A stretch of DNA of 12,799 bases from a virus: the UHGV virus genome UHGV-1846250; one strand, 5' to 3'. Both the position numbers and the translations under genes were made by a program. Positions 1-12,799 of the stretch are shown here, piece after piece. The first letter of the stretch is position 1, and each line of letters opens with the position of its first letter. The notes beneath the pieces are model-generated. The model ran no database searches and had not been told where the DNA came from. It saw nothing but the letters and a program-made list of their open reading frames with translations.

Positions 1-26
1 GAGCTTATTATCCTACTATGCGTGTG

Positions 27-115
27 ATTGCATTAAATTGCATGTTAAACAAAAGCATAATCTATATCAGTCAATCAGCCAGTGGCAAGGTGTTGTGATT
101 ACAATGCAACTGCAT
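27..115. repeat. Cluster of TGCAT-containing motifs: direct repeat ATTGCAT at 27-33 and 37-43, inverted pair ATGCA-ac-TGCAT at 104-115
   Basis: Read directly from the sequence; the two ATTGCAT copies are 10 bp apart (one helical turn) and lie in an AT-rich segment immediately left of cos. Confidence 0.3.
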
Positions 116-139
116 TAGAACCGACTCATGAAGCGGGCG

Positions 140-158
140 GGCGAGGCGGGGAAAGCAC
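140..158. other. cos: cos site: 19-nt cohesive-end sequence of P2/P4-type phages
   Basis: Exact string GGCGAGGCGGGGAAAGCAC at 140-158, which I recall as the P2/P4 19-nt 5' cohesive end; it sits about 170 bp from the end of the portal gene, as at the left end of P2. Confidence 0.6.
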
Positions 159-198
159 TGCGCGCTGGCGGTGGTGCTGATTTTATTTTTTCAGCGTC

Positions 199-287
199 TG
201 AGCGCGTCGTGAAGGCGCTTAGTCTGCCCGTTGAGGCGTTGGTGTGTCTGCGGGGTGTTTTGTGCGGTGGTGAGCGTGTGAGGGCGT
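199..287. repeat. Four copies of a TGAG(G)CG(C)GT-like motif (199-207 TGAGCGCGT, 232-239 TGAGGCGT, 271-278 TGAGCGTG, 279-287 TGAGGGCGT) in a G+T-skewed tract between cos and gene Q
   Basis: Read directly from the sequence; non-coding position between cos and the Q terminator makes a cosB-like terminase-binding role plausible. Confidence 0.3.
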
Positions 288-300
288 GATGACGGGGTGT

Positions 301-322
301 AAAAAAGCCGCCCGCAGGCGGC
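301..322 (-). terminator. Rho-independent terminator of the leftward P-Q packaging operon
   Basis: On the minus strand, just after the Q stop (328-330): GCCGCC-UGCG-GGCGGC perfect 6-bp GC stem with 4-nt loop (plus 307-322) followed by six U (plus 301-306 AAAAAA). Confidence 0.7.
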
Positions 323-327
323 GATGT

Positions 328-1362
328 TCAGCCGTTGTCAGTGTCCAGTGAGTAGTTTTTAAAGCGGATGACCTCCTGACCGAGCCAGCCGTTTATCTCG
401 CGGATCCTGTCCTGTAACGGGATAAGCTCATTGCGGACAAAGACCTTTGCCACTTTCTCAATATCACCCAGCGACCCGACGTTCTCCGGCTTGCCGCCCA
501 TCAACTGAAAGGGGATGCGGTGTGCGTCCAGCAGGTCAGCGGCGCTGGCTTTTTTGATATTAAAAAAATCGTCCTTCGTTGCCACTTCACTGAGCGGGAT
601 AATTTTAATGCCGTCAGCTTTCCCCTGCGGGGCATAGAGAAACAGGTTTTTAAAGTTGTTGCGGCCTTTCGACTTCACCATGTTTTCGCGAAGCATTTCG
701 ATATCGTTGCGATCCTGCACGGCATCGGTGACGTACATGATATATCCGGCATGAGCGCCGTTTTCGTAATACTTGCGGCGGAACAGCGTGGCCGACTCAT
801 TCAGCCAGGCAGAGTTAAGGGCGCTGAGATATTCCGGCAGGCCGTACAGCTCCTGATTAATATCCGGCTCCAGCAGGTGAAACACGGAGCCGGGCGCGAA
901 GGCTGTCGGCTCGTTGAAGGACGGCACCCACCAGTAAACATCCTCTTCCACACCACGGCGGGTATATTTTGCCGGTGAGGTTTCCAGTCTGATGACCTTA
1001 CCGGTGGTGCTGTAACGCTTTTCCAGAAACGCATTACCGAACACCAGAAAATCCAGCACAAAGCGGCTGAAATCCTGCTGGGAAAGCCACGGATGCGGGA
1101 TAAATGTCGAGGCCAGAATATTACGTTTGACGTAAATCGGTGAGCTGTGATGCACGGCAGCACGCAGGCTTTTTGCCAGACCGGTAAAGCTGACCGGTGG
1201 CTCATACCATCTGCCGTTACTGATGCACTCGACGTAATCCAGAATGTCACGGCGGTCGAGTACCGGCACCGGTTCGCCAAAGGTGAATGCCTCCATTTTC
1301 GGGGCGCTGGCGGTCATTTTTTTTGCCGCAGGTTGCGGTGTTTTCCCTTTTTTCTTGCTCAT
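328..1362 (-). CDS. Q: Portal protein (P2 gpQ-like), 344 aa
   Basis: ATG-initiated ORF of 344 aa, the same length as P2 gpQ as I recall it, with a recognisably P2 Q-like sequence; start shares one nucleotide with the stop of the upstream terminase gene (TGATG on minus strand). Confidence 0.93.
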   Translation of the reverse strand: MSKKKGKTPQPAAKKMTASAPKMEAFTFGEPVPVLDRRDILDYVECISNGRWYEPPVSFTGLAKSLRAAVHHSSPIYVKRNILASTFIPHPWLSQQDFSRFVLDFLVFGNAFLEKRYSTTGKVIRLETSPAKYTRRGVEEDVYWWVPSFNEPTAFAPGSVFHLLEPDINQELYGLPEYLSALNSAWLNESATLFRRKYYENGAHAGYIMYVTDAVQDRNDIEMLRENMVKSKGRNNFKNLFLYAPQGKADGIKIIPLSEVATKDDFFNIKKASAADLLDAHRIPFQLMGGKPENVGSLGDIEKVAKVFVRNELIPLQDRIREINGWLGQEVIRFKNYSLDTDNG

Positions 1363-3134
1363 CAGTAAAACTCCAGAATGGTGGATGTCAGCGGGGTGCT
1401 GATACCGGCGGTGAGTGGCTCATTTAACAGGGCGTGCATGGTCGCCCAGGCGAGGTCGGCGTGGCTGGCTTCCTCGCTGCGGCTGGCCTCATAGGTGGCG
1501 CTGCGTCCGCTGCTGGTCATGGTCTTGCGGATAGCCATAAACGAGCTGGTGATGTCGGTGGCGCTGACGTCATATTCCAGACAGCCACGGCGGATGACGT
1601 CTTTTGCCTTGAGCACCATTGCGGTTTTCATTTCCGGCGTGTAGCGGATGTCGCGCGCGGCGGGATAGAACGAGCGCACGAGCTGGAACACGCCGACACC
1701 GAGGCCGGTGGCATCAATACCGATGTATTCGACGTTGTATTTTTCGGTGAGTTTGCGGATGGATTCAGCCTGAGTGGCAAAGTCCATGCCTTTCCACTGG
1801 TGACGCTCAAGTATTCTGAATTTGCCACCGGCCACCACCGGCGGTGCCAGCACCACGCATCCGGCGCTGTCGCCACGGTGTGACGGGTCGTAACCAATCC
1901 ATACCGGGCGGGAGCCGAACGGATTGGCGGCAAACGGCGCATAGTCTTCCCATTCTTCCAGCGTGTCGACCATGCAGCGTTGCAGCTCCTCGAACGGGAA
2001 CACCGACGCCTTGTCGTCAACAAATTCACACATGAACAGGTTTTTAAAATCGTCGGCGCTGTTTTCACGTTTGAGCTGCTCAATGTCGAACAGCGTGCAG
2101 CCACCTTTCAGGGCGTCCTCAATGGTGACAATCTGCCGCCACTGGCCGTCCGCACAGAGAAGCCCACCGGCAAGGGCGTTATGACTGACGTCGATTTCCA
2201 CGCGTTCGGCGGCGCTGGCGCGTCCCCGGTTGAACAGTTCACCTGACCAGAACGGGTAGGCGTCGTGCGCCAGCGTGGACGGGGTGGAGAAATAGGTCGA
2301 GCGCAGGTGACTCTGTGAGGCCATACCTGATGCCACCTTACGCAGTACCTGAAAATTCGGGATCCAGAAAATCTCGTCGACGTACAGGTCGCCGTTATGG
2401 CTCTGTGCGGTGTTGGAGTTGGTGCCGAGAAAAATCAGTTTTGCGCCGTTATTGCCCAGGACAATCGGGTCACCGGTAAGGTCAACGTCAACCAGACGGG
2501 CAAAGGCGATGATGTATTCACGGAACACATACGCCTGCGTTTTACTGGCCGACAGAAAAATCTGGTTATGGCCGGTTTTCAGGGCGCGCAGCAGCGCCTC
2601 GCGGGAAAAATAAAACGTCGCGCCAATCTGGCGGGATTTCAGGATATCGCGGATGCGGTGCTCAAGCCCGGCGCGATACCAGTGCAACTGATAGTCGAAA
2701 GACTGCTCAAAGAAAATCTGCTCCAGCTTTTCGATGGCCTCGTCACTGAAAAAATTCTTTTTCGGTTTGCGACGCCCGCCTTTGTTGCGGTTAGCGACGT
2801 TCGGATTAAGGTCTGCCTCGTTGCCGGTCTGACTGTAACGGTTGACCCGTGCCAGTCGTTCAATCTGGCGTCCGAGCAGGTCAATTTCCTTGAAGTCACC
2901 GCCGGTTTTCTGCGGTTTGATGATGAGCTGGGTCAGCCGCGCTTCCAGACTCATTTCGACACGGCTGATGGGGGCAACGCTGTCCCAGCCGTCGCGCTGC
3001 TTCCAGCTCTGCACCGTCGGGCGTTTCATCTGCAACATGGCGGCAATCTGCGGCACGGAAAATCCCTGCCAGTACAGCAGCGCCGCCTGACGACGCGGGT
3101 CGTGTAAAAGAGTGGTGTCTGTGGTGATGGTCAT
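1362..3134 (-). CDS. P: Terminase large subunit / ATPase (P2 gpP-like), 590 aa from the ATG at 3134
   Basis: The track ORF begins at a TTG (3164); the in-frame ATG at 3134 (MTITTD...) has GAGG 7 nt upstream and gives 590 aa, matching P2 gpP. Translation shows a Walker-B-like LYVDE and a C-terminal nuclease region (WIGYDPS...IGIDATGLG). Confidence 0.92.
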   Translation of the reverse strand: MTITTDTTLLHDPRRQAALLYWQGFSVPQIAAMLQMKRPTVQSWKQRDGWDSVAPISRVEMSLEARLTQLIIKPQKTGGDFKEIDLLGRQIERLARVNRYSQTGNEADLNPNVANRNKGGRRKPKKNFFSDEAIEKLEQIFFEQSFDYQLHWYRAGLEHRIRDILKSRQIGATFYFSREALLRALKTGHNQIFLSASKTQAYVFREYIIAFARLVDVDLTGDPIVLGNNGAKLIFLGTNSNTAQSHNGDLYVDEIFWIPNFQVLRKVASGMASQSHLRSTYFSTPSTLAHDAYPFWSGELFNRGRASAAERVEIDVSHNALAGGLLCADGQWRQIVTIEDALKGGCTLFDIEQLKRENSADDFKNLFMCEFVDDKASVFPFEELQRCMVDTLEEWEDYAPFAANPFGSRPVWIGYDPSHRGDSAGCVVLAPPVVAGGKFRILERHQWKGMDFATQAESIRKLTEKYNVEYIGIDATGLGVGVFQLVRSFYPAARDIRYTPEMKTAMVLKAKDVIRRGCLEYDVSATDITSSFMAIRKTMTSSGRSATYEASRSEEASHADLAWATMHALLNEPLTAGISTPLTSTILEFY

Positions 3135-3307
3135 GAATACCTCGCCGTGATGAATACACGGCAAGGCTACTGAGTCGCGCCCCGCGATTCGCTAAGGTGC
3201 TGTTGTGTCAGTGATAAGCCATCCGGGACTGATGGCGGAGGATGCGCATCGTCGGGAAACTGATGCCGACATGTGACTCCTCTAATCACTATTCAGGACT
3301 CCTGACA
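3135..3307. promoter_or_regulatory. Divergent late-promoter region between the leftward P-Q and rightward O-to-S operons
   Basis: 173-bp non-coding gap between divergently oriented P and O genes, the position of the P2 late promoters PP and PO (Ogr-activated). Exact promoter elements not identified; TCTAAT at 3281-3286 is a possible -10 for the rightward operon. Confidence 0.45.
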
Positions 3308-4162
3308 ATGGCAAAAAAAGTCTCAAAATTCTTTCGTATCGGCGTTGAGGGTGACACCTGTGACGGGCGTGTCATCAGTGCGCAGGATATTCAGGAAATG
3401 GCCGAAACCTTTGACCCGCGTGTCTACGGTTGCCGCATTAACCTGGAACATCTGCGCGGCATCCTGCCTGACGGTATTTTTAAACGTTATGGCGATGTGG
3501 TCGAACTGAAGGCCGAAAAGATTGATGACGATTCGGCGCTGAAAGGCAAATGGGCGCTGTTTGCGAAAATCACCCCGACCGATGACCTTATCGCGATGAA
3601 CAAGGCCGCGCAGAAGGTCTACACCTCAATGGAAATTCAGCCGAACTTTGCCAACACCGGCAAATGTTATCTGGTGGGGCTGGCCGTCACCGATGACCCG
3701 GCAAGCCTCGGCACGGAATACCTGGAATTCTGCCGCACGGCAAAACACAACCCCCTGAACCGCTTCAAATTAAGCCCTGAAAACCTGATTTCAGTGGCAA
3801 CGCCTGTTGAGCTGGAATTTGAAGACCTGCCTGAAACCGTGTTCACCGCCCTGACCGAAAAGGTGAAATCCATTTTTGGCCGCAAACAGGCCAGCGATGA
3901 CGCCCGTCTGAATGACGTGCATGAAGCGGTGACCGCTGTTGCTGAACATGTGCAGGAAAAACTGAGCGCCACTGAGCAGCGCCTCGCTGAGATGGAAACC
4001 GCCTTTTCCGCACTTAAGCAGGAGGTGACTGACAGGGCGGATGAAACCAGCCAGGCATTCACCCGCCTGAAAAACAGTCTCGACCACACCGAAAGTCTGA
4101 CCCAGCAGCGCCGCAGCAAGGCCACCGGTGGTGGCGGTGACGCCCTGATGACGAACTGCTGA
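3308..4162 (+). CDS. O: Capsid scaffolding protein / prohead protease (P2 gpO-like), 284 aa
   Basis: Track ORF starts at 3242, but the ATG at 3308 (MAKKVSKFFRIGVEG...) gives 284 aa, matching P2 gpO; C-terminal half is rich in coiled-coil-like charged heptads. Confidence 0.9.
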   Translation: MAKKVSKFFRIGVEGDTCDGRVISAQDIQEMAETFDPRVYGCRINLEHLRGILPDGIFKRYGDVVELKAEKIDDDSALKGKWALFAKITPTDDLIAMNKAAQKVYTSMEIQPNFANTGKCYLVGLAVTDDPASLGTEYLEFCRTAKHNPLNRFKLSPENLISVATPVELEFEDLPETVFTALTEKVKSIFGRKQASDDARLNDVHEAVTAVAEHVQEKLSATEQRLAEMETAFSALKQEVTDRADETSQAFTRLKNSLDHTESLTQQRRSKATGGGGDALMTNC

Positions 4163-4220
4163 CCGGCGTCAGTCAGTCCGGGAAAACCTTCACGATTAAC
4201 CCTTAATTTCAGGAAAAACT

Positions 4221-5294
4221 ATGCGCCAGGAAACCCGCTTTAAATTTAATGCCTACCTGTCCCGTGTTGCCGAACTGAACGGCATCGACGCCGGTGATGT
4301 GTCGAAAAAATTCACCGTTGAACCGTCGGTCACCCAGACCCTGATGAACACCATGCAGGAGTCCTCTGACTTTCTGACCCGCATCAACATTGTGCCGGTC
4401 AGCGAAATGAAAGGGGAAAAAATTGGTATTGGTGTCACCGGCTCCATCGCCAGCACCACCGACACCGCCGGTGGCACCGAGCGTCAGCCGAAGGACTTCT
4501 CGAAGCTGGCGTCTAACAAGTACGAATGCGACCAGATTAACTTCGATTTTTATATCCGCTACAAAACGCTGGACCTGTGGGCGCGTTATCAGGATTTCCA
4601 GCTCCGTATCCGTAACGCCATTATTAAACGCCAGTCCCTTGATTTAATCATGGCCGGTTTTAACGGCGTGAAGCGTGCCGAAACCTCTGACCGCAGCAGT
4701 AATCCGATGCTACAGGATGTGGCGGTCGGCTGGCTGCAGAAATACCGCACTGAAGCACCGGCGCGCGTGATGAGCAAGGTCACTGACGAGGAAGGGCACA
4801 CCACCTCTGAGGTTATCCGCGTGGGTAAGGGCGGTGATTATGCCAGCCTTGATGCACTGGTGATGGATGCGACCAACAACCTGATTGAGCCGTGGTATCA
4901 GGAAGACCCTGACCTGGTGGTGATTGTGGGACGTCAGCTACTGGCGGACAAGTATTTTCCCATCGTCAACAAGGAGCAGGACAACAGCGAAATGCTGGCC
5001 GCTGACGTCATCATCAGCCAGAAACGCATCGGTAACCTGCCGGCGGTACGCGTCCCGTACTTCCCGGCGGATGCGATGCTCATCACGAAGCTGGAAAACC
5101 TGTCCATCTACTACATGGATGACAGCCATCGCCGCGTGATTGAGGAAAACCCGAAACTCGACCGCGTGGAGAACTACGAGTCAATGAACATTGATTACGT
5201 GGTGGAGGACTACGCCGCCGGTTGTCTGGTGGAAAAAATTAAGGTCGGTGATTTTTCCACACCGGCTAAGGCGACCGCAGAGCCGGGAGCGTAA
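4221..5294 (+). CDS. N: Major capsid protein (P2 gpN-like), 357 aa
   Basis: 357 aa, the length of P2 gpN, with P2 N-like sequence; AGGA upstream of the ATG; follows the scaffold gene as in P2. Confidence 0.93.
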   Translation: MRQETRFKFNAYLSRVAELNGIDAGDVSKKFTVEPSVTQTLMNTMQESSDFLTRINIVPVSEMKGEKIGIGVTGSIASTTDTAGGTERQPKDFSKLASNKYECDQINFDFYIRYKTLDLWARYQDFQLRIRNAIIKRQSLDLIMAGFNGVKRAETSDRSSNPMLQDVAVGWLQKYRTEAPARVMSKVTDEEGHTTSEVIRVGKGGDYASLDALVMDATNNLIEPWYQEDPDLVVIVGRQLLADKYFPIVNKEQDNSEMLAADVIISQKRIGNLPAVRVPYFPADAMLITKLENLSIYYMDDSHRRVIEENPKLDRVENYESMNIDYVVEDYAAGCLVEKIKVGDFSTPAKATAEPGA

Positions 5295-5297
5295 CCG

Positions 5298-6041
5298 ATG
5301 ACGAGTCCCGCACAGCGCCACATGATGCGGGTCTCGGCAGCGATGACCGCGCAGCGGGAAGCCGCCCCGCTGCGACATGCAACTGTCTATGAGCAGATGC
5401 TGGTCAAGCTGGCCGCAGACCAGCGCACACTGAAAGCAATTTATTCAAAAGAGCTGAAGGCCGCGAAAAAACGCGAACTGCTGCCGTTCTGGTTGCCGTG
5501 GGTGAACGGCGTGCTGGAGCAGGGCAAAGGTGCACAGGATGACATTCTGATGACGGTCATGCTGTGGCGTCTGGATACCGGCGATATTGCCGGTGCGCTG
5601 GAGATTGCCCGTTATGCCCTGAAGTACGGTCTGACCATGCCGGGTAAACACCGTCGCACCCCGCCGTACATGTTCACCGAGGAGGTGGCGCTCGCGGCCA
5701 TGCGCGCCCACGCTGCCGGTGAGTCTGTGGATCCCCGCCTGCTGACGGACACCCTCGAACTGACCGCCACGGCTGACATGCCTGATGAAGTGCGCGCAAA
5801 GCTGCACAAAATCACCGGTCTGTTTCTGCGTGACGCTGGTGATGCCGCAGGGGCGCTGGCGCACCTGCAACGTGCGACACAGCTCGACTGTCAGGCAGGC
5901 GTCAAAAAAGAGATTGAACGACTGGAGCGGGAGCTGAAACCGAAGCCGGAGCCACAGCCAAAAGCGGCCACCTGCGCCCCGCGTAAGACCCGGAGCGTGA
6001 CACCGGCAAAACGTGGACGCCCGAAAAAGAAAGCCAGTTAA
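5298..6041 (+). CDS. M: Terminase small / endonuclease subunit (P2 gpM-like), 247 aa
   Basis: 247 aa as in P2 gpM; starts 3 nt after the N stop; basic Pro/Lys-rich C-terminal tail ending KRGRPKKKAS. Confidence 0.9.
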   Translation: MTSPAQRHMMRVSAAMTAQREAAPLRHATVYEQMLVKLAADQRTLKAIYSKELKAAKKRELLPFWLPWVNGVLEQGKGAQDDILMTVMLWRLDTGDIAGALEIARYALKYGLTMPGKHRRTPPYMFTEEVALAAMRAHAAGESVDPRLLTDTLELTATADMPDEVRAKLHKITGLFLRDAGDAAGALAHLQRATQLDCQAGVKKEIERLERELKPKPEPQPKAATCAPRKTRSVTPAKRGRPKKKAS

Positions 6042-6140
6042 CAACCGAATGCGCCCCGCGCCAGGGCGGCACGCCGGTCAGTGAGGGTGAATCACCTGAC
6101 ACTGTACCGGCGTCCACCGCCCGACTTTTCAGAGGTAGTC

Positions 6141-6650
6141 ATGATGACGCTGATTATTCCGCGAAAGGAGGCTCCCGTGTCCGGTGAGGGTACGGTGGTC
6201 ATCCCGCAACCGGCAGGCGACGAGCCGGTGATTAAAAACACGTTCTTTTTTCCCGATATCGACCCGAAGCGCGTCCGGGAACGTATGCGCCTTGAGCAGA
6301 CCGTCGCCCCTGCCCGTCTGCGTGAGGCCATCAAGTCAGGCATGGCTGAAACGAATGCGGAGCTGTACGAGTACCGCGAACAGAAAATTGCCGCCGGTTT
6401 TACGCGTCTGGCGGACGTCCCGGCGGACGACATCGACGGTGAAAGCATCAAAGTTTTTTACTACGAGCGCGCCGTGTGTGCGATGGCGACCGCGTCGCTT
6501 TATGAGCGTTATCGCGGCGTGGATGCCAGTGCGAAAGGCGACAAGAAGGCCGACAGCATTGACAGCACCATTGATGAGCTGTGGCGGGATATGCGCTGGG
6601 CAGTGGCGCGCATCCAGGACAAGCCGCGCTGCATCGTGAGTCAAATCTGA
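6141..6650 (+). CDS. L: Head completion / stabilisation protein (P2 gpL-like), 169 aa
   Basis: Track ORF starts upstream at 6081, but the ATG at 6141 (MMTLIIPRK...) has GAGG 5 nt upstream and gives 169 aa, matching P2 gpL. Confidence 0.88.
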   Translation: MMTLIIPRKEAPVSGEGTVVIPQPAGDEPVIKNTFFFPDIDPKRVRERMRLEQTVAPARLREAIKSGMAETNAELYEYREQKIAAGFTRLADVPADDIDGESIKVFYYERAVCAMATASLYERYRGVDASAKGDKKADSIDSTIDELWRDMRWAVARIQDKPRCIVSQI

Positions 6651-6853
6651 TGAAGACCTTTGCGCTACAGGGCGACACGCTCGACGCCATTTGTGTCCGG
6701 TATTACGGGCGCACTGAGGGCGTGGTCGAAGCCGTGCTCGCCGCAAATCCGGGACTGGCTGAACTGGGTGCGGTGCTGCCACACGGCACCGCCGTCGAAC
6801 TGCCCGACGTTCAGACCGCGCCCGTGGCTGAAACTGTCAATCTGTGGGAGTAA
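6650..6853 (+). CDS. X: Tail protein X (P2 gpX-like, LysM-like), 67 aa
   Basis: ATG at 6650 overlaps the L stop (TGATG); 67 aa (MKTFALQGDTLDAICVRYYG...) matches P2 gpX. The track's longer ORF from 6581 is an out-of-frame overlap with L. Confidence 0.85.
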   Translation: MKTFALQGDTLDAICVRYYGRTEGVVEAVLAANPGLAELGAVLPHGTAVELPDVQTAPVAETVNLWE

Positions 6854-6856
6854 CGC

Positions 6857-7138
6857 ATGACAGCAGAAGAAAAAAGCGTCCTGTCGCTTTTCATGATTGG
6901 GGTGCTGATTGTTGTCGGCAAGGTGCTTGCCGGTGGTGAACCCATCACCCCGCGTCTGTTTATCGGACGCATGTTGCTCGGTGGTTTTGTCTCGATGGTT
7001 GCCGGTGTTGTTCTGGTGCAGTTTCCTGACCTGTCACTGCCTGCGGTGTGCGGCATCGGCTCCATGCTGGGTATCGCCGGTTATCAGGTGATTGAGATTG
7101 CCATTCAGCGCCGCTTTAAGGGCAGGGGGAAACCGTAA
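6857..7138 (+). CDS. Y: Holin (P2 gpY-like), 93 aa
   Basis: 93 aa with hydrophobic transmembrane segments and a basic C-terminal tail (RRFKGRGKP); sits directly upstream of the endolysin. Confidence 0.85.
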   Translation: MTAEEKSVLSLFMIGVLIVVGKVLAGGEPITPRLFIGRMLLGGFVSMVAGVVLVQFPDLSLPAVCGIGSMLGIAGYQVIEIAIQRRFKGRGKP

Positions 7139-7635
7139 TGCCGGTAATTAACACGCATCAGAATATCGCCGCCTTTCTCGACATGCTGGCCGTGTCCGAA
7201 GGGACGGCGAACCATCCGCTGACGAAAAACCGTGGCTATGACGTGATAGTCACCGGACTGGACGGGAAGCCGGAAATTTTCACCGACTACAGTGACCACC
7301 CGTTCGCACATGGCCGACCGGCGAAGGTGTTTAACCGTCGCGGTGAAAAATCCACGGCCTCCGGTCGCTATCAGCAGCTTTACCTGTTCTGGCCGCATTA
7401 CCGCAAACAGCTTGCCCTGCCGGATTTCAGTCCGTTGTCACAGGACAGACTCGCCATTCAGTTGATCCGCGAACGCGGTGCACTGGATGACATCCGGGCG
7501 GGACGCATTGAGCGCGCCATTTCACGCTGTCGCAATATCTGGGCGTCCCTGCCGGGTGCCGGTTACGGTCAGCGTGAGCATTCACTGGAAAAACTGGTCA
7601 CCGTCTGGCGTACCGCTGGCGGCGTACCGGCTTAA
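7138..7635 (+). CDS. K: Endolysin, lambda R-like lytic transglycosylase (P2 gpK-like), 165 aa
   Basis: Motifs shared with lambda R are visible: AFLDMLAVSEGT (catalytic Glu region), GYDVIV, FTDYSDHP, GRYQ, FSP-SQD, NIWASLPGAGYGQ-EH. Start overlaps the Y stop (TAATG). Confidence 0.93.
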   Translation: MPVINTHQNIAAFLDMLAVSEGTANHPLTKNRGYDVIVTGLDGKPEIFTDYSDHPFAHGRPAKVFNRRGEKSTASGRYQQLYLFWPHYRKQLALPDFSPLSQDRLAIQLIRERGALDDIRAGRIERAISRCRNIWASLPGAGYGQREHSLEKLVTVWRTAGGVPA

Positions 7636-7649
7636 ACGGAGTAAACACC

Positions 7650-8075
7650 ATGAAGAAATTATCTCTTTCACTGATGCTGAACGTGTCGCTGGCGCTGATG
7701 CTGGCACTGTCCCTGATTTACCCGCAGAGCGTGGCCGTCAGTTTTGTCGCCGCCTGGGCGATTCTGGCGACGGTTATCTGTGCGGTTGCCGGTGGTGTCG
7801 GGGTGTATGCCACTGAGTATGTGCTGGAACGCTACGGGCGGGAGCTGCCGCCGGAATCGCTGGCTGTGAAGATTGTCACGTCGCTGTTTTTGCAGCCGGT
7901 GACGTGGTGCAGACGGGCGGTGGGTCTGGTGGTGATGGTGGCGACGTTTATCTCGCTGGTCGCTGCCGGGTGGATTTTTACCGCGCTGATTTATCTTGTG
8001 GCGTCGCTGTTTTTCCGGCTGATACGTACGGCCTGTCGTCAGCGTCTTGAGGGGCGGGAACCATGTCAAAGCTGA
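7650..8075 (+). CDS. lysA: LysA-like lysis-timing membrane protein, 141 aa
   Basis: 141 aa with about four hydrophobic transmembrane segments; same position and length as P2 lysA. Confidence 0.8.
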   Translation: MKKLSLSLMLNVSLALMLALSLIYPQSVAVSFVAAWAILATVICAVAGGVGVYATEYVLERYGRELPPESLAVKIVTSLFLQPVTWCRRAVGLVVMVATFISLVAAGWIFTALIYLVASLFFRLIRTACRQRLEGREPCQS

Positions 8076-8488
8076 TGATTGTGCTGGTTGTGTTGTTATC
8101 ACTGGCGGTGGCCGGTCTGTTTCTGGCGAAGCATGAAAACGCCAGCCTGCGCGCCTCGCTGGACAGGGCGAACAACGTCGCCAGCGGTCAGCAGACGACC
8201 ATCACCATGCTGAAAAATCAGCTTCATGTTGCCCTTACCAGGGCAGACAAAAACGAGCTGGCGCAGGTGGCACTGCGTCAGGAACTGGAGAACGCCGCGA
8301 AGCGTGAAGCACAGCGCGAGAAAACCATCACGAGGTTACTGAATGAAAACGAGGATTTTCGCCGCTGGTATGGCGCTGACCTGCCTGATGCTGTGCGCCG
8401 GTTGCACCAGCGTCCGACCTGCACTGACGCCAGTGATTGTCGCCAACGCCTGCCCGAAAGTGAGCCTTTGCCCGATGCCGGGCAGTGA
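8063..8488 (+). CDS. lysB: LysB-like inner-membrane spanin (Rz-like), 141 aa
   Basis: N-terminal transmembrane segment (MSKLMIVLVVLLSLAVAGLFLA) followed by a charged, coiled-coil-like periplasmic domain; P2 lysB length. Confidence 0.8.
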   Translation: MSKLMIVLVVLLSLAVAGLFLAKHENASLRASLDRANNVASGQQTTITMLKNQLHVALTRADKNELAQVALRQELENAAKREAQREKTITRLLNENEDFRRWYGADLPDAVRRLHQRPTCTDASDCRQRLPESEPLPDAGQ

Positions 8489-8633
8489 CCCGGAGACGAA
8501 CGGTGATTTAAGTGCCGATATCCGGCAGCTTGAGAACGCGCTGGCACGCTGTGCCAGCCAGGTAAAAATGATTAAACACTGTCAGGACGAAAACGATGCT
8601 CAAACCCGACAGCCTGCGCAGGGCGCTGACTGA
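8343..8633 (+). CDS. lysC: LysC-like outer-membrane lipoprotein spanin (Rz1-like), 96 aa
   Basis: Starts inside lysB in the +1 frame and runs past its end; lipoprotein signal peptide with lipobox (LMLCAGC); GAGG 7 nt upstream of the ATG. Confidence 0.75.
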   Translation: MKTRIFAAGMALTCLMLCAGCTSVRPALTPVIVANACPKVSLCPMPGSDPETNGDLSADIRQLENALARCASQVKMIKHCQDENDAQTRQPAQGAD

Positions 8634-9063
8634 CGCCGTCACGGTGCTGAAAACCAGTCCCGAGATGCTGCGGATATTCGTGGATAACGGGAGTATTGCC
8701 TCCACACTGGCGACGTCTATGTCATTCGAAAAGCGTTACACGCTCAATGTGATTGTGACCGACTTTACCGGTGATTTTGACCTGCTCATTGTGCCGGTGC
8801 TGGCGTGGCTGCGGGAAAATCAGCCCGACATCATGACCACCGACGAAGGCCAGAAAAAGGGCTTCACGTTTTATGCAGACATCAACAATGACAGCAGCTT
8901 TGATATCAGCATCAGCCTGATGCTGACCGAGCGCACGCTGGTCAGTGAGGTTGACGGCGCGCTGCATGTGAAGAATATCCCGGAACCTCCGCCGCCGGAG
9001 CCGGTTACCCGCCCGATGGAGCTGTATATCAATGGCGAACTGGTGAGCAAGTGGGATGAATGA
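8596..9063 (+). CDS. R: Tail completion protein (P2 gpR-like), 155 aa
   Basis: 155 aa as in P2 gpR, with P2 R-like sequence; position after the lysis cassette. Confidence 0.87.
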   Translation: MLKPDSLRRALTDAVTVLKTSPEMLRIFVDNGSIASTLATSMSFEKRYTLNVIVTDFTGDFDLLIVPVLAWLRENQPDIMTTDEGQKKGFTFYADINNDSSFDISISLMLTERTLVSEVDGALHVKNIPEPPPPEPVTRPMELYINGELVSKWDE

Positions 9064-9508
9064 GTTTAAGCGTTTTGAAGACCGGCTGACCGGACTGATT
9101 GAGTCGCTGTCACCGTCAGGGCGTCGGCGACTGAGCGCCGAACTGGCGAAACGTCTGCGTCAGAGTCAGCAGCGTCGGGTGATGGCACAGAAAGCCCCGG
9201 ACGGCACACCCTACGCGCCACGCCAGCAGCAGAGCGCCAGAAAAAAGACCGGTCGTGTTAAGCGAAAAATGTTTGCGAAACTTATCACCAGTCGTTTTTT
9301 GCATATCCGCGCCAGCCCGGAACAGGCATCAATGGAGTTTTACGGCGGGAAGTCACCGAAAATCGCCAGCGTGCATCAGTTCGGTCTGTCGGAAGAAACC
9401 CGGAAAGACGGTAAGAAAATTGATTATCCGGCGCGTCCTCTGCTCGGCTTTACCGGTGAGGATGTGCAGATGATTGAAGAGATTATTCTGGCTCACCTCG
9501 ACCGTTAG
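9056..9508 (+). CDS. S: Tail completion protein (P2 gpS-like), 150 aa
   Basis: 150 aa as in P2 gpS; start overlaps the R stop by 8 nt (ATGAATGA). Confidence 0.87.
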   Translation: MNEFKRFEDRLTGLIESLSPSGRRRLSAELAKRLRQSQQRRVMAQKAPDGTPYAPRQQQSARKKTGRVKRKMFAKLITSRFLHIRASPEQASMEFYGGKSPKIASVHQFGLSEETRKDGKKIDYPARPLLGFTGEDVQMIEEIILAHLDR

Positions 9509-9540
9509 TTGTGCCATTCCTGACACCTCATCGTCACATT

Positions 9541-9562
9541 GCCGCCGGTATGACCCGGCGGC
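9541..9562 (+). other. GC-rich hairpin in the S-V intergenic region (GCCGCCGG - tatgac - CCGGCGGC)
   Basis: Perfect 8-bp inverted repeat with a 6-nt loop, read directly; no U-run follows, so not a canonical intrinsic terminator. Confidence 0.4.
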
Positions 9563-9574
9563 ATCCTTCCCGTT

Positions 9575-10210
9575 ATGAACACTCTCGCAAATATTCAGGA
9601 ACTCGCGCGCGCACTGCGCAACATGATCCGCACCGGCATTATCGTCGAAACCGACCTTAACGCCGGTCGCTGCCGTGTGCAGACCGGCGGCATGTGCACC
9701 GACTGGCTTCAGTGGCTGACCCATCGCGCCGGACGTTCGCGCATATGGTGGGCACCTTCCGTGGGGGAGCAGGTGCTGATTCTGGCCGTGGGCGGTGAAC
9801 TCGACACGGCGTTCGTTCTGCCGGGGATTTATTCCGGCGATAACCCCGCGCCGTCTGCGTCGGCGGATGCCCTGTACATCCGTTTCCCTGACGGGGCGGT
9901 GATTGAGTATGAACCCGAAACCAGTGCACTCACGGTAAGCGGAATTAAAACGGCCAGCGTGACGGCTTCTGATTCTGTTACTGCCACGGTGCCGGTGGTC
10001 ATGGTGAAAGCATCAACCCGCGTCACCCTGGACACACCGGAGGTGGTCTGCACCAACAGGCTGATTACCGGCACGCTGGAAGTGCAGAAGGGCGGGACGA
10101 TGCGCGGCAACATTGAACACACCGGCGGTGAACTCTCATCAAACGGTAAGGTACTGCATACCCATAAACACCCCGGCGACAGCGGCGGCACAACCGGGAG
10201 TCCTTTATGA
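9575..10210 (+). CDS. V: Baseplate central spike protein (P2 gpV-like), 211 aa
   Basis: 211 aa as in P2 gpV; C-terminal His-x-His-x-His motif (VLHTHKHPGD) as in spike-tip metal-binding apex domains. Confidence 0.9.
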   Translation: MNTLANIQELARALRNMIRTGIIVETDLNAGRCRVQTGGMCTDWLQWLTHRAGRSRIWWAPSVGEQVLILAVGGELDTAFVLPGIYSGDNPAPSASADALYIRFPDGAVIEYEPETSALTVSGIKTASVTASDSVTATVPVVMVKASTRVTLDTPEVVCTNRLITGTLEVQKGGTMRGNIEHTGGELSSNGKVLHTHKHPGDSGGTTGSPL

Positions 10211-10554
10211 CAGCGCGTTATCTCGGAATGAATCGCAGTGATGGCCTGACTGTCACTGACCTTGAGCATATCAGCCAGAGTATCGGCGATATCCTGCGCA
10301 CACCGGTCGGCTCACGGGTGATGCGTCGTGATTACGGCTCGTTGCTGGCATCAATGATTGACCAGCCGCAGACCCCGGCGCTTGAGTTGCAGATTAAGGT
10401 CGCCTGTTACATGGCGGTGCTGAAATGGGAACCCCGCGTCACCCTGTCATCCGTCACCACTGAGCGCAGTTTTGACGGGCGAATGACGGTCACGTTAACC
10501 GGCCAGCACAACGACACCGGCCAGCCACTTTCATTAACCATCCCTGTGAGTTGA
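10207..10554 (+). CDS. W: Baseplate wedge protein (P2 gpW-like, T4 gp25-like), 115 aa
   Basis: 115 aa as in P2 gpW; start overlaps the V stop (ATGA). Confidence 0.9.
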   Translation: MTARYLGMNRSDGLTVTDLEHISQSIGDILRTPVGSRVMRRDYGSLLASMIDQPQTPALELQIKVACYMAVLKWEPRVTLSSVTTERSFDGRMTVTLTGQHNDTGQPLSLTIPVS

Positions 10555-10558
10555 AACC

Positions 10559-11467
10559 ATGCCGATTATCGACCTGAACCAGCTACCCGCACCGGATGTG
10601 GTCGAGGAGCTGGACTTTGAAAGCATTCTCGCTGAACGCAAGGCGACACTGATTTCCCTTTACCCGGAAGATCAGCAGGAGGCGGTCGCCCGTACCCTGA
10701 CACTGGAATCTGAGCCTCTCGTCAAACTGCTGGAAGAAAATGCTTATCGTGAGCTTATCTGGCGTCAGCGTGTGAATGAGGCCGCACGGGCGGTGATGCT
10801 GGCCTGTGCCGCCGGTAATGACCTTGATGTGATTGGTGCCAATTACAACACCACACGCCTGATTATCACCCCGGCAGATGATTCGACCATCCCGCCGACA
10901 CCGGCAGTGATGGAGTCTGACACCGATTATCGTCTGCGTATTCAGCAGGCGTTTGAGGGCTTAAGCGTCGCCGGGTCGGTGGGTGCCTATCAGTATCATG
11001 GTCGCAGTGCCGACGGGCGTGTCGCCGATATTTCTGTCACCAGTCCGTCTCCTGCCTGCGTCACCATCTCCGTGCTGTCACGTGAAAATAACGGTGTCGC
11101 ATCCGAAGACCTGCTGGCTGTGGTGCGTAACGCCCTTAATGGCGAGGACGTCAGGCCGGTGGCCGACCGCGTGACCGTGCAGTCTGCCGCCATTGTTGAA
11201 TACCAGATAAACGCCACGCTTTACCTTTACCCTGGTCCCGAAAGCGAACCCATCCGCGCTGCTGCCGTGAAAAAACTGGAAGCGTACATCACGGCACAGC
11301 ACCGGCTTGGGCGCGACATCCGTCTGTCTGCCATTTATGCCGCTTTGCATGTGGAAGGCGTGCAGCGTGTCGAACTGACTGCACCTCTGGCTGACATTGT
11401 GCTCAACAGTACGCAGGCGTCTTTCTGTACCGAATACCGCGTCGTGACCGGAGGCTCGGATGAGTGA
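10559..11467 (+). CDS. J: Baseplate wedge protein (P2 gpJ-like, T4 gp6-like), 302 aa
   Basis: 302 aa as in P2 gpJ, with P2 J-like sequence; conserved position after W. Confidence 0.9.
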   Translation: MPIIDLNQLPAPDVVEELDFESILAERKATLISLYPEDQQEAVARTLTLESEPLVKLLEENAYRELIWRQRVNEAARAVMLACAAGNDLDVIGANYNTTRLIITPADDSTIPPTPAVMESDTDYRLRIQQAFEGLSVAGSVGAYQYHGRSADGRVADISVTSPSPACVTISVLSRENNGVASEDLLAVVRNALNGEDVRPVADRVTVQSAAIVEYQINATLYLYPGPESEPIRAAAVKKLEAYITAQHRLGRDIRLSAIYAALHVEGVQRVELTAPLADIVLNSTQASFCTEYRVVTGGSDE

Positions 11468-12071
11468 TTCGCGCCTGCTGCCGACCGGCTCATCACCGCT
11501 TGAAGTCGCCGCCGCAAGAGCCTGTGCGGAAATTGAAAAAACGCCGGTCAGTATTCGTGAACTGTGGAACCCGGACACCTGCCCGGGAAATCTGCTGCCG
11601 TGGCTGGCGTGGTCATTTTCGGTTGACCGCTGGGATGATAAGTGGCCGGAAGCGACAAAACGCGCTGTTATCCGCGATGCGTATTTCATTCACTGCCATA
11701 AGGGCACTATTGGTGCGATTCGCCGTGTGGTGGAGCCACTCGGCTATCTGATTGAGGTGAGGGAGTGGTGGCAGCTCAACGAGGAGCCGGGGACGTTCCG
11801 TATCGTTGTCGGCGTGCTTGAGCAGGGTATTACCGAGGAAATGTATCAGGAGCTGGAGCGCCTCGTTGCTGATGCAAAACCGGCAAGCCGCCATCTGACG
11901 GGATTGGCTATCAGTTTAAGTACAACCGGCAACATTTTTGCCGGTGCGGGATGCTATCACGGCGACGCCCTGACGGTTTATCCCTACACCCCGGAGGCCA
12001 TTATTGTCGGAGGGGATTATTTCCCGGCCTCGGCCATTCATTTAATTGATAACCTGAGAGTAAACGCATGA
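11460..12071 (+). CDS. I: Baseplate / tail-fibre attachment protein (P2 gpI-like), 203 aa
   Basis: N-terminal region is P2 gpI-like; start overlaps the J stop by 8 nt (ATGAGTGA). At 203 aa it is longer than the 176 aa I recall for P2 gpI. Confidence 0.85.
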   Translation: MSDSRLLPTGSSPLEVAAARACAEIEKTPVSIRELWNPDTCPGNLLPWLAWSFSVDRWDDKWPEATKRAVIRDAYFIHCHKGTIGAIRRVVEPLGYLIEVREWWQLNEEPGTFRIVVGVLEQGITEEMYQELERLVADAKPASRHLTGLAISLSTTGNIFAGAGCYHGDALTVYPYTPEAIIVGGDYFPASAIHLIDNLRVNA

Positions 12072-12799
12072 CAGTGAAATACTACGCCATTCTGACTAAT
12101 CAGGGCGCAGCACGGCTGGCTAACGCGACGATGCTCGGCAGTAAGCTGAATCTGACGCAAATGGCCGTTGGTGATGCGAATGGTGTCTTGCCGACACCAG
12201 ACCCGGCACAGACAAAACTGATTAACCAGAAACGCATCGCGCCGCTGAATCTTCTGAGTGTTGACCCGAACAACCAGAGCCAGATTATTGCGGAGCAAAT
12301 CATCCCTGAGAACGAGGGCGGATTCTGGATCCGTGAGATTGGGCTTTATGATGATGAAGGCGTACTCATTGCGGTGGCGAACTGCCCGGAAACGTACAAA
12401 CCGCAGTTGCAGGAAGGCAGTGGTCGTACCCAGACTATCCGCATGATTCTGGTTGTCACGAATACCGAAGCCATCACGCTGAAAATCGACCCGTCGGTGG
12501 TACTGGCGACCCGTAAATACGTGGATGATGAAGTCCTGGAATTAAAGCTGTATGTGGATGACCAGATGAGAAACCACATTGCCGCACAGGATCCTCATAC
12601 CCAGTATGCACAGAAACATAATCCGACATTTACCGGAGAACCAAAAGCGCCGACGCCTGCCGCAGGAAATAACACCACGCGGATTGCGACCACTGCGTTT
12701 GTACAGGCGGCACTGACGGCCCTTATTAATGGTGCGCCAGCCACGCTGGACACGTTGAAAGAAATAGCTGCAGCCATAAACAATGACCCGAAATTCAGC
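12068..12799 (+). CDS. H: Tail fibre protein (P2 gpH-like), N-terminal 244 codons; 3'-truncated by the window edge
   Basis: ATG at 12068 overlaps the I stop (ATGA); frame stays open to the last base of the window, so the ORF track does not list it. Translation (MTVKYYAILTNQGAARLANATMLG...GGFWIREIGLYDDEGVLIAVAN...NNTTRIATTAFVQAAL) has the conserved N-terminal architecture of P2 H-type fibres. Confidence 0.85.
   Translation, partial: MTVKYYAILTNQGAARLANATMLGSKLNLTQMAVGDANGVLPTPDPAQTKLINQKRIAPLNLLSVDPNNQSQIIAEQIIPENEGGFWIREIGLYDDEGVLIAVANCPETYKPQLQEGSGRTQTIRMILVVTNTEAITLKIDPSVVLATRKYVDDEVLELKLYVDDQMRNHIAAQDPHTQYAQKHNPTFTGEPKAPTPAAGNNTTRIATTAFVQAALTALINGAPATLDTLKEIAAAINNDPKFS

Follow-up and report, generated by a model that had tools for sequence, protein, structure and literature searches.

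The stretch of DNA considered here, 12,799 nucleotides of the virus genome UHGV-1846250 and referred to throughout as the window, has the open reading frame layout of a P2-like (Peduovirus) phage, with which the annotations of the closest public genomes agree. Portal gene Q, assigned from the ORF list and related-genome annotations, occupies 328-1362 on the minus strand, and after Q and the terminase gene P, also on the minus strand, comes a long plus-strand cluster annotated in related records as structural and lysis genes. A terminator scan placed a rho-independent terminator of the P-Q late operon at 307-322 on the minus strand, and P2 annotates tQ at the equivalent place. No Rfam family matched window 1-400 at E <= 1.

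The phage cohesive end lies between Q and the left edge of the window. The 19 nucleotides at 140-158 on the plus strand are an exact match to P2 cosL (GGCGAGGCGGGGAAAGCAC), which occurs once in the window with 0 occurrences expected from 200 shuffles, and the nick thus falls between 139 and 140. The P2 record annotates cosL at its own positions 1-19, and the linear record of phage P24B2 ends at the window equivalent of 139 and starts at that of 140, which is the physical end of the packaged DNA. The 55-bp P2/P4 cos core of Ziermann and Calendar (1990), as that work is cited in PMC5694545 and PMC9594776, corresponds exactly to window 104-158; the right 36 bp of the core, at 104-139, contain ATGCA (104-108) and TGCAT (111-115). 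For comparison across the group, 160 P2-like loci were gathered by portal protein (one genome per species together with IMG/VR), anchored ungapped on the cohesive end and dereplicated to 115 flank types. Across these, information content over 104-158 is mostly 1-2 bits per position, and the window matches the consensus.

Several observations on cos itself are recorded in passing. Window 118 is G in the window and in all records identical to it over 1-139, and A in 99% of the 115 flank types, so that the core reads TTAGAACC here versus TTAAAACC; G118 must be tolerated, since P24B2 is a viable phage. The left end of the P24B2 record (L006, 1-19) reads GGCGAGGCGG--AAAGCAC, two G short of the canonical cohesive end, and this deficit is probably an assembly artefact. 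On the Q-proximal side of cos (window 159-200) strong conservation extends about 30-50 bp past the cohesive end, and a weak terminator-like hairpin at 162-177, followed by a T-run (TGATTTTATTTTTT), is found on the plus strand; it may stop rightward transcription into Q, or may belong to cos.

The DNA to the left of the nick, window 1-139, had been singled out in the original prediction for the low GC of its first ~120 bp (35-40% by eye). Computation bears this out, with GC of 36.0% in 1-100, 35.8% in 1-120 and 40.3% in 1-139, where the window as a whole has 56.6%, and with 1-120 being the lowest-GC stretch of 120 bp among the 12,680 tested (mean 56.7%, sd 4.8). The accompanying claim that the shift in composition coincides with cos holds for the cos core and not for the nick: the shift falls at about 104-120, where the conserved 55-bp core has its left edge, rather than at 139/140, and GC is 35.9% in 1-103 and 52.8% in 104-139.

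What lies beyond the left edge was inferred from six records identical to the window over 1-139, as the window itself shows only the cos-Q side. These zero-mismatch matches are the E. coli prophages in CP059907, CP141736 and CP027550, the isolated phage Peduovirus P24B2, and two IMG/VR contigs. For most P2-like phages, and for over 2,000 E. coli genomes, BLAST homology to the window begins only at about 103-105 and runs rightward. Annotation and profile searching of the leftward DNA in the identical relatives revealed cargo, with PADLOC and Pfam matches, between replication gene A and cos-Q. In the prophages and P24B2 the order left of cos is gene A, a Dcm methylase (plus strand), a MAE_28990-type HEPN protein (minus strand), a DUF262/GmrSD_N protein (minus strand) and cos, and both IMG/VR contigs, found by exact 60-mer, also carry the DUF262 cassette. 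The DUF262 ATG is formed by the three bases directly left of window base 1 in the three E. coli prophages and P24B2, and in three genomes the annotated minus-strand coding sequence WP_021560113.1 (DUF262) has its first base immediately to the left of window 1. The body of any system does therefore lie outside the window, as had been anticipated, since all three genes are left of base 1 in the relatives.

The gpA-gpQ position next to cos is a documented defence hotspot of P2, occupied in P2 by old and tin (PMC9122126, PMC9519451). Ten loci encoding an identical 590-aa terminase carry at least 7 different cargo sets, or none, and in all ten the match to the window breaks at 104. Cargo GC is 40% for dcm, 32% for the HEPN gene and 38% for the DUF262 gene, versus 53% for gpA and Q, and the leader at 36% GC is continuous with the AT-rich cargo genes (32-40%). 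From the start of dcm to the nick (3.04 kb) the four carriers are 99.93-99.97% identical while their flanking backbones are 97.4-98.2% identical, and from this excess it follows that cargo and cos arm moved recently as one unit. Near-identity among the carriers extends to about window 211, and the right-hand recombination junction of the cassette can be placed to window ~104-212, an interval whose conservation in all P2-like phages prevents finer placement. The suggestion that 1-139 is the edge of the variable right-end region of P2 is accordingly partly right: a cargo cassette does lie just to the left, in the gpA-gpQ hotspot, but 17-139 is itself a length-constrained cos arm, as described below. 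Among the other loci, the hotspot of prophages L183 and L184 seems to be empty, about 1 kb separating gene A from Q, and their arm is of the canonical GC-rich kind, its dyad intact. Flank types having no ORF within 450 nt of the nick show a mean spacer GC of 58%, and the dyad is present in 73% of them; AT-rich spacers such as that of the window look like derived, cargo-linked states.

Pfam matches to the three cargo proteins, all above gathering thresholds, were GmrSD_N (4.7e-28), HEPN_MAE_28990 (8.5e-18) and DNA_methylase (1.8e-54). In PADLOC, the DUF262 protein matched NsnA at 4.9e-55, over 41-377 of 385 profile positions, and PD-T4-2_A at 9.2e-35; the HEPN protein had no PADLOC match at E <= 0.01, PD-T4-2_B included, and no NCBIfam match at E <= 0.001. 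Canonical Menshen consists of NsnA (a ParB-DUF262 sensor), the transducer NsnB and the inPIN-nuclease effector NsnC (PMC12065111). The DUF262 protein resembles its first component, but NsnB and NsnC are not among the cassette neighbours, which are the HEPN_MAE_28990 protein and the Dcm methylase, and the cassette is therefore not canonical Menshen. Nor is it a complete PD-T4-2, since only the A component was matched and the partner protein showed no B match. A closer likeness is found in the neighbourhoods of MAE_28990 HEPN, ParB-like nuclease and DNA methylase listed in Table 1 of Anantharaman et al. 2013 (PMC3710099), all three families being present and adjacent here. The trio is described as a predicted restriction-like defence cassette, a role assigned, for genes outside the window, from their domains and by comparison with these systems.

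The same trio occupies the same place in an E. coli version ~69% identical at the DNA level (L173/L174). A third and more diverged trio of GmrSD_N, HEPN_MAE_28990 and C5-methylase is found in the same hotspot in L176 (Q on the plus strand), with a different arm spacer and a start codon 46 nt further from Q; from this diverged version it follows that P2-like phages acquired the trio, or saw it diversify, on more than one occasion. It was also observed that a poly-G tract in dcm (L001 9774-9780) varies among carriers: CP059907 and CP141736 have G7, which leaves the gene in frame, CP027550 has G6 and a frameshift annotation, and P24B2 has G8 and a gene split in its annotation, with the DUF262 and HEPN genes intact despite these variants. 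The cause is either sequencing error in the homopolymer or phase variation of the methylase. Were the variation real, the nucleases would be tolerated in the absence of the methylase, a point against a classical restriction-modification relationship.

Within the window, plus-strand frame 2 is open from base 2, at the window edge, to a TAG at 116-118, a run of 38 codons ending in ...SISQWQGVVITMQLH*, just as originally reported. Such a run is not, as had been supposed, unusual for AT-rich DNA. At least 38 codons were open from the edge in 20% of mononucleotide shuffles and in 29% of first-order Markov resamples of 1-139, and some 38-codon open run in any of the six frames was present in 55% of resampled sequences; with 20-29% of shuffles giving one, the open frame is no evidence of coding. 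The further proposal that frame 2 is the 3' tail of a cargo gene lying upstream and cut by the window edge had in its favour these 38 open codons, but their chance probability is 0.2-0.29, and the frame was followed upstream in the six exact-match records, where it reaches a stop 59-61 bases left of the window (positions -61 to -59; loci L001-L003 are among them). This is so in all relatives identical over 1-139, and the gene-end reading was rejected on the ground that frame 2 closes just upstream of the window, the outcome which the original prediction had itself named as speaking against it. The total open frame in L001-L003 is 58 codons, or 39 from the first ATG, and the DNA left of the window in the relatives, where the stop lies, is the antisense of the minus-strand 381-aa DUF262 coding sequence, a gene with strong Pfam and PADLOC matches. 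In addition, in-frame stops break frame 2 in all diverged DUF262-linked arms (L039, L061, L173 and L176), and its last 13 bases, stop codon included, fall inside the conserved cos core. A truncated cargo gene is thus almost certainly not what frame 2 represents. The same near-certainty attaches to dismissing a real small gene of 39 codons, running from an ATG at -1 to +2 to the TAG at 116-118 and divergent from the DUF262 gene. An ATG is indeed present at that spot in relatives, but the frame is conserved in no diverged arm, the plus strand is without a promoter-like site in the scan described below, transcription would need to start inside the DUF262 coding sequence, and the gene would cross the TGCAT boxes and enter the cos core. 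Frame 2 is a chance open frame. The idea that the rare G118 creates its stop was considered and ruled out, other flank types having TAA there.

The break in BLAST homology at 103-105 was for a time taken as the cargo boundary, a view dropped after the cos-anchored comparison revealed boxes at fixed positions further left. In this comparison the register with cos is kept ungapped out to about -120 (relative to the nick) in 115 flank types from many genera, and information content rises above the background further left (0.04 +/- 0.035 bits, maximum 0.14) at three copies of TGCAT on the plus strand. Box I (TTGCATG, 38-44, with TGCAT at 39-43) has 0.6-1.1 bits and box II (29-33) has 0.8-1.1 bits; box III (19-23) is degenerate in the window (TGCGT), and its region, about 16-23, reaches about 0.1-0.3 bits, blurred by +/-2 nt. 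Box I is exact in 75% of the 115 flank types and within one mismatch in 97%, box II in 76% and 96%, and box III, when sought within 2 nt of its position, in 55% and 84%, compared with 0-1% and 3-10% at control positions. The spacing from box III to II to I is 10-11 bp, about one helical turn. Counted together, TGCAT and ATGCA number 4.63 per 139 nt of arm versus 0.41-0.46 in flanking controls.

Between the boxes and the core, a second conserved region at 75-93 has 0.4-0.8 bits at most positions and contains, at 78-86, the sequence GCCA-G-TGGC, a remnant of a GC-rich dyad that canonical P2/P4 cos arms carry. In 30% of flank types a dyad with arms of 5 bp or more is present, versus 13-18% of controls (p = 0.009), and the centres of these dyads cluster at the window equivalent of 80; the case for the dyad is weaker than that for the boxes. 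Gene content respects the same interval. Whichever way they point, coding sequences leave about 120-145 nt before the nick free, plus-strand stops piling up 123-143 nt from it and credible minus-strand starts beginning at 119-144 nt, and the DUF262 ATG, 139 nt away, is near the limit of this approach.

The AT-rich segment probably also holds the promoter and leader of the leftward cargo gene that starts one base outside the window. A sigma-70-like scan of window 1-400 returned a sole site, TTGCCA-18-TAGATT on the minus strand, with the predicted -35 at 83-88 and the predicted -10 at 59-64 separated by an 18-nt spacer; its score is a modest 9/12, and 0.3 such sites are expected by chance. The motif TTGCnA plus TA(A/G)AT(T/C) recurs at the same positions and spacing in four diverged DUF262-linked arms (the window, the ~69%-identical E. 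coli version L173/L174, Kluyvera L039 and Buttiauxella L061), among which neighbouring bases vary and GCAAGG (85-90) is invariant; the L173/L174 -10 is without the terminal T. Proximal to the gene, the minus-strand 5' leader at 1-16 (...CGCCATgagcttattatcct... at L001 11998-12014) contains a Shine-Dalgarno-like AGGA at 14-11, 10 nt before the ATG, that may be the ribosome-binding site. tQ isolates the cargo from late transcription, and a lysogen needs a separate cassette promoter since the late P-Q operon ends at tQ. Across the flank types at large, leftward cargo is weakly associated with lower spacer GC (p = 0.024) and shows no significant association with promoter-like sites or with the dyad.

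Comparison with better-known phages places these features in context. The right end of P2 (NC_001895) is alike in that a leftward, nonessential anti-phage operon, old-tin, is the last before cos, in that its leftward transcript starts between the old ATG and cos (mapped in P2, predicted here), and in that it shares the 55-bp core and has TGCAT boxes at 17, 29 and 39 in window register. The differences are in the cargo, which is the OLD ATPase-nuclease and Tin there and DUF262, HEPN and Dcm here; in the distance of the first ATG from the nick, 194 nt for old and 139 nt for DUF262; and in the promoter, as the P2 transcript starts (window-equivalent -9/-11) and -35 are found at the left margin of the arm, where box III is, whereas the promoter predicted here would be internal to the arm, in the interval from box I to the core. 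The psu-cos interval of satellite P4 is built in this register too, with the 55-bp core, a GC dyad near 80 and TGCAT boxes at 16, 29 and 39, but the P4 arm adjoins the conserved psu rather than cargo, the P4 hotspot being on the opposite side of cos, and its spacer is GC-rich with an intact dyad and without a cargo promoter. Box III accordingly lies at 17-21 in P2 and 16-20 in P4, and the register of box II is unchanged across P2, P4, P4-like satellites and Ralstonia phage RSA1. The boxes are kept by 72 P4-like satellites, some with a Psu only 62-64% identical, and in these satellites the dyad sequence changes while a dyad remains. In RSA1 (L267) the TGCAT boxes are at -129, -110 and -100 from the nick, against -122, -110 and -100 in P2.

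More distant relatives have triple repeats of their own at the same place, GCAGAAA in phiCTX (L266) and CACGGAAA in HP1 (L268), and the phiCTX record annotates repeats R4-R6 across cos. The lineage-specific triple repeats of phiCTX, HP1 and RSA1 were observed within about 150 bp of the right end. Such a distribution suggests that repeats at the right end co-evolve with the terminase as recognition elements. The R-sites of lambda cosB, together with cosQ, offer a parallel, in that short repeats lie within about 120 bp of the nicking site and exist in lineage-specific versions in related phages (here TGCAT, GCAGAAA and CACGGAAA), but there is no sequence similarity to lambda, and binding by gpM, the small terminase, is putative here.

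Two other accounts of this segment were weighed against a packaging role. Under one, the TGCAT boxes would be operators through which a phage or host regulator controls hotspot cargo promoters, as might be suspected from the overlap of box III with the P2 old promoter -35 (TTGAAT, read from the transcript starts and sequence) and from the position of the window boxes within the predicted 5' leader. The boxes are nevertheless present with either cargo direction and in empty hotspots, their conserved distance is to the nick and not to any gene, and different repeats take the same place in distant lineages; moreover, P4 and its relatives keep them although the arm there is next to psu and the hotspot is across cos, which speaks against the boxes being cargo regulators, and operators are judged unlikely. 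More improbable still is that 1-103 is plain foreign cargo DNA without phage function and with its junction at 103/104. BLAST homology to other P2-like phages does begin at 103-105, the GC of 1-103 resembles that of the cargo genes, and the segment travels with the cassette, yet a foreign origin sits poorly with the ungapped cos register to about -120, with boxes at 0.8-1.1 bits against 0.04, and with the avoidance of the last ~120 bp before the nick by coding sequences. The arm is, furthermore, AT-rich in general (43.5 +/- 6.7% GC over 106 flank types, the window being ninth lowest), even with different cargo.

The boxes and dyad are most likely recognition elements for the P2 terminase, with a role comparable to that of lambda cosB/cosQ, as judged from their placement and conservation. 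P4 is without homology to P2 beyond cos. It is packaged by the P2 terminase (Ziermann and Calendar, as cited in PMC9122126), and lengthening the cos flanks of cosmids improved their transduction by P2 by as much as about 5x10^4-fold (PMC9594776). The accessible P2/P4 literature, in which Ziermann and Calendar (1990) is represented through citing papers, cites only the 55-bp core and offers no motif-level account of an extended cos. The specific proposal that the boxes (19-44) and the dyad near 80 constitute a terminase-recognition array extending the functional P2/P4 cos about 120 bp left of the nick is put forward tentatively, as a possibility held at clearly less than even confidence. In the favoured reading of the whole segment, 104-139 supplies the right part of the 55-bp core carrying the nick, and the three helically phased boxes in 17-44 and the dyad remnant near 80, all at fixed distances from the nick, most likely serve recognition by terminase. 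The poorly constrained AT-rich spacer (45-103) and the left end (1-16) would serve the adjacent cargo: a sigma-70-type promoter (-35 at 88-83, -10 at 64-59) would fire leftward from a start placed at about position 52, and the transcript would pass through the boxes and the AGGA at 14-11 into the DUF262 (ParB/GmrSD_N, NsnA-like) gene and on to the MAE_28990-type HEPN gene, with the convergent Dcm methylase beyond, following the layout seen in relatives.

In summary, there is good reason to regard window 1-139 as the non-coding right terminus of a P2-like chromosome, in which the right arm of cos is combined with the probable leader and promoter of leftward cargo and frame 2 is open by chance. 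The segment is a further example of an already known arrangement at a known hotspot. The finding as originally made carries little weight, the hotspot being well documented, the cargo lying outside the window and the suspected gene end not being real. The most interesting by-product, a modest bonus, is the fixed-register TGCAT architecture common to P2, P4 and RSA1. Judged by the BLAST breakpoint at 103/104, the constant region looks shorter than it is: conserved architecture free of cargo coding sequence reaches about 120 bp to the left of the nick, and it is at that distance that automated mining of defence islands in P2-like prophages should set the hotspot boundary. The map of boxes and dyad in P2, P4 and RSA1 provides a concrete hypothesis for the terminase recognition site, and points to a rational minimal cos cassette for P2/P4 transducing particles. 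If the recognition array is real, it would explain the poor packaging of short cos cassettes in P2/P4 cosmid vectors, and it would form a hard boundary that hotspot cargo cannot cross. Leftward cargo promoters would then be forced inside the packaging signal, where transcription of the defence genes could be silenced by, or run into, terminase bound late in infection.

Follow-up and report, generated by a model that had tools for sequence, protein, structure and literature searches.

A family-wide array of TGCAT motifs beside the 55-bp core of P2-like cos sites, a probable accessory element of terminase recognition

The cos region of P2-like phages carries an array of TGCAT motifs that reaches beyond the 55-bp core usually quoted for it, and sequence comparison together with the analogy to cosB of phage lambda suggests that this cluster is probably an accessory part of the site at which the terminase recognises its DNA. 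The array is described here from a stretch of 12,799 nucleotides of UHGV virus genome UHGV-1846250 (hereafter the window), which covers the cos region of a P2-like phage (Peduovirus) together with the left arm of its late genes, in the joined or prophage form. The comparative evidence for the array is decisive: at the level of sequence it is a feature of the whole family, of which the window holds a typical copy.

Results

The cos site of the window is marked by the exact 19-nt 5' cohesive end of P2, GGCGAGGCGGGGAAAGCAC, at positions 140 to 158 of the plus strand; the top strand is nicked at 139/140 and the bottom strand at 158/159. The first base of the P2 and Wphi records corresponds to window position 140, and both cosL and cosR are annotated in the P2 record. 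The last 139 bases of Peduovirus P24B2 are 100% identical to window positions 1 to 139, and its genome record ends exactly at position 139, an end that was perhaps set by analogy. Positions 1 to 330 match a prophage of E. coli strain 181.1 with 99.7% identity. As this prophage is annotated in RefSeq, cos is flanked by the variable or gene A side and, on its right, by Q (portal), after which come P (large terminase) and then O, N and M; Q, P and M were also recognised by Pfam.

A conserved cos core occupies positions 104 to 165 and is made up of 36 bp of the right end (104-139), the cohesive end (140-158) and the heptamer TGCGCGC (159-165). The block 104-139 is kept in 109 deduplicated loci and agrees with their consensus except at a few positions (118, 124 and 126); after the TGCAT at 111-115 the window reads TAGAACCG where the consensus has TAAAACCG. 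Per-position conservation runs 7 bp beyond the cohesive end, to position 165. The 55-bp core published for P2 and P4 corresponds to window positions 104 to 158, as it is given in papers citing Ziermann and Calendar 1990 (PMC9594776, PMC5694545, PMC3931495 and PMC5247547), and PMC3931495 describes the core as needed for packaging. The heptamer TGCGCGC is conserved to the same degree as the core, and it is followed by a hairpin on the plus strand that resembles a terminator (162-177) and by a T-run, likewise conserved, at about 181-191. A strong hairpin that resembles a terminator, GCCGCCTGCGGGCGGC with TTTTTT after it, is found on the minus strand at 307-324, just past the stop codon of Q, where it divides the P-Q late transcript from cos.

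The motifs of the array are referred to here as sites A, B, C, D' and D, with offsets counted from cos. The preliminary description of this DNA, made from the letters and their open reading frames, had reported ATTGCAT twice at a distance of 10 bp, an inverted ATGCA-ac-TGCAT pair, and the closeness of both to cos (about 110 bp), and all three observations hold. The two ATTGCAT copies are at 27-33 (site B, core TGCAT at 29-33, plus strand, offset -111 to -107) and at 37-43 (site C, core at 39-43, plus strand, offset -101 to -97), exactly 10 bp apart from start to start. The inverted pair at 104-115 consists of ATGCA at 104-108 (site D', which is TGCAT on the minus strand, at offset -36, and opens the core), the bases ac at 109-110 and TGCAT at 111-115 (site D, plus strand, offset -29 to -25), and its arms lengthen to AATGCA and TGCATT at 103-116. 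The motifs thus span 25 to 113 bp left of the top-strand nick. A degenerate copy with one mismatch, TGCGT, is found at 19-23 on the plus strand (site A, offset -121), 10 bp left of B. The spacings of the window, 10 bp between B and C and 72 bp between C and D, are the modal values of its relatives. Since the inverted pair is the first 12 bases of the 55-bp core, it belongs to a block already known to be conserved.

TGCAT is rarer than expected over the whole window: the two strands together have 21 matches, where shuffles give 36 +/- 6, and 4 of the 21 fall within the first 115 bp, where the window-wide density predicts about 0.2. When positions 1 to 139 were shuffled with their dinucleotides preserved, 11% of trials produced at least 4 copies and 0.8% a pair on one strand at a distance of 10 bp. 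Judged from the window alone, the cluster is suggestive and amounts to moderate evidence. Two further features were seen around the motifs. A direct repeat, TGTGATTGCA at 23-32 and TGTGATTACA at 94-103, 71 bp apart, makes the bases before B resemble those before D'; it is absent from other families and may be due to chance. The palindrome at 103-116, with arms of 6 bp and a gap of 2 nt, is unable to form a meaningful hairpin, and this candidate was rejected.

We compared the flanks of P2-like cos sites in two sets of loci. The first was taken from IMG/VR contigs anchored on the exact cohesive end, with TGCAT left out of the pattern, and to the left of position 104 it comprises 54 mutually unrelated upstream families. 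The second, an independent sample, holds one genome per species, found with a degenerate core pattern that likewise lacks TGCAT, and gave 114 usable loci from many genera. In the first set a conserved block runs from 104/105 to 165, and the TGCAT at 111-115 is essentially invariant. TGCAT is present at -111/-110 in 40 of the 54 families, at -101/-100 in 41 and at -29 in 49, with an additional copy at about -125 to -120 in roughly 30 of the 54, against a background of 0.045 occurrences per position summed over all 54 families. The species-level set gives the same picture: exact TGCAT occurs at site A (-126 to -119) in 93 of 114 loci, at B (-112 to -110) in 84, at C (-102 to -100) in 82 and at D (-30 to -28) in 103, while upstream control windows of equal width (-255 to -148) contain it in 0-2 of 114 loci. 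With one mismatch allowed, as the TGCGT at site A of the window requires, A is found in 106 of 114 loci and the controls also reach 1-15 of 114. In a minority of the P2-like loci that seem intact, sites A to C deviate from the motif, B being exact in 79/109 and C in 85/109. These loci are related by descent and the counts are therefore not independent events.

The motifs keep their positions in P2, 186 and P4, which have sites A to D at the same offsets (their A copy at about -124/-123), and in Klebsiella and Erwinia phages and out to those of Burkholderia. B and C are separated by 10 bp in 65 of 66 loci, and 68 of 76 have 72 bp from C to D; A and B are mostly 13 bp apart, otherwise 9-10 bp. 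Information content over the 114 loci is about 1.09 bits per position at B, about 1.1 at C and 1.8 at D, and the bases of site D are each 96-100% conserved in 109 loci. The inverted symmetry at 104-115 fared less well than its right arm, which is near-invariant: the left arm ATGCA was seen at -36 in only about 54-61% of loci (62 of the 114 at species level, 33 of the 54 families), with TGCA at -35 about 90% conserved among loci that have the exact P2 cohesive end. An exact search of IMG/VR for the RSA1-type cohesive end gave zero matches. In Fels-2, in E. coli phage 813R9 and in one Ralstonia phage, the 700 bp that follow gpQ hold a different gene in place of cos, which made these loci uninformative. 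In loci of Cedecea sp. and Citrobacter sedlakii (L176 and L177) the core and D are present and unrelated sequence replaces A to C and the mid-spacer element described below; neither a Q nor a Psu gene was detected alongside, and these loci are maybe remnants or a different hitch-hiking element.

This recurrence bears on the idea that the cluster arose by chance in intergenic DNA rich in A and T, or that it reflects a small ORF encoding a protein. The shuffles of the local sequence do yield four copies or more in some trials, and a 39-codon ORF on the plus strand spans the motifs; but the motifs recur in position in hundreds of loci against 0-2 in the control windows, and the explanation is hardly credible. 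Six-frame translation and an ORF listing gave only this one ORF over the motifs, which is unannotated in two records and non-conserved, and coding sequence was rejected on this ground. Conservation falls in blocks of 5 bp spaced by 10 bp, unlike a codon pattern, the flanks are unrelated between families, and Rfam has zero matches at E <= 1 in window positions 1 to 400. The further suggestion that the motifs lie in the coding sequence of a truncated upstream gene is contradicted by the neighbouring gene, which runs along the opposite strand and has its start directly to the left of base 1.

The motif itself varies between clades, and it does so at distal and proximal sites together. A GC-rich clade whose cohesive end is GGCGTGGCGGGGMGACGA has GCAGG at -111 and -101 and TGCAG at -29. 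To score this co-variation we took the base directly after GCA at each of B, C and D. P2-type cos sites have T, T, T in 75/98 and 88/117 loci and the GC-rich clade has G, G, G in 77/110, with mixed states almost absent; single lineages carry GCAC or TGCAAG at distal and proximal sites alike. About three or four changes at the level of clades underlie the switch, and not hundreds of separate events. Such a joint change is nevertheless what would be expected of a single phage-encoded, co-evolving protein that reads all of the sites. In an Aeromonas-type clade with the cohesive end GGCGAGGCGGGGTCCCGAT (IMG/VR, L369-L405), (T/C)GCAT is kept at -29 and the distal TGCAT copies are replaced by GGATC repeats at -127, -108 and -96, each of which has a Dam site. 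The distal difference of this clade means that a single reader for all sites is not universal.

The sequence between the distal sites and the core (44-103) is conserved in length and not in sequence. Its information content is about 0.19 bits per position over the 28 bp after C (114 loci), its sequence in the window is common only to Peduovirus P24B2 and three E. coli prophages, and most phage and E. coli matches to the window start at 84-106. Within the spacer, the region from -66 to -50 reaches about 0.72 bits per position in the 114 loci. The element found there has the consensus CCAG-nn-CTGGCGCGG at -64 to -50, is partly palindromic and is kept in many P2-like, P4-like and Aeromonas-type loci; the copy in the window, GCCAGTGGCAAGG at 78-90, is shorter and degenerate and overlaps a predicted -35 box (see below).

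The fixed length of this spacer and the partly conserved palindromic CCAG-nn-CTGG at -64 to -57 suggest an architectural complex, and it could be supposed that the distal repeats bind a protein of the host that organises the nucleoid or bends DNA, such as IHF, Fis or an HU-like protein, and that the terminase reads only the proximal site. The Aeromonas-type clade, which alters the distal repeats and keeps the proximal one, fits such a division, as does the need of lambda cosB for IHF. We nevertheless consider a host protein unlikely. The preliminary description had put forward a phased protein-binding array, for example for packaging recognition by the small terminase subunit or as an IHF-like bending site; the array stood up, in that its positions are conserved across P2-like cos regions, and the IHF option found no support, since the IHF consensus WATCAANNNNTTR has zero matches with up to one mismatch in window positions 1 to 200 and only one exact match in the 114 related loci. 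The motif also shifts with the phage clade, jointly at distal and proximal sites, which fits a co-evolving phage protein better than a conserved host factor, and TGCAT is not known to us as the target of any global regulator of E. coli.

P4 is packaged by the terminase of its helper. Homology between P2 and P4 is reported to be confined to cos (PMC9122126). We recognised P4-like satellites by a Psu gene just left of cos and found in their 47 distinct loci site A in 46, B in 44, C in 43 and D in 45, a stricter conservation than in the phages. Since the array is kept in satellites that share only cos with P2 and are packaged by the helper's terminase, it points to a packaging function encoded by the helper. 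Retention in satellites does not by itself single out the terminase, as P4 uses all structural proteins of P2, and the array sits on the right end of the mature genome, where the repeats could serve, in place of cos recognition for cleavage, another helper-dependent step of P2 and P4 such as holding or orienting of the end in the portal or neck, ejection or the joining of ends once the DNA has been injected. Such a role is improbable in our judgement: sequence-specific contacts 97-124 bp from the DNA end inside the channel are to our knowledge without precedent, and the obvious sequence readers encoded in the window are its HTH and small-terminase proteins. The proximal copy, moreover, lies within the core described as required for packaging in PMC3931495.

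To the left of base 1, on the minus strand (L002:3125-5000), lies a two-gene cargo of a 381-aa DUF262/GmrSD_N protein and a 236-aa MAE_28990-type HEPN nuclease. Its start codon abuts window base 1 (offset -140), with AGGA at 11-14 on the minus strand, 10 nt upstream, and a sigma-70-like promoter, TTGCCA-18 nt-TAGATT, is predicted at 88-59 (minus strand) from a consensus scan (1 found against 0.3 expected). The position of this cargo makes the left edge of the window a cos-proximal defence hotspot of P2-like phages (PMC9122126). On the sequence, window positions 1 to 103 are the leader and predicted promoter region of the minus-strand DUF262/HEPN operon, and in this phage the spacer also carries predicted expression signals of the defence cargo. 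With the predicted promoter inside the cos spacer, sites A to C would fall in the leader of the cargo mRNA.

This arrangement would allow the repeats at 27-43 to regulate the adjacent DUF262/HEPN operon, as an operator or an element of its 5' leader, the more so as positions 1 to 103 travel with the cargo and the two together are found only in P24B2 and in 3 of 5,426 E. coli genomes. But the same motifs stand at the same distance from cos beside dozens of unrelated cargos, and regulation of the cargo as their main role is very unlikely. In P2 the annotated old-tin mRNA begins at -151/-149, left of the array; in P4 the array follows psu and a cargo gene is absent. A comparison of P2, P4 and the window gave no fixed position of the array relative to the cargo start or transcript start, and as the distance to the nick is fixed while the relation to the genes varies, the array is to be assigned to cos rather than to the genes beside it. 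The repeats may have a secondary, moonlighting regulatory role for the cargo.

Two proteins encoded in the window are candidates for reading the motifs. The first is gpM, the small terminase subunit (5298-6041, plus strand; Pfam PF05944 Phage_term_smal, E = 1e-47), and the second is gpP, the large subunit (1362-3134, minus strand; RefSeq coordinates and Pfam). The N-terminus of gpP contains an HTH domain (about 2928-3101, minus strand; residues 22-79 of a 600-codon ORF) matched by Terminase_5, HTH_23, HTH_28 and Sigma70_r4_2, an unexpected domain ahead of Terminase_6N and Terminase_6C, the ATPase and nuclease domains. It is conserved from E. coli phages to those of Burkholderia and the Xanthomonas type, and we regard the HTH of gpP and gpM as equally good candidate readers. 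A sequence search of the PDB gave zero relatives of gpM and, for the gpP N-terminus, only a weak HTH match (E = 0.46); a single-sequence AlphaFold model of gpM had a pLDDT of 61, with residues 1-76 below 50, and was too poor for a fold search. At its C-terminus (5940-6038) gpM has a basic tail with an AT-hook-like core, ...TPAKRGRPKKKAS, which is kept in the E. coli P2 group. Distant homologues lack the tail and end near residue 214, and as it is confined to the E. coli group the AT-hook-like tail was ruled out as a reader for the whole family. The putative recognition helix of gpP reads WK[Q/K/R]RD in the TGCAT clades and WK[A/S]RD in the GCAG clade, a difference that is confounded with phylogeny and that we therefore did not count as evidence.

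Discussion

Our comparison points to the TGCAT cluster as a probable accessory element of terminase recognition at P2-family cos. It would be built of the same-strand sites A (at about -124/-121), B (-111) and C (-101) on the right-end side of the nick, then a spacer of fixed length and free sequence, and then one or two proximal copies, D' (-36) and D (-29), which open the 55-bp core. Several DNA-binding domains of the terminase holoenzyme, either a gpM oligomer or the N-terminal HTHs of gpP, would bind the TGCAT copies. B and C are one helical turn apart and thus face the same side of the DNA, and the distance of 72 bp between C and D could set the geometry of a wrapped or looped complex, which would bring the nuclease of gpP to the nick sites, 25-45 bp rightwards of D, and mark phage DNA, and not host DNA, for packaging. 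P4-type satellites, being without a terminase of their own, would have to copy the array in order to be packaged by the helper.

A tentative extension of this scheme, which we consider possible and still the less probable choice, is that gpP reads cos through its N-terminal HTH instead of the small subunit. Each gpP protomer of the assembling motor would then dock on one TGCAT copy (A, B, C, D' or D), and motif and recognition helix would have co-evolved. If so, P2-like phages would be cos phages whose TerL performs the reading that belongs to cosB, with a simple and swappable "packaging code" common to helpers and satellites.

Recognition of phased repeats is familiar from other phages. In lambda, gpNu1 binds the repeated R sites of cosB, and the small terminases of other phages bind phased repeats as well. 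Lambda cosB (R3, R2 and R1 with the IHF site I1) resembles the array of the window in that a short motif is repeated several times to one side of the nick at fixed distances, presumably bound by the DNA-recognition component of the terminase, which places the nuclease. The P2-family motif is different and much shorter (5-6 bp), the IHF consensus is absent, and the large subunit has an HTH domain of its own. In lambda, cosB belongs to the left end, which is packaged first, whereas in the P2 family the mature genome has the array at its right end; the literature searched states no order in which the P2 ends are packaged. P2 terminase acts on circular monomers. The minimal cos site of HK97 and the pac sites of SPP1 and P22 are likewise phased short repeats read by an oligomeric DNA-binding protein and have no sequence similarity to the P2-family array.

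Terminase-recognition repeats are thus known as a kind, and the distal array of the P2 family appears to be undescribed. It is unmentioned in the literature accessible to us. No paper in the literature searched pairs TGCAT with P2 cos, the statements found being confined to the "55-bp core", and P2-specific text was not found in PMC9611059. Site D (111-115) is among the most invariant positions of the core shared by P2, P4 and their relatives, and 60-85 bp separate the core from the ATTGCAT pair at 27-43 and from the degenerate copy at 19-23. A functional cos may need about 125 bp, a figure that was not used as evidence. In a synthetic-biology study longer cos flanks gave better transduction, which was left unexplained (PMC9594776); this is consistent with a functional distal array and does not demonstrate it.

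Defence hotspots beside cos have been described for P2 and P4 (Rousset et al. 2022, PMC9122126; PMC13586616), and the hotspot of the window is like the published ones, with DUF262 (GmrSD_N) and MAE_28990-type HEPN genes between cos and gene A. For these papers cos marks a boundary. In the window, by contrast, the cargo is some 125 bp away from the nick, and this interval holds putative packaging motifs of fixed position, interleaved with predicted expression signals of the cargo itself.

If sites A to C are needed for efficient cleavage and packaging, the functional cos of P2 and P4 would be a modular site of about 125-150 bp, and not the 55 bp usually quoted in papers on genomes and by those who design cosmids. 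This would bear on the design of P2/P4 transducing particles, on the true edge of the cos-proximal defence hotspot and on the way in which satellites mimic their helper. The switch of the motif between clades (TGCAT, GCAG and GCAC) would represent a natural specificity code that is open to swaps of motif and domain, and the motif rule may help to locate cos and to predict the compatibility of helpers and satellites in new Peduoviridae genomes.

Follow-up and report, generated by a model that had tools for sequence, protein, structure and literature searches.

The window analysed here, a stretch of viral DNA of 12,799 nucleotides, carries a late-gene cluster closely resembling that of phage P2, and its right-hand end raises the question of whether a host-range module has been exchanged there, where such an exchange begins and what it would mean for receptor recognition. 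A preliminary description had claimed that the proteins from Q to J have the lengths of those in P2, that gpI is longer and the start of the tail fibre diverged, and that recombination, with its junction either within gene I or past it, had swapped the host-range module, so that the phage probably uses a different receptor.

The P2-type backbone and the two-part gene I

The genes of the window are arranged in the order Q-P / O-N-M-L-X-Y-K-lysA-lysB-lysC-R-S-V-W-J-I-H, which is that of the Peduovirus (P2-like) late-gene cluster, except that orf30, located between S and V in P2, is absent. The proteins from Q to J are 344, 590, 284, 357, 247, 169, 67, 93, 165, 141, 141, 96, 155, 150, 211, 115 and 302 amino acids long, and all 17 have the same length in P2 (NC_001895), as had been claimed. 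Comparison of the DNA with P2 gave 97.7% identity over positions 140-9510 (approximately 9.4 kb) and 95.3% over 9575-11896 (2.3 kb), an overall likeness of 95-98% at the nucleotide level, gene order and gene sizes being shared throughout Q-J. Gene J (10559..11467, plus strand), encoding the 302-residue P2-type baseplate wedge protein, was 92-100% identical to P2 in 60-nt windows and was not swapped. A scan of the window with Rfam gave no matches, and an antisense open reading frame of 203 amino acids (11078-11689, minus strand) was taken as a chance frame within genes J and I.

Gene I (11460-12071, plus strand) is flanked by the gpJ homologue and by the fibre gene and encodes a protein of 203 amino acids, compared with 176 for the gpI of P2 (NC_001895, 12193-12723), in agreement with the lengths given in the preliminary description. 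The Tail_P2_I family (PF09684) was matched by residues 7-143 with a score of 186.6 bits (gathering cut-off, 20.6), placing the product in the wedge-protein family. Alignment with P2 gpI by BLASTP gave 81% identity over 175 residues, with the differences clustered after residue 98 and no alignment beyond residue 175. The pairwise comparison suggested earlier revealed an identity that is not uniform, and the maximum chi-square method placed the break inside gene I, at position 11750 (codon 97). The value obtained there was 244, with mismatches amounting to 3.7% on the left side of the break and 36% on the right side. This junction is far beyond chance. The same breakpoint recurred against three P2-type references, P2 itself and the loci L094 and L097, which include prophages of E. 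albertii and E. ruysiae, and the density of mismatches to such references rises about eightfold at this single point.

The two sides of the junction have different closest relatives. Codons 1-97 (11460..11749, plus strand) encode the P2-type core of the wedge (triplex) protein, and gpI residues 1-98 share 96% identity with P2 but only 67-69% with a group of prophages, L085-L091. The following junction zone, codons ~97-146 (11750..11896, plus strand), can still be aligned with P2 yet belongs to the other lineage, being approximately 70% identical to P2 in both nucleotides and amino acids compared with 85-87% amino acid identity to L085-L091; for residues 99-145 the figures are 70% and 85-87%. 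The contrast is greater for residues 146-203, with 26% identity to P2 and 83-84% to L085-L091, and it continues into the fibre gene, where H residues 1-152 are 51% identical to P2 and 89-92% to L085-L091. Alignments to P2-type phages obtained with megablast and blastn stop at 11893-11896, and the DNA after 11896 gave no alignment to P2 at all. Phage 186 was considered as a donor and rejected, as its I homologue is the short form of 176 amino acids and no breakpoint was found against the window.

The fibre adaptor and its gpI tether

Gene H starts at 12068 and overlaps the stop codon of gene I in an ATGA motif (12068-12071), an arrangement for translational coupling; 244 of its codons are visible. 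Codons 1-152 (12068..12523, plus strand) encode the N-terminal baseplate adaptor domain, identified by PF12571 over residues 1-150 with 211.7 bits (cut-off, 23), as in gpH-type fibres. Codons 153-244 (12524..12799, plus strand) form part of a constant shaft that runs off the end of the contig. The H protein of P2 has 669 amino acids, and BLASTP gave 43% identity over 222 residues for the N-terminus together with a second match in which the shaft motifs at residues 175-244 were 47% identical to P2 H 246-315; the N-terminus is thus diverged with its framework motifs kept, as originally described. Other prophages of the window type are 97-100% identical to the window up to approximately 12520 and 30-50% identical thereafter, revealing a second junction at H codon ~152 by which the module is bounded on the right. 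A candidate recombinant at H codon ~43 (E. coli GPEC1446, hit H121) was set aside, its fibre gene being truncated by an IS21-family insertion.

The C-terminal tether of gpI, residues 153-203 (11916..12071 on the plus strand, stop codon included), is 51 residues long compared with 24 in P2. It holds a 27-residue extension, residues 177-203 (from nucleotide 11988), that P2 lacks and that is conserved across 65 long-type homologues, with H194 in 95%, I196 in 97% and D197 in 98%. In a sample of 82 homologues, ordered by how similar they are to the window gpI and thereby biased towards long forms, the long form (199-210 amino acids) was found 65 times and the short form six times; long-form proteins were spread over Enterobacterales, Aeromonas, Pseudomonas and Halomonas. 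The ATGA overlap between I and H was present in 56 of the 65 long-type loci; in the short type the two genes are separated by 10-14 nt. The wedge protein of pyocin R2, PA0619 (PDB 6U5B; its fibre is PA0620/Prf15), is clearly homologous to gpI (E = 2e-40, residues 3-176), with the short form of 177 amino acids and no 27-residue extension, and is part of a tailocin rather than a phage.

A cryo-EM study of P2 describes a wedge of one gpI copy and two copies of gpJ, in which the C-terminus of gpI, from R153 onwards, is a flexible tether that holds the gpH fibre trimer and joins the gpH adaptor via a rope-like interface; the contact was described from low-resolution density and AlphaFold models, for the short-tether form of P2 only (bioRxiv 10.64898/2026.09.14.750843). 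By analogy with this preprint, a physical fit between tether and adaptor would be expected in the window phage as well. Across 81 loci from different species the gpI tail and the H adaptor co-vary with r = 0.89, and with r = 0.82 when the gpI N-terminus is controlled for (partial Mantel p ≤ 0.001), values that are inflated by the shared ancestry of the loci; this co-variation lends indirect support to a gpI C-terminus that would hold the fibre in the window phage too. A window-like adaptor accompanied long-type gpI in 65 of 65 cases, and a P2-like adaptor accompanied the 176-residue short type in six of six.

Relatives and origin of the docking module

The arrangement seen in the window is common, has been sequenced before and is known biology. 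Five deposited phages, pro483 (KR073661), 'P2' of E. coli O157:H43 T22 (KC618326, Peduovirus magyaro), S164, vB_EcoM-640R3 and Salmonella phage MET_P1_103_31, combine a P2-type backbone with a 203-residue gpI and the H N-terminus of the window, and are 96.5-97.8% identical to it in nucleotides from V to H with no break at the junction. These records differ from the window by approximately 2-3% of nucleotides and go on to include the complete fibre, a pair of chaperone genes in opposite orientations and an invertase. P2, whose gpI and gpH belong to the domain families found in the window proteins (Tail_P2_I and the PF12571 adaptor), differs in its 176-residue gpI with a 24-residue tether, a 10-nt gap between I and H, an adaptor 51% identical to that of the window, and a fixed H-G pair with no invertase. 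Of 5426 complete E. coli genomes, 569 carry the window allele and 635 carry that of P2; the window allele is not unusual and is about as frequent in this species as the P2 one. None of the fetched loci exceeded approximately 98% identity to the window over long stretches.

Outside the Peduovirus backbone, the imported piece has its nearest relatives in Eganvirus EtG (Erwinia phage EtG) and the L085-L091 prophages. These have a 202-residue gpI ending in the same tail, with H coupled to it through ATGA, and share 83-92% amino acid and approximately 80% nucleotide identity over gpI 99-203 and H 1-152. They differ from the window in the gpI N-terminus (67-69%) and in J (approximately 70-75% nucleotide identity), and their H shaft is unrelated after codon ~152.

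The right end of the window is very probably an alternative fibre-docking allele recombined onto a P2-type late-gene backbone, with an invertible tip segment downstream, as its relatives suggest. Homologous recombination in gene I at about codon 97 would have swapped the second half of gpI, and the contiguous adaptor domain of H (residues 1-152) would have been replaced in the same exchange by sequence of a kind present in other Peduoviridae, among them Eganvirus EtG and prophages of Scandinavium, Pantoea, Citrobacter, Enterobacter and Kluyvera. The N-terminal part of gpI, which is predicted to be seated in the wedge with two gpJ, stays P2-type and the baseplate would thus be unchanged, while the tether and the adaptor that it holds would move together and so keep their mutual fit. 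The discordant identities on the two sides of the junction suggest that transfer was into the P2-type backbone.

The same discordance weighs against an account without recombination, in which rapid evolution of gene I and of the first part of H has led to a gradual divergence from P2. Among the structural genes of Peduovirus, those of the tail fibre show the lowest conservation, and the fall in identity between 11610 and 11900 appears graded in 60-nt windows; however, the eightfold jump in mismatches occurs at one point against three independent references, the right part is 83-92% identical in amino acids to prophages whose left part is only 67-69% identical, and both alleles occur on backbones 95-98% identical in E. 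coli. Gradual divergence is therefore extremely improbable. Hardly any more credible is an assembly artefact in which two co-occurring P2-like prophages were merged inside gene I. The window ends where its source contig does, NODE_1842_length_14051_cov_2.71 in ENA, which was located with the gpI sequence and belongs to a metagenome (sample ERZ1303479), and the 2.7x coverage together with related prophages in one sample would favour false joins. A query with the portal protein, aimed at the left end of this contig, yielded other genomes only. The junction is nevertheless continuous at 97-98% identity in the isolates pro483, KC618326, MET_P1_103_31 and S164, and complete chromosomes of E. coli, as well as 80 IMG/VR loci, have the same arrangement.

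The exchange might also have run in the opposite direction, with the long-tether module ancestral to the backbone and P2 itself having gained the short-tether gpI and H module. The greater abundance of the long form (65 to 6 among 82 homologues) and its taxonomic breadth agree with this, as do the about equal frequencies of the two alleles in E. coli, but the homologues were ranked by likeness to the window protein, which favours long forms. P2-type loci are moreover concordant across gpI and H (0.90, 0.89, 0.81 and 0.83 in Phytobacter; 0.79, 0.89, 0.61 and 0.65 in Rahnella), whereas the window type is discordant (0.68 compared with 0.85-0.92), and the reverse direction is considered unlikely.

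The fibre tip and the invertible segment of relatives

The preliminary claim of a swapped host-range module thus stands for the swap and fails for its receptor-binding part, as the piece exchanged within the window, gpI ~97-203 with the PF12571 adaptor of H, is the docking part of the module. The receptor-binding tip and its chaperone lie beyond the end of the contig, and a different receptor cannot be read from the window. Extending the sequence rightward to the fibre C-terminus and gene G, as had been recommended, was precluded by the source contig stopping exactly at the window end, and the exact 39-mer from this end had no match in IMG/VR. A search of the window for the crossover site (up to three mismatches), invertase, fibre tip and chaperone found none of them, because the contig ends first, and for the same reason the reading of an invertible segment draws on relatives.

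In these relatives the constant part of H runs to residue 269, and a 26-bp crossover site lies at +83 to +108 nt past the position of the window end. Relatives at 97-98% identity continue with H, tfa, an inverted tfa', an inverted H' tip and an invertase, and opposed cassettes of tip and chaperone were seen in L002, L003, Cartapus and many IMG/VR loci. The invertase contains Resolvase and HTH_7 domains and matches Gin (PDB 3UJ3) at E = 7e-95, while the crossover sites resemble Mu gix. The relatives share with the Mu G segment (Gin), the P1 C segment (Cin) and the e14 P segment (Pin) a 26-bp site with an AAACC-NN-GGTTT core inside the fibre reading frame, opposed tip and chaperone cassettes and an adjacent serine invertase, all of which would fall outside the window. 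The likeness to Mu is confined to this switch of the relatives: a Mu origin of the docking module was rejected, as Mu gp48 and Mu S have no similarity to the gpI and H of the window. Inversion has been shown experimentally in P2-like prophages of E. coli, in EPEC E2348/69 (PMC4272514), and seven IMG/VR contigs that end inside the crossover site give a hint of it.

By analogy with these relatives, the constant shaft that follows the adaptor would end at a Gin/Cin-type crossover site inside H, beyond which alternative tip and chaperone cassettes would be flipped by a Gin-like serine invertase. The tip of the window phage is probably one of two alternatives on such an invertible segment, which the phage itself would carry, and is likely to be of a non-P2 type. 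A fixed, non-invertible fibre with a P2-like tip, leaving the host range the same despite the different N-terminus, has a low probability. Such a fibre would be in keeping with the six of 32 relatives with enough downstream sequence that have no intact invertase, and with two relatives whose tips are 39-51% identical to the C-terminus of P2 H and are accompanied by a G-like chaperone. The other 26 relatives, however, have a full Gin-like invertase, and those two are the only ones with a tip similar to that of P2 H among 57 carrying the constant region; the remaining 55 tips have no detectable similarity to it and form at least 32 clusters at 70% identity. With the docking module exchanged and an invertible segment downstream, the sequence immediately beyond the contig end would determine host range and probably switch it.

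P2-like phages with mosaic and invertible tail-fibre genes have been reported previously, the allele is carried by deposited phages and by roughly one in ten complete E. coli genomes, and the value of the locus as a discovery is small. The two natural breakpoints, in gpI (codon ~97) and in H (codon ~152), mark exchange points that spare the baseplate and are relevant to the retargeting of phages and tailocins; pyocins have been retargeted with a conserved N-terminal fibre anchor and an exchangeable C-terminal receptor-binding part (PMC11762384). The dimorphism of long and short gpI tethers provides a concrete test of the P2 fibre-anchoring model. It is possible, and proposed here tentatively, that the long-gpI extension (P178, G185, H194-x-I196-D197, R200) is an extra element of the fibre socket, that P2-family baseplates comprise two mutually incompatible docking systems, and that gpI ~97 to H ~152 is the minimal cassette converting one to the other. 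The short-tether system may then include P2, 186 and pyocin R2, and the long-tether system the majority of the gammaproteobacterial P2-like elements sampled. If this were true, the cassette would open the pool of invertase-shuffled fibre tips to the P2 backbone.

The P2-like backbone and the junction within gene I

The window comprises 12.8 kb of the late-gene region of a P2-like (Peduovirus) element, with genes Q and P on the minus strand and O, N, M, L, X, Y, K, lysA, lysB, lysC, R, S, V, W, J and I on the plus strand, followed by codons 1–244 of the tail-fibre gene H. The DNA was 97.7% identical to P2 (NC_001895) at positions 140–9510 and 95.3% identical at 9575–11896, and every gene from Q through J retained its P2 protein length, as the preliminary description had stated. 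Over the final 9,340 nt retrieved from ENA metagenome contig ERZ1303479 NODE_1842 (14,051 nt, coverage 2.7), the window and the contig were identical. The contig ends exactly at the window end (12799), so that gene H is cut by the assembly and not by biology.

Several other features of the backbone were observed. The S–V intergenic region is 66 nt (9509–9574) and lacks orf30, whereas P2 carries this non-essential 786 nt gene here on the opposite strand. The P2 cohesive-end sequence GGCGAGGCGGGGAAAGCAC was located at 140–158 (P2 position 1 corresponding to 140), internal to the contig, so what was sequenced was either a prophage or DNA in circular or concatemeric form rather than the end of a packaged linear genome. 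Of 5426 complete E. coli genomes, strain 181.1 alone matched positions 1–~100, the match in most others beginning at ~99–105. The counterpart in strain 181.1 is the region upstream of a DUF262 gene, behind which come a HEPN-like nuclease and then a cytosine methyltransferase, at the old/tin defence hotspot by the portal gene. Genes J and I are overlapped on the minus strand by an ORF that is likewise exactly 203 aa long (11078–11689); nothing marks it as a gene, and an open frame of this kind has probably arisen by chance in the GC-rich coding sequence.

Gene I (11460–12071) encodes the baseplate wedge protein gpI with 203 aa, compared with 176 aa in the annotated P2 record, where H has 669 aa; the gpI lengths given in the preliminary description were thus correct. 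The two gpI proteins were 81% identical across 175 residues, with nearly all differences C-terminal to residue 98 and nothing alignable past residue 175. The 244 visible residues of H, which begins at 12068, were 43% identical to P2 H (51% for the adaptor domain alone), in keeping with the diverged N-terminus first reported. In 60-nt windows the identity to P2 was 0.90–1.00 (mostly 0.95–1.00) up to ~11670, 0.87 at 11675–11734, ~70% at 11735–11914 and random beyond. A maximum chi-square scan placed the breakpoint at 11750, gpI codon 97, with 3.7% mismatch to the left and 29–36% to the right. The same breakpoint was recovered against two further P2-type prophages (E. albertii, E. ruysiae), while the scan gave none against the uniformly distant phage 186. 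Megablast alignments to ~30 other P2-type phages (L-413C, fiAA91-ss, pro147 and others) all ended at 11893–11896. The recombination junction proposed inside or after gene I therefore lies within the gene.

Origin and extent of the imported segment

The segments were compared across 80 loci, with bacterial assemblies taken at one genome per species. Residues 1–98 of gpI were 96% identical to P2 and 67–69% identical to the prophages that, outside the Peduovirus backbone, are closest to the imported piece (L085–L091), found in Scandinavium, Pantoea, Citrobacter, Erwinia tracheiphila, Enterobacter and Kluyvera. The corresponding values were 70% and 85–87% for gpI 99–145, 26% and 83–84% for gpI 146–203, and 51% and 89–92% for H 1–152. 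The cultured counterpart of these prophages is Eganvirus EtG, with a gpI of 202 aa and an overlapping H. Several IMG/VR prophages with 98–99% identical gpI were 97–100% identical to the window until ~12520 and 30–50% thereafter. This position corresponds to H codon ~152, where the Pfam PF12571 adaptor domain (residues 1–150) ends. Given natural junctions on both sides, the module unit is gpI ~97–203 plus H 1–152.

Gradual divergence from P2 without recombination is excluded, as the breakpoint is abrupt and reproducible and the identities are discordant. An assembly chimera is likewise excluded, since isolated phages and complete chromosomes show the identical join without a break. In the P2-type loci of Phytobacter and Rahnella divergence was concordant along gpI and H, which argues that the window type is the chimera; the transfer was thus probably into the P2-type backbone, and the reverse direction appears unlikely.

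Probable docking of the tail fibre to the wedge

gpI is homologous to the pyocin R2 wedge protein PA0619 (E = 2e-40). The P2 wedge is reported to consist of two gpJ and one gpI, the C-terminus of which, unresolved from R153, joins the trimeric gpH adaptor via a rope-like beta-sheet interface (2026 cryo-EM preprint on P2). As this C-terminus would hold the adaptor, the swapped segment is most likely the fibre socket. The gpI C-terminal tail, or tether, spans 51 residues (153–203) in the window compared with 24 in P2. Conservation of H194, I196 and D197 was 95–98% in 65 long-type homologues (199–210 aa), which come from Enterobacterales, Xenorhabdus, Photorhabdus, Aeromonas, Pseudomonas and Halomonas, indicating that the 27 residues absent from P2 are not junk. 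An ATGA overlap joins I and H in 56 of the 65 long-type loci, compared with a gap of 10–14 nt in all six short-type loci. Identities of the gpI tail and H adaptor were correlated (r = 0.89; partial r given the gpI N-terminus 0.82; partial Mantel p ≤ 0.001), values and significance that shared ancestry inflates. Among the loci compared, short tethers were never combined with window-like adaptors, and the reverse combination was likewise absent. Tether and adaptor would have to fit each other and hence recombine as one unit, while the gpI N-terminus would remain matched to the resident gpJ.

Longer homologues of gpI were also observed. In Serratia spp. (L148, L149, L151, L153, L155 and L157; locus ~3995–7290) the homologue is a single 1097-aa ORF followed by an H-like gene, so that the wedge protein carries a giant extension or fusion at its C-terminus. 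Homologues of 230–233 aa occur in some Xenorhabdus (L128, L129, L136) and in Serratia microhaemolytica (L146).

Fibre tips beyond the window in relatives, and their distribution

The relatives pro483, 'P2' of O157:H43 T22, MET_P1_103_31, S164 and E. coli 181.1 are 97–98% identical across the junction and share a downstream layout: a complete H (445–499 aa), a chaperone, an opposite-strand second chaperone and fibre-tip fragment, and a serine recombinase matching Gin (PDB 3UJ3, E = 7e-95). Their H is constant up to residue 269 (98–99.6% identity) and then divergent. A 26-bp site, TTCTYGCATACCTTGGTTTRGGAGAA, resembling Mu gix, lies 83–108 nt past the window end in the relatives (equivalent to 12882–12907; 18882–18907 in relative L003), and its inverted partner adjoins the invertase gene. 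In the phage 186 record, the fibre gene bears an annotation for a relic Mu-like crossover site. Among IMG/VR contigs of the window's prophage type, seven end within the 26-bp crossover site and five more ≤85 nt after it; the window contig (2.7x coverage) stops 83 nt short of the position that the site has in relatives. Contig ends inside a crossover site are what an invertible segment usually leaves in an assembly, and these ends suggest assembly breaks from inversion heterogeneity. Among relatives extending at least 4 kb downstream, 26 of 32 had a full-length invertase.

At least 32 fibre-tip clusters (70% identity) were found on the constant H region (aa 1–269) among 57 prophages (L004–L083 set, H beyond residue 281). 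Tips like that of P2 H occurred in only two of the 57 (L052 and L076), with G-like chaperones. The preliminary description had proposed a swapped host-range module and a different receptor. A module was indeed swapped, but what can be seen to have been exchanged is the docking module, not the receptor-binding part. A non-P2 receptor is likely, a reading drawn from the tips of the relatives, as the tip itself lies outside the window; a fixed P2-like tip would be improbable for this phage.

Two relatives were arranged differently. In L056 a second complete H-like gene (~7940–10095, minus strand; N-terminus 73% identical) is inverted, faces the first and replaces the invertase, and may reflect a rearrangement or two abutting elements. 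In E. coli GPEC1446 (L171, 7–2500) the IS21-family element ISEc12 truncates a window-type fibre gene at ~H codon 43, with invertible cassettes and the invertase still present downstream.

Pyocin retargeting uses the same design of an anchor with an exchangeable tip (PMC11762384). Inversion has been measured in E. coli P2-like prophages by sequencing and PCR (PMC4272514), and exchanges of the tail fibre at this P2 locus, accompanied by an invertase, are already catalogued (bioRxiv 10.1101/2024.10.15.618418). The gpI tail and H start (11900–12799) were covered over at least 80% of their length in 569 of the 5426 complete E. coli genomes, and the equivalent P2 segment in 635. Because the inversion is measured, the swaps catalogued and the allele frequent in E. 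coli, the finding is a correct reading of a well-known mosaicism, of which the allele is already in databases.
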